Positions 1 through 64,000 of a DNA stretch of 64,000 bases are shown here, piece after piece. The stretch is from Promethearchaeota archaeon (GTDB taxonomy: Archaea; Asgardarchaeota; Lokiarchaeia; Sigyniarchaeales; SOKP01): contig JAEOTA010000088.1 in NCBI GenBank assembly GCA_016840085.1, positions 32,001-96,000 on the forward strand, read 5' to 3'. The first letter of the stretch is position 1; each line of letters starts with the position of its first letter. The position numbers were made by a program, and so were the translations under genes. The notes beneath the pieces are model-generated. The model had not been told where the DNA came from, did not search any database, and saw nothing but the letters and a program-made list of their open reading frames with translations.

Positions 1-1219
1 GTTGACGAGAAATTACCCAATTCCAATCTAAACCTTCAGCCCAATCAAGCAATCTTTGTTTCTGTTTTTCTGGATACCATCTCATATTTTCTGCTGATTC
101 AGTAATCTCCTGAGTAAAATCTTTAACATTAATAAACCACTGATAAACTGGTAAATATTCAATAGGTTTACGACAAGATGGACGTTCAGTGTGAACAATA
201 ATGCTATGTTCATAATCTTCTATTCTCTCAATTAGTCCATTTTTATCAAGATCTTCGACAATTTGATCTCTAGCTTCCATTATCGTTAAACCTTGATATT
301 TAGAGTTTTTATTCATATGACCATCTTCAGTAAAGATTTGGATTTCATCCAGATTATATTCGATTTTCCATTTAATATCCATCTCATCTCCGTACGTGCA
401 AACGTAAACAATACCCGTTCCAAAATTCATATCAACTATGCTATCCATATAAACTCGAACAGTACGATTCGTAAAAGGGATTTCTATTTCAGCAGCAGAT
501 AGATCGTAATAACGTTCGTCATTTGGATGAACCATTACAGCAACACATGCTTCCATGTATTCTGGACGTGTTGTAGCTATCGTAATATATTCATTTTCTC
601 TCCCTACAATTGGCAATTTTAAATACCATAATTTTCCTTCCTCTTCCTGATATCCTACTTCTGCTTTAGCAACAGAAGTTTCGCAATTAACACAAAAATG
701 AGTTGGAAATTTTTCCCGATATAACCATCCTTTTTCATAAAAATAAAGAAGTGATAATTGAACTTTATATTTATAATCATTATTCATAGTACGATATGTA
801 TAATCCCAATCAGAAGAATAACCTAACTCATCAAATTGTCTTCTCATATTTCTGATATTTCTATCTACCCATTCAACACACTTTTCCAGGAATTCATTTC
901 GCTGATGTTGGGAGATTCCATATTCCCTTTGCACAGCTAACTCTACCGGAAGGCCATGACAATCGAAACCCTGTGGGAAATAAACATTATCTCCTTTCAT
1001 CTTATGATATCTTGCTACGAAATCGATCCAGGAATGATTTAAAATGTGCCCCATGTGAAGACTTCCACTTACAAATGGAGGAGGTGTATCTATAGAAAAC
1101 ATATCACCCATTTGATTGACATCAAATGCATAAATTTTTTCTTCTTTCCAATATTTCATCCATTTCTCTTGAACTACTTTAAAATTAAACCTTTTTGGAT
1201 ATGTTGTTTCTTGTGCCAT
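1..1219 (-). CDS. valS: Valyl-tRNA synthetase, N-terminal part (runs off the window start)
   Basis: Manual translation from the ATG at 1219 gives MAQETTYPKRF...FSIDTPPPFVSGSLHMGH...FPQGFDCHGLPVE...ATTRPE. This has the class I HIGH motif (HMGH) and ValRS signatures. It is absent from the ORF track because there is no stop in the window. Confidence 0.93.
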   Translation of the reverse strand, partial: MAQETTYPKRFNFKVVQEKWMKYWKEEKIYAFDVNQMGDMFSIDTPPPFVSGSLHMGHILNHSWIDFVARYHKMKGDNVYFPQGFDCHGLPVELAVQREYGISQHQRNEFLEKCVEWVDRNIRNMRRQFDELGYSSDWDYTYRTMNNDYKYKVQLSLLYFYEKGWLYREKFPTHFCVNCETSVAKAEVGYQEEEGKLWYLKLPIVGRENEYITIATTRPEYMEACVAVMVHPNDERYYDLSAAEIEIPFTNRTVRVYMDSIVDMNFGTGIVYVCTYGDEMDIKWKIEYNLDEIQIFTEDGHMNKNSKYQGLTIMEARDQIVEDLDKNGLIERIEDYEHSIIVHTERPSCRKPIEYLPVYQWFINVKDFTQEITESAENMRWYPEKQKQRLLDWAEGLDWNWVISRQ

Positions 1220-1339
1220 TTTGAACTCTAATTAGAAGGTTATTTAATATAAAAATGTATAATGCTTGATAACTTTATAAGATTTGTTCAAATCATGGTA
1301 GTCAATGTAGCTTTCTTAATGCTATAATTTAAAAAATTT

Positions 1340-1357
1340 AATAGACCTGACGGGAAT
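1340..1357 (+). repeat. Direct repeat of the tRNA-Ala 3' end (att-like site)
   Basis: aatAgacctgacgggaat (1340-1357) vs aatGgacctgacgggaat (2165-2182): 17/18 identical, with 14 bp exact and GC-rich in AT-rich surroundings. Confidence 0.7.
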
Positions 1358-1401
1358 CGTCTAAAAGTGATATCATGAAATTATATTTTTTCTATTAAAT
1401 T

Positions 1402-2013
1402 TTAACTTTTAATCCTTCGACCAATATATCTAAATACTTTTCTTTTATATTCAACATAAGCCTTTCCAAAGATTTCCTCTAATTCTTTTTCTTCTATCTT
1501 AATTCTATAATGAAAATTAATAATGAATATAATAATACATAGGAATGTTATCCATGTTGGAATTATTAAACTAAATCCTATTGTTATAATATGTAATCCA
1601 AGATAAATAGGATTTCTTGATATTGCATATATTCCTGTTGTCTTTAATTCAGATGAGTCAGATTTATCTGCTAAATCTCTTAATGAATTTAGATTAAAAT
1701 ATGCTATTAGAAATATGATGGTTCCAATTATAACAAAAATATCTCCTATATGTTTTAAAAGGTCTATATATAGCATTTCTATCGGTAAAAAAAGATTAAA
1801 TGCTAAAATAGGATTGAAAATATAAATTAATGTTAGAAAGCATATATAGATATATCCTAAAATACAAATTATTATTATTGGATAAATCCATTGAGGAATC
1901 TCAGGAAAATTAACTGCTCTTTCAATTTTATGTGATAATTTTCTATAAATTATATGGAATAAAACGATAATCATTATTATCCAAAAAATCATCAATGATA
2001 TTTTAGTAAACAT
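1402..2013 (-). CDS. Isoprenylcysteine carboxyl methyltransferase (ICMT/Ste14/PEMT) family membrane protein
   Basis: Several TM helices plus L-x-T-T-G-I-Y-A-I-S-R-N-P-I-Y-L-G and EEKEL..FG..Y..Y motifs. Confidence 0.85.
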   Translation of the reverse strand: MFTKISLMIFWIIMIIVLFHIIYRKLSHKIERAVNFPEIPQWIYPIIIICILGYIYICFLTLIYIFNPILAFNLFLPIEMLYIDLLKHIGDIFVIIGTIIFLIAYFNLNSLRDLADKSDSSELKTTGIYAISRNPIYLGLHIITIGFSLIIPTWITFLCIIIFIINFHYRIKIEEKELEEIFGKAYVEYKRKVFRYIGRRIKS

Positions 2014-2166
2014 ATTAAAAAAAAAGAATTAGTTTTAACTAAATTTTATTTTTAGTATGCTTTTAATTTTACTAGAATGATTAATTTTAACTAGATTGAT
2101 AATATATTTACTGCTAACTGGATTCATGTGTTACTTAAAATCCTTTTAAGGTGTGTAATAGTAGAA

Positions 2167-2299
2167 TGGACCTGACGGGAATTGAACCCGTGACCTCTTG
2201 AATACGCGAATCTCTCTAAATGATGTGGATTTTGCGAATCAAGCTTAGGATTAATTTATATAATTATAAATTAATGATCTTCCACTGATCTACAGGCCC
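2167..2299 (-). tRNA. tRNA-Ala(CGC) with two introns (25/26: 2245-2275, 31 nt; 37/38: 2203-2232, 30 nt)
   Basis: The spliced sequence GGGCCTG TA GATC AGTGGAA GATC G CTTGA TTCGCAT TCAAG AGGTC ACGGG TTCAATT CCCGT CAGGTCC A forms a full cloverleaf with the G3:U70 Ala identity pair. Both inserts form relaxed bulge-helix-bulge motifs. Confidence 0.92.
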
Positions 2300-2380
2300 A
2301 AGTATAATTATTTATATTTATTAAAATCAGAATACCTAAAATTATTTATTATTTTTCATGGATTTTTAAAAATTAAGAGA

Positions 2381-4759
2381 TTAATACTCAGTTCGAGCGA
2401 TAATTTCATCTTGTGCGTTTTTTGATAATTCTGTAAAATATACTGAATATCCTGCAATTCTTACAACCAAACCTCTATAATTATCAGGATTTAATTGAGC
2501 TTCGCATAGAGTTTCTTTTCCCACAACATTAAATTGGACTTGATAACCACCTTTAGGTTCAAAAAAAGTTCTAATAAGTGGGATCAACACTTCCGATTTT
2601 AATGAATTTGGATGAAAGGCTAAAATCAGTGAATTACCATTTGTCATTAACTCATTATTAAGTTTTTTTACAGAATTAAGAATAGCAGTAGGACCTTTTT
2701 TATCCATACTACTTGTGGGACATAGACCATTAGACAAGGGTTCTGTTTTTCTTCTACCGTCTGCTGAAGCCCCTGTAAAAAAGCCAAATGCTAAATGAAA
2801 TGTTGTAGAATAAATTCCAGGATTAAATTTCCCTCCTCGATAATTTGAATGCTTTGAAATTTCTTCACAATAAAATTTTGCTACTTTAACAGCTATTTCA
2901 TCAACATAATCATCATCGTTTCCGAATTTTGGTACTTTATTTATAAAAATTTCTCGCCACTCTGTTCCTTTTCTTCCCTGATAAATACCTTTGAAATTTT
3001 TAGCAAGCAATTGAACTAAATCTTTTACTTGAAGAAGATTTTCTTCAAAGACAACTTTTTTAATTACAGCAAGACTATCTGCAACTGTAGCTAAACCAAT
3101 TAATTGCGGACCTGTAAAATTGTAAACTGCTCCGCCTCCAGTTATATCCAATCCACGTTCTAAGCAATCATCTATAGTTGCCGATAAAAATGGTTGCGGA
3201 GTAAGTTCAGCAATTGCTTTATCGAGAAAATACATTGTTTTCACCATATAATCAATGAAATATTTCACTTGCTTCTTAAAGTTATCCCAAAGATCTTCAT
3301 AAGAAGTAATTTCCTTAGAATTTCTAAGTCCATATTCTCTTCTAGTTAACATATCGACTCCATTATTCAATGTTAATTCTAAACATTTCACTACATTGAA
3401 TTGATTAGCATTTGTTGATCCAAATGATTTATATGGATGTTGAGGTTCAACACATCCTATTGGTGCGTATTCTCGAGCATCTTCAAGAGTAAAACCTCGA
3501 TTAATAAGACCAGATATCATTACATCATCATTAAATAAGGCAGTACTAGTACCACTTTTTATAGATTCCCCAACTTTCATAAGAAAATCTTCGGAAGTAT
3601 TTCTATGAATTCTAACACAAAAAGTAGGTTGAACAGTTTTTATATGAGTGTACCCCTCTAAAATAATCAAAGATAATTCATTTGTAGCATCTTTTCCTTC
3701 ACGATCTAATCCCCCAATCACTAAGTTTTCAGCAATAGGAGGTCCTTCGACTGCTATCACTCCTTTTGAAATAACATAATTCCATAAAGTAGAAAGTTTG
3801 ATGAAAAAGCATTCAATAAGAAACTGGACTTTTTCTTTTGTAATTTTTCCTTTTTTTATATCTAATAAATAATAAGGATATAAATACTGATCTAACCGAC
3901 CAACTGAAATAGCAAAGCCGCCATCTTCTAAGCCAGATATTAAATGAGTAAAATAAATTAACTGTAGCGCCTCTTCAAATCCGTTTGGTGGATTTTCAGA
4001 GATATTTTGACAAATTTTAGAAATATCATAAAGTTCTTTCTGGCGTTCGAGATGTTGTTCATTTTCAGCCATTTCTCTTGCTAAATTTGAAAATCTACAG
4101 ATTAATTTCTTAGCCGCATTCAATAAAATGATTACTGACTCTAAAAAAATCTTTTTCTTATTGTTATTAGTAAATTTATCTAAATTCTCCTTAGATTTTT
4201 GAATTAAACCATTGATTCCATTTTTTAATACATTTTTATGTCCAGGAAAAAAATGACCAATTCCACTAGAAAGTTCCACATCTACAGTAAAAACAAGCTT
4301 TTCCATAATATTTCTTATATCTGGATCTAAATATGATTGAAACCGCTCTTGTACAGTTATTTCTTCATTTTTCCAGTAAGGAATTATATCTTCTTTTATA
4401 AACTGTTTCTCTTCACTTGTTAAAAAAAGCCTTTGGACAGGACGAGAATCATAATTTTCAATATCTTGCTCTATTGTATCTATTCGAGCTTCAGGATACA
4501 AGGGAGTTCCTACAAATTTTGTACATCTATTCCCAACTATAAACTCATCATTCCATATTCTTATTGTCATATTTGTTAAATAATAATCCATAGCTTTAGC
4601 AAATCTAATAATTGGGTTCTCTCCTTTGGTTGTTTTATATGAATCTGTAAATAATTTAGCTCTTTCTATACATATTTCATGTGGTGCCTTAACAAGTTTA
4701 CTTTTCATTCTTATTGTGCGTTCTTTATAATTTGAAATGGGAATTTGTTCTAATTGCAT
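2381..4759 (-). CDS. Glycyl radical enzyme (PFL2/dehydratase-like)
   Basis: C-terminal RIAGYS glycyl-radical loop, single-Cys GCVEP loop, and SVGRLDQYL and PKFGNDD motifs. Confidence 0.92.
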   Translation of the reverse strand: MQLEQIPISNYKERTIRMKSKLVKAPHEICIERAKLFTDSYKTTKGENPIIRFAKAMDYYLTNMTIRIWNDEFIVGNRCTKFVGTPLYPEARIDTIEQDIENYDSRPVQRLFLTSEEKQFIKEDIIPYWKNEEITVQERFQSYLDPDIRNIMEKLVFTVDVELSSGIGHFFPGHKNVLKNGINGLIQKSKENLDKFTNNNKKKIFLESVIILLNAAKKLICRFSNLAREMAENEQHLERQKELYDISKICQNISENPPNGFEEALQLIYFTHLISGLEDGGFAISVGRLDQYLYPYYLLDIKKGKITKEKVQFLIECFFIKLSTLWNYVISKGVIAVEGPPIAENLVIGGLDREGKDATNELSLIILEGYTHIKTVQPTFCVRIHRNTSEDFLMKVGESIKSGTSTALFNDDVMISGLINRGFTLEDAREYAPIGCVEPQHPYKSFGSTNANQFNVVKCLELTLNNGVDMLTRREYGLRNSKEITSYEDLWDNFKKQVKYFIDYMVKTMYFLDKAIAELTPQPFLSATIDDCLERGLDITGGGAVYNFTGPQLIGLATVADSLAVIKKVVFEENLLQVKDLVQLLAKNFKGIYQGRKGTEWREIFINKVPKFGNDDDYVDEIAVKVAKFYCEEISKHSNYRGGKFNPGIYSTTFHLAFGFFTGASADGRRKTEPLSNGLCPTSSMDKKGPTAILNSVKKLNNELMTNGNSLILAFHPNSLKSEVLIPLIRTFFEPKGGYQVQFNVVGKETLCEAQLNPDNYRGLVVRIAGYSVYFTELSKNAQDEIIARTEY

Positions 4760-4843
4760 TTATATCCCTAAATTTTACCAATCATTCAGTTTAATTATAA
4801 TTATAATTGCTCTATTTAATAAACGTTTTTATTATATTTTTTT

Positions 4844-4996
4844 AAAGAAATTCTGGAATTTAAACTTGTTTGGGAAATAGCTTTTAATAAAATCGCTGAA
4901 AAATTTGGAATTTCAAAATCAAAAATAAGTGAAATTTGTAAAAAATATTATATAGAAAAAATAAAAGTTAGTTATTGAATGAAGAATCGGATATAA
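4844..4996 (+). pseudogene. Remnant of a small HTH protein
   Basis: Startless frame KEILEFKLVWEIAFNKIAEKFGISKSKISEICKKYYI...SY*MKNRI. IAEKFGIS..IS is an HTH pattern. TGA at 4976-4978. Confidence 0.35.
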
Positions 4997-5125
4997 GAAA
5001 TTATTTTTTATCTAATATTAAAATCTTATTCTAGAATAAAGTTCAAATCGTATAATCATTATCTATTTGATAATAATAGAATTATTGTAATTTAAAAAAT
5101 TCCCATGAAGAATGGAGAAAATTAA

Positions 5126-5677
5126 ATGCCCTATTCTTATATAACGATAAATTGGAATCTTCCTAAAATAAATTCGAGAAATGAGTTAAGAAAATATGTT
5201 GTACTTAAATTTATGGAGGAAAATCCTGGTCGAGGAACTGGAACATTAGTTTCTAGATATAAATACATAGTTGAAAACTTTTCAGATGGAAGAAAATAAT
5301 ATTTAATTAGACCTGCTCAATATAAGATGGGATTTGATTTTCAAATATGGATGGAGAACTGGAATAAATCTAACATACATAAAATGCCTAGTTATATAGA
5401 CATCATTCAAGATTTAAAACTAAAGGAACAAGAGAATCAACGTAATTTTAACATTTTACTTAAAGCTATAGATAAAATTTTCATATGTGAAGACGATAAC
5501 CGCATTTTAAATTGGTTAAAAGCAAAAAATATAATCTTCTCTGCCGGTGAAAACATTAATGTTTTGCTAAAAATTATTAAATGGATGTTTATTGAACAAG
5601 ATATAAGATATTGGAATTTTAGTGGCCAGATGAAATTAAAAAATTTTATTGATAATAATTTTAAAATCGCACCTTAA
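5126..5677 (+). pseudogene. 183-codon conserved-looking ORF interrupted by an in-frame TAA (5297-5299); possible restriction-type nuclease partner of the nearby methylase
   Basis: The ATG at 5126, preceded by GGAG, is in frame with track ORF 5327..5677 and reads ...ENPGRGTG...FSDGRK*YLIRPAQYKMGFDF...KWMFIEQDIRYWNFSG. The function is inferred from context only. Confidence 0.6.
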
Positions 5678-5726
5678 AATGATAATTATTATATTGGTAG
5701 TAAAATCAAAACTGAAATTTTCTTAA

Positions 5727-6638
5727 TTAATTAACTTTTTCACTTTTCCAAATATAGATTCGATTTCTAATACCACTTTCGAGCATCCAAATTTCATCTT
5801 CACCATTAACTAAGTCTAGTATACTTTTAACAAACAGATTTTTAAAAATAAATCTTATTTGATTTGCTTCAATCAAAGTGTCTTTCTTATGAATACTAGT
5901 ATCTAATTTCTCATCAAACTGTTCAATATTAAAGAGTACTTTATTTTTAATTGGGATGCCAACATGAAATATAAAACGTACTATTGCTGTAGTTTCATCT
6001 ATTAAATATTCATCACCTTTAGTTCTTATAAGGGCAACTTCAGCAAAAGTCTTTAAATCATCTATTTTAAATCTACCTTTAACCGTTCCAATTGAATATC
6101 CTCCAAACCTTTTAGAAATCCAATTACATATTCTCTCTCTATATTGAACTTCAGAATCTTCCTTCTCTTTTGGAAAAGCATTATATAATTCATTTAAGGG
6201 AATTCTATTTAATGTCAACTTAATAGTGTCTTTATAAAAAAGCTCATCTAATGATGACCTTAAATCTGATTCATTTGTTAAGGGCATGAAAAATTCAAAT
6301 ATCATCAAATCTGTATAATATTCTTCTATGTAATCTACTTTAATCTTCGAACTTTGCGAATAAAAACCCCGAAATTTCTTCCATTTCGAATATTTCTTAA
6401 AAATACCAGAAACTAAGAATTTTCCTTTATCATTTGGAGATTCTTCCAGTAAATGTTTAAATTTTTTTGAAAAATATGTTTCAAAATTATCGGGATTTGG
6501 ATAATCTGCAAATTGTTTAAATTCTTCTTTTGAAAAAGCTTCAGGTGTTCGAGAATGGTCTTTTAAAAAAATAAAAGCTCTCCTTATAGGATCTTCAGAA
6601 TTCTCCAAATTTCTCTCTCTAGAATTCATTTTAATCAT
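5727..6638 (-). CDS. Hypothetical protein, 303 aa
   Basis: Long ORF with normal composition; no family recognised. Confidence 0.7.
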   Translation of the reverse strand: MIKMNSRERNLENSEDPIRRAFIFLKDHSRTPEAFSKEEFKQFADYPNPDNFETYFSKKFKHLLEESPNDKGKFLVSGIFKKYSKWKKFRGFYSQSSKIKVDYIEEYYTDLMIFEFFMPLTNESDLRSSLDELFYKDTIKLTLNRIPLNELYNAFPKEKEDSEVQYRERICNWISKRFGGYSIGTVKGRFKIDDLKTFAEVALIRTKGDEYLIDETTAIVRFIFHVGIPIKNKVLFNIEQFDEKLDTSIHKKDTLIEANQIRFIFKNLFVKSILDLVNGEDEIWMLESGIRNRIYIWKSEKVN

Positions 6639-6777
6639 CTTTTGGTTTTAATTTGAAGAAAAAAATTCTCTTAGAATAATTCTCTGTCTAATAATTCTAT
6701 ATTGAAAACGATAGAATAATAAACTTTTTGATTCTTTCTCCAAATTTTATTTCCCATAAAAATAGAATGTGATATTG

Positions 6778-7701
6778 TTAATAATTTAAAATAAGTAAAA
6801 CATTTACATTTCCTCTTTTCGCAGCGTTACAATTAATAGCTCTCCTGGCATTCAGCGTTATAATTTTGTAGTCTTTATATAAGTTTTTTATATATTCATT
6901 ATAAGAATTACTAAGCATAAGCTTACAATCACGATCATCCAACTTTTTAAAAATATTAAGTAATTTTTGTTGAGAATCTTCTTCAAAATTTTCCTTAGTA
7001 TAGCTTGTAAAAGATGATGTTTTCGATATAGGATAATACGGAGGATCAAAATAAATAAAATCACCCTTTTCAGCATAATCTAAACAAATCTCAAAAGAGC
7101 CATAAATTATCTTAAAGTTTTCCAATGCTTTACTTACCGCTAATAGATTTTCCTCATCGCAGAAATTTGGATTTTTATATCTACCAAATGGTACATTGAA
7201 TTGCCCTTTACTGTTCACTCTATATAAGCCATTATAACAACATCTATTCAAATAAATCATTCTGGAGGCTCTTTCTATATTGGATAATTTATTAAACTTT
7301 TCTTTATCTCTATCTAATGCCCTTATTTTATAATAATAGTCTTTCTCATTTTTATGAGTTTTTAGTAATTCTATTAATTCATTTACATTGCTTTTTATAA
7401 CCTTGTAGCAATTGATCAATTCTTCATTAATATCAATTATAATTGAAAATTTTGGTTTCAGATAAAAAAGAACTGCGCCACCACCTACAAATGGTTCAAT
7501 ATATTTGTTAAAATTTTTTGGAAAGTATTTATTCATCTGTGAAATTAATTGTCTTTTCCCTCCTGCCCATTTTAGAAATGGATAAGGGATTTCACTTATT
7601 AAATTTCCATTCTTTTTTTTGATTAAAAATGTATAATTACTATTCTTTTTGGAAAAATCTTGAGTAATATCTTTAAATATTAATTTTTCCTCATCAGACA
7701 A
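6778..7701 (-). CDS. dam: Dam-family (D12 class) N6-adenine DNA methyltransferase
   Basis: PFLKWAGGK, EPFVGGG (motif I), NGLYRVN..G.FNVP and DPPY (motif IV). Confidence 0.93.
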   Translation of the reverse strand: MSDEEKLIFKDITQDFSKKNSNYTFLIKKKNGNLISEIPYPFLKWAGGKRQLISQMNKYFPKNFNKYIEPFVGGGAVLFYLKPKFSIIIDINEELINCYKVIKSNVNELIELLKTHKNEKDYYYKIRALDRDKEKFNKLSNIERASRMIYLNRCCYNGLYRVNSKGQFNVPFGRYKNPNFCDEENLLAVSKALENFKIIYGSFEICLDYAEKGDFIYFDPPYYPISKTSSFTSYTKENFEEDSQQKLLNIFKKLDDRDCKLMLSNSYNEYIKNLYKDYKIITLNARRAINCNAAKRGNVNVLLILNY

Positions 7702-7963
7702 TTTTATTCCTCCATATTATCTATCAATTGCAATATATTTGAAACGTATGTTTATAAACGACAAAACTATTAAATAATTTTTATCAAATTTATAATAATT
7801 TTATATATAATAATTATAATTATAATCTTAAATTATTTTTGCCATTTAAATTAATAAATAGATTATATATAATTAATCTTTAAAAAATTAAATAAATATT
7901 CAATAATATCTAGTCAAAAATGATAAGTAAAAAATTATATATAATTAAAATTTATTAATATTT

Positions 7964-8305
7964 GTGGATGCCGACAAAAAGTCTCTTTTCGAAGTAGTTA
8001 ATTTATTAGATAAAATTTCCAATAAAATTAATTCTGAACTTTCATCATTAAAGAGAAAAATCAATTATACTGTTTTTAAAATCCCATTAAAAAATTATCA
8101 TAAGAATTTTTTAAAAAACATTTTAATCCCTCTTTCTGATAAAAAACCAACTTTTTCAATAATGGATATAGAATTATTATGTAAAAAAACTAAACCTTTA
8201 GAAAAATCAACAATACGTTGCTATTTAAGTGCTTTAAAAAGAAATAATCTTATTATCATAAAAAAAACACAAGATAAAAGAGGTCACCTCTATAAAATAA
8301 TTTGA
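7964..8305 (+). CDS. Small winged-helix DNA-binding protein
   Basis: C-terminal KSTIRCYLSALKRNNLI..K..DKR..LY pattern typical of a wHTH recognition helix and wing. Confidence 0.65.
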   Translation: MDADKKSLFEVVNLLDKISNKINSELSSLKRKINYTVFKIPLKNYHKNFLKNILIPLSDKKPTFSIMDIELLCKKTKPLEKSTIRCYLSALKRNNLIIIKKTQDKRGHLYKII

Positions 8306-8380
8306 AAATAAAATTTCTATTTTTTAATAGAATAGAAGAATTATATTTCTATCTTCATATTATGCAGATTCTTCCTTTTA

Positions 8381-9811
8381 AAAAAGATATAACGAATTCG
8401 ACTGGCTTTAAGCCATACTAAAACAGAAAATCCTTACTCAGACTAAATATAAATATGATTCAAAAGTACTAATTCATACAAATGATTTTATCGCAAAAAA
8501 TTAGGATTTTTCCAACCAAACAGCAAAAATCAGTATTATGGGATTTATCGGAGAAATGCAGATTGGTTTATAATTTTGCGTTAAAGGAAAGAAAAGAAAG
8601 ATGGAATGATAACAAAAATAAACCTAAAAACGAAAGGGTTTATATTACTTATAAAGATCAACAAAATCAATTACCTGAACTTAAGAAAAAATTCCCTGAA
8701 TATAAATGGGTTTATTCTAAAGTACTACAAGCAATATTAAAGAAATTGGATTCAAACTTCAAGTCTTTTTTTACATTGTGGAATAAGGGAGATAAGAAAG
8801 TTAGACCTCCAAAATTTAAAGGAAAGAAATATTTTTCTACCCTATGCTATAATCAATCAGGATTTAGGATTGAAAATAACAAGATCAATTTCTCTCACAA
8901 ACACCCGTCTAGAATTATTTTAGAGTTCACACTTCTTAAAAATTTAATACCTAAAGGAAAAATAAAACAAGTTGAGATCTATTTAAATAACCAAAAGTAT
9001 TGGTTTGTTTTAATAAATTACGAGATTAAAATCCCAAAATATACAGATAACGGATTATACCAAGCATTTGATTTAGGAGTTAATCAAACAGTTGGCGTTA
9101 ACATTTATAGTAAGGTATTTAAGTGTAAACATAAAAGAGCTGACCTCTATTGGAAAAAAAGAATAAGTGAAGTTGAATCCAAAAGAGATCATTGTAATAA
9201 ATTTAGTAATAAATGGAAGTGGTACAATGATAAGAGAAATAGAATGATTAAGAAAAGAACTAATCAACTAAAAGATCATCAGCATTGGTTATCAAAACAG
9301 ATAGTCGAAAATACAAAAGCTAATACTATTATCATAGGAGATTTGAATATTAAGCAAATGGCAAGGAAAAAAAAAGGAACAGGAAACAGAAGAAAGACAA
9401 AGGCTAACAAAACACTTAATCATTCGATTCATAATCTAGGTTATATGAGAAGATTTGTCCAATTCTTAACCTATAAAGCAGAATTATTAGGTAAAAGAGT
9501 AATAAGAATTGACGAATCTTACACAACTCAAACTTGCTGTAGATGTGGTAAAAAAACCAAGAGAAAGTTATCAGAAAGAATTATTTGTTGCGATTGTGGT
9601 AATCTAATTGATAGAGATTTGAACTCTGCTATCAATATAATGGGAAAGTTTCTGAACTCAAAAAAAAATTACGATTACCTATTGCAAGAACGCTCTGTGA
9701 ATGAGCAATCTTTTCTAAATTGTTGGAAAGGGTTTTCTACGATAAACAGCCTTATTAATGAGAATAATGGACTCGTAGGAAGCCATTGCCTTTAGGTGAT
9801 GTGCAATTCAC
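8381..9811 (+). mobile_element. IS200/IS605-family solo-TnpB (IS1341-like) element; left boundary approximate
   Basis: Left subterminal hairpin TGGCT-TTA-AGCCA (8403-8415); right hairpin CATTGCC-TTTA-GGTGATG (9784-9801) followed by TTCAC (9807-9811); no tnpA. Confidence 0.75.
8482..9795 (+). CDS. tnpB: TnpB RNA-guided endonuclease (IS605 OrfB)
   Basis: N-terminal KIRIFPT...CRLVYN, RPPKFK, RuvC-I FDLG, IIIGDL, IDESYTTQTCCRCG..CCDCG Zn finger, and RuvC-III DRDLNSAINI. Confidence 0.95.
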   Translation: MILSQKIRIFPTKQQKSVLWDLSEKCRLVYNFALKERKERWNDNKNKPKNERVYITYKDQQNQLPELKKKFPEYKWVYSKVLQAILKKLDSNFKSFFTLWNKGDKKVRPPKFKGKKYFSTLCYNQSGFRIENNKINFSHKHPSRIILEFTLLKNLIPKGKIKQVEIYLNNQKYWFVLINYEIKIPKYTDNGLYQAFDLGVNQTVGVNIYSKVFKCKHKRADLYWKKRISEVESKRDHCNKFSNKWKWYNDKRNRMIKKRTNQLKDHQHWLSKQIVENTKANTIIIGDLNIKQMARKKKGTGNRRKTKANKTLNHSIHNLGYMRRFVQFLTYKAELLGKRVIRIDESYTTQTCCRCGKKTKRKLSERIICCDCGNLIDRDLNSAINIMGKFLNSKKNYDYLLQERSVNEQSFLNCWKGFSTINSLINENNGLVGSHCL

Positions 9812-9831
9812 TTATTAACTTTAAAGTTTTG
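9650..9831 (+). ncRNA. Predicted TnpB omegaRNA/reRNA (scaffold overlapping the tnpB 3' end; guide from 9812); 5' end approximate
   Basis: Follows from established IS200/605 architecture and the right-end hairpin plus TCAC terminus. No expression evidence. Confidence 0.55.
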
Positions 9832-10053
9832 TCTTATCAAAAACTTAGTATATAATTAAGAAATTTTCAATATTAAAAATATTCCAAAATTAAAATAAGT
9901 CAAATACTTAATGTTCGTATTTCAATAATATATAGATTAACATAAGAATTTTGGAATAAAAATATTCAGAAGCGAGTATTCGTTTAAAGCAAAATTTTAT
10001 TCTATTAACTTTAAAGTTTTATATTATCTAGCACTTAATATTCATGTAAGAAA
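9813..10053 (+). repeat. Degenerate 51-bp direct repeat (9813-9863 / 10003-10053) with an exact first 18 bp containing the palindrome AACTTTAAAGTT
   Basis: Ungapped alignment gives 41/51 identity; tattaactttaaagtttt is exact at 9813-9830 and 10003-10020. Confidence 0.85.
10013..10024 (+). promoter_or_regulatory. Putative BRE/TATA of the AAA-VWA-SWIM operon
   Basis: AAAG-TTTTATAT about 70 bp upstream of the ATG at 10091. Weak evidence in such AT-rich DNA. Confidence 0.35.
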
Positions 10054-10090
10054 AACATCAAAATTCTCTACAAGTATTTGAGCCTTAAAT

Positions 10091-11032
10091 ATGATAGATA
10101 AACAAAAATTTGAGGAATTATTTAATCAACAATTTATCAAAGATATCTCTCAAGAAGATATAGATATCGTTCTTTCAGGCCAATATGGTAAAGCACTTGA
10201 ATTATTAAGGGATGCAGAGGCAACAGGTCTTTTTCCGGCTTTAGTTGGTCCACCAGGAGTTGGAAAAACAATTTTATGTCGATACTTTGCCAGTTTACGC
10301 GCCCGTGAGAGTAAATCAAAAAATTTTTATTGGCTTACTATGGATGAGAGTATTAAACCATCTCATTTTATCGGTTCATTTGATCCAGCAATTACTTTAA
10401 AGAAAGGTTTTATATTAGAAGCCTTTAATCCAGGACCTTTATTAAGTGCTATGTTAGAGGGAGGTACATTCTTAGCGAATGAGATTAATCGAGCCACAGA
10501 ATATTCACAAAATACATTGTTGGAGCCATTAGAAGAAGCTTCAATTGGAATTCCTCATTTAGGTAGGATTAAAGCTCAAGAGGATTTTTTCTTTATATGT
10601 GCGATGAACCCTGAGGAGTTATCAGGAACTCATCGCCTATCTGAAGCATTAAAGGATAGGATAAAAGTATGGATTAAATTAACTTATCCCGATAAATCAA
10701 CAGAACTGGATATAATACGAATAAATTTACCTGAACATTTCCATATCGAGGAATCTGAATTAGAGCTAATATATTCTGTTATAAAAGAAACAAGACAAAA
10801 TAAGATTGATGTTGACATTCCTGCTTCAATTAGGGCTGGAATTGCAATGGCTAAATTATTAGGAAGAAGACGACTTTTAGAAAAAGAAGAAAAAGTAAAA
10901 GAAAAAGAATCTATTTATATATATTTATCTGAAATAGCGAGACATGTATTATTAGGAAGTATAAAACCAAAACCAGGAGTGAAAGTTGAAAATGTCATAG
11001 AAAATATTATTCAAAAAACTTTGGGAGGGTAA
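10091..11032 (+). CDS. MoxR-like AAA+ ATPase (AAA_5 / CbbQ-GvpN-like)
   Basis: Walker A GPPGVGKT, PGPL, Walker B variant FLANEINR, AMNP, LSEALKDR. Confidence 0.9.
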   Translation: MIDKQKFEELFNQQFIKDISQEDIDIVLSGQYGKALELLRDAEATGLFPALVGPPGVGKTILCRYFASLRARESKSKNFYWLTMDESIKPSHFIGSFDPAITLKKGFILEAFNPGPLLSAMLEGGTFLANEINRATEYSQNTLLEPLEEASIGIPHLGRIKAQEDFFFICAMNPEELSGTHRLSEALKDRIKVWIKLTYPDKSTELDIIRINLPEHFHIEESELELIYSVIKETRQNKIDVDIPASIRAGIAMAKLLGRRRLLEKEEKVKEKESIYIYLSEIARHVLLGSIKPKPGVKVENVIENIIQKTLGG

Positions 11033-11036
11033 TTAT

Positions 11037-13526
11037 TTGGGAGTATTTCCTGAAAATCCATGTGAGTTTGCTGTTGAATTTATTCGAAAGATGAGAAACC
11101 ATCCAGACATAATTCAAATACCCTCATCACGTCAAGTATTATCAATTCCTAAATTAATTGTGTCGAGATATTACCGAAAGGGATCTGTAACACCAAGCGA
11201 CTTCATTGAGATTGGTAAGGTTACATCATTCCCAGATAATCAACAATTAGCACAAGAAATTGCTTTTGAGATTTTATTTCCTAATTATAAAAAGAATATA
11301 ATGAAATCATTTTTTGAAGGCACCGAATTCGATGAATTCGAAGAAGAATTAATACCTAGGGAGATAAAATCAGAATTAGATGAATTACAAGAATTAATAG
11401 ATGAAATTGAAGTTACAAAATCGATCGACACTGATTTTATAGAACAAATGGAACAATTTATGGATGAATTAAACCGGAAGAGAAATGAAGAACCATTTAA
11501 GTCTGCTCTTAATTTTTTTGATGATGATTCTGAATTATATAAAGAACAAATTACATCTTTAGAAGAATTATTAGAAGAAGCTAAAAATAGAATGCTCCAA
11601 AAAATTAATTCTTTAGATCCCAAAGACCTCAAAGCTGGTACTAACTTAGGGTTAAATAATCTAATTTTAGAACAATCTTTAAGAGAATGGGAAAAACTTA
11701 CAAGTAAAGCTTTAAATAATCAAAATATTGGGCCTGATTTAAATGAATTATTAAAATCAGGTAGTTTAGAAGATTTACTACAATCTATGAAATTCTTAAA
11801 AGACACCAACGCCATTTCTAAAGAACAATTAGAGGATCTGAGAAATAAACTTCAAAATAAAATAGATAATTTAGATCAATTATTTCAAGCGGCAAAACAT
11901 TTAGGAGAATCTCCTAATTTTAATCAAGATAAAGTATTGAGTAATTCTTTAAAAAATTCTTCATTTGAACATAACTTTAACTTAGCAAATTCCCTTGACC
12001 AATTTTTTGGTACTAACCTTAGAGCCTCATTATTAGAGAAATTTGATCAACAGATTAAAAATTCCCAAATGAATATTTCACTTGAAAGTTTAACTAAAAC
12101 GGCATTTGCTAATAAATCATGGAATTCTCTTTTTAATAACGCTCTTGAAAATGCTATTAATGAAGCCATGAGTCAAAGTAGAAAATCCGAAGCTTTCAAA
12201 ACTTTGACTCATCAAATGCAACAGTTAGCAAATAGTTGCCCAAATATGCATTGTGGTCAAAAAATGGCTCAAACTATTCCAAATTTACTTTCTCAAACTT
12301 TGGAGTCATGTGAAAATCCTTATCAGCTAAAAAATGCTGTCGAATTTTTAAGAAAACTTGGATTAAATCCAGACCTAGAAGATATAAAAAATTCTGGAAA
12401 AAAACTTGAAATGTCAGAGGAGGATATTTTTGAATTAATAGAACCGAATTATCAATTGCTAAAAAAATTAGTTGATAAAAAATCAGCTGATTTTCAACGT
12501 TTAAGTAATTTAATGAATCTACTTAAAGATCAATTAAACTATGAGAGAATTAAAGAACTAGTATCAAGTGCTTTAGCTTCAGATAATAGAGATGCTTTAG
12601 GTGCTTTAGGGAATTTTAATCTAAGTGATGCTTTAAGAGGTGCTCAACAAATTGGTGGTAAAGAAGCACAAGATAAGATGATTTCCTGTCTAACTGCAGG
12701 TAGTGGTGAAAATCTCCTTAAACAATGGTTTATCCACCGAAAAAGCTTACCAGAGAATGCAAAGCAGAAAGTAAAAGAATTAGCAAAAAAAGTTTTGATC
12801 GAGCTTGGGATCTATTACTCTCGCGCTCGTTTAGGTAGCTCCACAACAGGACCAATTCCTATTAATATAGTTAGACCCTACTCAATAGGAGATGATTTTG
12901 AAAATATTGATCTTGAAGAAACAATTTTTAATATCTTAGAGAAAGGAAAGAAATTAGAACATATAGAATATGATGATTTTTTCGTTTTTGAAACAGCTAA
13001 GGGTCTTAGAACTGCTTGTTTTGAATTGGATATTTCCGGAAGTATGTCTGGAGACAAACTGGCTTATATGGGGATCTGTGTAACAATGTTGTGCTATGGG
13101 ATGCGTAAAGATGAACTTGGAATCACTTTCTTTGAATCGGACACTCATGTTTTAAAATCTTTAGATGAAAAAGTAGATTTAGATAAATTAGCAGATGAGC
13201 TCCTTTCTGTTTCTGCTCGAGGTGGTACAAGAATACAAAGTGCCGTTGAATGGGCAAATAAGCAATTTAAAGAGCATTCAAATTCGCGTGAAAAATTAAA
13301 TGTATTATTTACTGATGCTGAAATTTTCGATCTTAAAGAAGCTATGACAGAATTTAGAAAAATGCGTTCGTTAGGCGTAGATTTCATCTTAATTTGTCCT
13401 GAATCTTCTTATAATTTAAAAGAGGCTAAAAAAATGGTAAAAGTTGCTGGAGGACAACTTTTAACAATTAAAGATTGGAATGAGTTTCCCAAATTAATTT
13501 CAGAGATAATAAAATCAAGATTCTAA
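11037..13526 (+). CDS. Large helical protein with a C-terminal VWA domain
   Basis: MIDAS LDISGSM, GGT, and LFTD; directly downstream of the AAA gene. Confidence 0.88.
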   Translation: MGVFPENPCEFAVEFIRKMRNHPDIIQIPSSRQVLSIPKLIVSRYYRKGSVTPSDFIEIGKVTSFPDNQQLAQEIAFEILFPNYKKNIMKSFFEGTEFDEFEEELIPREIKSELDELQELIDEIEVTKSIDTDFIEQMEQFMDELNRKRNEEPFKSALNFFDDDSELYKEQITSLEELLEEAKNRMLQKINSLDPKDLKAGTNLGLNNLILEQSLREWEKLTSKALNNQNIGPDLNELLKSGSLEDLLQSMKFLKDTNAISKEQLEDLRNKLQNKIDNLDQLFQAAKHLGESPNFNQDKVLSNSLKNSSFEHNFNLANSLDQFFGTNLRASLLEKFDQQIKNSQMNISLESLTKTAFANKSWNSLFNNALENAINEAMSQSRKSEAFKTLTHQMQQLANSCPNMHCGQKMAQTIPNLLSQTLESCENPYQLKNAVEFLRKLGLNPDLEDIKNSGKKLEMSEEDIFELIEPNYQLLKKLVDKKSADFQRLSNLMNLLKDQLNYERIKELVSSALASDNRDALGALGNFNLSDALRGAQQIGGKEAQDKMISCLTAGSGENLLKQWFIHRKSLPENAKQKVKELAKKVLIELGIYYSRARLGSSTTGPIPINIVRPYSIGDDFENIDLEETIFNILEKGKKLEHIEYDDFFVFETAKGLRTACFELDISGSMSGDKLAYMGICVTMLCYGMRKDELGITFFESDTHVLKSLDEKVDLDKLADELLSVSARGGTRIQSAVEWANKQFKEHSNSREKLNVLFTDAEIFDLKEAMTEFRKMRSLGVDFILICPESSYNLKEAKKMVKVAGGQLLTIKDWNEFPKLISEIIKSRF

Positions 13527-13534
13527 ATGTTAAG

Positions 13535-15883
13535 ATGACAAATAAATCAATATCAAGTCTAATAATAGATAAGTTCGGTTTAAACCTTTACCAAAAAAGT
13601 CTTAAATTCCTAAGTAATAAAATAAATATTTTCTATTTACGAGAAGAACCAATAAAAATTAGAAGTGTTATTTTAGATAATGAACGTGAATATCATCTTA
13701 TAATTGATGAAATGAAATCTGAAATATATCATGACTGCCCATCTTTTTTGATTCATTCTGAAAGAGAAAGGAAAATTTGTGTTCATCTTATTAAACTTTT
13801 TTTAATCATCAAAAACCAACTCTCTCAAAAAATCTTAGAAAATTTAAATACTTATAATTTTACTTCAGAAGATTTAGTTTCAAAAAAAAAAAGCAAAAAC
13901 TTTTTGTTATTAGCTAATAATTGCTTTGAAAGCGAAAATTATGTTGAAGCACTGAGTTATTTAAATAAAGCGATTATTAACCAATATGATAAAGAGCCTA
14001 TTATTGAAACTTATTTCAAAACAGCAATAGAAAACAATTTATTCATTGAATTCTTTGACTTTTTAAAATATGGATATGAAAATGAGTTAGGAGATTATTT
14101 TATTAAAAATATTGAGTTTGTAGAAAAAGGTTTTAAAAAATTTTTAAACATTATTCCACAATATTCTTTCTATAATTTACTTAATATAATTGAATCTATT
14201 GATATAATTTTTAATTTCATTGATATATCTTTTATAGCTTCAGATATAAATAATATAAAAAAATTAGTTAATAGCACCAATTTTAATGATAATTACTTCT
14301 CAATTTATTTGGTAAAAAAAAATTATGATAGACTTGTTGAAACAAATCCAAACTTCAAGGATATAATCAATCAGAATAAATTAGATTCGTTAAAACATGA
14401 AATTTTGAATTATTTTTTTTCTGAAATTGATAACTTTTGCATAATTAACAAATTAAAATTGTTAAAAAAACAGTTCAAAGTAATAGATATTCCAAAAGAA
14501 AAATTTTATATTAAATATAAAAAATACAAGATAGAAATAAAAGAACTTGAAAGAAAAGTATATTTGAAAAAATTTTCGTTTTTAAAATTTTTAATAGAAA
14601 AATATAATGTAATTAGAACTAAAGGGGAATTCAGAAAAAAAAGGAATGCGTATATTGTTAAACATAATACAGATAATATAAAAAATCCCGTTTATCACTA
14701 TATAATTTCTCGTGTTGGCTTTTTTGGATTAAATGAGCAAACAATTAAATCATCTGAAATCGGTATTAATTACTTTATTATGAAAGAATTATTTTTAGAT
14801 GATTTGAGTTCCTTTCAGGATGTTGACTATTATAGAAAACAATTCTGGGGAGAAAATGAGTATGATATAAGATCAATTAATGGTTTTTCTTTGTTAAGTA
14901 AAAATATAGAGTATAGTTATAAAGGAGAACAAAAATATTCAGATGATGTAATGCTTATTGAATGGGATCTAGCAAGTAAACCCATTCAAGGAAGTATTGT
15001 GAATGCTTATGGCTCTCAAATTATAATTCCAGATCAAAACAATCCGTTATTTCATGATTTAAAACCTTTTGATCTCTGTTATTGTAAAAAAACTCCTGTA
15101 AAAATAGAGAGTATTATCAAAACAATTAATATAATTACAAAGTGCTCATTTAAAGATGCAATTAAAAGTATTTCTAAACGAATGGCTTTTATAGAAGGAT
15201 ATTATCCATTATCACTTATAAAAGCAGTTTTAAACAAAGAAATAAATCCTTTTCAAGCAAATGAAATAGTAATAACTAATCCAAACAAATTATTTATACC
15301 AAATTACTCTCACTTTATTAAAGCTTTTAAAAAATTCTTATTTGATTTTATATTTAAACAGAAAGATTATATTTTTCAACAATTAAAATCAGAACCTAAA
15401 GAGAGATCACATCAAATCCTTACATTATTGGATTTGAGGAATGAATTAAGTGGAATAGATTTGCCATACTTAGAAATTATGAAAGATATACTTCACTCTA
15501 ATATTAATTTAAAAGATTTTAAAATAAGATTTTTGAATGAAATACACTTATATATAAAGGAATTGTTGAACAAACGAGATATTGGGACCACAATAATGTT
15601 TGATTTGAAAAAATTACGAAATACCTCTTTTTCAAAATATTCCAATCAAATCTTAAATATTAGGAAAGAAGAATTTGAATCATCTAAGATCTATAAATCT
15701 CAGAATAAAAATGAAATTAATTATAATATTTCAGAAATAAATAGAACCTATTATGGTAGTAAGTTTTTAAATATCTTAGATTTAGAAGATCGATTCACTC
15801 TTAAACCAGAAAAATTTAAAAAGTTCTCTGATTTTTCTTTAAAGTTAAATCTAAAATTAAATATTGTAGACTCCTTTAATTGA
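13535..15883 (+). CDS. SWIM-type Zn-finger protein
   Basis: N-terminal HDCPSF...ICVH followed by a TPR-like helical stretch. Confidence 0.7.
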   Translation: MTNKSISSLIIDKFGLNLYQKSLKFLSNKINIFYLREEPIKIRSVILDNEREYHLIIDEMKSEIYHDCPSFLIHSERERKICVHLIKLFLIIKNQLSQKILENLNTYNFTSEDLVSKKKSKNFLLLANNCFESENYVEALSYLNKAIINQYDKEPIIETYFKTAIENNLFIEFFDFLKYGYENELGDYFIKNIEFVEKGFKKFLNIIPQYSFYNLLNIIESIDIIFNFIDISFIASDINNIKKLVNSTNFNDNYFSIYLVKKNYDRLVETNPNFKDIINQNKLDSLKHEILNYFFSEIDNFCIINKLKLLKKQFKVIDIPKEKFYIKYKKYKIEIKELERKVYLKKFSFLKFLIEKYNVIRTKGEFRKKRNAYIVKHNTDNIKNPVYHYIISRVGFFGLNEQTIKSSEIGINYFIMKELFLDDLSSFQDVDYYRKQFWGENEYDIRSINGFSLLSKNIEYSYKGEQKYSDDVMLIEWDLASKPIQGSIVNAYGSQIIIPDQNNPLFHDLKPFDLCYCKKTPVKIESIIKTINIITKCSFKDAIKSISKRMAFIEGYYPLSLIKAVLNKEINPFQANEIVITNPNKLFIPNYSHFIKAFKKFLFDFIFKQKDYIFQQLKSEPKERSHQILTLLDLRNELSGIDLPYLEIMKDILHSNINLKDFKIRFLNEIHLYIKELLNKRDIGTTIMFDLKKLRNTSFSKYSNQILNIRKEEFESSKIYKSQNKNEINYNISEINRTYYGSKFLNILDLEDRFTLKPEKFKKFSDFSLKLNLKLNIVDSFN

Positions 15884-15892
15884 GCAATAATA

Positions 15893-17083
15893 TTATGTAT
15901 CAAATTGTAATTTGCCGTATATTGCATCATGACCTGGGATAAACCAGAATTTTCCTCTTCTTATTTTACAAATAGCATCAATTAGCTCTTCAGGAATTCC
16001 ATTAAAATTGCTTTTTCCTTCCCAAATATTAAATTCACCTCCATTATTAGTAGTTAAATCTTGATATATAGAAAGATTTTTTTTACTATATTCAGTTCCT
16101 CCTAAAATAACTGTAATTAAATGTAATAGTGGAACAATATATTGAAAATTAAGTGATGTAGGTTTTTTTTGATCCCTTAATTCATAAACTCTAGATAAAA
16201 CCCCTTTTGTTAGTTTTTTACCACAATAGGGGCAATTTATAACATTAAGCTTAGGGCTACAAAAGTAATCTTCACCATGCAAATGTCGATCTTCTCTATG
16301 TCCATCATAGTAATACTTACCTGCTGAAGGTTTAAATTCATATGTCTTAATAATTCTGTTTTTTCTAATAGAGTCAATTAAATTTCTATAGTTTAAATTG
16401 TTTAACTTCAATATTGTAGCCTCTCTACCTAATCTATGATAATTTGTAGAATGACTGTCTGAGTTAGAAATAATTGAAATATTATCTAAATCTGAAATAC
16501 CCCTTATCATTAGCGGATCTGCACTTAATCCAGTTTCTACAGCGTTAATATATTTTGTTGCGTCTCCTAATGCTTCTCTTAAATTATTAAATTGTAAGGT
16601 ATCCCCAAATATACCAAAATAAGGTGTGAATATATGAGCTGGTATTATTTCAATATCATTATCAATCGATTTTAATCCAAAAATAATTTTTTCAGGTGAA
16701 TTGTATAATTTAGCCCTTCCATCTTTTCTTAAATTGCCAAATTTTGATAAATATTCCACGGAATCTTCTAATTTTTCAAAGTTAGGGAAAAAGAGGATGA
16801 AATGGACTTTTTTCGTATTAGATTTGTAATTCCAAATGGCTTCAATTTCAGTTTGTAATACAAAATTTACATTTGGTACTTTTGGACTATAAAATATTCC
16901 ATCTGAATATTCAAGTAACTCGTTCTTTAATTCATTTAACCAAATAGGATGGATACAATCCCCTGTAGCTACTATATCTATCTCTTTTTTCTCACAATTA
17001 AATGCGATTTTAAAAATATCTATATTTTTGCTTGCTCCTCCAGAATACTTACTATGTAAATGAAGATCACATATTTTGTGCAT
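15893..17083 (-). CDS. Endonuclease Q family PHP-domain protein
   Basis: DLHLHSKYS, PAHIFTP, ETGLSAD, SNSDSHS...RLGRE, GKYY.DGHR and CPYCG..GV..RV.EL. Confidence 0.88.
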   Translation of the reverse strand: MHKICDLHLHSKYSGGASKNIDIFKIAFNCEKKEIDIVATGDCIHPIWLNELKNELLEYSDGIFYSPKVPNVNFVLQTEIEAIWNYKSNTKKVHFILFFPNFEKLEDSVEYLSKFGNLRKDGRAKLYNSPEKIIFGLKSIDNDIEIIPAHIFTPYFGIFGDTLQFNNLREALGDATKYINAVETGLSADPLMIRGISDLDNISIISNSDSHSTNYHRLGREATILKLNNLNYRNLIDSIRKNRIIKTYEFKPSAGKYYYDGHREDRHLHGEDYFCSPKLNVINCPYCGKKLTKGVLSRVYELRDQKKPTSLNFQYIVPLLHLITVILGGTEYSKKNLSIYQDLTTNNGGEFNIWEGKSNFNGIPEELIDAICKIRRGKFWFIPGHDAIYGKLQFDT

Positions 17084-17331
17084 TTTAATTTAATCAGTTT
17101 TGTTAAAACTTGTAAAAAAATTAAGTACAAAATATTTAAAATCCTCTATAATTGTTAGACTGATATAAATTTGAAGAAAAAACTTTGTTTTTATATTCAT
17201 TATCGCAAATAAATAAAGAAATTTTATGAAGCTGGACTTTTTAATAACAATATTTTTTTATTCTGGTTATATTTTATTTTAAATAGGATCTATAACTTTA
17301 TTTAAAAAAAAGGTAATTAAATGGTCAAGAC

Positions 17332-18612
17332 ATGAAAAATAATACGTTCCAGCATCCCTCAAAAGATATTGTTGAAAGTAAAGGAACCATTTTAAGAGGT
17401 AAAACAATATGTTTATGTTTAACTGGTTCCGTAGCGGTTATTTCTTCTCCAATTGTAGCTCGAGAACTTATGAGGTTAGGTGCTGAAGTAATTTGTGTTA
17501 TGTCCAAAGCAGCTACTAAGTTAATAAATCCCGCATTAATGGAATGGGCAACAGGAAATAAAGTAATAACTAAATTAACTGGAGCTGTAGAGCATGTTTA
17601 TCTAGCGGGAGAAAGACCTAGAAGTGTTGGAAAGGCTGATTTAATTTTAATATGTCCTGCTACCGCAAATACAATTTCTAAAATTGCATGTGGAATTGAT
17701 GATACCTCTGTTACAACTGTTGTATCAACGGCATTTGGATCGTCTATACCTATAGTTATTATACCTGCAATGCATGAGAGCATGTATAGGCATCCTATTT
17801 TAGAGAACAATGAAACAAAATTACGGGAATGTGGAATCGAAGTCTTAGGACCTAGAATTTCAGAGGGAAAAGCTAAAATTGCTAGAGTTGATGATATAAT
17901 TGATAGAGTTATAGATTTACTAATTTCTGAGAAAGATTTAGAGGGTAAGAAAATTCTTATTACAGCAGGACCCACAAGAGAAGCAATAGATTCTGTTAGA
18001 TTTGTCTCAAATAAGTCATCAGGAAAAATGGGAATAGAATTAGCAAAAGAAGCTTCTGCCAGAGGAGCTGATGTATTGTTAATTGCCGGAGAATGCATGA
18101 CAAAACTTCCAGATTATATAAACATTAAACACGTTGTATCTACTGATGATTTTATAAAAGCTGTTAAAGAGGAAATCTCGTATAAGAATTATGATTTTTT
18201 CATTTCAGCTGCAGCGGTAAGTGATTATAAACCTATTGAATGTATTGAGGGAAAAATATCCTCTGACAATGTAGAGGAATTACATCTTGATATGAAATTA
18301 ACTCCAAAAATAATTAATGTTGCTAGAAAAAAGGATTACAATTTGTTTATTGTTGCATTTAAGGCAGAAACAAATGTTTCTAAAAGTGAGTTAATTGAAC
18401 GGGCGTACAACAGGCTTGTTAAATCTGAAGCAGATTTAATTGTAGCAAATGATATTGGTAGAGAAGATATAGGATTTAGTAGTAAATATAATGAAGTATT
18501 CATTATAGATAAAAAAAGACATATTACTCATGTTGAGAGAAATACAAAAAGATTTATAGCATCTAAAATACTTGATGTAACTTTAGAATCTTTTAAAAAA
18601 AGCAACCTTTAG
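17332..18612 (+). CDS. coaBC: Bifunctional phosphopantothenoylcysteine decarboxylase/synthetase
   Basis: TGSVA, PATANTISK, PAMH, TAGPTRE.ID.VRF.SNKSSGKMG, AAVSDY, FKAET. Confidence 0.96.
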   Translation: MKNNTFQHPSKDIVESKGTILRGKTICLCLTGSVAVISSPIVARELMRLGAEVICVMSKAATKLINPALMEWATGNKVITKLTGAVEHVYLAGERPRSVGKADLILICPATANTISKIACGIDDTSVTTVVSTAFGSSIPIVIIPAMHESMYRHPILENNETKLRECGIEVLGPRISEGKAKIARVDDIIDRVIDLLISEKDLEGKKILITAGPTREAIDSVRFVSNKSSGKMGIELAKEASARGADVLLIAGECMTKLPDYINIKHVVSTDDFIKAVKEEISYKNYDFFISAAAVSDYKPIECIEGKISSDNVEELHLDMKLTPKIINVARKKDYNLFIVAFKAETNVSKSELIERAYNRLVKSEADLIVANDIGREDIGFSSKYNEVFIIDKKRHITHVERNTKRFIASKILDVTLESFKKSNL

Positions 18613-18852
18613 AGTTATTATATTATAAAGCCTTACTAATTTCTTTTTCCAAATACTTCTAAAATTTTAAAGGTTAAGATCCTAATCATAATATTTAAAT
18701 AGTAATTTAATTACTGTAAAAAATGAAGAAATTAGTAATAATTATGTTAATAATATTTAAAGATTAAGACAAGAGATCATTGATCTTATCCATAACTATA
18801 ATATAAGAAGATTTTGTAATAAACACGTAAAAATTAATAATTTATTTAAAGA

Positions 18853-21800
18853 ATTAATAAAATTAAACAACAAAAGAGTGCATCTAAAATTACATCTAAA
18901 GAAGAAGGTAAGATAAAACAAGGCACAATCGCAGAATATATGCGAAAGAGAACTCAGCTTGTTGGTTTTGAGTTTGGATACTGGAAACATGTTCAATATT
19001 GCGCAGAATTTATAGACAATGCACTTGATGCTATTGAAAGCTTTCAGTGGAAGGAATTAAATAAATCTGATTCAAAAATAAAATTCTCCTTAGATCAAGA
19101 ATTATTTTTAGAGAAATTCTCTATTGTAGAAGAAGCAAAAGAAGAAAAAAAATCTCAACATTTAGATCCAGAGGCAAAACATACTTTAATGCATGAGTTA
19201 GGTATTGAAACTACTGACGTTGATAGTTCTACAGTTCAAAAATCAGAAGTAAAAGAAGAGGAATCTGGAGAAATTACTGATAAAGAAGAATTAGAAATAG
19301 AAGAGGAAGTAAAACGAATTATTGACGATATGCAAGAACTAATTAAATCAGTTGAATACATCCTTGATGTAGAACCAATTTGTATAGTTCGTATAAGAGA
19401 GTTTGAGGCCCCCTCGTTTCTGACATCTGAATTAAGTCAAAAAAATGTAATGAGTTTTACTTTCGAGATTTTTGATAATGGGACCGGAATGGCTAAGATA
19501 GATTTAAGAAAATTTGGAAGATACCTAGCTTCATCAAAATCCATAGAACTCAAACAAACACGTGGAAGTCAAGGATTTGGTGCTCCTAGCGCATTTAGTG
19601 ATGCTCAAAACACAACTGGTAGACCCATTATCACAGTTTCAAAAATTGCTGATAATGTGTATGCTACGGGAACTGAATTTTTCACAACATCTAAGAATGA
19701 AAAAAAGTATTTAATTCACCCCACTGATATAGACAGCCCTTTTCTTCATGGTACATATATCAAGCTAAATTATCTTAATGTAAAATACGTCAGAGGTTAT
19801 GTTGAAAAATACATTGAAGAAACCGCATTTATGAATCCTCATATAACCATTATTTATATTGATCCAGATGGTAAGGAAAAAATTTATCGAAGATTAGCTT
19901 CTTCTTTTCCAAAAGAACCAAAATACGCCAAACCACATCCTTCATCTGTTAATATTGGAGATTTGCAAGATTTAATAACCAAATCAGAAAATAAATCTAT
20001 TACTGCCTTCTTAAAAGAAAATTTTGTTAGAATTAGTTCCAGAACAGCCAAGGAGATTGTAGAATTGGCCGAAAGGGATCTTCAAGATAAATTAAACCTC
20101 TTAATTCTTGAGCAAGGTTATGTAACTAAAATTCAAAAAAAAGTTGATAATATTTATTTCCTAAGATTTGAAAAAAGAGTATTTGGTCGGTCAAATAAAC
20201 CAAGAGATAAATTAATTATATACGAAATTAAATCTGAAAATTTGAAAGAAGATGTTTGGAATTTAATGGATAATTATAATAAAATTGATAAGAACCAAGA
20301 AAAGATTAATAAAGAGATAAGAAAACATAATATTCGAATTGAAAAATCTGAAACCCTAAAAGAAATAAAAAGTATTGAAAAAGAAATAAAAATGTTATTA
20401 AAAAATATAGATAATATTAAAAAAGAAAAAGAAAAAATAAAACTTCAATTGAACAACCTTTTTGAAACTCAAAAAGATGGATTAATTGAATTAAAAAAGT
20501 TAAAAAATAGAAGTGATTTTGAAGATTTAGTCAATAATGTTCAAATTTCTAAAGCTAAACCTATCGACTTAACAAAAGAACAATTTAACTCTCTTTTTCT
20601 TGCTTTTAAATCTGTGAGATATCTAGCACCACCTACAGACACAGCTATTCCAGTAGGTGATTCTATTTTAGAGAATACTCTAATTAAAGAAATTGGATTG
20701 AAAATTTCGGAGAATTTAGATGATTTTGATTTACCAATAGATAATATAAACCAATCGACTGAAATATTACTAGAAGAAAAAAAAGAAATATTGATAAATG
20801 AAGATCCTAAGACTACTGAAGACACTATAAATAATATATCTGTCGATTCTGATGAAATCATTAATATAAGCTCTGAGATATTAGGAAGTATCGATATTGA
20901 AGAAGATAAAGTAGATGATGAACAATATAAACAATCTATTAATGACATTCTTACTTATTCAGATTTAGAACCTATTGATAGTTATACCAATGTATTTGAA
21001 TATTTTATTGAAAATTATACTAAAGATGATGATTTTGTAGCAGCAGAAACAAGAACTCCAACAAGCGGAAAAGGTTTGGCTTATGTTGTGGAAGCAGTAT
21101 TGGCCTATTCTAGAAATATTGAAATACCAAAACGTTCTAGGGATGTTTTATCAAGATTTGTAAATAGAACACCCAAACTTAGAGATAGTGCGGATTGTGC
21201 TATAACTAAAGCTGTTCAATCAGTAAATTGGAAAAATTATAATTTAGATACATATGATAATGGATTGCCAAAAGGACCAATAAAATTATTAGTAAATGTT
21301 TCTGGTCCTTTTGTACACTTAATGTTTAAATCTCAATCTAAAAATGCTTTAGCTGATGATGAAGATTTAATTAAAGAAATGAAATTTTGCCTTGAAGCAA
21401 TTGGAAGAAGGTTACGAGTTTATCTTAATAGAAAAGCAAGTCTTCGTAAAAGTGAGAAAAGAGCTAGTCTAATCGATCGATATATACCGATTTTCGTTGA
21501 AAGTGTTTATAATATAGCCACTCAGGGAAGTAGTATTTATAAAGCAAAAATAAATACTAAAGAATTAGAAGATTTAATGAGAGGAGCAATTAGTAAAAAA
21601 GCTGCTCCTAAAGTTGTGCAAGAAACCCAGCCTCTTAAACCAATAGGTATTGAGAAAGAGATAAAAAAGGAAGAAATTAAGATAGAAGAACCTAAGAAAA
21701 TTGATGTAATTAGTGAAGTAAAACCGCCACACGAAGAAATACCTATTAAAAAACCTAAACTAAAAATTTCCAAAAAAACTCTTCTGAATTGGACTGTAAA

Positions 21801-22233
21801 GGAACTTAGAGATTATTGTGCTGAACAGAAAATTACTGTTCTTTCTAAAGCTAAAAAAGTTGAAATTATAGAACAAATATTGAAATCATTTGATGAAGAA
21901 AGAGTTATAGAAAAAGTAATTGTCCCTGAGAAAGTAGTAGCAAAAATGCCACAGGTAAAACCTACTGTTGCTCAAGTACCTGTAAAATCAAAACCTAAAC
22001 CTAAAATTTCAAAACCAGAACCAACTCAAACAACATTACCAGTTATAACAACTGATAATATATTAGAAACGTTATCTAATGAATGGCAAACTATCAAACA
22101 TCTAATATTTAAATTAAAAATAAAAGATATGATGGATGCAAGATATCTTCAATTAAAACTCAAAGAATTAGAGCGTAAAGGACAAGTATTGGTTGAAATA
22201 AAAATGGGTAGAAAACATTGGAAGTTAAAATAA
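18853..22233 (+). CDS. top6B: DNA topoisomerase VI subunit B, expanded; true start probably upstream of the first ATG (18940)
   Basis: GHKL motifs EFIDNALDA, DNGTGM and RGSQGFG; KPHP; RFVNRTP. The frame is open from 18850 and encodes IKQGTIAEY before M18940. Confidence 0.9.
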   Translation: MNKIKQQKSASKITSKEEGKIKQGTIAEYMRKRTQLVGFEFGYWKHVQYCAEFIDNALDAIESFQWKELNKSDSKIKFSLDQELFLEKFSIVEEAKEEKKSQHLDPEAKHTLMHELGIETTDVDSSTVQKSEVKEEESGEITDKEELEIEEEVKRIIDDMQELIKSVEYILDVEPICIVRIREFEAPSFLTSELSQKNVMSFTFEIFDNGTGMAKIDLRKFGRYLASSKSIELKQTRGSQGFGAPSAFSDAQNTTGRPIITVSKIADNVYATGTEFFTTSKNEKKYLIHPTDIDSPFLHGTYIKLNYLNVKYVRGYVEKYIEETAFMNPHITIIYIDPDGKEKIYRRLASSFPKEPKYAKPHPSSVNIGDLQDLITKSENKSITAFLKENFVRISSRTAKEIVELAERDLQDKLNLLILEQGYVTKIQKKVDNIYFLRFEKRVFGRSNKPRDKLIIYEIKSENLKEDVWNLMDNYNKIDKNQEKINKEIRKHNIRIEKSETLKEIKSIEKEIKMLLKNIDNIKKEKEKIKLQLNNLFETQKDGLIELKKLKNRSDFEDLVNNVQISKAKPIDLTKEQFNSLFLAFKSVRYLAPPTDTAIPVGDSILENTLIKEIGLKISENLDDFDLPIDNINQSTEILLEEKKEILINEDPKTTEDTINNISVDSDEIINISSEILGSIDIEEDKVDDEQYKQSINDILTYSDLEPIDSYTNVFEYFIENYTKDDDFVAAETRTPTSGKGLAYVVEAVLAYSRNIEIPKRSRDVLSRFVNRTPKLRDSADCAITKAVQSVNWKNYNLDTYDNGLPKGPIKLLVNVSGPFVHLMFKSQSKNALADDEDLIKEMKFCLEAIGRRLRVYLNRKASLRKSEKRASLIDRYIPIFVESVYNIATQGSSIYKAKINTKELEDLMRGAISKKAAPKVVQETQPLKPIGIEKEIKKEEIKIEEPKKIDVISEVKPPHEEIPIKKPKLKISKKTLLNWTVKELRDYCAEQKITVLSKAKKVEIIEQILKSFDEERVIEKVIVPEKVVAKMPQVKPTVAQVPVKSKPKPKISKPEPTQTTLPVITTDNILETLSNEWQTIKHLIFKLKIKDMMDARYLQLKLKELERKGQVLVEIKMGRKHWKLK

Positions 22234-22249
22234 AATTGGTGAAGATATT

Positions 22250-23437
22250 ATGGCTAAAAAAGGAAAAAGTAAAGAATGGGATTTAAAAGCTGCTAAAAAG
22301 TTATTTTTTGATTATTTAGAGAAAGGGAATGAAAATAAACCTTTTGAACTCCCTCTTGATACCGTTAAAATAGATGATCTTAAAAGAAAAGAAGCTCTTG
22401 AAAGATTATATTTATTAATTGATGACGTTTTAAAGAAAATCTATGAAACAGGTCGTCCATCAATTAAACTTCCTTCTAGAACGAGTTCAAATATTATTTG
22501 GGATGAAGAAAATGATTTATTACTTCTTGGTCAGCAAATCATGGAAAAACAATTTCATTCACTAACAAGTGTAGCAGATATTACTCGGTTAATGAAAGTT
22601 TTAGAGAAGGTTAATGAGCTATTAATAAAAGATTTACATGCAACCAAAAGAGAGATTTTTTATTCAGATGTTAAATTATTCCAAGATCAAAAAAATAGTG
22701 ATAAAAGCATTGAAGACGTTGCTACTATGCTTTATACAACTAGAAATGCTACTCACATTGTAGCTTCTGCTAAAGGTTCATGTATTGGCAGACTAAGAAT
22801 TAGAGATAAAAATGATATAATTGATTTGGAAGGATTGGGTAGTGGAGGGTGGACAATAAGTCCAATGCTCGATAATATTGAAATAATTGAATCAGATGCA
22901 GAATTCATAATAGTCGTCGAGAAAGATGCGGCTATGATAAGATTATCAGAAGCCCGTTTTTGGCGAGAATTTCCTTGCATTATCTTAACAGCAAAGGGTG
23001 CTGCTGATATAGCAACCAGAATGTTTTTAAGAAAACTAAGCAAAGACTTAAATCTCCCAGTTTTTAGTTTAGTTGATAGTGATCCATATGGACATTATAT
23101 ACATTCAGTCTATTTAAGAGGATCAAAACGTTTAAGTTATGAATCTCCATTTTTAGCTACACCAGATATAAAATTATTAGGCGTTTTAACCAGAGATTTA
23201 GATAAATATAAAATTCCGAATGATTGTAGGCTTTCAATGAATAAAATGGATATTAAAAGGACAAAAGAACTCCTTAAGGAAGATTTCGTTAAAAAAAATA
23301 AACAATGGGAGCAAGATCTCAAATTAGCGCTTGATTTAAAAGTCAAAGCAGAAATTCAAGCGTTATCATCACATGGATTTGAATTCTTAACTGATGAATA
23401 TTTACCAGAAAAACTAACTACAGGAGATTGGATATGA
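22250..23437 (+). CDS. top6A: DNA topoisomerase VI subunit A (Spo11 homolog)
   Basis: TKREIFY (catalytic Tyr), VEKDA, TOPRIM DSDPYG, KAEIQAL. Confidence 0.96.
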   Translation: MAKKGKSKEWDLKAAKKLFFDYLEKGNENKPFELPLDTVKIDDLKRKEALERLYLLIDDVLKKIYETGRPSIKLPSRTSSNIIWDEENDLLLLGQQIMEKQFHSLTSVADITRLMKVLEKVNELLIKDLHATKREIFYSDVKLFQDQKNSDKSIEDVATMLYTTRNATHIVASAKGSCIGRLRIRDKNDIIDLEGLGSGGWTISPMLDNIEIIESDAEFIIVVEKDAAMIRLSEARFWREFPCIILTAKGAADIATRMFLRKLSKDLNLPVFSLVDSDPYGHYIHSVYLRGSKRLSYESPFLATPDIKLLGVLTRDLDKYKIPNDCRLSMNKMDIKRTKELLKEDFVKKNKQWEQDLKLALDLKVKAEIQALSSHGFEFLTDEYLPEKLTTGDWI

Positions 23438-23952
23438 GAATTTTTCTTAAAAAAGAAGGTGGCGCTGTCCAATTAATTGATAAAGAAAAAATGCAAGAGT
23501 GGCCCGTTGAACTTCCGTTAATATTTATTGAATATATTCGAAATAACCAATTAAAAAACTATGATGATACTAAAGTACGAGCAGAAGTAGAGAAATATCT
23601 TGATGAAATTCTAGAAGATGTTGCAATACCTAGATTGATAAATGTTTTAGAAGGAGATGACATGGAAGAAATTGTTTTAGCACTAACTCGGATTGAAGAA
23701 ATTTCAAAAAAGAAAATTGAAATGGTTAAACCAATTAAACCCTATCTAGAAAAATTATCAGAGATGAAAAATACTACAATTCTTAAGTTAACACAAGAGA
23801 TTTCAAATAATTTTCAGAAAGCAGAGAGAAGAAAAGAGCTAGCAAAAAAAAGGAAAATAATGCGGGAGAAAGAACAATTATTCTTAGAAGGAAAAATTAA
23901 TGGACAAGAATATGCAAATGCTAGAAAGGAATATTTAACATTGAAAGATTAA
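23434..23952 (+). CDS. Hypothetical helical protein with a SHOCT-like C-terminus
   Basis: ATG overlaps the top6A stop (ATGA); ends LFLEGKINGQEYANARKEYL. Confidence 0.7.
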   Translation: MRIFLKKEGGAVQLIDKEKMQEWPVELPLIFIEYIRNNQLKNYDDTKVRAEVEKYLDEILEDVAIPRLINVLEGDDMEEIVLALTRIEEISKKKIEMVKPIKPYLEKLSEMKNTTILKLTQEISNNFQKAERRKELAKKRKIMREKEQLFLEGKINGQEYANARKEYLTLKD

Positions 23953-23963
23953 TTTTAATTCAT

Positions 23964-24644
23964 ATGAAGTGGGAAAAAGAAAAAATAAACTTTAATAATT
24001 TTATTATTGAAAACAATGTAATTGGTTTGTTTAAAGAACCAATAGTATTAAAATCTGGTAGACTATCCTACTGGTATGTTAATTGGAGAAATATAGCTGC
24101 TGATGTTTATTTACTTGATAAATTAACTGATTATCTCCTTTCCTATATTGATTTTTTGAATCTTAAACCTAATTGTTTTTATGGCGTACCAGAGGGAGCA
24201 AGTAAATTAGGAATTATAACTCAATTTAAGTGGGCAAAAAGGCACAAAAATTATAGTGTTGGAGTTTTTACTTTATCAATGGGGAGAGGGCTTCAAAAAG
24301 AACATGGGGACCCAAAAGATAGATTTTTTTTAGGAACCCCAGATGGTAAGGTTATTATTCTGGAAGATACGGTAACAACTGGTGATTCGCTAGTTGGAAC
24401 TATTAAAGAATTGAAGAAAATTGGTATAAACTCTATCGCTGCTATTGTATTGACTGATAGAAACGAGTTACGAGATGATGGCAAGAGCGTAGAAGAAGTT
24501 ATCCTAGAACAAGGAGTTAAATATTATGCGATGAGTAATGCTATAGAATTACTGCCAAATCTTAAACTAGATAAAGAAATTGCGAAAAAAATAGAAGAGT
24601 ACTTTGAAAAATATGGCTCTAAAGAGATTAGACTAACTAATTAA
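23964..24644 (+). CDS. pyrE: Orotate phosphoribosyltransferase
   Basis: LKSGRLS, KEHG loop, and PRPP-binding ILEDTVTTGDS. Confidence 0.88.
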   Translation: MKWEKEKINFNNFIIENNVIGLFKEPIVLKSGRLSYWYVNWRNIAADVYLLDKLTDYLLSYIDFLNLKPNCFYGVPEGASKLGIITQFKWAKRHKNYSVGVFTLSMGRGLQKEHGDPKDRFFLGTPDGKVIILEDTVTTGDSLVGTIKELKKIGINSIAAIVLTDRNELRDDGKSVEEVILEQGVKYYAMSNAIELLPNLKLDKEIAKKIEEYFEKYGSKEIRLTN

Positions 24645-24668
24645 ATATAAGAGAAACAAACTAATCGA

Positions 24669-25241
24669 TTATTCATTTGTTAAAAAAAAATCTCGCCAGG
24701 TTTTTATTAAATTATAAATATATTTGTAAATTAATTTTTCTGAAATTGTTAATTTTCTCTCATCCTCTAATGATAATTCTGCTTTGGCTAATTTTAATAA
24801 TTTAAGTAATCTACTATCAACAATACTTGCTGTGTATGAAATAAATCTATCAAAATCAATTATAGGTTTTTTTTTGAGTTTTATATCATTTTCCATGAAT
24901 ACTTTAAATTCTTTAATTTTAGTCAAGAAATAATTGTTATCTCTTCTAATTAGTTTCTGATCTTCCTTTTCTCTTATAGCATATCTTTGAACATCAACAT
25001 TGTCACATTTATCGGACTCATCTACTTTTAAAACCTCATTTTCAATAAAAGGAATAGCAGAATACACTTTTACTTTATATTTTTTTCCTTTTTCAAAAGG
25101 ACCAAAAGATTCCCCTAATAATGTAAACCCATTATGACTTTTTATACATTCCGTAGTAATCTTTTCATTTCTAAACATAAAATTAATTCTATTGAGGGAA
25201 GTAGCTAATTGTTCTTCAAGCTTTTCCAACGATTCTCTCAC
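24669..25241 (-). CDS. GINS complex subunit (Gins23/Psf2-like)
   Basis: N-terminal B domain GPFEKGK..V, RL.KL.KLA and KLT.SE..IY...TWR motifs; close to mcm. Confidence 0.75.
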   Translation of the reverse strand: MRESLEKLEEQLATSLNRINFMFRNEKITTECIKSHNGFTLLGESFGPFEKGKKYKVKVYSAIPFIENEVLKVDESDKCDNVDVQRYAIREKEDQKLIRRDNNYFLTKIKEFKVFMENDIKLKKKPIIDFDRFISYTASIVDSRLLKLLKLAKAELSLEDERKLTISEKLIYKYIYNLIKTWRDFFLTNE

Positions 25242-25336
25242 CAGATTTAATAAATTAAAAAATCTTTATATATTATACAGAAGTGTTTCAAGAGAATTAA
25301 ATATAATATTAAATTATTAATATTCTACCAATTTTA

Positions 25337-28300
25337 GTGGTAATTTTGATTGTAGAAATAATCTTACTTATACTATTTATAGTATTTTTTGTATTTGGCT
25401 TTTATATAATTTACAGACAAGTTTCACTAGTTAAAAAAGGGGAATTCAATAATAAAGATCGTTTTCAATGTGTACTTTACGGAATTATTTTTAGTATGGC
25501 AGTTTTGGTTGTAATAACTGTAGGCTTTATATTTACCGTTAAAACACCTGAATTTTGGGAAACAACACCCCCAGAAGTACATCCATTAGCATTAATTATA
25601 CCATTTACCTTCTGTCTGATTTATATTTCACTATACCCAATTATTGATTTTCTTAATATTGCCTTAAGTAAAGAATCAGATGAGGGTTTAACACCATTTC
25701 ATAAATTTATCAGTGAAAAGATAATCAATAGATTTAAGAAAAAATTTATTGCTATCATTTTTGCTATAGTTTTTTATGCTTTAGCGTTTTTTGCAGCCCC
25801 TCTTTTGTTAGCATTACTTGGGTTACCCTTCATAATTGGATGGTTGACTTTTATGCTTATTTACCCCTTATTGATATTAACATACTACGGTTCAAAAGGA
25901 TATATTGCAGGGATTTCAAATGTTTATTATCATATTCCCGATATAAAAAGATCTATTTTTCTTAATTTCGAAGATAATAAAAGAGGAATGAAACAATTCG
26001 CATCTAACCCTGGACCATATATTGTTTTTGGATTAATGTTATTCGTTTTTGTATGGGCTTGGATTTCTTTAATCCAAACAATTGCTTTCTTCTTTACAAG
26101 ATCTTTAGCTATTTCGACAATGTCTTCCATTTTTGTATTTGTAACCCTTTTTTTTGGAATAATGGGATATTTCACCCGTTTTTGGGGAAGAAAAATAAAA
26201 TATCGAGGAATAGATATTTATTTTGCTGCTTATCTTATGGCAGCGATAGGGATTAATGTTTTAGTTAATTTTTTAATAGTTAATCCAAATAAATTATTTT
26301 ATACTTTTAACTTATGGAATTTAACTAATCCAATAGTTCCAAATTATTATATATTAGCCTGGGCAGCAGTTATTGAAGAAATAGTACTAGTTATTTTCAC
26401 ATCTTATTACTTTTTAGCTAAAAATAATGAATTTATAAGAAATATTCGTTATTCAAATATTACAAAAAGCGGTCAAACTTTTGATCCAATCCCCTTATTT
26501 AATTTTATCAAAAATCAAGATCGTGAAATAAGAAAGCATGCAGAAGAAACTCTAATTTTAATGTTTGAAAGAATTCCTCTTAAATCAGAGATAAATCTAA
26601 ATGAATGGAAATTTAAATACTTACTATTTGATGGAATATGTGATTCTGATCCAAATTCAAGAAGAATTTGTTACAAAATTTTGACTCAATTAGAGAAAGA
26701 TGTTCCAGATATTATATTACCCTGGATAATTGAAGCTTTGAAATCTCCAAATTATGACAAAACTATCCCAATTTTAAGATCTTTATTAAAAATAGATATA
26801 AATCTTTTAGAAAAAATACCAAGGGATTTGATTCTTAGTCTTATTGAAGATACCGAATGGAGAACACGAATATTGGGATTGAAAGTATTAACTCGATTAT
26901 TTGATAAAAATAAAGATTTAATTGCACATCTAAATATAAAAAAGTTAATAAATGACCCTAATAGTAAAATTCAAGTAGAAATTCTTAAAATAGTTGCTAA
27001 TTCTTCTTTTATACTTCCTATTGAAATTATAATTGATAAAATTAATCATACAAATAAGGAAATTAGCTCAATAGCTATTAAGAGTTTAACAAATCTTGAA
27101 GCAAAAGAATTTGACCCTAAGTTAATTCCACGGATCGTTCCATTAATGAAAGATCCTTCTAGTTTAATTAGATCATCTATATTTAGTGTATTTGCTAAAA
27201 TTGGAAATTTTAAGAAATATAAAATTCCAATTTTACCCTTTTTAGAAGGATTGACTGATTCTAATGAAAATGTTAGAAATTCTGCAATATTAGCACTCGA
27301 AAAATATCATACAGAACAACCCTCTTCTTTAGATCTGGATTCACTAATAAATAAAATAGTTCCAGATAATTTTGATCAATTGAATAGTATTATAATTTTA
27401 CTTGGTAAACTATGGGAATTCAATCCTGAAAAAATAGTAACAACAATCTTAACTTACATAAAATTCGAGAATGAAAAGTTGCAAGAAGAAATTTCTAAAA
27501 TTTTGATTGAAAACTATCATAAAAACCCTGATTTAATAATTCAAAATTTAATTAAAATCCCTGATGTTTCCAAGTTTATTACAAAAGGTATAATTTCAAG
27601 AACAATAATTAAAATTGGTAAAAGATATCCTAATAAAGTCATTCAAAAATTATTATATTACTTAGAAAATGAAAATGACGACATAAGATTAAATGCAATT
27701 ATATCATTAGAAGGTTTAACTGATGAATTCTCTACGATTATCAGAATTAAACCAATAATCGCATTATTACATAGGGATAAAAATAATCAGATAAAGAAAG
27801 AAACATCAAAGCTTATATCAGAAATAGCTAAAAATGATCCTTCTTTGATGAAACCATTTATCTCCGAGTTTATTCAAGCATTAAATGAACAAGAATTATC
27901 AGTAAGGATCGTTCTCTCTAAATCATTATTGGATATGGCAAAAGTGTCTCCAGAAATTATTCCTGTTCATAATATCATTAACTTTCTTTCAGACTCAGAT
28001 TCTTTCATTCGTGAAACAAACACAAAAATTCTAGGACTTATTGGTTATAAACTTCCATTAGTAGTTGCAGAGGCTTTGATAAATAATGCTTTAATCGATG
28101 AAGAATGGATTGTAAGAGAAGCAGCTATTTCAAGTCTAGGAAATATGATTGATCATGTTGAAAAAAAGGAGCAAATCATTGAGAAACTTGTTCCTTTACT
28201 TAAAGATGAGCAAAATTGGGTTCGTAGAACAGCAATGAATATTTTATCAAACATTAAGGAAGTCAATGAAAATCAAATACCATTTGAAATCATACTACAA

Positions 28301-28684
28301 AATTTATCAAGTGAGGACTCTAAAGTTAGAGAAGCAGCAGCAAACTTAATTAAAGTTTATTGGAATCAAGTTAATAAAATATTTGATAATCTAATTATAT
28401 TATTAGATGACTCATCTAAAGAAGTGAGGTCAAGTATAATCAATAGTTTTGTAGAAATTATTCAAAAAATAGGGCTTAATCAAATATTATCAAATCTTTT
28501 ACGAAATCTTAGTGATGAAGGCTCCTTAGAAACTCAACGTTCAATAGCAATAATTCTTGGAAGAACTGTTAAATATGAAGATGAAAAAATCAAGAAAAGA
28601 GTAATATCTCTATTAAAAATAAGATGTGAAATGAGTCAAGATCCAATAATTTGTGCTATTCTACAACAATTAAAAGAAAATTGA
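25337..28684 (+). CDS. Polytopic membrane protein with a long cytoplasmic HEAT-repeat array
   Basis: About 8-9 hydrophobic segments in the first 360 aa, then repeated L.D....VR..A HEAT units. Confidence 0.85.
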   Translation: MVILIVEIILLILFIVFFVFGFYIIYRQVSLVKKGEFNNKDRFQCVLYGIIFSMAVLVVITVGFIFTVKTPEFWETTPPEVHPLALIIPFTFCLIYISLYPIIDFLNIALSKESDEGLTPFHKFISEKIINRFKKKFIAIIFAIVFYALAFFAAPLLLALLGLPFIIGWLTFMLIYPLLILTYYGSKGYIAGISNVYYHIPDIKRSIFLNFEDNKRGMKQFASNPGPYIVFGLMLFVFVWAWISLIQTIAFFFTRSLAISTMSSIFVFVTLFFGIMGYFTRFWGRKIKYRGIDIYFAAYLMAAIGINVLVNFLIVNPNKLFYTFNLWNLTNPIVPNYYILAWAAVIEEIVLVIFTSYYFLAKNNEFIRNIRYSNITKSGQTFDPIPLFNFIKNQDREIRKHAEETLILMFERIPLKSEINLNEWKFKYLLFDGICDSDPNSRRICYKILTQLEKDVPDIILPWIIEALKSPNYDKTIPILRSLLKIDINLLEKIPRDLILSLIEDTEWRTRILGLKVLTRLFDKNKDLIAHLNIKKLINDPNSKIQVEILKIVANSSFILPIEIIIDKINHTNKEISSIAIKSLTNLEAKEFDPKLIPRIVPLMKDPSSLIRSSIFSVFAKIGNFKKYKIPILPFLEGLTDSNENVRNSAILALEKYHTEQPSSLDLDSLINKIVPDNFDQLNSIIILLGKLWEFNPEKIVTTILTYIKFENEKLQEEISKILIENYHKNPDLIIQNLIKIPDVSKFITKGIISRTIIKIGKRYPNKVIQKLLYYLENENDDIRLNAIISLEGLTDEFSTIIRIKPIIALLHRDKNNQIKKETSKLISEIAKNDPSLMKPFISEFIQALNEQELSVRIVLSKSLLDMAKVSPEIIPVHNIINFLSDSDSFIRETNTKILGLIGYKLPLVVAEALINNALIDEEWIVREAAISSLGNMIDHVEKKEQIIEKLVPLLKDEQNWVRRTAMNILSNIKEVNENQIPFEIILQNLSSEDSKVREAAANLIKVYWNQVNKIFDNLIILLDDSSKEVRSSIINSFVEIIQKIGLNQILSNLLRNLSDEGSLETQRSIAIILGRTVKYEDEKIKKRVISLLKIRCEMSQDPIICAILQQLKEN

Positions 28685-28857
28685 GATCAGATTTAATTCA
28701 AACAACTAGAAAAACTACAAATCAATAAATCCTCCATCAGTCTTTTGGTTTATATTGTTGTTTATTTACTCTTTAATAAAATTATGTGATTAATACTAAG
28801 GATTATAAAATTATCAAAATTAATTTAAGCATATTGAAAAAATTGATGTGATTTTTA

Positions 28858-30981
28858 ATGACGACACCTCTTTCAAGCTCTAGTCAACCGATTAATAAAG
28901 TTCAACGCTTTGAAGATTTTTATCGCTTATTTCAAGAGAAACCAGGAGTATATAAATATCAAGATCAGATAAATGATATCTTTTCAAAAGGAGGAAATTC
29001 ATTAATTATTTTTTATGAGGATCTACTTGCATTTGATCCTCAGATTGCTGATATGTTGAAAAATGATCCTGAATCTTTATTAGAAGACGCTATAGAAGCA
29101 TTTAAAAATATTTTAAAATTTCAAGGGGCATCGTTAAGTAATCAGAACCTTTTTGTAAGAGTAGCAACTAAAGATAAAAAATCTCCTCTGTTAATTCATT
29201 TAAGAATGTTAAGAGCAAAACATATTGATAAATTGATTTGGTCTAAAGGAATTTTAGTAAGAAGTTCCGCGATTAGGCCAAAATTAATAAACGCTACATT
29301 CGAATGTAATTTATGTGGAGCTCAATTTGAAGTGATCCAATTAACATCAAAAATAAGATGGCCAAAATTTTGCACTAACAAACGATGTAAAGCAAAAACC
29401 CAATCAGATTTCCGACTTATATCAAAAAAATCTGAATTTATTGATTGGCAAAGTGTTATGATCCAAGAAATCCCTGAAGATTTACCTTCTGGGAGAATTC
29501 CAAGATCCGTTCAAGTATTATTAACATATGATCTAGTAGATTCTGTCAAACCAGGAGATAGAGTTAATATAATGGGTATTTTTAAATCTGTATTAGCTCA
29601 ATCAACGAAGAGCATCAATTCTACATTATTCAAAACGTATATTAATGTTAATTTTATTGATCCCGAAGACAAAAGTGATGATGTAATTGAACTTTCTAAA
29701 GAAGACAAAGAAAAAATAGAAAAATTATCAAAAGAACCAATGATCCAAAAAAAGATAGCACGTTCAATTGCTCCAAGTATTTATGGAAGAGACAAGTTAA
29801 AAATGGCATGCGCTTTAAGTTTATTTGGAGGAACAAGAAGAAAAAAACCAGGTGGAGGATATAAGCGGGGAGATATTCATTTCCTCGTAGTAGGGGACCC
29901 TGGCACAGGAAAATCAGTAATTTTAAAAGGTGCAATAGAAGTTTCTCCTAGAGGATTATATACTTCAGGTAAGGGTTCCACGGGAGTAGGATTAACTGCT
30001 GCTGTAATAAAAGAAGCAGATACAGGTCAAATGAACCTCGAAGCGGGTGTTGTTGTGCTAGCCAATGGAGGTGTTGCTGCAATTGATGAATTTGATAAAA
30101 TGGACACAGCAGATCGATCTGCGCTGCATGAGGCAATGGAACAACAGACGGTGAGTATTGCCAAGGCAGGAATAGTTGCTACACTAAAAGCTCAGACAGC
30201 AATTATTGCTGCCGCTAATCCTCATTCTGGCAGATATGACAGATATAAAACACCTACACAAAATATCCGTTTGCCACCTTCTCTTTTATCTCGTTTTGAT
30301 TTGATTTTCGTAGTTGTAGATAGACCTAATCCTTCTGAGGATGCACAAATGGCTGAATTCATTTTAAAAAATTCCATGGTTGGACCAGAAGATAATTTCG
30401 AAGAAGAAGATCTTATCTCTCCAATCCCAAAAGATATACTTAAAAAATATATAAAACATGCCAGAAGAATTTGTTTTCCTATTTTATCTGATGAGGCAAA
30501 AGAAAGAATAAAAGAATTTTATTTAGAATTACGTGGTCAATATGATAGTGAAGATGCAATTATTTCCATTTTGGCTAGAAATCTAGATGCACTTGTTAGA
30601 TTATGTGAATCTCACGCAAAAATGGCATTGAGAGATAACGTAACAAAAGAAGATGTCGAAGAAATTATTAAACTATTTAAAAGATATCTTAAAGATACTG
30701 GTTATGATGAAACCACTGGAAAAATTGATATGGATAGAATTTTTGTAGGGCAATCTAGAAGTAACCTTAATAGACTTGAAACATTAATGAATAGATTAAA
30801 GGAGATTTTTGAAGAAAATAATTGGAAATCAATTGAGAAAAATAATATAATTCAAATCTTAGAATTAGAAGAAAGCTTAGATAAGAAGTTTATTGAAAAT
30901 GCCCTTGAAGAACTGATAAAAGAGGGAACCGTTTATGAACCTAAGAATGGATTTCTCAGATTTACAAATAAAGCAGAATAA
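28858..30981 (+). CDS. mcm: Replicative helicase MCM
   Basis: C4 Zn finger, GDPGTGKS, IDEFDKM, SRFD arginine finger, C-terminal wHTH. Confidence 0.97.
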   Translation: MTTPLSSSSQPINKVQRFEDFYRLFQEKPGVYKYQDQINDIFSKGGNSLIIFYEDLLAFDPQIADMLKNDPESLLEDAIEAFKNILKFQGASLSNQNLFVRVATKDKKSPLLIHLRMLRAKHIDKLIWSKGILVRSSAIRPKLINATFECNLCGAQFEVIQLTSKIRWPKFCTNKRCKAKTQSDFRLISKKSEFIDWQSVMIQEIPEDLPSGRIPRSVQVLLTYDLVDSVKPGDRVNIMGIFKSVLAQSTKSINSTLFKTYINVNFIDPEDKSDDVIELSKEDKEKIEKLSKEPMIQKKIARSIAPSIYGRDKLKMACALSLFGGTRRKKPGGGYKRGDIHFLVVGDPGTGKSVILKGAIEVSPRGLYTSGKGSTGVGLTAAVIKEADTGQMNLEAGVVVLANGGVAAIDEFDKMDTADRSALHEAMEQQTVSIAKAGIVATLKAQTAIIAAANPHSGRYDRYKTPTQNIRLPPSLLSRFDLIFVVVDRPNPSEDAQMAEFILKNSMVGPEDNFEEEDLISPIPKDILKKYIKHARRICFPILSDEAKERIKEFYLELRGQYDSEDAIISILARNLDALVRLCESHAKMALRDNVTKEDVEEIIKLFKRYLKDTGYDETTGKIDMDRIFVGQSRSNLNRLETLMNRLKEIFEENNWKSIEKNNIIQILELEESLDKKFIENALEELIKEGTVYEPKNGFLRFTNKAE

Positions 30982-31043
30982 TACTTTTTACTTTTCTATA
31001 AGCTCAATCTTTGCTAATTAATTTTAAATACTCTAATAATATC

Positions 31044-31574
31044 TTAATTATCATGAAAATATTTTATTGCTTCTTCAGAAATAGCTTTAAACGCTAATTC
31101 TACATGGTCTCCTGTTTTTGCTGAAGTATAGAAAGTTGAAATTGAATTTATTCGTTTACCTAAAGAAGTGATTTCTTGTTCATTTAATTCACTTACTAAA
31201 TCATTTTTATTAGCAAGTAATGTTATTGGAGCAGAAGGACAATATTGTTTTATATCAGGAACCCAGAATTCTTCAATCTGAATAAACGTATTTCTCCTTG
31301 TTAAATCCCCGACTAAGAGTATACCTTTAGCTCCAGCATAATACGCATATCTCATTTTAATCCAGCGTTCTTGTCCAGCAATATCCCATATTTGAAGTGT
31401 TATTCTAACTTTGTTGTCTAAGATAATATTTTTAATATATATGTTTGTCCCAATACTTGAACGATAATCTCTTGTAAATTGACCCGAAACAAATTTCTTA
31501 ACTAAGCTTGTCTTACCAACGGCGGGATCTCCAATTAAAATGATTTTTAATGTAAATTTCTTGGTGTTGCTCAT
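31044..31574 (-). CDS. Rab-like small GTPase
   Basis: GDPAVGKT, WDIAGQE, NKND, TSAK; no C-terminal Cys prenylation motif. Confidence 0.93.
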   Translation of the reverse strand: MSNTKKFTLKIILIGDPAVGKTSLVKKFVSGQFTRDYRSSIGTNIYIKNIILDNKVRITLQIWDIAGQERWIKMRYAYYAGAKGILLVGDLTRRNTFIQIEEFWVPDIKQYCPSAPITLLANKNDLVSELNEQEITSLGKRINSISTFYTSAKTGDHVELAFKAISEEAIKYFHDN

Positions 31575-31692
31575 ATATAATTTATTTTATGAAGAAAGTT
31601 TTTTAAGTTTATATATAAATATTAAAATAATTAAATTCTAAAATTAAATAAAAGAATTGAGAACTTTAAAAATAAGATAGTGATCATTTGTT

Positions 31693-32787
31693 ATGACTAC
31701 AGGTATAGTATATGATGATATTTATCTTGAACACAGAATTGGAACTCATGTTGAAAGTCATTTTAGACTCATTGAAATTATGGATTTCTTGAAAAGCAAT
31801 AAAATATTTGAAAATCCTAATTTTAAGTTGATTAAACCTAGGTTAGCTTCATTAGATCAAATTAAATACGTTCATGAAGAGAGCTTGATTAATGAAGTTA
31901 GAGAAATAAGTGATTTAGCAGAAAAAACAGCCCGTATCCAAAGCCTCGACATGGACACGAGTGTATCTTCCAAAACATATGAAGCATCTTTATACTCAGT
32001 AGGAGGTAATTTGCAAGCCATAGATGAGATCCTGAGTGGAAATATTCAAAATGGATTCGCATTAGTAAGACCTCCTGGGCACCATTCTAATTCTTTTAGA
32101 TGTGCTGGCTTCTGTATATTCAATAATATAGCAATCGGTGCAGAATACCTCTTTAGAGAAAAGAATGTAAAAAAAGTAGCAATAATAGATTGGGATTGTC
32201 ACCATGGTAATGGAACACAAGATATTTTTTATCATGGTTCGAAATCTAAAGAAGGGCAATTAATTATATTTAATTCTCATCAGGATGGTAGAACACTTTA
32301 CCCGGGAAGCGGTTTTATTGGTGAAACAGGTTCAGGAAAGGGAGAAGGTAAAATAATTAATTACCCCATGCCCCCTAACGCAGCTGATGATGCAATTATT
32401 ATTTATTTTGACGAAATTATTTCACCGATCTTATCAGAATTTAAACCCGAATTTATTCTCATTTCTGCAGGATTTGATACTCATTGGACAGATGAACTCA
32501 CCAATATGGGTTGGACTATTCAGGGCCCAGCAAATTATTTAAAAAGGATTAAAAAAGTCGCTGAGGAATACGCGAATGATCGGATATTAATTACACTTGA
32601 GGGAGGGTACCAAATTGATAAACAAGCAAGAGCAGTTTATAACTGTTTAAGAGTTCTTAATAATGAAGAAGAAAACTTAATTCTTGAGAAGTCAAGATCA
32701 TCAGAACAAGCACTATTAGATTATTTAAATAAGAAGCTAATTCCTGCATTAAAGGATAAATTAAGTTCTTATTGGAATTGCTTTTAA
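31693..32787 (+). CDS. Zn-dependent histone deacetylase family protein
   Basis: RPPGHH, GFCIFNN, DWDCHHGNGTQ, SAGFD, LEGGY. Confidence 0.95.
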   Translation: MTTGIVYDDIYLEHRIGTHVESHFRLIEIMDFLKSNKIFENPNFKLIKPRLASLDQIKYVHEESLINEVREISDLAEKTARIQSLDMDTSVSSKTYEASLYSVGGNLQAIDEILSGNIQNGFALVRPPGHHSNSFRCAGFCIFNNIAIGAEYLFREKNVKKVAIIDWDCHHGNGTQDIFYHGSKSKEGQLIIFNSHQDGRTLYPGSGFIGETGSGKGEGKIINYPMPPNAADDAIIIYFDEIISPILSEFKPEFILISAGFDTHWTDELTNMGWTIQGPANYLKRIKKVAEEYANDRILITLEGGYQIDKQARAVYNCLRVLNNEEENLILEKSRSSEQALLDYLNKKLIPALKDKLSSYWNCF

Positions 32788-32903
32788 TATCACCTATTCA
32801 AAACTATATTATATTATAATTATGGTATAATTTTATAAACTTACATCCCATATTTATGTTAGAAAAGTATGTTATAAATTAATTTAAAAATGAGGAGATA
32901 ATT

Positions 32904-33827
32904 TTGTCGAACGAATATGAGAGAAATGATGATGAAAAAAAGAAAAAGAAACAAGTGATACCCCCTCAAATGCCACCTCCCTCAGTCACACCGTTAACTC
33001 CTCCTCCTTCAATGCCTCCTCCTTCAGAAACTCCCCCCATGACACCCCCTCCATCTCGACCTCCATTAGAATCTACTGTGAGTCCTCCGTCTATGGAAGC
33101 ACCACCTCCACCCATTACAGAAACTATTACTCCAACTTTAATGGAACCTATACCAACTGCTCCAATAGGACCATCACAAGAAGATTATGACTCAGTATTA
33201 ACCCGACTCCAAGATAAAGATTCTAATATAAATCAATTGCAAAATCAAGTAAGCAATTTAAATGTTCAAATATCTCAATATAATGCTCAACTAAAAGAGA
33301 GAGATAACCAAGTGACTCGATTAAGTAACCAAGTGCAATCTCTTCAAACTTCAGCTGAAGCATATCAACAACAAGTAAATCAACTTACAAGTGAAAATGC
33401 TCAATTACAAGCACATATTCCTGGATTACAACAACAAGTACAAGAATTGCAGCAACATAATTCGATGTTACAACAGCAAATTGGACCTTTGCAAGCTCAA
33501 ATCACTAAATTACAAGAAGAAATCGCATATAAAGAGAAACGAATTGAAGAATTAAAAGAACCAAAAGCAGTTATGCCCTCCAGTTTAGCTCAAGGGATCA
33601 CGTCTCAAACAACTAGCTATGGAACTACACCTTCTTATACACCCTCACCAACAACAACCCCTAGTCAATCCGTACAGACTGGTGCTGGACGAAGAATTTG
33701 TCCTAATTGTGGAGCTTCGGGTTTTGCTATTAAAGAAGTTGAAGATAAAACTAAAATAATTAGTTATATCCCTAAACCTATTTATGCTAAAAAATCTGTA
33801 TGTACTAAATGTGGATTTGAATTTTAA
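32904..33827 (+). CDS. Proline-rich / coiled-coil / C-terminal Zn-ribbon protein
   Basis: PPPS repeats, about 120 aa of Gln-rich heptads, CPNC...CTKC. Confidence 0.8.
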   Translation: MSNEYERNDDEKKKKKQVIPPQMPPPSVTPLTPPPSMPPPSETPPMTPPPSRPPLESTVSPPSMEAPPPPITETITPTLMEPIPTAPIGPSQEDYDSVLTRLQDKDSNINQLQNQVSNLNVQISQYNAQLKERDNQVTRLSNQVQSLQTSAEAYQQQVNQLTSENAQLQAHIPGLQQQVQELQQHNSMLQQQIGPLQAQITKLQEEIAYKEKRIEELKEPKAVMPSSLAQGITSQTTSYGTTPSYTPSPTTTPSQSVQTGAGRRICPNCGASGFAIKEVEDKTKIISYIPKPIYAKKSVCTKCGFEF

Positions 33828-34074
33828 TAAATCAAATATGTTATTTTTTATCACTTTTAAGAAAATTTTAATTCTATTTGAGATTTAATTGTATAAGTTA
33901 ATCTAATTCACAAATCCATCTTCCACATCAATCGATTAACCATTATAATCTCAATTTTAGTTTAAAATGTTAAATTTTAAAAGGTTATAATTTAATATAG
34001 TATGTGGAAAATTATATATATAATAATTTTAATTAATATTCTAAGCTCTTTTTGGTTAATAGATAAGTTGATTA

Positions 34075-37000
34075 TTGTTTAGTATGTCAGAATTAAGAGA
34101 GGAGTTATTAGCTGGGGGAATTAATAAAAAGAGAATAATTGGACTTGTGCTCGTTGCTGCTATATTAATTTCCATATTTACCTTTTCAGTAGTGGCTGTT
34201 AGTCTATTGTTTGGTACCCAACGAACGAAACCTAATAAAGAAAAAGCTGAAACCGATCCTGAAGATGCGATATTAGTAATACCTCCCCTTCCGCTTGACT
34301 TTTTTGAACAATTATTGGAATATTTCCAGAATGATCCAGAAGCATTACAACAAATCATTGATTCTTTAAGTGATATGTTTGATGGGGACATTGATAATTT
34401 TGATTTAAGTGATTATTCAGAAGCTCTTCTTCTACTTGGAGCATTAGCGGGGGGTGCAGCAGCTGAACAAGAAGTGTTCAGATTTTATAATACTACTGAT
34501 CCTTTTTATACCGATATTAATAGTAATAAATTAACAGGCGTTTTATGGAGAATGGAATGTTTTGATCAATTCACTGGTGATGAATGGCAGTCAACAGCGA
34601 GTAAAGGATTTTATGATTTTTACCCTTATAGTGATTATTATTCTAAATATTCCTATTTAGATTTATTTAGGATGAAGATACCGTTATCCCCAACTCCAGG
34701 AACGGCAAATTCAATGGTAATTCCTGCACTATTTCCAATTCCATTCATAATGGAAAATAGTCTATTTGCCCCCAATTTAATCCCTGAATCGACAATCTTG
34801 TATAGAGATGATTTTAATTGTACGACTGTCGACCTTGACTTTACAAGTGATGAATCCGTTAATATGACATATGAAACATTTGGATTAGATTTACCCTCTA
34901 ATAATGATATTAATAATAGTGCGATTCATTCATCTTATACTCCAAATGTCATAAAAGATTTATTTTTACAATTACCACCTTCCATCAATGAATATCTTAA
35001 CTCACATCCTCTATTTAAATCTCATTATGATATTTTAGACACAAAAATAGAGGATAATGATAATGCTTTTGAGGTAGCCAACAAAATAAGAAATTATCTT
35101 CAAACCAACTTTGAGGTTGGGTATGATGCTTTAATGAACGATCCTCAAGAAGATGGAGAAGATATCGTAGATTGGTTCTTGGAACATGAAGAGGGATTAT
35201 GGGCTGAATGGGCTTCCACTTATTGTGCTTTTACAAGAGCCTTTAATGTGCCAAGTCGCTTTGTGGATGGATTTAGAACTGATTTTTTAGGAGAAGTTGA
35301 TGAAATTTATGATGCCGATGAAGGCAGAAATTCTGTCTTGATAAAATATAAACACTTATACAATTGGGCCGAAGTTTTTATTCCTACAGATGTATCAGGG
35401 AATGGTCAATGGGTCCAAATGGATACTATTTTTGATAATTTTGGAGGAGGTCCTATTGAACCTCCAATAAGTCTTTTCAATATAGATATAATCTCAAATT
35501 TTACAGCCGGTTATCGACCTCAAGTAGCTGAATTAACTGCTACTTTGAGTTCTCCAACAGGAGGATCTGTTGAGAATAAAACAATTAATTTTTATGATCA
35601 TACTTCAGAAGTAGCTATTGGTAGCGCTTTAACAAATCAATATGGCAATGCGTCAATTCTAGTTGATATTGATGATTCTCAAGTTGTTGGTCCTCATTTT
35701 ATTAGTGCTTCATATCAACTATCAACTAATTTTACTTATTTTGTAGTTTACGGTGATATTGATGTGTCTCTTACAAGTGTAAATCCAACAATGATTAATC
35801 GCTCAATTAGTAATACTACCCGTATTCAGGGATTTGTTAATGATCCTATAGCTAATCAGAGAGTGATAAATGCTACCGTTGAATTCGTTTTATTAGAAAA
35901 AATCTCACAGAATATAATGCCCTGGCCTTTTGATATTACTTATACCAATACAGATGATAATGGTGATTTCGATGAATATGTGAATGTAAACTCTTGGATT
36001 CCTAAGGGATTTTACGAAATTCGGGTTGATTTTAATGGCTCTTGGGGTGGTTGGCCCGTAGCTTTCGGTATTATGAATGATTCAAGCAATAGAATAGATT
36101 TTAATATAACCGAAGAACCTACTTTTAATGTATGGTTTTATATTAACAACTTTGAAGCAGATTATTATGAGAATCCTCGTGTTTCGAGGTATTCAACACT
36201 TAAATTAAAAGCTCGAATACTTAATGAAACAGGAGATCCGGTCCCCGGCGAATTAGTTCAATTTTATGACCATTCTCTTGATAAACCTATAGGTAGTAAT
36301 ACTACAGATCTAAATGGAATTACAACTTATGATTATGATGTTGATAGTAATACTGCTGGCCCTAATTTATTATATGCGAAATTAGGAAAAGTAAGGAATT
36401 ATTCCTATTTCATTCTTGATGCCCCGATTAACATAAATCTTGATATGTGGCCTCTAAATCGGGAGATTAATAAATCTGGTACAATTGATAGAACCTTTTT
36501 TATTCATGGATTTCTAAATGATGCTGTAAATTCTCAGCCAATCAAAAATGGTGAAATATCAATTCATATGTTCGATACTTCTACTTCTACTGAAATATTT
36601 AATGGGCTAATTTTAGAAAGTGGATCTTATCAATCTGATGTGAATGGAGAGATATATGCTGTATTTAGCATTGCTACTTTTGTTAATATTGGAAATTATA
36701 CTTTAGAAGTATGGTTCAATGGAACATTTTATACCCCGCCTCCGAAACCATATGCGTTCTATTTATCTTATGTTAGTAACTTTTCAGTTGCTGTTAATTC
36801 TGATTATGAGTTAAAAGTATTTGATCCTGATCTTGTTATTATTATTTTTAAGATTGAGGGAAATCATAGATCACTATTTTATGATTATTTTAATCCTCCA
36901 GCAACATACAAACGAGGAGAAAATGCAACCTTTGATGTAAGGATAAATCAGAGTGGAAGTTATGCTCCAGCGGGCTCAATCGTGCGTCTTAGGGATGTAT

Positions 37001-37896
37001 ATACAGGTAATATTTTAGGTTTTTCTCATACTTTTGTAGTTGGAGATTTTGGATATCATCAATTTGTTATTAATACTACCACTCCAGCACTTTATGCAGG
37101 TTTGCACTATATTGAGGTAGAATATGAATATAATTCCATTGTTTATCCTTATAATTCAACATATATTATTATTAATGAAACAGTTAGTATCAGTGGTAGT
37201 TCAACTGATTATTATGTTTTTAGAAATAATAATATTTTTACCATTTCAGGAACCTTATCTGATCTTACAGAAAATCTTAGAGGATTACAGGTAGAAATAA
37301 TACTCCTCGATAGCATAGGAACAGACGTTTCCGTTCACCTTGATTTATTTGATCCCAAAATTCAATTTATTAATGATGCTGGAGATTACTCATATACCAG
37401 CATGATTTTCCAAATTTGTCCTCAAGGATCATATGATATTTTAATTAATTTCACAGGAAGAATAGAACATTCAGATGGAATTCTATTGGTTTCTTTGTCA
37501 AATCCTTACATGGTTAGTTCCAATAGTGCACTTATACACCTTGATATTATAGCTGATACTAATATTAATGGGAATTATGAGACATTAAATTATCCAGAAG
37601 GTTGGTGGTATGGGGACACTTGTTCTGTATATGGGTATTTAACCTGGGATAATGGAAGTGCCATTGCAGGAATGGAAATAAATGTCACAATAAGAGATGG
37701 TAATGGCAATATTTTAGCAACTCTAACAAATACTACAGATGGCAGTGGATATTTTATTATTAATTTTATTGTAGGGAGTTGGCTCGAAGATACTGAAGTA
37801 TGGGTTTACTTCTTCCCTGAAGATCCAGCTAATTTTGGACCTATTGATGGACTTTATGTAGATCCTGTTCAGGAGCAATTAACTAGAATTGTATAG
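34075..37896 (+). CDS. Membrane-anchored transglutaminase-like protein with a long beta-rich (Ig-like) extracellular region; catalytic residues substituted
   Basis: N-terminal TM; DIVDWFL...GLWAEWAS...PSRFVDGF...YNWAEV..WVQMD; repeated T.T..NG strands and many N-x-S/T sequons. Confidence 0.8.
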   Translation: MFSMSELREELLAGGINKKRIIGLVLVAAILISIFTFSVVAVSLLFGTQRTKPNKEKAETDPEDAILVIPPLPLDFFEQLLEYFQNDPEALQQIIDSLSDMFDGDIDNFDLSDYSEALLLLGALAGGAAAEQEVFRFYNTTDPFYTDINSNKLTGVLWRMECFDQFTGDEWQSTASKGFYDFYPYSDYYSKYSYLDLFRMKIPLSPTPGTANSMVIPALFPIPFIMENSLFAPNLIPESTILYRDDFNCTTVDLDFTSDESVNMTYETFGLDLPSNNDINNSAIHSSYTPNVIKDLFLQLPPSINEYLNSHPLFKSHYDILDTKIEDNDNAFEVANKIRNYLQTNFEVGYDALMNDPQEDGEDIVDWFLEHEEGLWAEWASTYCAFTRAFNVPSRFVDGFRTDFLGEVDEIYDADEGRNSVLIKYKHLYNWAEVFIPTDVSGNGQWVQMDTIFDNFGGGPIEPPISLFNIDIISNFTAGYRPQVAELTATLSSPTGGSVENKTINFYDHTSEVAIGSALTNQYGNASILVDIDDSQVVGPHFISASYQLSTNFTYFVVYGDIDVSLTSVNPTMINRSISNTTRIQGFVNDPIANQRVINATVEFVLLEKISQNIMPWPFDITYTNTDDNGDFDEYVNVNSWIPKGFYEIRVDFNGSWGGWPVAFGIMNDSSNRIDFNITEEPTFNVWFYINNFEADYYENPRVSRYSTLKLKARILNETGDPVPGELVQFYDHSLDKPIGSNTTDLNGITTYDYDVDSNTAGPNLLYAKLGKVRNYSYFILDAPININLDMWPLNREINKSGTIDRTFFIHGFLNDAVNSQPIKNGEISIHMFDTSTSTEIFNGLILESGSYQSDVNGEIYAVFSIATFVNIGNYTLEVWFNGTFYTPPPKPYAFYLSYVSNFSVAVNSDYELKVFDPDLVIIIFKIEGNHRSLFYDYFNPPATYKRGENATFDVRINQSGSYAPAGSIVRLRDVYTGNILGFSHTFVVGDFGYHQFVINTTTPALYAGLHYIEVEYEYNSIVYPYNSTYIIINETVSISGSSTDYYVFRNNNIFTISGTLSDLTENLRGLQVEIILLDSIGTDVSVHLDLFDPKIQFINDAGDYSYTSMIFQICPQGSYDILINFTGRIEHSDGILLVSLSNPYMVSSNSALIHLDIIADTNINGNYETLNYPEGWWYGDTCSVYGYLTWDNGSAIAGMEINVTIRDGNGNILATLTNTTDGSGYFIINFIVGSWLEDTEVWVYFFPEDPANFGPIDGLYVDPVQEQLTRIV

Positions 37897-37931
37897 TATT
37901 AAATATATAGATAAGGTGATAAAAAAGAAGG

Positions 37932-39551
37932 ATGAAATTTCATAAAATAAAAGAAATTCATAAGTGTAATCATCTAAGAATGAAAACATACCTTATCTTT
38001 CTAATTTTAATTTTTTTAATAGGCTATATTAACATTAATTTTATTTTTAAAAACTATAACTTTCAAAATAAAGCAGTTCTAAATAATCATGAAAATCCAA
38101 AACCTTCATGGATTTGGGCGCAATTAGATCTTACAAATCCAGCCGAAATTAATAATTCTCAATTCCCTCATTATATAAGTATAAATGTAGAAGGAAGGGT
38201 ATACAATCCATATGCTCCAATTGCTAATGATGGGCTACGAGTAGAGATAGTTGTTGATGGAGAGACTGATTCACGTTATTCAGATTTAACAGATTCTGAT
38301 GGTAATTTTAGTATTAATTATATAGTTGATCCTTCTCTGGATGTATATATAAGTCATATAATTGAAGCAGTTGTGTCTGATCCTGAACCTGGAGGACCTG
38401 GCAGTGAAATTCAATATCATCACTTTTATATTATAGATGTAAATGCAACTTCATACCTTGACACTTCATATTCAGATCATCTATACATGTCAGGTGAAAT
38501 GTTTCCTATAGGTGGGTATTTGAGGTATGATAACGAAAATGGTACTGGGATTTTAAACAAACAAATAAATTATAATTGGTATAATAGTTCATATAATTGG
38601 TCGACCAGTTCTTTTTTTACAGATTCTAATGATGGATCTCTTACGACAGATTTACGAATCCCTACTAATGTTTCACAGATAATTAGTTTAAATTTAACCT
38701 TTCCTGGAGATCCCTATTATATTGGAAACTCGGAAATTACAATCCCTAAAATAACATTATTTTCAGGTGTAATATGGCAAAATATAGAGATACCAACTAA
38801 AGCTTCTGAGGGAGATAATATCACAATTTCAGGACAGATTATTTCGAGAGATAATACATCTCTTAAATTATACAATAGAACTGTTATTATCTCATATGAA
38901 GGAAATCAAGTTGATGATATTGAGACTGACTCGGATGGATATTTTACTACTACATACACAATTCGATCTGGAGCAGGTAATAGGACTATTCGAATTAGTT
39001 TAGTCAATACTGCAGGATTAGATATTTCTGTTGAACAAGATATAAATATTACAGCAGCTACTTATGTTCCTAGACCTTCAAACGAATTACCCCCTTTTTT
39101 CCTTTTTTCTGTAATATTCTTTCCAATTTTAGCAGTTATAGTAGGCGTTTTAACTGTGTATGGAATTCGATATTATAAAAGACAGGAAAAAGAATCTAAA
39201 GTTGTTGATTTGCCTCTCGAATCAAAGCTAATTAACCTTAAAATTCTTAAAGATACAGGAAGATTAGAAGAATCTTTATCATATTTATTTAATGCAATTT
39301 TTATGGATTTAATAAATGCAAAATATGGGAGAACTAGAAAAGAAACTGAGACAATTAGAGATTTTGCAATAATTTCTGTAAAAGAATTAAAATTAACTCC
39401 CGCTGCAATATACCCATTTATTCAAAAAGTTGAAGAAGTAATTTATGCAAAACCTTATAAAATTACTGATAACGATTTTTATGAAACATGTGGGCTGTTT
39501 TCACCAATATACTTCCAATTAACAGGATATAATTTTGTATTAAATTTTTAA
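37932..39551 (+). CDS. Membrane protein with Ig-like domains and a C-terminal DUF4129-like domain
   Basis: TM at both ends, TDSDG.F repeats, and a tail ETIRDFA...YPFIQKVEEVIY. Confidence 0.7.
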   Translation: MKFHKIKEIHKCNHLRMKTYLIFLILIFLIGYININFIFKNYNFQNKAVLNNHENPKPSWIWAQLDLTNPAEINNSQFPHYISINVEGRVYNPYAPIANDGLRVEIVVDGETDSRYSDLTDSDGNFSINYIVDPSLDVYISHIIEAVVSDPEPGGPGSEIQYHHFYIIDVNATSYLDTSYSDHLYMSGEMFPIGGYLRYDNENGTGILNKQINYNWYNSSYNWSTSSFFTDSNDGSLTTDLRIPTNVSQIISLNLTFPGDPYYIGNSEITIPKITLFSGVIWQNIEIPTKASEGDNITISGQIISRDNTSLKLYNRTVIISYEGNQVDDIETDSDGYFTTTYTIRSGAGNRTIRISLVNTAGLDISVEQDINITAATYVPRPSNELPPFFLFSVIFFPILAVIVGVLTVYGIRYYKRQEKESKVVDLPLESKLINLKILKDTGRLEESLSYLFNAIFMDLINAKYGRTRKETETIRDFAIISVKELKLTPAAIYPFIQKVEEVIYAKPYKITDNDFYETCGLFSPIYFQLTGYNFVLNF

Positions 39552-39662
39552 ATTCAAATTAACCTAAAGGTAATATAAATCAAAAGAAGTACAAAAAATT
39601 ATAAATTCAAAAAAAATTATTAAATAAATTGTTTAAAAAAATTACAGAAATAGGTAAAAAAA

Positions 39663-40040
39663 ATGGCGAAAAAGAAGAAAAAGAAACCGGAACCAGAGAT
39701 TGATATCAAACAGAGACTAGATAATGTCAAAGTATTAGTAGAATCTAATAGAGCTAAGGAAGCTATCGCTTACATATACCTCGTTTATGATGATCTTATC
39801 AATATTAAATTTAAAAAACCTAGATCGGCTCATCAAACTATTAGAGAATATGCGATTACATGCGTAAATGAATTAGAAAAAAAATTAAAACCAGAATCTG
39901 TGTACCCTTTTATTAAAAAAATAGAAGATATCATTTATGGCGGAGTTGAACCAACTAATAAAGAATTAAACTTTACTATTGATTTATTCTCAAATTTATA
40001 CAATGAAATTACGGGTAAAACAGTCTCGTTTAAAATATGA
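39663..40040 (+). CDS. Stand-alone DUF4129-like protein
   Basis: QTIREYA...YPFIKKIEDIIYG, paralogous to the tail of the preceding gene. Confidence 0.7.
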   Translation: MAKKKKKKPEPEIDIKQRLDNVKVLVESNRAKEAIAYIYLVYDDLINIKFKKPRSAHQTIREYAITCVNELEKKLKPESVYPFIKKIEDIIYGGVEPTNKELNFTIDLFSNLYNEITGKTVSFKI

Positions 40041-40102
40041 AATTTTTTGCTTAAAAAATTTAATAAATTAAGTTTAAAATAATAAATTTAAGTTAGAAAA
40101 AA

Positions 40103-41866
40103 ATGGTTAAAGCGGCAAAAGCGACAGAAAAAAGTTTAAATATTTCCAAAGGGATAATATTTACTTTTTTTACTTTTTATCTCATTTTTTTTGGGATATT
40201 TATAAGTAATTTTTTTACATCTAGCACAGGCGATATACCTCCTTTTGTAAGCTATTTACCTCTTTTATGTTATATTGGTGCTTTTTTCTGTGGAATTGGT
40301 TTAATTATATTTATTAGGAATGTAACTACCCACAAAGTGCGTCAAACACAATCTCGTAAAAAAATAAAAGCAGGATCAATTTATAAACAAGCACTCTTCT
40401 TAATTATTTTTATCTTTGCTTTTGTCCCTTTACTTTCTCCTATTATTGATAGAGGAGTTAACACTCAACACTTTTCAGTTTATAATAATAAATGGAATGG
40501 TTGTTCAGAGTTTAAACGAACAATCAGGGAACAAGCGGGATATCAAAATATAATGTCTGTTCAATCAAGTTTAAGTGCTACTGAAAGACTAAATCAATCA
40601 ATATTGTTAATTTTATTAGGTCCAAATCAGTTTTACGACCCCATTTTTGAAATTCCATATTTTATAGATTTTTTTGAGGGTAGAAATTCATTATTATTAT
40701 GTCATGATCACGGGTCTACAAGTACTTTATTATGGGAGATTCTTATAGCTAATATTCTTAATATGGGAAGTCAAAATGCAACAGGAATCTTTCCTGTAAC
40801 ACTATTTCCAGATGGAATTCTACGTGATAATTTTTCTTATGACACAACCCCCGAATTCCCCGTCATTACTAATTTTGATTATTCTCATCCAACAACTTTT
40901 GGAATTGATGAAGTAATTCTTTCGAGAGCATCCAGCGCTGCAGGAGGCCCCCTTGTAGAATTTTTTGGATGGGATGTCGTAGGTTCTGCAAGTGAATTAT
41001 ACAGCTGGGTTGATAAAAATGATAATGGTAGAGTAGATCCTGACATTGATGTCCTTGATTTAGGATTTATTGGTGAGATGCTCACAGGTTTTCCTAAAGA
41101 AATATTAAAACTACCGCTTTATAGTCCGTTTACTCCACGTGTATTCATGGCTAAAGAATTAGGAAACTCTAGAGTATTTGTGTCAGCAGATGCTAGTCTA
41201 TTTAATAATGAACTAATTGATGATGATCTTGGATATGATAATAAACAATTTGGGATCAATATAGTAGAATGGCTTACATTCGCAGATTATGGAGTAAATA
41301 AAGATGATTGGGTGGTAGTTTTTGACGAAGCTCATATTCGCCCTGAAAATTCGAGAGATCTAACTTCTGCTGGAATTTATGGATTTATAATGCAGTACAT
41401 AGTTCATCTCTCAACAAATCCTATTACTGCATGGATTTACCCACTCCTCGCAGTTTATACTTTAAAAAGATATCTTCCTAAAAAAGATAAGCAGAAAGAA
41501 CAAGAAAAAATTGCAGAAGAAGAAGAAAAGAGGGAAGAAAAGGCACGCTTTAGAACATCTTCATTTTTTGCACAAAAAATTGAAGAATTTAAAGATAAAG
41601 GTAAATACAGTGAAGCATTGAAACTACTCTATAGAAGGCTGGAAAGAAAACTAAATACATTATTAAAAGGCGAAAAAATTACTACAAAAAGAGTAATTGA
41701 TATGGTGATTGCCAAAGATCCATCATCAACGAAATTAAAGATAAGAAGATTATCCAGATTTATGGAAAGAATTTTATCTATTAAAGAAGGTAAATATAAA
41801 GTTAGAACTGAAGAAGATTTCGAAGAATTGTTTTTCGAAATGGGTTGGGCAGTTAATAATATTTAG
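40103..41866 (+). CDS. DUF4350-like membrane protein
   Basis: FSVYN..WNG.S, ADASLFNN..I...DN..F and VFDEAH motifs. Confidence 0.75.
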   Translation: MVKAAKATEKSLNISKGIIFTFFTFYLIFFGIFISNFFTSSTGDIPPFVSYLPLLCYIGAFFCGIGLIIFIRNVTTHKVRQTQSRKKIKAGSIYKQALFLIIFIFAFVPLLSPIIDRGVNTQHFSVYNNKWNGCSEFKRTIREQAGYQNIMSVQSSLSATERLNQSILLILLGPNQFYDPIFEIPYFIDFFEGRNSLLLCHDHGSTSTLLWEILIANILNMGSQNATGIFPVTLFPDGILRDNFSYDTTPEFPVITNFDYSHPTTFGIDEVILSRASSAAGGPLVEFFGWDVVGSASELYSWVDKNDNGRVDPDIDVLDLGFIGEMLTGFPKEILKLPLYSPFTPRVFMAKELGNSRVFVSADASLFNNELIDDDLGYDNKQFGINIVEWLTFADYGVNKDDWVVVFDEAHIRPENSRDLTSAGIYGFIMQYIVHLSTNPITAWIYPLLAVYTLKRYLPKKDKQKEQEKIAEEEEKREEKARFRTSSFFAQKIEEFKDKGKYSEALKLLYRRLERKLNTLLKGEKITTKRVIDMVIAKDPSSTKLKIRRLSRFMERILSIKEGKYKVRTEEDFEELFFEMGWAVNNI

Positions 41867-42022
41867 GAGGAGGAAGGAAACGCAAAGTGAAGAAAAAAAT
41901 TCACAGAAAATATACAAAGCATCAAGGAAAATAAAAAATAAAAATAAAAAAGAAAAAAAAATAAAAAAATAAATTAAAATTTTAAAAAAAAGAAAAAAAA
42001 AAAAATATGAGGTTATTAAAAT

Positions 42023-43003
42023 ATGGAAACTCAAGATAAAGCAAAATACTATGAAAGAGAAGAAATTGATGTGACCCCTATTCGTGAAATAGCACAGGAA
42101 GTCCTTAGCGAGGTATCTAGAGTAATAGTTGGTTATGGAGAAATTCTCCAACAACTTTTTATTGCATTATTAGTTAATGGGCACGTTCTCCTTGAAGGTG
42201 TACCAGGACTAGGAAAAACTGTCATGGCTAAAACATTTGCTTCCACCTTAGGAATTGGTTTTAGACGAGTTCAATTTACACCCGATCTACTCCCTGCAGA
42301 TATAACTGGTACTAAAATTTTCGATCAAAATGAGGGTGCTTTTGTTCTCCAAAAAGGACCAATTTTTGCTAATGTAGTACTTGCTGATGAGATTAATAGA
42401 GCCGCTCCTAAGACACAAGCTGCTTTACTCGAAGCTATGGCCGAAAGACAGGTAACTATCGAAGGTCAAACACTTCTACTTGAAAAACCATTTATTGTTC
42501 TAGCTACAGAAAACCCTGTAGAAATGGAGGGTACTTATCCATTACCAGAGGCGCAGGTGGATCGATTTTTGTTTAAACTTTGGTTAGATTATCCAGAAGA
42601 TACAGAAGAAGTAGAGATTATGAGAAGACAATTATCAGGTGAACCACCTTCAGTTGAAGCAATAACCGCAGGAGAAGAAATATTAGCAGCACAAAAAATT
42701 ATGAATCTAGTTTATATTGATGATAGAATTCTAAAATATATCAGAGATATCACAATTAAAACGCGAAACCATCCACAAATCGCTCTCGGATGTGGCCCCC
42801 GAGCTTCACTCACTTTAATGAAATGTGCCAAGGCACGTGCTGCGATTCTCGGTCGAACGTATGTAACTCCTGATGATGTGCGTGCATTAATCATACCTGC
42901 ATTAAACCATAGAGTTCTTTTAAAACCAGAGGCAGAATTGGAAGGTTTAGATACTCAAAGTGTATTAAAATCGATCGTAGAAGAAATTCCAATACCAATC
43001 TAA
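42023..43003 (+). CDS. moxR: MoxR family AAA+ ATPase (MoxR proper)
   Basis: GHVLLEGVPGLGKT, RVQFTPDLLPAD, LADEINRA, EGTYPLPEAQ.DRF. Confidence 0.96.
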   Translation: METQDKAKYYEREEIDVTPIREIAQEVLSEVSRVIVGYGEILQQLFIALLVNGHVLLEGVPGLGKTVMAKTFASTLGIGFRRVQFTPDLLPADITGTKIFDQNEGAFVLQKGPIFANVVLADEINRAAPKTQAALLEAMAERQVTIEGQTLLLEKPFIVLATENPVEMEGTYPLPEAQVDRFLFKLWLDYPEDTEEVEIMRRQLSGEPPSVEAITAGEEILAAQKIMNLVYIDDRILKYIRDITIKTRNHPQIALGCGPRASLTLMKCAKARAAILGRTYVTPDDVRALIIPALNHRVLLKPEAELEGLDTQSVLKSIVEEIPIPI

Positions 43004-43064
43004 TTCACCAATTTTTTTAATTATTAATAAAATTATAAAGGTTAATAAGAGACGGTGAAAAAAT

Positions 43065-44393
43065 ATGTTAGGTGGAAAGGGTAGAAATTTAATCTTATTT
43101 GCAGTATTTTTTCTTACAGCAGGTTTTGCATTTGTGAATTACTTTCTGCTATATTTTGCCGTACTATTACTTTTTAGTACTATTATCAGTTTACCCGTAT
43201 TCCACTATAAGATGAACGTTGAAGAATTATTAGTACATCGAGAACTTGAGAAAGAAAAAGTATTTAGAGATGATTTTGTTCATGTAAAAGTAGTTATAGA
43301 GAATATTGGACGTAACAGTTTTGATTTTCTTGAAATCAGAGACATTTTTAACCCTCAACTTTTTAGATTGATTTTAGGTGAAAATTTTATATCGACGAGA
43401 ATTGGCCCAAAAGAAATAGTTAAGTTTTCCTATGTTCTTGAACCAAGAGTTAGGGGGGAATATGCACTCGGACCCTTATCAGTAATAGTAAAGGATAGAT
43501 TAGGGTTCAATTCATTAGAAAGAATCGTTCCTGACAGCGTTACTGATATATTAATATATCCACCATATGAAGATATTAAAAGAATTGAAATATTGGGTTC
43601 AAAAAGATCTTTACAATTAAACTATGGTCTACAGAGATCAAAGCAAAAGGGTCTTGGTTCTGAATTTTATGGCATGAGAAAATATGTTTTTGGGGATCAA
43701 TTTAGATTAATAGATTGGAAAGCAAGTGCTCGAACTCAAACCCTAATTGTAAAAGAATTTGAGAGTGAAAGAGATGTGACTGTTATGATTTTAGTAGATT
43801 CTTCAGAAACAATGGCGGGGGGTGCTATTGAAAATACTAAATTTGAATATGCAATAAGAGCATGCATGCTTTTAACTAAAGTAGCTTTAACACGAAGGGA
43901 TAGCGTTGGCGTATTCACATTTTCAGATAAGAAAAATTTCAATTTCTTAAAACCAAATAGCGGTGAGGAACATTTTTATCAGGTATTAGATTTTGTTGCT
44001 CGAGTGAAACCAGAGGGGAAATGTAGAATTGTTGAAGCCCTTGATCATTTCACACGTAGATTTCAGAAGCGAAGTTTAGTTTTCATTATATCTGATTTAG
44101 AAGCAAATCCTAAAGAGACTAGTCAAGCGATAAAAAAATTAATACCATTCAATCATTCTGTCATTATTATCAATCCTTTTAGTCCTTGGTTCGAAATTCA
44201 TGAGATAGATTTATCATCAACAGATAAGGCATTAGCAGAAGCGATTAGCGAGGCGATGATGGAACATGTTCTAACAATTAAACAAGAACTTCGAAATTTA
44301 GGTATCAATATTATAACATGTGGACCTGATGATATGATGAATCAAGTTTTAAGTAATTATATGGAAGCAAAGAAGAAGGGGAGGGCGTTTTAA
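43065..44393 (+). CDS. DUF58 domain (VWA-like) protein
   Basis: GSEFYGMRKY..GD..R.IDWKASAR, VDSSETM, ISD. Confidence 0.92.
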   Translation: MLGGKGRNLILFAVFFLTAGFAFVNYFLLYFAVLLLFSTIISLPVFHYKMNVEELLVHRELEKEKVFRDDFVHVKVVIENIGRNSFDFLEIRDIFNPQLFRLILGENFISTRIGPKEIVKFSYVLEPRVRGEYALGPLSVIVKDRLGFNSLERIVPDSVTDILIYPPYEDIKRIEILGSKRSLQLNYGLQRSKQKGLGSEFYGMRKYVFGDQFRLIDWKASARTQTLIVKEFESERDVTVMILVDSSETMAGGAIENTKFEYAIRACMLLTKVALTRRDSVGVFTFSDKKNFNFLKPNSGEEHFYQVLDFVARVKPEGKCRIVEALDHFTRRFQKRSLVFIISDLEANPKETSQAIKKLIPFNHSVIIINPFSPWFEIHEIDLSSTDKALAEAISEAMMEHVLTIKQELRNLGINIITCGPDDMMNQVLSNYMEAKKKGRAF

Positions 44394-44396
44394 AGC

Positions 44397-45839
44397 ATGG
44401 TGCGTAGCTATTTATTAACATTAAAGATTATTAATGTATTTGTGTATGTTTGGCTATTCTTAATATTTCTCACATCAATATTTCATTTTGATGCAGTTAT
44501 TACAACCGCAGAGGATGAGTTCGTCATATTAGCATTCTTTGAAGCGATTAGAAATGTATTTTCCTACTTAATATATGGAGGAAGTTTAGCTATTGCTTAT
44601 ACTTGCGCTTTCTTCACTTCGGGTATGTATAGTAATTATATATTTGAGTTTGTTAATATATTCTTTGAGAAATATTTAAGCTCATGGTTTTTGATTGAAA
44701 CACCAACTTTGCAGGACATTCCTAATCTGATTTCAAGCGAACTGGGAGTATTATTTAATGATTTTTATTTATTTGCTTTTCAATTGTTATTTGTAATTTC
44801 AATTGTCTATGCCATTAGAGCATTTATCAAAAGCGATCCAAAAACTTATCTTATATCTCTTGGTTCAATAGTTCTTATGATTGTATTCCCTCTCATGATA
44901 ATTGGTTTGAAAGATTTGTTAGATTTGTTAAATTTTCGATTTCAATACATAAATCAAATGGCAAGCGCAAACCCACTTGATCCTATTTTATCTGAAATAC
45001 CAATTGATAATTTCTTTCTATTTATATCAAGTCCAGTTATTCTTTTTGCCATAATCTCTTATATTTATTTAGAGCTAGCATTTCAAATCGATTATACAGA
45101 TACTGTTACGAAACCTTCTTTAGAAAGGAGCGATAGGTTAGAAGCACAATTAAATATTTTAGAACGAGAATCGCATTTTGTAATTGCAAATGTAGATAAA
45201 ATTAGAGAAGAAGCTAAGAAAAGGAGAGAAGAAATTGAGGCAGAACAAAAAGAAGGTTTAGCAATAGGAAGATTTTTTGCTAAAACAGGTAAGCGATTTT
45301 CATATGTAAAAGAAATGATAGAAAGAAGGAAATTAGAAGAAGAAGAAAAAAAATTAGTAACCGCTGCTTCTAAAACGAGAAGGCTTGGAAGATATATCGA
45401 ACGTCTTTTTAGGGAGGATTTAGAAGCAAGAGATACTTTGACTGCAAGTTCTTCAGCACCTCGAGCTAAAAATTTAATTACATCAACCTTAATTAATTTT
45501 ACTTATAGAGTAGGTTTACTCTTAATAATAAGTTTCATTATTATCCATCCTCTTTGGTTTTTAGGTACAGTTATTCAATTACCGGATTCAATTACAGAAA
45601 GTGTGGCGATGTATTCCCCTGAAGTAATCATAATATTATTACTTCCAATTATGCTTCTCTTTCCTGTAATTTCTCAATTAATATCGTTTATTAAACATCG
45701 TAATTTAATAATTAGATTGCAACAAGAAGGGCGTATAAAGGAAATTCTTGCATCGGTTGGGGATTATGTTAAGGTTGATAAAGAAAAAATAGAAGATCAA
45801 AAAGTAGAAACTGAAGAAGTCGCTACAGAATCAACTTAG
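44397..45839 (+). CDS. Polytopic membrane protein with a cytoplasmic coiled-coil loop
   Basis: Hydrophobic segments flank a charged helical region; last gene of the operon. Confidence 0.75.
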   Translation: MVRSYLLTLKIINVFVYVWLFLIFLTSIFHFDAVITTAEDEFVILAFFEAIRNVFSYLIYGGSLAIAYTCAFFTSGMYSNYIFEFVNIFFEKYLSSWFLIETPTLQDIPNLISSELGVLFNDFYLFAFQLLFVISIVYAIRAFIKSDPKTYLISLGSIVLMIVFPLMIIGLKDLLDLLNFRFQYINQMASANPLDPILSEIPIDNFFLFISSPVILFAIISYIYLELAFQIDYTDTVTKPSLERSDRLEAQLNILERESHFVIANVDKIREEAKKRREEIEAEQKEGLAIGRFFAKTGKRFSYVKEMIERRKLEEEEKKLVTAASKTRRLGRYIERLFREDLEARDTLTASSSAPRAKNLITSTLINFTYRVGLLLIISFIIIHPLWFLGTVIQLPDSITESVAMYSPEVIIILLLPIMLLFPVISQLISFIKHRNLIIRLQQEGRIKEILASVGDYVKVDKEKIEDQKVETEEVATEST

Positions 45840-45856
45840 ATATCTTTATATTTAAT

Positions 45857-46789
45857 TTAAGATAAATTGATTATAAACTGAGCCAATTGAATTTTCTTTT
45901 CTATACTTGTCATTAGTGTATCGTAACAATAAGTTCTTATTCCTAATTTTTCAATTTCTGGTTTTAATTTGCAATCTTTATTATCTATTATAAAATGACC
46001 TATAATATTTTTATAAAAGTTTGCGACTCCTACACAGGAAACTTCTAAACCTAAAGATTTCATTAGCTTATCAGCGGGGCCCTTTACAGTTGTTCCTTTT
46101 ATTATTGGGCTAATTGCATACACTTTTTTTTTAACTTTTGAAAGACTATCTTTAATTCCTTTTACTTGAAGTATTGTTTCTATTGATACAATTGGATTAG
46201 ACGGACAAATAATAATTCTTTTCGCCTTATTGATATATTCTAAAACTCCCTTGACAGGTTTAGCTTCTTTTATTCCTTTAAATTCTACTCCCAAAATTTC
46301 TGGTTTACATTGATATTTTATATAATATTTTTCAAAATGCATCGATTCTGTAGGAGTTTTAATGTATGTTTCAACTGGTTCATTAGACATAGGAATTATT
46401 TGAGATTTAACTCCAAAACTTTTGCAAATCTTAGCTGTTATCTCTGCTTTACTAAAACCTTGACTATATAAGTCTGTGCGATAAATATGTATTGCTAAAT
46501 CCTTATCACCAGCATTAAACCATCCTGCATTGTAAAATTTTTTTAAAATACTTAAACAATTAAAAGTTTCTTCAGCAAATCCCCATCCCTTTTCCTTATC
46601 AATAAAATTTGACAGTGTATAAGTTATTATATCCAAATCAGGACAAATTTTCAAACCGAATAAATCAATATCATCACCAGTATTCACGATAATTTTTAGC
46701 AGTTCAGGATTTACTACATTTACCAATCCTTCAATAAATTTAGCAGCACCAACACCTCCCGCTAGGAGTAAATAAAAATCGCTATTCAT
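45857..46789 (-). CDS. cofD: 2-phospho-L-lactate/PEP transferase (F420 biosynthesis)
   Basis: LAGGVGAAKF, VNTGDD..GL.ICPDLD, PSNP.VSI, GPADKLM. Confidence 0.95.
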   Translation of the reverse strand: MNSDFYLLLAGGVGAAKFIEGLVNVVNPELLKIIVNTGDDIDLFGLKICPDLDIITYTLSNFIDKEKGWGFAEETFNCLSILKKFYNAGWFNAGDKDLAIHIYRTDLYSQGFSKAEITAKICKSFGVKSQIIPMSNEPVETYIKTPTESMHFEKYYIKYQCKPEILGVEFKGIKEAKPVKGVLEYINKAKRIIICPSNPIVSIETILQVKGIKDSLSKVKKKVYAISPIIKGTTVKGPADKLMKSLGLEVSCVGVANFYKNIIGHFIIDNKDCKLKPEIEKLGIRTYCYDTLMTSIEKKIQLAQFIINLS

Positions 46790-48216
46790 GATTTTTGTCC
46801 ACTATTAGTTTTAATTTCATATATAATATTTTTCAATTCTCTGCGTAGTGGTGCTTTAACCACCTTTAAGGGATACCCAACCGTAAAAAATGCCATTGGA
46901 ATATAAGATTCAGGAAGTTGAAGGATTTCTTTGATTAGATCTTTAGCAAAAAGGGGAGCACAATACCAACATGCGGCTAAATTCTTCATCTCAAGCGCTA
47001 GAAGAAAATATATTGCTGAACAACTTATGCTTTGGACACCAAGAATAAACTCATTTTGTGTTCGTTCCCTATCAGGATATTTTTCTAAGTCTATTGTGTC
47101 TAAGCACAGAAGAACGAGAATTGGTGCTTCGAAAAAATTCGTTCTTGTCTTATTTATTTTAGATTCTATAAAGTCATTAGACTTTCTATCATCTTGTAAA
47201 TCTTTTTTTAATTTTTCATTCATCTTATTTATTAATTTTTCGCGAAGAATGTCTTTTTCCATTATACAATACCTCCAAAATTGCCCATTATGGGCACTTG
47301 GTGCCCATCTTGCAAGTTCAATACATTCTTCGATTAAATTCTTGTCTACTTTTTTATTTTCAAATTGAAATTTATAACTTCTTCGATTTCTTAGAATTTT
47401 CGTTAATTTTATACGTTCACTATCAACGAATAAATCAAGTTCTTTCTTTCTTATTATTGGTTTAATTGTAGCATTTTCATTTAGTTCAAAATTATAACCT
47501 CTTATTAATACAACCGGAATTCCCTCATCAGCTTCTCCCATGACCAATTGCGCTGCTGAAGCAAGACTATCAACTTGACCCATAATTGTGCTTTGTAGTT
47601 CATAGCCAAATAAATCTTTCTCACCTCTTTTATCCAATATCGGATCTATCCCTGAAACCCCTACTGCAACACCTACAGCGCCTATCCTAAAAGCTCTTCC
47701 AAAAGAATCAGAAATGATGATTGCTATATCTTTATTAAATTTACTTTTTAATACTTTTCTTATTGTTTCAGCATCTTCATCGGGATTTTTTGGTAATAAT
47801 GTTACATTGCCCTCACCTTCAATATTGGACTTATCTATTCCTGCATCAGCACAAATAAAACCATGCTTAGTTTCAGTAATTAATACATGCTCAGCTCTTA
47901 TAATATCTTTGGATTCATCTAAAATTGCTTGGATTAACCTCGGATCTTTTGTTGGAATTCCTTGATTCTTTGCTTTTGGATTTATAGTTTCGTATAACTC
48001 CAAAGCTCTCCCACTTGGTTTGATATCGCTTAGATTTCTAATTCTTCCATTACTTTTCGATATCAAAGATTGAGCAATTACAATTATATCTCCATTTTCT
48101 AAAGTCAATTTGTGTTTTTCTAAAGCATCAGTAATAACTTGAGAGATATCATCTCCTTCTTTAATTAATGGAATACTTTTTAACCCTATTACTTGAATTT
48201 GATTTTCTAAACTCAT
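46786..48216 (-). CDS. cofE: F420-0:gamma-glutamyl ligase fused to a nitroreductase domain (FbiB-like)
   Basis: AGID.SN, DSFGR.FR.G, MGEADEG.P; then RRS..F, APSAHNGQ.W and AACW..AP. Confidence 0.92.
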   Translation of the reverse strand: MSLENQIQVIGLKSIPLIKEGDDISQVITDALEKHKLTLENGDIIVIAQSLISKSNGRIRNLSDIKPSGRALELYETINPKAKNQGIPTKDPRLIQAILDESKDIIRAEHVLITETKHGFICADAGIDKSNIEGEGNVTLLPKNPDEDAETIRKVLKSKFNKDIAIIISDSFGRAFRIGAVGVAVGVSGIDPILDKRGEKDLFGYELQSTIMGQVDSLASAAQLVMGEADEGIPVVLIRGYNFELNENATIKPIIRKKELDLFVDSERIKLTKILRNRRSYKFQFENKKVDKNLIEECIELARWAPSAHNGQFWRYCIMEKDILREKLINKMNEKLKKDLQDDRKSNDFIESKINKTRTNFFEAPILVLLCLDTIDLEKYPDRERTQNEFILGVQSISCSAIYFLLALEMKNLAACWYCAPLFAKDLIKEILQLPESYIPMAFFTVGYPLKVVKAPLRRELKNIIYEIKTNSGQKS

Positions 48217-48228
48217 AATGTATCAGTT

Positions 48229-49284
48229 TTAGATATTTAAATATCTTTTATTATCCACATCTTTACTAACAGCTAATTTTTCATATTTTTCTGGAATTGC
48301 ACAACATGCAGAAAAAAATTTATATTGAATTTTAGAGTTATGGGATCTTAACCATATTAAAGTATCTTTTGAGGGAATTTCAATTCTTGTAATCCCTGCT
48401 TTTAAGGCATATTTTTCAACTTCTATCTTTATTTTACCCCTAGGTCTCATACAGCCTAATGATATTTCTGTATTTGGAAAAACGAATCTTATCAGAGCTA
48501 TAACTTTTGCTATATCTATTGGATGAGGTGTTTCAAATTTAGTTTTAGAATATTTTGGAGGAATTAATACAATTAAGACTATCAATGATGGATGTATTTT
48601 AGTTTCTTGAATAAATTTTATACAAGCTAACTCTTTATGTAGCCGTCCATAATATAATCCAATACAAATATGTGGAACTATATTTAAATTATATTTTTTT
48701 AATAAATTAATTGCCCTTTTATATTCACTTAATTCAATATTTAAATGATAAATACTTCTAACAATTTCCTCATCCATAGTAATATCAAAAGATACCATAT
48801 CTACTTTAGCATCTGCAAGTTTCTTTGCAGTTTCTTCATTTAATAAACCCGTATGAGTATTAATTACTAGATTTGTATGGTTTTTTATTTTTTTTATGGT
48901 GTCTAAAAAATTCAATAAAGGTACTGATCCATCAAGTTCACTTCCACCAGAAATTAAAGCTCCAACCCCATCATTTTCATAGAGATCTATTAAAAATTTC
49001 TCTAAATCGTTATTTTCAGTAATTTGCTTCATACCCTTTAAATATTTTTTATTACAATGTTCGCATTTTAAAGCACATTCGCTACCAGTTATACTGATAG
49101 CAGGGAATCTAGTAGAAGGATTATATACTTTCAAAACATTACCAAAATTTTTTCGAGTAATATTTTGAGCTAAATTAAAGAATGGTTTCAATTTATCTGC
49201 TTTTAAGTCTAGAAAAGATGAAAAATCTGACCAAGAAGCAGATCTGGATTTTATTTTATCAAACAATTCTTGAGTTTTACTCAT
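48229..49284 (-). CDS. lipS1: Radical SAM lipoyl synthase subunit, LipS1-like
   Basis: CxxxCxxC (CALKCEHC), GCMR and CC motifs; next to a lipoate ligase. Confidence 0.8.
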   Translation of the reverse strand: MSKTQELFDKIKSRSASWSDFSSFLDLKADKLKPFFNLAQNITRKNFGNVLKVYNPSTRFPAISITGSECALKCEHCNKKYLKGMKQITENNDLEKFLIDLYENDGVGALISGGSELDGSVPLLNFLDTIKKIKNHTNLVINTHTGLLNEETAKKLADAKVDMVSFDITMDEEIVRSIYHLNIELSEYKRAINLLKKYNLNIVPHICIGLYYGRLHKELACIKFIQETKIHPSLIVLIVLIPPKYSKTKFETPHPIDIAKVIALIRFVFPNTEISLGCMRPRGKIKIEVEKYALKAGITRIEIPSKDTLIWLRSHNSKIQYKFFSACCAIPEKYEKLAVSKDVDNKRYLNI

Positions 49285-50056
49285 ACTTTTTTAACCATTT
49301 TAAATTTGAGTATTTTTCTTTTACCAACTGTTCAGCTAAAATTAATTCCTCGTCAGAAAAACTTCCTTCTATTAATTTAATTCCCAAGGTTTTTTCAAAT
49401 CCTCGTCTAAGTGATTCTATTAATTTTTTTTCATTATAATTTGGTAATTGTTCCTTAATTCCAATACATTTAGCACGAACAGATTTCACCATTCTAGTTT
49501 TACTAACAGTCTCGGGTGCTTTTAAAACTGAATACATTAAATCAGGATCAAGATCTAATAAAATTGTACCATGTTGGAGAATATAACCTTTCTTCCTCAC
49601 TTGTGCATTTCCAGAAAATTTTTTTCCCTCTATCATAATTGCAGGACAATGAATTACATCTTTTTCAGGCGTCAGTCCAAAAATCATTAATCCTGCAATA
49701 ATTCCTTGTGTAATAATTTCAAATTGGTCTAATACTTTTCTACCGCCTAGATGTTCTAAAAATTTTATTGGACATATAATTGAATAGGTCAACTCCCGAT
49801 CTTCATCATGAAATACGGCACCGCCTCCTGTAATACGTCTAACAACATTAAATCCCTTTTGATTGGCAAATTTAATATCTATTTCTGCTGATAAACTTTG
49901 ATTTCTTCCAATACTTGCTGTTGAAGGTCTCCATTTGTAAAATCTCAGAGTATTTGGTGATTTTTTTTTGATCATCATTCTTAATATGGCTTCATCTAAA
50001 GCCATATTCCAAAATCCATTTCTAACGGTTAATGGTATATATCGGAATGAATTCAT
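49277..50056 (-). CDS. lplA: Lipoate-protein ligase / octanoyltransferase catalytic domain
   Basis: NMALDEA, RRITGGGAVFHD, KKFSGNAQ, QHGT. Confidence 0.9.
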   Translation of the reverse strand: MNSFRYIPLTVRNGFWNMALDEAILRMMIKKKSPNTLRFYKWRPSTASIGRNQSLSAEIDIKFANQKGFNVVRRITGGGAVFHDEDRELTYSIICPIKFLEHLGGRKVLDQFEIITQGIIAGLMIFGLTPEKDVIHCPAIMIEGKKFSGNAQVRKKGYILQHGTILLDLDPDLMYSVLKAPETVSKTRMVKSVRAKCIGIKEQLPNYNEKKLIESLRRGFEKTLGIKLIEGSFSDEELILAEQLVKEKYSNLKWLKKYE

Positions 50057-50072
50057 TTTGCCTATTAAGATA

Positions 50073-51074
50073 CTAGTTTGTAAAATTTATTAATAGATTA
50101 TAGATTTCCTGTTTCTCAATTTCATTTAATTTTCTTGGATAGTTATAAATAGGCCCTGATGGCTTTGAAGTGTAATATGGGCGATTACATCCAGGACATC
50201 CTGATGTTAAGAAAGCATCAGTATCATGTAAAATGTTTTTTAAATCTCCTTTACTGATATTAATATTTACAATATTATTCTTCATATTAAAAGTAAAATT
50301 TTTCAAATCTTTATCCATATTTATAATAACATATCTACCTAACTGCAATTTTCTAAAACTCAATAGGTTTGGTTGATTCAAGTTTTCACATCTTGTACCT
50401 TTTATTGGAGTAAAAGCAAAAAGAGCCACTGTTATCTTTAAATTGTATAGTTTTTCAATGAGTTGCATTACATCTCCTTCAGTTTCTCCTAATCCTATGA
50501 TAATATGTGTACTTACAGCCCCTTCTCCAAAAATTTCTAATGCTTCTTTCAATTTTTGAAAATGTTTATCCCATGTATAAGGACCCTCAACTTTAATCCC
50601 TTTAATTTTATCAAAAATCTCTGGTGTTGCTCCATCCAAAGCAATACCCACTCTCTGAACACCTTTACGTTTTAACTCACGCAATTTTTCTATTGACATA
50701 GGAGGGATAGCAATAGATATGGGCGTATTAGAATTAGTTTTAATTTGAGCAACAATATTTATTAAATCATTAAAATTTTCAGAATAGTTTAAAGTTTGAA
50801 TGCAAATTCTTCTGAATCTTCTTGAAGGAGGTAAATATTTTAATTTTGTCAAAAAATCCTTGAATGAAAAAACAGGCCAATTAATCCGAGAAAGTTTTTC
50901 CCTCGAGCTTTTCGAGCTTCTTGCTTGTGGGCAAAAACCGCAATTTGCCAAACAATGACCCTCTTTAAAAGTCATAATATAGCAAGTTGTTGGATCATCT
51001 TTGAATTTTCTTTTTGATTCTAATCCTAAAACAGAAGCACTTCCTACAGATACCCTTATTTTTTCAATAGCCAT
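50073..51074 (-). CDS. lipS2: Radical SAM lipoyl synthase subunit, LipS2-like
   Basis: CLANCGFC and a C-terminal TSGCPGCNRP motif. Confidence 0.8.
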   Translation of the reverse strand: MAIEKIRVSVGSASVLGLESKRKFKDDPTTCYIMTFKEGHCLANCGFCPQARSSKSSREKLSRINWPVFSFKDFLTKLKYLPPSRRFRRICIQTLNYSENFNDLINIVAQIKTNSNTPISIAIPPMSIEKLRELKRKGVQRVGIALDGATPEIFDKIKGIKVEGPYTWDKHFQKLKEALEIFGEGAVSTHIIIGLGETEGDVMQLIEKLYNLKITVALFAFTPIKGTRCENLNQPNLLSFRKLQLGRYVIINMDKDLKNFTFNMKNNIVNINISKGDLKNILHDTDAFLTSGCPGCNRPYYTSKPSGPIYNYPRKLNEIEKQEIYNLLINFTN

Positions 51075-51273
51075 TGATCTCTCTAGTAAATTAGTAATAT
51101 TAAGTTTTATTCCTTCAAATTATAATTTTATCTTGTTGTAATAATAATTGCTTTCTTAAGAAATATCAGAATTTACAGAATATATTTCTCTACATAAATA
51201 ATTTATTGAATCAATAATTAAGATATTAAATATAATGCATATCCCCGAATTTTAAAAAAAGTGGTAAAGAATT

Positions 51274-54063
51274 ATGGTTCAATATGATGCGCAAAAAATA
51301 GAAAAAAAATGGCAGCAAAGGTGGGAAAAAGACAAAATTTTTGAAGTAAAGGAGGATCCTAAGAAAAAAAAATATTATGTGTTAGAGATGTATCCATACC
51401 CTTCAGGAAAACTTCATATGGGACACCTTAGAAATTATACAATCGGGGATTGCTATACTAGATTTAAAAGGATGAATGGTTTCAATGTTCTTTATCCAAT
51501 GGGCTACGATTCGTTTGGAATGCCAGCAGAAAATGCAGCAATTGATCATGGGGCTAATCCAGAAGAATGGACAAATAAAAATATAGAAAAAATGAAAAAA
51601 CAGCAAAAAAGGATCGGACTCTCGTATGATTGGACAAGAGAAATTTATAGTCATAATCCTAACTATTATAAATGGGATCAATGGTTTTTTTTAAAGATGT
51701 TAGAAAAGGATTTAGCATATAGACAAGAAAACTATGTCAATTGGTGCCCAAAGTGCGCTACAGTTTTAGCCAACGAGCAATCCCAAGGGGGTAGATGTTG
51801 GAGATGCAATAGTATCGTTGATCAAAAGTTTTTAACACAATGGTTCCTAAAAATAAGAGATTACGCAGAGGAACTACTTGAAGGGTTAAATATCGTTGAT
51901 TGGCCTGAAAAAGTGAAGATAATGCAACGAAATTGGATTGGAAAATCAGAAGGAACAATCATAAAATTCCCTATTGTGGGAGAAGATCGGACTATTGATA
52001 TATTTACAACAAGACCAGACACGCTTTTTGGCGTGACATTTATGGTTTTTGCCCCAGAACATCCTTGGGTTCGTAAATGGGTGGAACAAACTGAATATGA
52101 GAAGAATTTCAAAGAATTATATGATGAAGTAATGCATCAAGATAAATTCACACGGACTGATATTGAAATAGAAAAAAAAGGTATGTTTATTGGAAAATAT
52201 GCTATAAATCCAATAAATAATGAGGAAGTACCCATCTATATTGGTAATTTCGTCATTTATGAATATGGAGCAGGTGCAGTAATGGCGGTTCCAGCACATG
52301 ATCAGAGAGATTTTGAGTTTGCTAAAGAATATGATATTCCCATTAAAATAGTAATCCAACCTCATAATTATGAATTAAATTTAGCTAATATGACGAGAGC
52401 CTTTGAGAGTGAGGGCATTCTTATAAACTCAGAGGAATTTAATGGGATGGGAAATCGTTCTGCTATATCTGCAATAACAGAAAAATTGGAAGAAATTAAT
52501 ATGGGATTTGCTACAATAAATTATAAATTAAGAGATTGGGGTATTTCACGTCAACGTTATTGGGGGTGTCCTATTCCAGTTATTTATTGTGAGGTGTGTG
52601 GTATAGTTCCGGTCCCATACGAAGACTTACCTGTTTTTTTACCTAAAGATGTTTCTTTTACAGGAGCGGGTAATCCATTAGAAACAAGTCTCAGTTTTAT
52701 TAATACTAAATGTCCTAAATGTGGTAAAAATGCGAGAAGGGAGATAGATACTATGGATACGTTTATAGATAGCTCTTGGTACTTTTTCGCTTTTTGTGAT
52801 CCACCTTCTGTTGAATCAGATATTCCCTATAATAAGAATGTTGTAAATTATTGGGGTAATGTCAATCAATATATAGGAGGCATAGAACATGCTGTTATGC
52901 ACTTAATATATGCAAGATTTTTCACTAAGGTTGCTCGAGATCTGGGGCTTCACAAATTTGATGAACCTTTTCAATCTTTACTAACCCAAGGAATGATTAA
53001 TAAAGCTCATCCATATTGCCCTAATTGTAATGCATTCTTTATGAAAGCTGATTTAAAAGAAATGAAATGTAAAATATGTGGGAATATTGACCTTATTCAA
53101 AAATCTGTTAAAATGAGTAAGAGTTATGGAAATACTGTAGACCCTGGTAAGATTATTGGTAAATATGGAGCAGATGCAGCAAGATTTTTTATTTTATTTG
53201 GAGCAAGTCCATCATCAGGATTAGAATGGTCGGATGAGGGTGTTGATTATGCTTATAGATTTATAAAAAATACATTTAGTCTTTTAACTGAATTTCCTAA
53301 TAATGTAAGACAAGAACTAACAATCAGAGATTCGTTAATTAAATACTATTTGAATAAAACAATAAAAGAATTCACAGAAAATATGCAGAAACTAGCAATT
53401 AGAAATGCAGTTAATAATTTAATACAATTTATAACAGAATTTGGCAAATATAAAAACGAAGGTGTGAAAAGAGAAATTTTTGAAGAATGTAGAGAAAATC
53501 TAGTTTTACTACTTCATCCAATAGCACCTCATATGACTGAAGAAATTTGGGAAATTATTGGTAAACAGAAATATGTAAGTCTAACTACCTGGTGTTCTTA
53601 TAACCAAGAACTTTTAACAGAGGAATCTGACTATAAATGGAACTTAATGAACAATATCTTAGATGATATTAAGAATATAAAAACAATAATGAAGAAAGAT
53701 GATTTAGAATCTCTTTCACTGATTGTTACTGATCCTTGGAAAACGAAATTTTATAACTCGTTAATATCAATTTTAGAAGAAACTAAGAATCAAGGAGAAA
53801 TAATAAAAAAATTAATGCAAAATAACGATTTTAGAAAGTATAGTAAACAAATTAGTAAATTTGTTGTCAGAATATTAAAGAATGTTGGGAAATATCCAAA
53901 ATATTGCCTATCTTCAAATGAAGAATTTCAATTTTTTAATGAAATTAGAACTATTATTGAAAAGAAATACAGATGTAATGTTAAAATTATCTTCGAAAAA
54001 GAATCTACTGAACAAAAAGCATCTCAAGCTCTCCCAGGTAAACCCGCTATAGTTATATCGTAA
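51274..54063 (+). CDS. leuS: Leucyl-tRNA synthetase
   Basis: MYPYPSG.LHMGH, FTTRPDT, VPAHDQRD, GGIEHA..HL.Y.RF, KMSKS. Confidence 0.97.
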   Translation: MVQYDAQKIEKKWQQRWEKDKIFEVKEDPKKKKYYVLEMYPYPSGKLHMGHLRNYTIGDCYTRFKRMNGFNVLYPMGYDSFGMPAENAAIDHGANPEEWTNKNIEKMKKQQKRIGLSYDWTREIYSHNPNYYKWDQWFFLKMLEKDLAYRQENYVNWCPKCATVLANEQSQGGRCWRCNSIVDQKFLTQWFLKIRDYAEELLEGLNIVDWPEKVKIMQRNWIGKSEGTIIKFPIVGEDRTIDIFTTRPDTLFGVTFMVFAPEHPWVRKWVEQTEYEKNFKELYDEVMHQDKFTRTDIEIEKKGMFIGKYAINPINNEEVPIYIGNFVIYEYGAGAVMAVPAHDQRDFEFAKEYDIPIKIVIQPHNYELNLANMTRAFESEGILINSEEFNGMGNRSAISAITEKLEEINMGFATINYKLRDWGISRQRYWGCPIPVIYCEVCGIVPVPYEDLPVFLPKDVSFTGAGNPLETSLSFINTKCPKCGKNARREIDTMDTFIDSSWYFFAFCDPPSVESDIPYNKNVVNYWGNVNQYIGGIEHAVMHLIYARFFTKVARDLGLHKFDEPFQSLLTQGMINKAHPYCPNCNAFFMKADLKEMKCKICGNIDLIQKSVKMSKSYGNTVDPGKIIGKYGADAARFFILFGASPSSGLEWSDEGVDYAYRFIKNTFSLLTEFPNNVRQELTIRDSLIKYYLNKTIKEFTENMQKLAIRNAVNNLIQFITEFGKYKNEGVKREIFEECRENLVLLLHPIAPHMTEEIWEIIGKQKYVSLTTWCSYNQELLTEESDYKWNLMNNILDDIKNIKTIMKKDDLESLSLIVTDPWKTKFYNSLISILEETKNQGEIIKKLMQNNDFRKYSKQISKFVVRILKNVGKYPKYCLSSNEEFQFFNEIRTIIEKKYRCNVKIIFEKESTEQKASQALPGKPAIVIS

Positions 54064-54226
54064 TATATTTATAAATATACGTAATTTTTCTTTGTAATTT
54101 AATAACTTTTAATAGAAATTTATTAACTTAAGATTAAATAAATTATTTTTATACTGAAAATATTAAATCTAATAAAAAAATGGCTTTAATTAAATTCTTA
54201 GAAAAGAATCAAGGAATTTATTAAAA

Positions 54227-55096
54227 ATGACTATATATGAACTTAGTATCATCTCAACTACAGGTTTTCCATATTACAACAAAAATATTAAACCGATACC
54301 TGAAGGTGTAAAAATTTTTCTAAGATTTTTTGATTTTTCTAAAGACAAGTCTACAGTTCATGAACAATTAGATTCAAATTCAAAATTTGATCTTACTGCA
54401 GGTTTAATTTCTGCTTTATATGAATTTGCTTGCAATATAGATAAAAGAATACATGTTTTAGAATTTAAACCTACAAAGACATTTAAAGCTTCAAAAAAAG
54501 TTAAAGAGAAAGCAAAATATCAAGGAGATGTATTGATTACAACACAAACAGAATCTTTTTTGCTCCATAAATCAGTTCAAGAAAAAATAAAGCTTATATA
54601 TAATTATTTTATAAATTCTAAAATTCCTCTTGATTCTTCAGAAGAAATTCAAGAAAATGAACAAAATAAAATAATTGAAATTTTAACTGATTCAAAAGCA
54701 AGAAGTATGATAAAAGATCATCAAAATGAATTAAAACGCTTAGCAAATGATTTTCTGAGTGAGATGAAAGATTATGGTTTACGGGGAATTTGCATAACTT
54801 CATTTGACCTTTCACCCATAATTACGTTTGGAAAAAAATATTCCTTGAAGCATATTAATGAGATTTTAAGACATATTGGATATATTCCAGAAATAACACC
54901 TTTAGATTGGATTTATAGATCATCATTTTTTTCTGAAGAACAAATTCAGGTATGCATTATAAAATCAGGAGTCGGACCCACTGTTAAGGAAATTTTATTC
55001 GAGCCATATTTTTACTTACTTTTTGCCGATCCCCAAAGCATCTTTGGAGAATTCCCGGGAAAAATAACAACTTCATTTAATAATATTCTTGATTGA
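54227..55096 (+). CDS. Hypothetical protein, longin/roadblock-like
   Basis: IYELSIISTTGFP and DLTAGLISALYEF patterns resemble longin-fold proteins. Confidence 0.55.
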   Translation: MTIYELSIISTTGFPYYNKNIKPIPEGVKIFLRFFDFSKDKSTVHEQLDSNSKFDLTAGLISALYEFACNIDKRIHVLEFKPTKTFKASKKVKEKAKYQGDVLITTQTESFLLHKSVQEKIKLIYNYFINSKIPLDSSEEIQENEQNKIIEILTDSKARSMIKDHQNELKRLANDFLSEMKDYGLRGICITSFDLSPIITFGKKYSLKHINEILRHIGYIPEITPLDWIYRSSFFSEEQIQVCIIKSGVGPTVKEILFEPYFYLLFADPQSIFGEFPGKITTSFNNILD

Positions 55097-55145
55097 AAAA
55101 ATAAAATCAAATAAATCTTTAAATATTAATTACTCCTCATTTTAG

Positions 55146-55913
55146 TTAATCACTCTTAAATGCAGCCTTTATTATTTGAAAAAAAGAATTTGCATCAAGT
55201 GATGCCCCTCCAACTAAGCCACCATCAATATTTTCTTTTTTAAATAAATCTTTTGCATTTGTTGGTTTGATTGACCCCCCATATTGAATTCTGATTAAAT
55301 TGGCTGTCTCTTTATCATATTTTTGGGATAAAAATTCTCTAATGAAAATGTGAACTTCTTCTGCTTGTTCTGGAGTTGCTGTTTTACCCGTACCTATTGC
55401 CCAAATTGGCTCATATGCGATAACGACCTTTAATATTTGTTCTCTCGTCAAATCTTTAAAAGTTTCATTCATTTGAAATTTAATTATTTGCTGTGTATCA
55501 CCAGCTTCTCTTTCTTCTAAATGTTCTCCAATGCACACAATGGGATTTAAATCCATATATAATGCCTTTTTTAACTTTTTATTAGTTAATCCATCTGATT
55601 CATTAAATATATTTCTTCTTTCACTATGACCAAGAATCACATATTCAACACCTATAGTTTTTAAAAAATTTGGTGAAATTTCACCAGTAAACGCACCCTT
55701 CTCTTCAAAATACATGTTTTGAGCACCTAATTTGATATATGTATTTTTTAACATCTCGTATGCACTAGTTAAAGCAGTAAAAGGTGTAGCAATTACTATA
55801 TCGACAGCATTAATTCCTTTTACCAAAGGTATTAACTTTTTTAACATATTTCTGCATTCTTCTGGAGTTCCCCTATTCATTTTCCAATTTCCACCAATTA
55901 TTGGTTTCCTCAA
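55146..55913 (-). CDS. tpiA: Triosephosphate isomerase
   Basis: GNWKMN, GHSERR, AYEPIWAIGTG, YGGS, VGGASL. Confidence 0.97.
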   Translation of the reverse strand: MRKPIIGGNWKMNRGTPEECRNMLKKLIPLVKGINAVDIVIATPFTALTSAYEMLKNTYIKLGAQNMYFEEKGAFTGEISPNFLKTIGVEYVILGHSERRNIFNESDGLTNKKLKKALYMDLNPIVCIGEHLEEREAGDTQQIIKFQMNETFKDLTREQILKVVIAYEPIWAIGTGKTATPEQAEEVHIFIREFLSQKYDKETANLIRIQYGGSIKPTNAKDLFKKENIDGGLVGGASLDANSFFQIIKAAFKSD

Positions 55914-56043
55914 CTTTTCTTACCTCTTAATATGATTTAATCTTTTTATAATATAATTTCGCTATAATAGTTGTAAAGTTTAAATTCTATAAAATTCTAC
56001 CTAAAATTTCTAGAAATAACAAACCAATGAGAGAAAATAAAAA

Positions 56044-56547
56044 TTATTCTTGTTTAGGCAGTTTTTCGGACAATTTAGTTGCTTTTAGAATCTTCTTTAC
56101 ATCATCTACATCAGGAGTCATTATTTCTGGTAAACTCAACTGTGTACGTCTCCTTTTTATGGCAGGTTGCATTGGTATTGCTTTACCATGTTCTAAAATA
56201 GTAGTAGCTTGGCCAGTATAATATGTTGGAGCTTCTCCCCTTTCCACACTCATATTCTTTAAGATAATAAAGATTTCCGTTAATTCAACTTTTTGGGGAC
56301 AAACTTCATCGCATGTATCGCACATTGTACAACCCCAAATATTGAAACTATTTTCAGCACCAAATATTTTTTCTTTAAGTCCTAATAGAGCATCTAGAAT
56401 CAAACGCCTTGGGTTATACCTACCTTCTGTAACTTGTGCGACTGGACACGCACCACTACAAGTAGCACATTGATAACAATATGCTAATGTAGTGCCAATT
56501 TCATTACCAAGAATTTGGTTTCTAAAATCAAAATCTATAGTTGCCAT
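56044..56547 (-). CDS. hdrC: Heterodisulfide reductase subunit C-like 2x[4Fe-4S] protein
   Basis: CYQCATCSGACP and W.CTMCDTCDEVCPQ. Confidence 0.85.
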   Translation of the reverse strand: MATIDFDFRNQILGNEIGTTLAYCYQCATCSGACPVAQVTEGRYNPRRLILDALLGLKEKIFGAENSFNIWGCTMCDTCDEVCPQKVELTEIFIILKNMSVERGEAPTYYTGQATTILEHGKAIPMQPAIKRRRTQLSLPEIMTPDVDDVKKILKATKLSEKLPKQE

Positions 56548-56788
56548 TTGAATTGATCAGTTTATCTTAATATTATGTAATATAACTTATAGTCGGTTTT
56601 AAAATTAATTCTTTTAAAATTTAGTTTTTTAACCAGAAAAATATCTATTAGTTTTTTATGTTTTGACAATCATTATTTAAGTCTTCTTTTTAAATTGTAA
56701 TTGAAATTAATATAAGTAATTAAATATTTAATCTTATAACTATATAACAAAATTATTTTAATGGCAAATATTATTAAATTGAGATAGA

Positions 56789-57145
56789 ATGACAAATATC
56801 GAAGAATTAAAAGAGTATGGTCTTGAAATCACAGAAGATATGAAAAAAGGAAAGGTTATCATCGATATTTATACAAATTGGTGTGGACCCTGCCAATTTT
56901 TAAGCCCTCTCTTAGAAAAATTGGAACGTGAAGGATTGATTAAATTGTTGAAAGAGGACCTAGATCAAAATAGACCCCTTGGTGAAAGATTTGGAATTAC
57001 AGCCATTCCAACTACTCTACTTTTCAATAATGGTGAACTCTTAAATCATCCTATAGAAGTTCAGGGACAAATACTAGTAAAAAACGGACTAATGGTTGGA
57101 GCAGCAGGAGAACAAATAATTCGTGAAATCATTGAAAAAATGTAA
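56789..57145 (+). CDS. trxA: Thioredoxin family protein
   Basis: WCGPC and IPT cis-Pro motif. Confidence 0.9.
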   Translation: MTNIEELKEYGLEITEDMKKGKVIIDIYTNWCGPCQFLSPLLEKLEREGLIKLLKEDLDQNRPLGERFGITAIPTTLLFNNGELLNHPIEVQGQILVKNGLMVGAAGEQIIREIIEKM

Positions 57146-57388
57146 TTGGATTAAAATTAAATTGTTTTCACAGGAAATTTTCATTTTTCCTTTTTTATAT
57201 AAACATTTACTAAAACAGAATTAGTATTCGAATAATATAGATTAAAAATTTCAATGATCGAGTAAGATAATATGTTTTCTTAATAATCAATTACTATGTG
57301 TTAATAAGAATTCATACAAATAATCTATTATTCAAATTATAAATTTTTTATTTAATGAAAGTTTTTCAATATTTAATTTGATAAAAGA

Positions 57389-57916
57389 TTGGAAAATAGC
57401 AATATGAATTATTCAAGAAAAGAATTAATACAAACAGACGCAACTATGAATCAAATGAGAAATGCAATTTATGGCTTAGCTCGTTTTATGGAGAAAAACG
57501 GAGTCACTGATTTGAAGAATAAATTGAGGAAGATGGGACAAAATATAGCTAGAACTTATATTCAATACTGGAGACCAACAAATTTAATTAATACTTCTAA
57601 TTTAAAAGATGTTATTACAACAATTTATCAAAAAATATTGAATAGTAGTGTGTCAATTGAAATAAATCAAGTAGAAAGTTTAATAAAAGTTCAAGATTAT
57701 AAATGTGCTTTGTGCAAATATCATTATGATGATATAGAGATAGCAGGTTGTGAAATAATATTAGGTATGGTTTCTGAAATCATTTCTCTTATAAGTCAAG
57801 AATCTCATGATCCTTCTTCTATATTTTTAGAGCCCTATGATGTAACAGAATCTCGAGCATATGGAAATAAAACATGTATTCAATTATATAAATATAAAAT
57901 AGGAGAGAAAGGTTAG
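57389..57916 (+). CDS. V4R/TRAPP(Bet3)-like domain protein
   Basis: L..MG..IA helix, CALC, C....G.., ES...G...C pattern. Confidence 0.6.
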   Translation: MENSNMNYSRKELIQTDATMNQMRNAIYGLARFMEKNGVTDLKNKLRKMGQNIARTYIQYWRPTNLINTSNLKDVITTIYQKILNSSVSIEINQVESLIKVQDYKCALCKYHYDDIEIAGCEIILGMVSEIISLISQESHDPSSIFLEPYDVTESRAYGNKTCIQLYKYKIGEKG

Positions 57917-57918
57917 AA

Positions 57919-59391
57919 ATGGGGGCTTTTCAGTGGTTAATGAAAAAGATAACGAAAGTATTTGGTCGTTCTACAAATGCTCTATTTTATACCTTACTTT
58001 ATAGAGAAATTCTTAAGGAAATTAATGAGGTCACTAAGAAAGAAGAAGACAGCCTTATAATTCTTAGAGAACTTGGAAAGAGAGCAGCTATTGAGTCTTG
58101 TGAGCGACATTCAAGTATTTTTAAATTTATGCCAGGATCTCCTAAAAAAGTTTTAGATTATTTCGAGATTCTTTGGGTTGTCGTGTTTGGAAGAGATTTA
58201 GATGATTATTCATATGAAGAAATTCCTAAAGTAGACTCAAAATATAATGATTATGTTTTAAAAATCAGTAAATGTCCTATCTGCGCGGGCTATGGGAAAG
58301 ATATTGAAGATTCATTTGATTTTAATAAATTGAAAAGTAAAGAAACAGAAGGGCTAGCTTGTGGACTTTGCGGAATGTTAGAAAGTGTTGCTAATTTTAT
58401 CTTAAAAATAAAAAGGAATAATTATAGAATTCAAATAGTTGAGCAAGAATGTATAGCTAAAGGAGGAAATTCCTTACAATTTATCTGCAAAATACATGAT
58501 ATAAATGAATGGAAACAACTTATGGCTTCAAGAGTTGAAGAAAAGGCTATATTAAGTGTGCATTTTGAAGAAGATTTAGAAGAAGAGGAGATTATTCAAG
58601 AAACAAAGATTGATGTTATAGATAAAATCCAAGATGTTATCTCAATCGATAAACTAGAGGAATATCTTGATGAACCATTAGAAAGTATAAAAAATAGAGT
58701 TTCTGATATTATTAGAGATAAATTAAATATGGAGCCTAAAAATTTCTTCGACTACTTCCGTAATTATGAGGATGATATGATAAAAATAATTGGATATTTA
58801 GGCACACATCTTTTAAATGAATATGGAGGATTATTGGAGAAATCTCTTAAAAATGAGTGGTTTGCAAAAGTTTTAGGATATATTTTTAAACAACTTAAAG
58901 AAATGACGCTATTATTTATTCCATTAGACGTTATACGTGATTATAATGAATTATTGGTCAGTTTTCTTGATGATTTAGCTCCCTCAGAAATGGTTGATAA
59001 TGTAAAACAATTTACAAGCAAAGATACAATTAATTATCTCTTTGAGGGTGCTCAAATGGCTCTTGAAAATTTAGGGATTGATTTTTCCGAACTTAAGGAT
59101 AATGTATGGGAGGAATTAAAAGCGGAACGTGAGAACGGCTTAATTTCTTCAGAAACATCAACAATTGAAAGGACACGTGACAGAGTACCACAAATAATCA
59201 ATATAATGCAACAAATTTTAATGATAATGAATGATATCCTCACTTTGCCAATTAGAGTCTTAATATCAGAAAGCCATTACGGATTAAAAACAGCAATTAA
59301 TTCTGTGGTCTCGGAAGAAGAAGGGTTATATGGCTCAATACGTGGGAAACTTGATAACATATTTGACCAGATTCAAGAAATAAGAAAATAA
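57919..59391 (+). CDS. V4R-domain protein with a helical C-terminal region
   Basis: L..LG..AA, CPIC, C.L.G.LE, E.ECIAKG...F. Confidence 0.65.
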   Translation: MGAFQWLMKKITKVFGRSTNALFYTLLYREILKEINEVTKKEEDSLIILRELGKRAAIESCERHSSIFKFMPGSPKKVLDYFEILWVVVFGRDLDDYSYEEIPKVDSKYNDYVLKISKCPICAGYGKDIEDSFDFNKLKSKETEGLACGLCGMLESVANFILKIKRNNYRIQIVEQECIAKGGNSLQFICKIHDINEWKQLMASRVEEKAILSVHFEEDLEEEEIIQETKIDVIDKIQDVISIDKLEEYLDEPLESIKNRVSDIIRDKLNMEPKNFFDYFRNYEDDMIKIIGYLGTHLLNEYGGLLEKSLKNEWFAKVLGYIFKQLKEMTLLFIPLDVIRDYNELLVSFLDDLAPSEMVDNVKQFTSKDTINYLFEGAQMALENLGIDFSELKDNVWEELKAERENGLISSETSTIERTRDRVPQIINIMQQILMIMNDILTLPIRVLISESHYGLKTAINSVVSEEEGLYGSIRGKLDNIFDQIQEIRK

Positions 59392-59432
59392 TGCGTAGAG
59401 ATTCAAATAAAACTCTTTCTTACGTTAATAAT

Positions 59433-60902
59433 TCAATCTTCATCTGGACCCCAGGCTTCTTCTATTTCTTCTGGCGTCATACCATTAAACCAAGTCATAA
59501 AATCTCGTTTAAAATTAGAAGGATAATAAGGCTTTTTGAAAATAAAAGTATATATATTTTTAAGTCTCATACCTTTTTTCCTCATCTTTATAGTTATATC
59601 TCTTCGATGTTTAAATAAGATCTCATTTCTTCCACCAAAATTATGTTTATACACGCTTACTATTGTATTAAAAGGTAATCCACTAATCTTTGCAATTTCA
59701 TAATTTGGAACTTCCTTGGTTACCCATTCCTCCCATTGGGATTTAGATATCCCACAGTATTTCTCTTCAAGATTTTCAAGTATATTTCTTATTTTATTAA
59801 TATCTAATATCTTTAATTTGAGCCAAAATTTAAAATCTAAATTCTCTTCTTTTTTCCACCATTTAAAAAGCCACCCCTCCTTAGAATGAGGAGATGAAAA
59901 AGTATTATAAATTTTTTTATATGAAAATCCTTCATAAACTAATGCTTCAACTACTGGTTTTAAAAATAATTTTTGAGCCTTTACCCAATCTTTAAATTCC
60001 TCAATGATTCTTCTACGTAATGTGTTCTCTGCAATATTCTCATTCATAAAATCATTCTTATATAATTTATTTAAAATTTTCCAAATTTTCTTCTGAGTAT
60101 ATCCTAATGCAATCATGCCAACTATGTCATAAAATGGAAGAGGGATATAGGGGAGTCCCCCTTGACCTCCTCCAAGCTCATTAAGTTCTAAGGTGGTATC
60201 ATATTTGTGTATGAGTTTAATCTCTTGCTTTATTGCTGTCTCTAATTTTTTATGACATACCAAATCTACTACATCAAAATAATTTTCTTCAATTTTATAT
60301 GATAATTTTTCCAACATTCTACTCTGGGAATATACATCCTCAATTTGGAGAAAATCATAAATTTCATTAATTATATAACCCATATCTTCTAGTGCCAAAA
60401 TAATTGACCTGTTAAGTTTTGTTGGTATTTCACGTCGATATCCCCTTTGATAATCAATAAATTGTTCAATAGCTTCTTGAATATGAGTCTTAAATCTAAT
60501 TTTTTCAGTTGAGTGTGTATAACCAAAATATTTCTTCTTTTTGAACCAATTATTAGGAAAACTATTTTTACACTTAATCAAATATACCATAGCTTCATAA
60601 TTTCTGTATCTTTTTACGAATCCATAAAATTTATCCTTAACAGTTATATAATCTTTACCTTCATAAATATCAACTAACTCTTGTTGAATAGTTAATCGTT
60701 TTTGCACTGCTCTGTATAAAGGAAGTTTACCCGATCTAATACAATATTCTAACACTATATCAGCATATTCTAATATCTTTAAATAAATGGTTTCATCCTT
60801 ACTTTCCTTTAAAATCTTATCTCGCATATAATTATAACCATTTAAACTCACATCATGTCTAGTTATTAGAATTCCATTTTTTTCTTTTGGTTTTTGAACC
60901 AC
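59433..60902 (-). CDS. GIY-YIG-like endonuclease with C-terminal HTH-like repeats
   Basis: VYLI...KYFGYT....RF..H, later E..LI..Y....N...GG.GG; C-terminal EIAKISG....I segments. Confidence 0.6.
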   Translation of the reverse strand: MVQKPKEKNGILITRHDVSLNGYNYMRDKILKESKDETIYLKILEYADIVLEYCIRSGKLPLYRAVQKRLTIQQELVDIYEGKDYITVKDKFYGFVKRYRNYEAMVYLIKCKNSFPNNWFKKKKYFGYTHSTEKIRFKTHIQEAIEQFIDYQRGYRREIPTKLNRSIILALEDMGYIINEIYDFLQIEDVYSQSRMLEKLSYKIEENYFDVVDLVCHKKLETAIKQEIKLIHKYDTTLELNELGGGQGGLPYIPLPFYDIVGMIALGYTQKKIWKILNKLYKNDFMNENIAENTLRRRIIEEFKDWVKAQKLFLKPVVEALVYEGFSYKKIYNTFSSPHSKEGWLFKWWKKEENLDFKFWLKLKILDINKIRNILENLEEKYCGISKSQWEEWVTKEVPNYEIAKISGLPFNTIVSVYKHNFGGRNEILFKHRRDITIKMRKKGMRLKNIYTFIFKKPYYPSNFKRDFMTWFNGMTPEEIEEAWGPDED

Positions 60903-61358
60903 TAAAACACCGTTTTTATTTTGATTTTTATAATAAAAGGCTTTTTCTGACTATGATTCAAGAAATGACAATCACAAAGAGACCCTATCCTTACTTTTAT
61001 AATAGAATTTCTATCTATCTTTTTTAACCACATTATTAATTTTTTTATTATGAATGATGATTATTTTTACTTGCAAAATAAAAGTCCTTTTTAATAATTT
61101 ATTTAATATAATGATAAATTTCACATATTTAAATCTAGTCAATTTACATCAATTATTCCATCCAACCGATTTTGTCTTTATAAATAACTTAAAAATTTCT
61201 TAAGGAATTTTTCCTTTATAAATATTTCGTAAAATCTATAAATATACATACCTCATAAATACCTTATACGAGTATAAAGTATCAATCTAAAATAGCTTTT
61301 AGTAATATAAGATTTTTATTCCAAGATTAAAAATAATACTTTCTCGTACACGTTAATT

Positions 61359-62189
61359 TCATATTTCAAAATTTTTCATAAAATTTTCTAATGAAATAAA
61401 ACTAATCTTGTCATAATGATTTTCCAAAACTAGTTGTTTCCAATTGATACTATCTAAAATTACTGCCAAATCTGTGATATCGGAAATTGCCGGATCCATA
61501 TCCATATATTCGTTGTCTAAATTTTTTACAATTATTTTTTTGAATATGTCATTGATGATATATAAAAAATCTAAAAATGTACTAACTTCGAATTCTTTAA
61601 AAACTGAATTTAATTTATCCCATTGGTCATAAATATAAAAAACCTGTGAAGTTAATAAACATGCTTTTATTAAACCAAAAATCCCATATCCTGCTCTAAA
61701 TGTCGTTTGGAATGAATGGAAATTAAGTTTAATATGTTCTTCTGGAATTGACTTGTCAATTTTTTCATGAACTAAATAATTTGCTATAAAATCAAAAAAA
61801 ATCTCATTTAAATTAACTTTGAAATACTGATTATTGATTCTACATTTAACATATTCATCAAACGGTAATATATAAGAATGTAATTTATTGAATGTCTCAC
61901 ATGAAATTGAATGCCCATATTCATGACGGGCAACCTGAATAAAATAATTTCTGTATGATTCGGGATTATCTTTAAATATTTCCCTATGTGCGGGATTTGA
62001 TAAGTAATAATCGATGGGAATGATTTTAAAACTAATATTGATATGTTGTTGAGACCAATTACAATCCACTAATCCTTTATCATTTATCTTGTCTAATGAA
62101 TAATTCAATTGACGCTTATCCTCAAATCTTTGCATTAATGATTCAAATTCCTTTTTAAAATATTCAATGATATCGTCTTGATTAACCAT
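61359..62189 (-). CDS. HExxH (zincin-like) protein
   Basis: RHEYGH followed by E...D..AN. Confidence 0.6.
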   Translation of the reverse strand: MVNQDDIIEYFKKEFESLMQRFEDKRQLNYSLDKINDKGLVDCNWSQQHINISFKIIPIDYYLSNPAHREIFKDNPESYRNYFIQVARHEYGHSISCETFNKLHSYILPFDEYVKCRINNQYFKVNLNEIFFDFIANYLVHEKIDKSIPEEHIKLNFHSFQTTFRAGYGIFGLIKACLLTSQVFYIYDQWDKLNSVFKEFEVSTFLDFLYIINDIFKKIIVKNLDNEYMDMDPAISDITDLAVILDSINWKQLVLENHYDKISFISLENFMKNFEI

Positions 62190-63111
62190 GTATAATTCTA
62201 AACCTGTTTAGGTCTTTTAAATCCTTATATTCTTTAACATATTTCCGTGCGAATTTAAAATCATTTGTTCTCGTAAAAACGGTTCTATGTGCCATTGCGA
62301 TGATTTGCGTGTTAATAAAATCCAATTCACGTTGAATTACCCTTTTTGACATTCCAAAATGTCTATATTCTGATATTTCCTTATCATAAAAAACCAAACA
62401 TAATCTCGGTGTTAAAGGAAAAAAAATTTCCACACCCTTCGCTGTGTATATTTGTCTACCAAAACCTCTAATTTTCAATTCTTTATTTTCAGGGGGTATA
62501 TATACGCGCACGGGATGGTCAGATGTGTAAAACTCTCTTTTTAAATCGTTTTTTAATAATACGGAACCTAACTCTGCCATCTCGAATATTGTTTCAATCG
62601 GATAATGAATGGTACCATCTTCCATTTCCACGGGATTAATCATGACATTTAATTGCCCTCTCGCCGCACCTCCTTCTAATAATTTCTTTTTATATTCTTC
62701 GGAAAAGTTTTCAAATGGAGGAAATCCTTGTTCTTCTTCAAAATTCTTGTAAACCAACTCATATATTTGGGCATTGCGGGTACGGGCGCTACGGGTACGT
62801 TCATTCTGTATAATTATATAATGGTACATAATGTATTTATCATATAATGTTAAGTGTTTGATTGATTGGTCTTTTATGATTCTATGATATACCGTGGCGT
62901 GTAATCCTTCCAAATGCGAAAAGTAATTCTCAAACTCGGGTGGATCATCATTGTCATAAAAATATCTTTCCATTGCTACTTGTGTGATGTTTGAATTATA
63001 CGATTTATCCAATTCCTTGTTATAACATTGAATTGAATATTCCCCCGACGCTTTTTGTATAGCGAAATTTTTCAAATAAAATTTCGGTACATAATGCTGC
63101 TTTTTTTTCAT
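62182..63111 (-). CDS. DUF4238 domain protein
   Basis: QHYVPKFYLKNF, Q..RT...R, FYTSDHPV, FPLTP.L.L. Confidence 0.85.
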   Translation of the reverse strand: MKKKQHYVPKFYLKNFAIQKASGEYSIQCYNKELDKSYNSNITQVAMERYFYDNDDPPEFENYFSHLEGLHATVYHRIIKDQSIKHLTLYDKYIMYHYIIIQNERTRSARTRNAQIYELVYKNFEEEQGFPPFENFSEEYKKKLLEGGAARGQLNVMINPVEMEDGTIHYPIETIFEMAELGSVLLKNDLKREFYTSDHPVRVYIPPENKELKIRGFGRQIYTAKGVEIFFPLTPRLCLVFYDKEISEYRHFGMSKRVIQRELDFINTQIIAMAHRTVFTRTNDFKFARKYVKEYKDLKDLNRFRIIHG

Positions 63112-63117
63112 ATTATT

Positions 63118-63798
63118 TCATTCATCTTGGTTGCTCAAAAATTGTCTTACAAATTCAAAATCATTCGTTTTTGAAAAAATGAAATCTTTAGCTACCTGAA
63201 TCATGGCTTTGTTAGCTTCATTAACAAACCATTTGCTTGCTTGTATTTTTTGACTTGGATACAATTGCATCCAATCTTCGCTATTGTTCATTATTAAAAA
63301 TAGATCTGGTGCTAATGGCATTGCAACTTTAATGCCTTTTTCATTTGATTTATCGAATTGTGAAATGGGATGGTCGCTCGTGTAAAATATCTTTTCTGTG
63401 TTGTTTTTCAAAATATAATAATTGAAATTCATTAATTGTTCCATCGTTAATTCCCGTGCTCTGCGGGTGCGTGCATGGGTAAGATAAACGAATTCCATGA
63501 TTTTTCTTTTCTCTGGTTCCATTAATGCATACATGGGGATTTCTTCAATAAATCTATAAATGGTGGAATGATAACCATCTATAATGCTCAATGCATCTTC
63601 AAAAATGTTATGCCTGTCGTAAAACCAATTTTCCTTGCAAATATTATTGATATTTGACTCAAATACATCCCCTGTCTTTTTATTATAACACCATACATAA
63701 TGCTCCCCGTTTCTTTCTATTGAAAATTGTTTTAAATAAAACCTAGGTATATAATGTTGACCTTTCCTTTTTTGTCGGCTATTTCCTATTGGATGCAT
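63118..63798 (-). CDS. DUF4238 domain protein, shorter paralog
   Basis: QHYIPRFYLKQF, ART..AR, FYTSDHPI, PLAPDL. Confidence 0.85.
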   Translation of the reverse strand: MHPIGNSRQKRKGQHYIPRFYLKQFSIERNGEHYVWCYNKKTGDVFESNINNICKENWFYDRHNIFEDALSIIDGYHSTIYRFIEEIPMYALMEPEKRKIMEFVYLTHARTRRARELTMEQLMNFNYYILKNNTEKIFYTSDHPISQFDKSNEKGIKVAMPLAPDLFLIMNNSEDWMQLYPSQKIQASKWFVNEANKAMIQVAKDFIFSKTNDFEFVRQFLSNQDE

Positions 63799-63956
63799 GT
63801 AATAATACCGTTTTAATCCATAATGTTTACTTCATTATTACACACCCATATTCGTTTCAACCTATTATATTTTACTATTAATCCGGGGATGAGTTTTCAT
63901 TCTCATTAAATGATGGTTGATTTTAATTCGAATTAGACTTCAATTAGTAATTTTAT

Positions 63957-64000
63957 AATGGCTCTTGAAAACCTAGGGATTGATTTCTCTGAATTAAAGG
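63957..64000 (+). repeat. Second copy of V4R-gene codons (MALENLGIDFSELK), probably the displaced 3' end; cut by the window end
   Basis: 38/44 nt identical to 59055-59098; all six differences are synonymous. Confidence 0.85.

Follow-up and report, generated by a model that had tools for sequence, protein, structure and literature searches.

The 64,000-nucleotide stretch analysed here (the window; positions 32,001 to 96,000 of contig JAEOTA010000088.1, assembly GCA_016840085.1 of a Promethearchaeota archaeon) contains a TnpB-only element of the IS605 family with a rearranged RuvC domain, and the guide of this element is promoter DNA from its insertion site. We think it probable that the guide targets the vacant allele of that site, and that the element sits beside a native promoter copy that lacks the TAM and would be immune to it. 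This explanation needs no regulatory role for TnpB. An earlier note on the same DNA had read the match between guide and promoter as a candidate for in-cis RNA-guided regulation or for an escaped self-target. All positions given below are those of the window.

The TnpB element

The tnpB gene (8482..9795, plus strand) encodes an uninterrupted IS200/IS605-family protein of 437 aa, with no adjoining tnpA. The protein carries the Pfam domains HTH_OrfB_IS605, OrfB_IS605, and Cas12f1-like_TNB (HTH, OrfB, and zinc ribbon). Relatives were found in Promethearchaeia MAGs, in keeping with a Loki-type Asgard host, and the nearest homologue is just 67% identical. No Y1 TnpA is encoded beside tnpB, and a search of the 98.8%-complete MAG with PF01797 returned no match. 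The element is therefore non-autonomous and IS1341-like.

The canonical RuvC-II glutamate is replaced by Gly286 (codon at 9337), and an alternative glutamate, Glu345 (9514), sits before the zinc finger. Together with Asp197 (9070) and Asp379 (9616) these residues define a rearranged triad at 9070..9618 on the plus strand. Each of the four is common to 99–100 of 100 aligned homologues, with Gly286 and Glu345 shared by 99 of the 100. The earlier note had called the triad intact, which holds in the rearranged sense only; in that sense the residues look intact and catalysis is predicted. The same layout is active in TvTnpB and Fanzors (PMC10530073).

At the right end, the alignment of related ends and a consensus fold both identify a hairpin at 9784..9801 (plus strand), followed by the end motif TCAC (9808..9811, plus strand). 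The empty sites of relatives place the boundary directly after TCAC, and the alignment of seventeen related right ends bears out an element end at 9811, as the earlier note had placed it. The predicted omegaRNA scaffold (9697..9811, plus strand) is closed by a helix between 9697-9702 and 9806-9811. The consensus fold of the seventeen right ends is a single covarying structure with double changes in 13 of its 37 pairs. Within the closing helix the window has a compensatory U-A pair where thirteen other ends have C-G, and this marks 9811 as the end of a maintained scaffold. An Rfam search of 8200-10200 matched no family.

The left end is tentative and decayed. The left-end alignment places it at 8377..8415 (plus strand), with TTTAA at 8377-8381 and a weak hairpin at 8403-8415, but this placement is of low confidence, with several TTTAA candidates and no intact hairpin. 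A second candidate, TTTAA at 8323-8327, was rejected, since that stretch can be aligned, though weakly (7/500 shuffles), to the IS-free junction of the cassette in genome G005.

Guide and promoter repeat

The predicted guide (9812..9830, plus strand) is the first 19 nt of a promoter copy that we call copy 1. From guide nt 2 onwards runs a 51-nt direct repeat, 9813-9863 against 10003-10053, at a spacing of 190; the downstream, AAA-proximal member is copy 2. Ten mismatches separate the two (repeat positions 19, 21, 27, 29, 30, 36, 40, 41, 43, and 44), and the first 18 positions are clean (0/18 vs 10/33; Fisher p=0.009 before ascertainment). Guide nt 2-19 thus match 10003-10020 at 18/18 positions, or 18/19 counting the mismatched guide nt 1. 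We recomputed the repeat length, the spacing, the exact match, and the distribution of mismatches reported in the earlier note and obtained the same values. Allowing up to one mismatch, the 18-mer has no third site in the 4.68-Mb genome, and on local composition a fixed 18-mer would turn up by chance within about 600 bp with a probability of about 4e-6. Three Logan contigs from as many sequencing runs agree base for base with 7982-10181, as far as each extends, so the region is not an artefact of a single assembly.

The two copies differ in condition. In copy 1, the plus-strand TATA-like box is lost at nt 20 and 22 (9831 and 9833), at the start of a decayed tail (9831..9863, plus strand), and the bases at positions 20, 22, 31, 37, and 45 are unseen in twenty-eight IS-free promoters of the same genus. 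With its TATA-like box gone, copy 1 is unlikely to function as the AAA promoter. Copy 2 belongs to the native promoter of the AAA operon, which together with the 5' leader occupies 10003..10090 (plus strand) and has a palindromic core at 10007-10018 and a BRE/TATA-like element at 10013-10024. At its TAM position (9996..10002, plus strand) stands TTATT plus C at guide position 1. As the earlier note observed, both TTATT and TTTAT precede the site; TTATT is in register and TTTAT is one base out.

An AT-rich spacer (9864..9995, no strand assigned) separates the copies and has no significant homologue among 53 genomes of the genus, the AAA 5' end, or the insert of genome G025. We considered whether the spacer is a remnant of a G025-type inserted gene or of its leader, but the similarity was not significant, and the gene itself was not found in the host genome. 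A full 190-bp tandem duplication that included a decayed AAA start was likewise rejected, as similarity past 52 nt is within that of shuffles (158/500, 231/500).

The promoter in IS-free relatives

In the same genus, the AAA gene nearly always has one upstream copy of the repeat, located between a divergent gene for a 278-aa methyltransferase and the MoxR-vWA-SWIM operon. The 190-bp tandem arrangement occurs in none of twenty-eight IS-free loci of this genus. The earlier note had considered an insertion into one of two older operator repeats; the single copy in these relatives is instead the AAA promoter, and the palindrome, which the note cautioned could simply be a protein-binding site, is the conserved core of this divergent promoter. 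Of the IS-free relatives, G025 alone carries two copies; the extra one lies 1.6 kb upstream, around an inserted gene, so that in this genome the promoter is duplicated without the IS.

The closest IS-free contigs (L212-L214), with AAA proteins 98–99% identical to that of the window, are identical to it from 10003 to the ATG, which marks copy 2 as the native AAA promoter. Immediately upstream they read TTTAA-T and the window reads TTATT-C. TTTAA lies immediately 5' of the guide sequence in 24/28 same-genus IS-free loci; the 19-nt guide is matched with at most one mismatch in 27/28; and TTTAA plus the first 16 guide nt is exact in 22/28. Because TTTAA is also the TAM of those related TnpBs that share Gln61 with the window's (see below), we conclude that the element inserted into the AAA-operon promoter, or a copy of it, and that the guide is the flank of that insertion.

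To the left of copy 2 the DNA is different. The usual 278-aa methyltransferase is replaced by a Dam-type cassette with a D12-class adenine methyltransferase (6778..7701, minus strand), and no protein-level remnant of the former was detected. The same cassette is IS-free in G005, G109, G097, and L209. It also includes a small putative HTH gene (7964..8305, plus strand), which we rejected as a TnpB partner, since it is present between dam and AAA without tnpB in the same four. The pfl gene, also left of copy 2, is only 65% identical to that of L212, and such mosaic identities suggest gene flow at the locus.

We found no other insertion of the element in this promoter among the fetched TnpB loci of the family, and a metagenome pattern scan gave forty-three hits, none with the right end. 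Among 135 family genomes and the metagenome scan, the arrangement is found in one lineage only.

TAM inference

Empty orthologous sites were available for nine related insertions, with the right boundary after TCAC. Five read TTTAA and four read TTTAT or TCTAT. Ser56 of ISDra2 contacts TAM position -1 (PMC10097598), and the residue at this position is Q in 5/5 of the TTTAA elements and S in 4/4 of the others, which have T at -1. Searches for the empty sites of L038 and L046 gave nothing usable. By alignment to 8BF8/8H1J, the equivalent in the window is Gln61 (8662..8664, plus strand), so that this TnpB is of the Q type. Gln61 and a vacant allele that reads TTTAA are two independent lines to an expected TAM of TTTAA, although the protein belongs to neither TAM group and branches by itself.

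Measured against this TAM, the guide and the vacant allele in the nearest IS-free relatives agree at 19/19 positions behind a perfect TTTAA, but the guide and the neighbouring copy at 18/19 behind TTATT. Copy 2 differs from TTTAA at -3, -2, and -1, in addition to guide nt 1. In the Sulfolobus TTTAA enzyme TnpB7, positions -3 and -1 are the most important (PMC11043419), and both are altered at copy 2. Because of TTATT in place of TTTAA and the first-base mismatch, the native promoter probably escapes cutting. This part of the self-target idea in the earlier note, an escape through TAM and position 1, stands; its premise of two older operator repeats does not, with G025 as the sole exception among IS-free relatives. 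No guide match of at least 12 nt licensed by TTTAA was found in the host genome.

A guide probably aimed at the vacant allele

Cutting at vacant sites followed by restoration of the element has been shown for IS605 TnpB (PMC10055086). We propose a similar course here. A TnpB-only element would have inserted directly behind TTTAA in the divergent MoxR-vWA-SWIM promoter, or a copy of it, so that its guide became the promoter core. Its natural target would be the vacant allele, TTTAA plus core, that most relatives have. When such an allele arises by excision or enters by recombination, the RNP would cut it, and repair from the filled allele would retain or spread the element, keeping the guide-length stretch fixed while the rest of the flank drifts. 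Without TnpA, vacant alleles would come from other cells. The operon would meanwhile be served by the second, native promoter copy, which would go unrecognised, as its TAM and first target base differ. The two copies may have become neighbours when the native promoter acquired, at about 9996-10003, a foreign left segment (pfl, the dam cassette, the IS, and copy 1).

Several observations sit less easily with this reading. With no TnpA found in the 98.8%-complete MAG and a decayed left end, the supply of vacant alleles would have to depend on other cells; the TAM is deduced from one residue and the vacant allele, for a TnpB that branches outside both TAM groups; and the arrangement belongs to one lineage only.

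Preservation of the guide-length stretch

The earlier note's main argument for regulation in cis was that every mismatch between the copies lies beyond the guide-length first 18 bp. Two comparisons reproduce this pattern where no such regulation would apply. First, IS-free promoters of several genera, chosen by their AAA protein (L022, L025, L154, L186, L192, L194, and L196), differ from copy 2 at 0–1 core and 9–15 tail positions (core and tail mismatches of 0 and 14, 1 and 11, 1 and 11, 1 and 9, 1 and 13, 1 and 14, and 1 and 15). They share this shape because the core is the constrained part of the promoter. Second, when five related TTTAA-type insertions are compared with their empty alleles, the mismatches number 9/162 in nt 1-18 and 92/297 in nt 19-51; among the empty alleles themselves the two stretches have 6/72 and 20/132. 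The sites in this comparison are few, related, and non-independent, and p-values for it overstate. Mismatches found only beyond 18 nt are thus no evidence of cis regulation.

Nor are local targets a trait of the family. In twenty-eight related TnpB loci, no local match exceeds 14/18 (the best have 4–7 mismatches in 18). For the guides of two relatives we also searched genome-wide, and neither matched a further site in the incomplete MAG that it comes from. Since the related insertions are preserved without a local target, guide-length preservation appears to be a family trait directed towards vacant alleles.

Alternative explanations

It is possible, if doubtful, that the guide was kept for reasons unrelated to RNA. 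The first 19 nt of copy 1 could be a protein-binding element (the palindromic core and the minus-strand BRE/TATA half), or could have come from a donor promoter whose tail had already diverged, with TnpB as a passenger. The core-clean, tail-diverged IS-free promoters fit this idea, as does the minus-strand half of the promoter, which lies wholly inside the preserved 19 nt, and the IS-free duplicate of the promoter in G025. However, copy 1 has five bases unseen in promoters of the same genus, two of them in the TATA box right after nt 19. The same guide-length preservation occurs at unrelated insertion sites of the TnpB family, and both scaffold and triad are maintained.

A second alternative, which we hold to be improbable, is the in-cis regulation of the earlier note. 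Here the RNP would bind the native promoter without cutting it, through a weak TAM or through TTTAT with a one-base DNA bulge, block TBP/TFB, and lower MoxR-vWA-SWIM expression. Eighteen perfect pairs do cover the BRE/TATA-like core, TTTAT is present at an offset of one base, and certain archaeal TnpBs accept variants of the TAM (PMC11043419). The guide is intact while the adjoining TATA box of copy 1 is broken (the 0/18 vs 10/33 split, p=0.009 before ascertainment), and tnpB stands alone and is intact, with 33% divergence from even the nearest known homologue. Yet the TAM dominates TnpB binding (PMC10055086), and copy 2 is in the state by which TldR-bearing loci avoid being bound, with TAM and seed altered (PMC10705468). 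In contrast to TldR, this TnpB has its triad intact; IS-free promoters and relatives that have no local target show the same conservation; and the arrangement is not conserved in the other genomes searched.

A bolder form of this idea is quite improbable on the same evidence. In it, an immobilised TnpB, predicted to be catalytically intact, would bind the neighbouring promoter uncut via the degenerate TAM (TTTAT with a one-base bulge) and dampen the MoxR-vWA-SWIM operon, which would be an early move in cis towards TldR-like regulation, made by loss of the TAM on the target side instead of loss of the active site. If true, binding in cis would be a route to RNA-guided regulators that keep their nuclease.

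Very improbable is the variant of our preferred reading in which TnpB cut a TAM-bearing native promoter here and TTATT-C arose by mutation as a direct escape (TAM -1 changed from A to T, and a C inserted after nt 1) and does not mark a recombination boundary: two edits at positions that TnpB reads would turn the relatives' junction into that of the window, but homology ends a few bases further left, and the junctions of the IS-free genomes G012 and G095 fall almost at the same point, since the promoter core is where conservation starts. The similar junction in G012 and G095 also weakens an argument that we had considered, that a junction exactly at the TAM proves counter-selection.

Comparison with known systems

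The element resembles the IS200/IS605 TnpB-omegaRNA elements ISDra2 and ISGst2 (Meers et al., PMC10055086) and TnpB-only IS1341-like elements in its right-end hairpin and TCAC end. It also shares with IS200/IS605 elements a guide taken from the right flank, a TAM that is the insertion motif, and the vacant allele as predicted target. It differs from them in having no TnpA in the MAG, a decayed left end, a rearranged RuvC, and a target copy without TAM 190 bp away in cis. With TnpB2 and other TnpBs with a rearranged RuvC-II, such as TvTnpB (Jiang et al. 2023, PMC10530073), it shares a glycine at the canonical RuvC-II glutamate and an alternative glutamate before the zinc finger. This glutamate lies 59 residues downstream in the TnpB of the window, and about 45 in the TnpB2 paper (PMC10530073). 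TnpB7 of Sulfolobus islandicus (PMC11043419) is likewise archaeal, with a TTTAA TAM and a guide right after UUCAC, though its TAM was measured and that of the window TnpB is deduced.

The RNA-guided repressors known as TldRs (Wiegand et al., PMC10705468) also have guides complementary to a promoter region, and the escape of the fliC-P promoter from TldR through TAM and seed changes (PMC10705468) resembles the state of copy 2. TldRs, however, carry two or more substitutions in the catalytic triad, show a conserved association with particular genes, and have a TAM at their target. In the window, Asp197, Glu345, and Asp379 of the triad are present, the promoter has TTATT and a mismatched nt 1 where TTTAA would be expected, and locus and guide-target pair are confined to a single lineage.

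The locus may be a natural example of a TnpB guide that matches a promoter without a regulatory role, where an IS lands in a conserved promoter and the host keeps a copy without the TAM, and it warns against taking a guide-promoter match alone as domestication. Across this family of Asgard TnpBs, the first ~18 nt past the right end match vacant alleles of other genomes while the next 33 nt drift, as selection on guides for retention or homing would predict, and Q or S at the ISDra2 Ser56 position tracks TAM position -1.

The neighbouring operon

The operon downstream of copy 2 begins with a MoxR-type AAA+ ATPase (10091..11032, plus strand; Pfam AAA_5/AAA_3), which has orthologues across the family. 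It is followed by a vWA-domain protein (11037..13526, plus strand; Pfam VWA_2) and a 782-aa protein (13535..15883, plus strand) whose sequence has an N-terminal HxC..CxH (SWIM-like) motif and had no hit in a Pfam search. A scan for sigma-70 promoters is uninformative for archaea. The BRE/TATA-like motif occurs upstream of genes eleven times against 2.3 expected from the whole-genome background, a modest enrichment.

Guide-length conservation and the target-adjacent motif

We compared the right flanks of TnpB loci L039, L041, L043, L063 and L065 with the sequences at loci L229-L245, L291 and L293. The ~18 nt directly past the right end still match the empty alleles of other genomes in this family of Asgard TnpBs, and the following 33 nt have diverged. 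Flank matching over ~18 nt may be a population signature of selection on guides. Residue 61 of TnpB (codon 8662-8664) corresponds to the S56 position of ISDra2, and whether it is Gln or Ser tracks whether TAM -1 is A or T. The two agree in all nine of the elements with empty sites; the Gln and Ser groups are clades, so the correlation represents one change.

Other TnpB loci

Two species carry a TnpB at the same insertion site (L062 in genome G023 and L251 in G102), which is empty in at least six other species of the genus. This shared filled site could reflect either common ancestry or homing across species. Elsewhere in the host genome is a truncated related tnpB (contig C69, 142201-142470), left as a 90-aa N-terminal fragment that is 60% identical. 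The host genome also carries at least nine further TnpB-like loci, which belong to other families.

Gene content around the element

A tRNA-Ala(CGC)-like gene is predicted on the minus strand at 2168-2299 from reading by eye only, and ARAGORN made no call of it there. By eye, it has a G3:U70 acceptor pair, an intact T-loop and apparently two introns, one 3' of the anticodon and the other separating the D arm from the anticodon stem.

The interval between pfl and the AAA gene (4760-8305; compared across L073-L092) is a swap hotspot: most relatives encode a 278-aa N6/N4 methyltransferase there, and others have a Dam-type cassette. The pfl gene itself occurs in relatives as two sequence types, about 65% versus 80-85% identical to the pfl of the window. 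Positions 5125-5677 hold the counterpart of a 189-aa gene of genome G005, here apparently split into called genes of 57 aa and 116 aa.

At the IS-free locus L083 (genome G025, contig C138), the AAA promoter is duplicated, with one copy on each side of an inserted 403-aa gene. The Walker B motif of the MoxR protein encoded at 10091-11032 reads LANE, with Asn replacing Asp.
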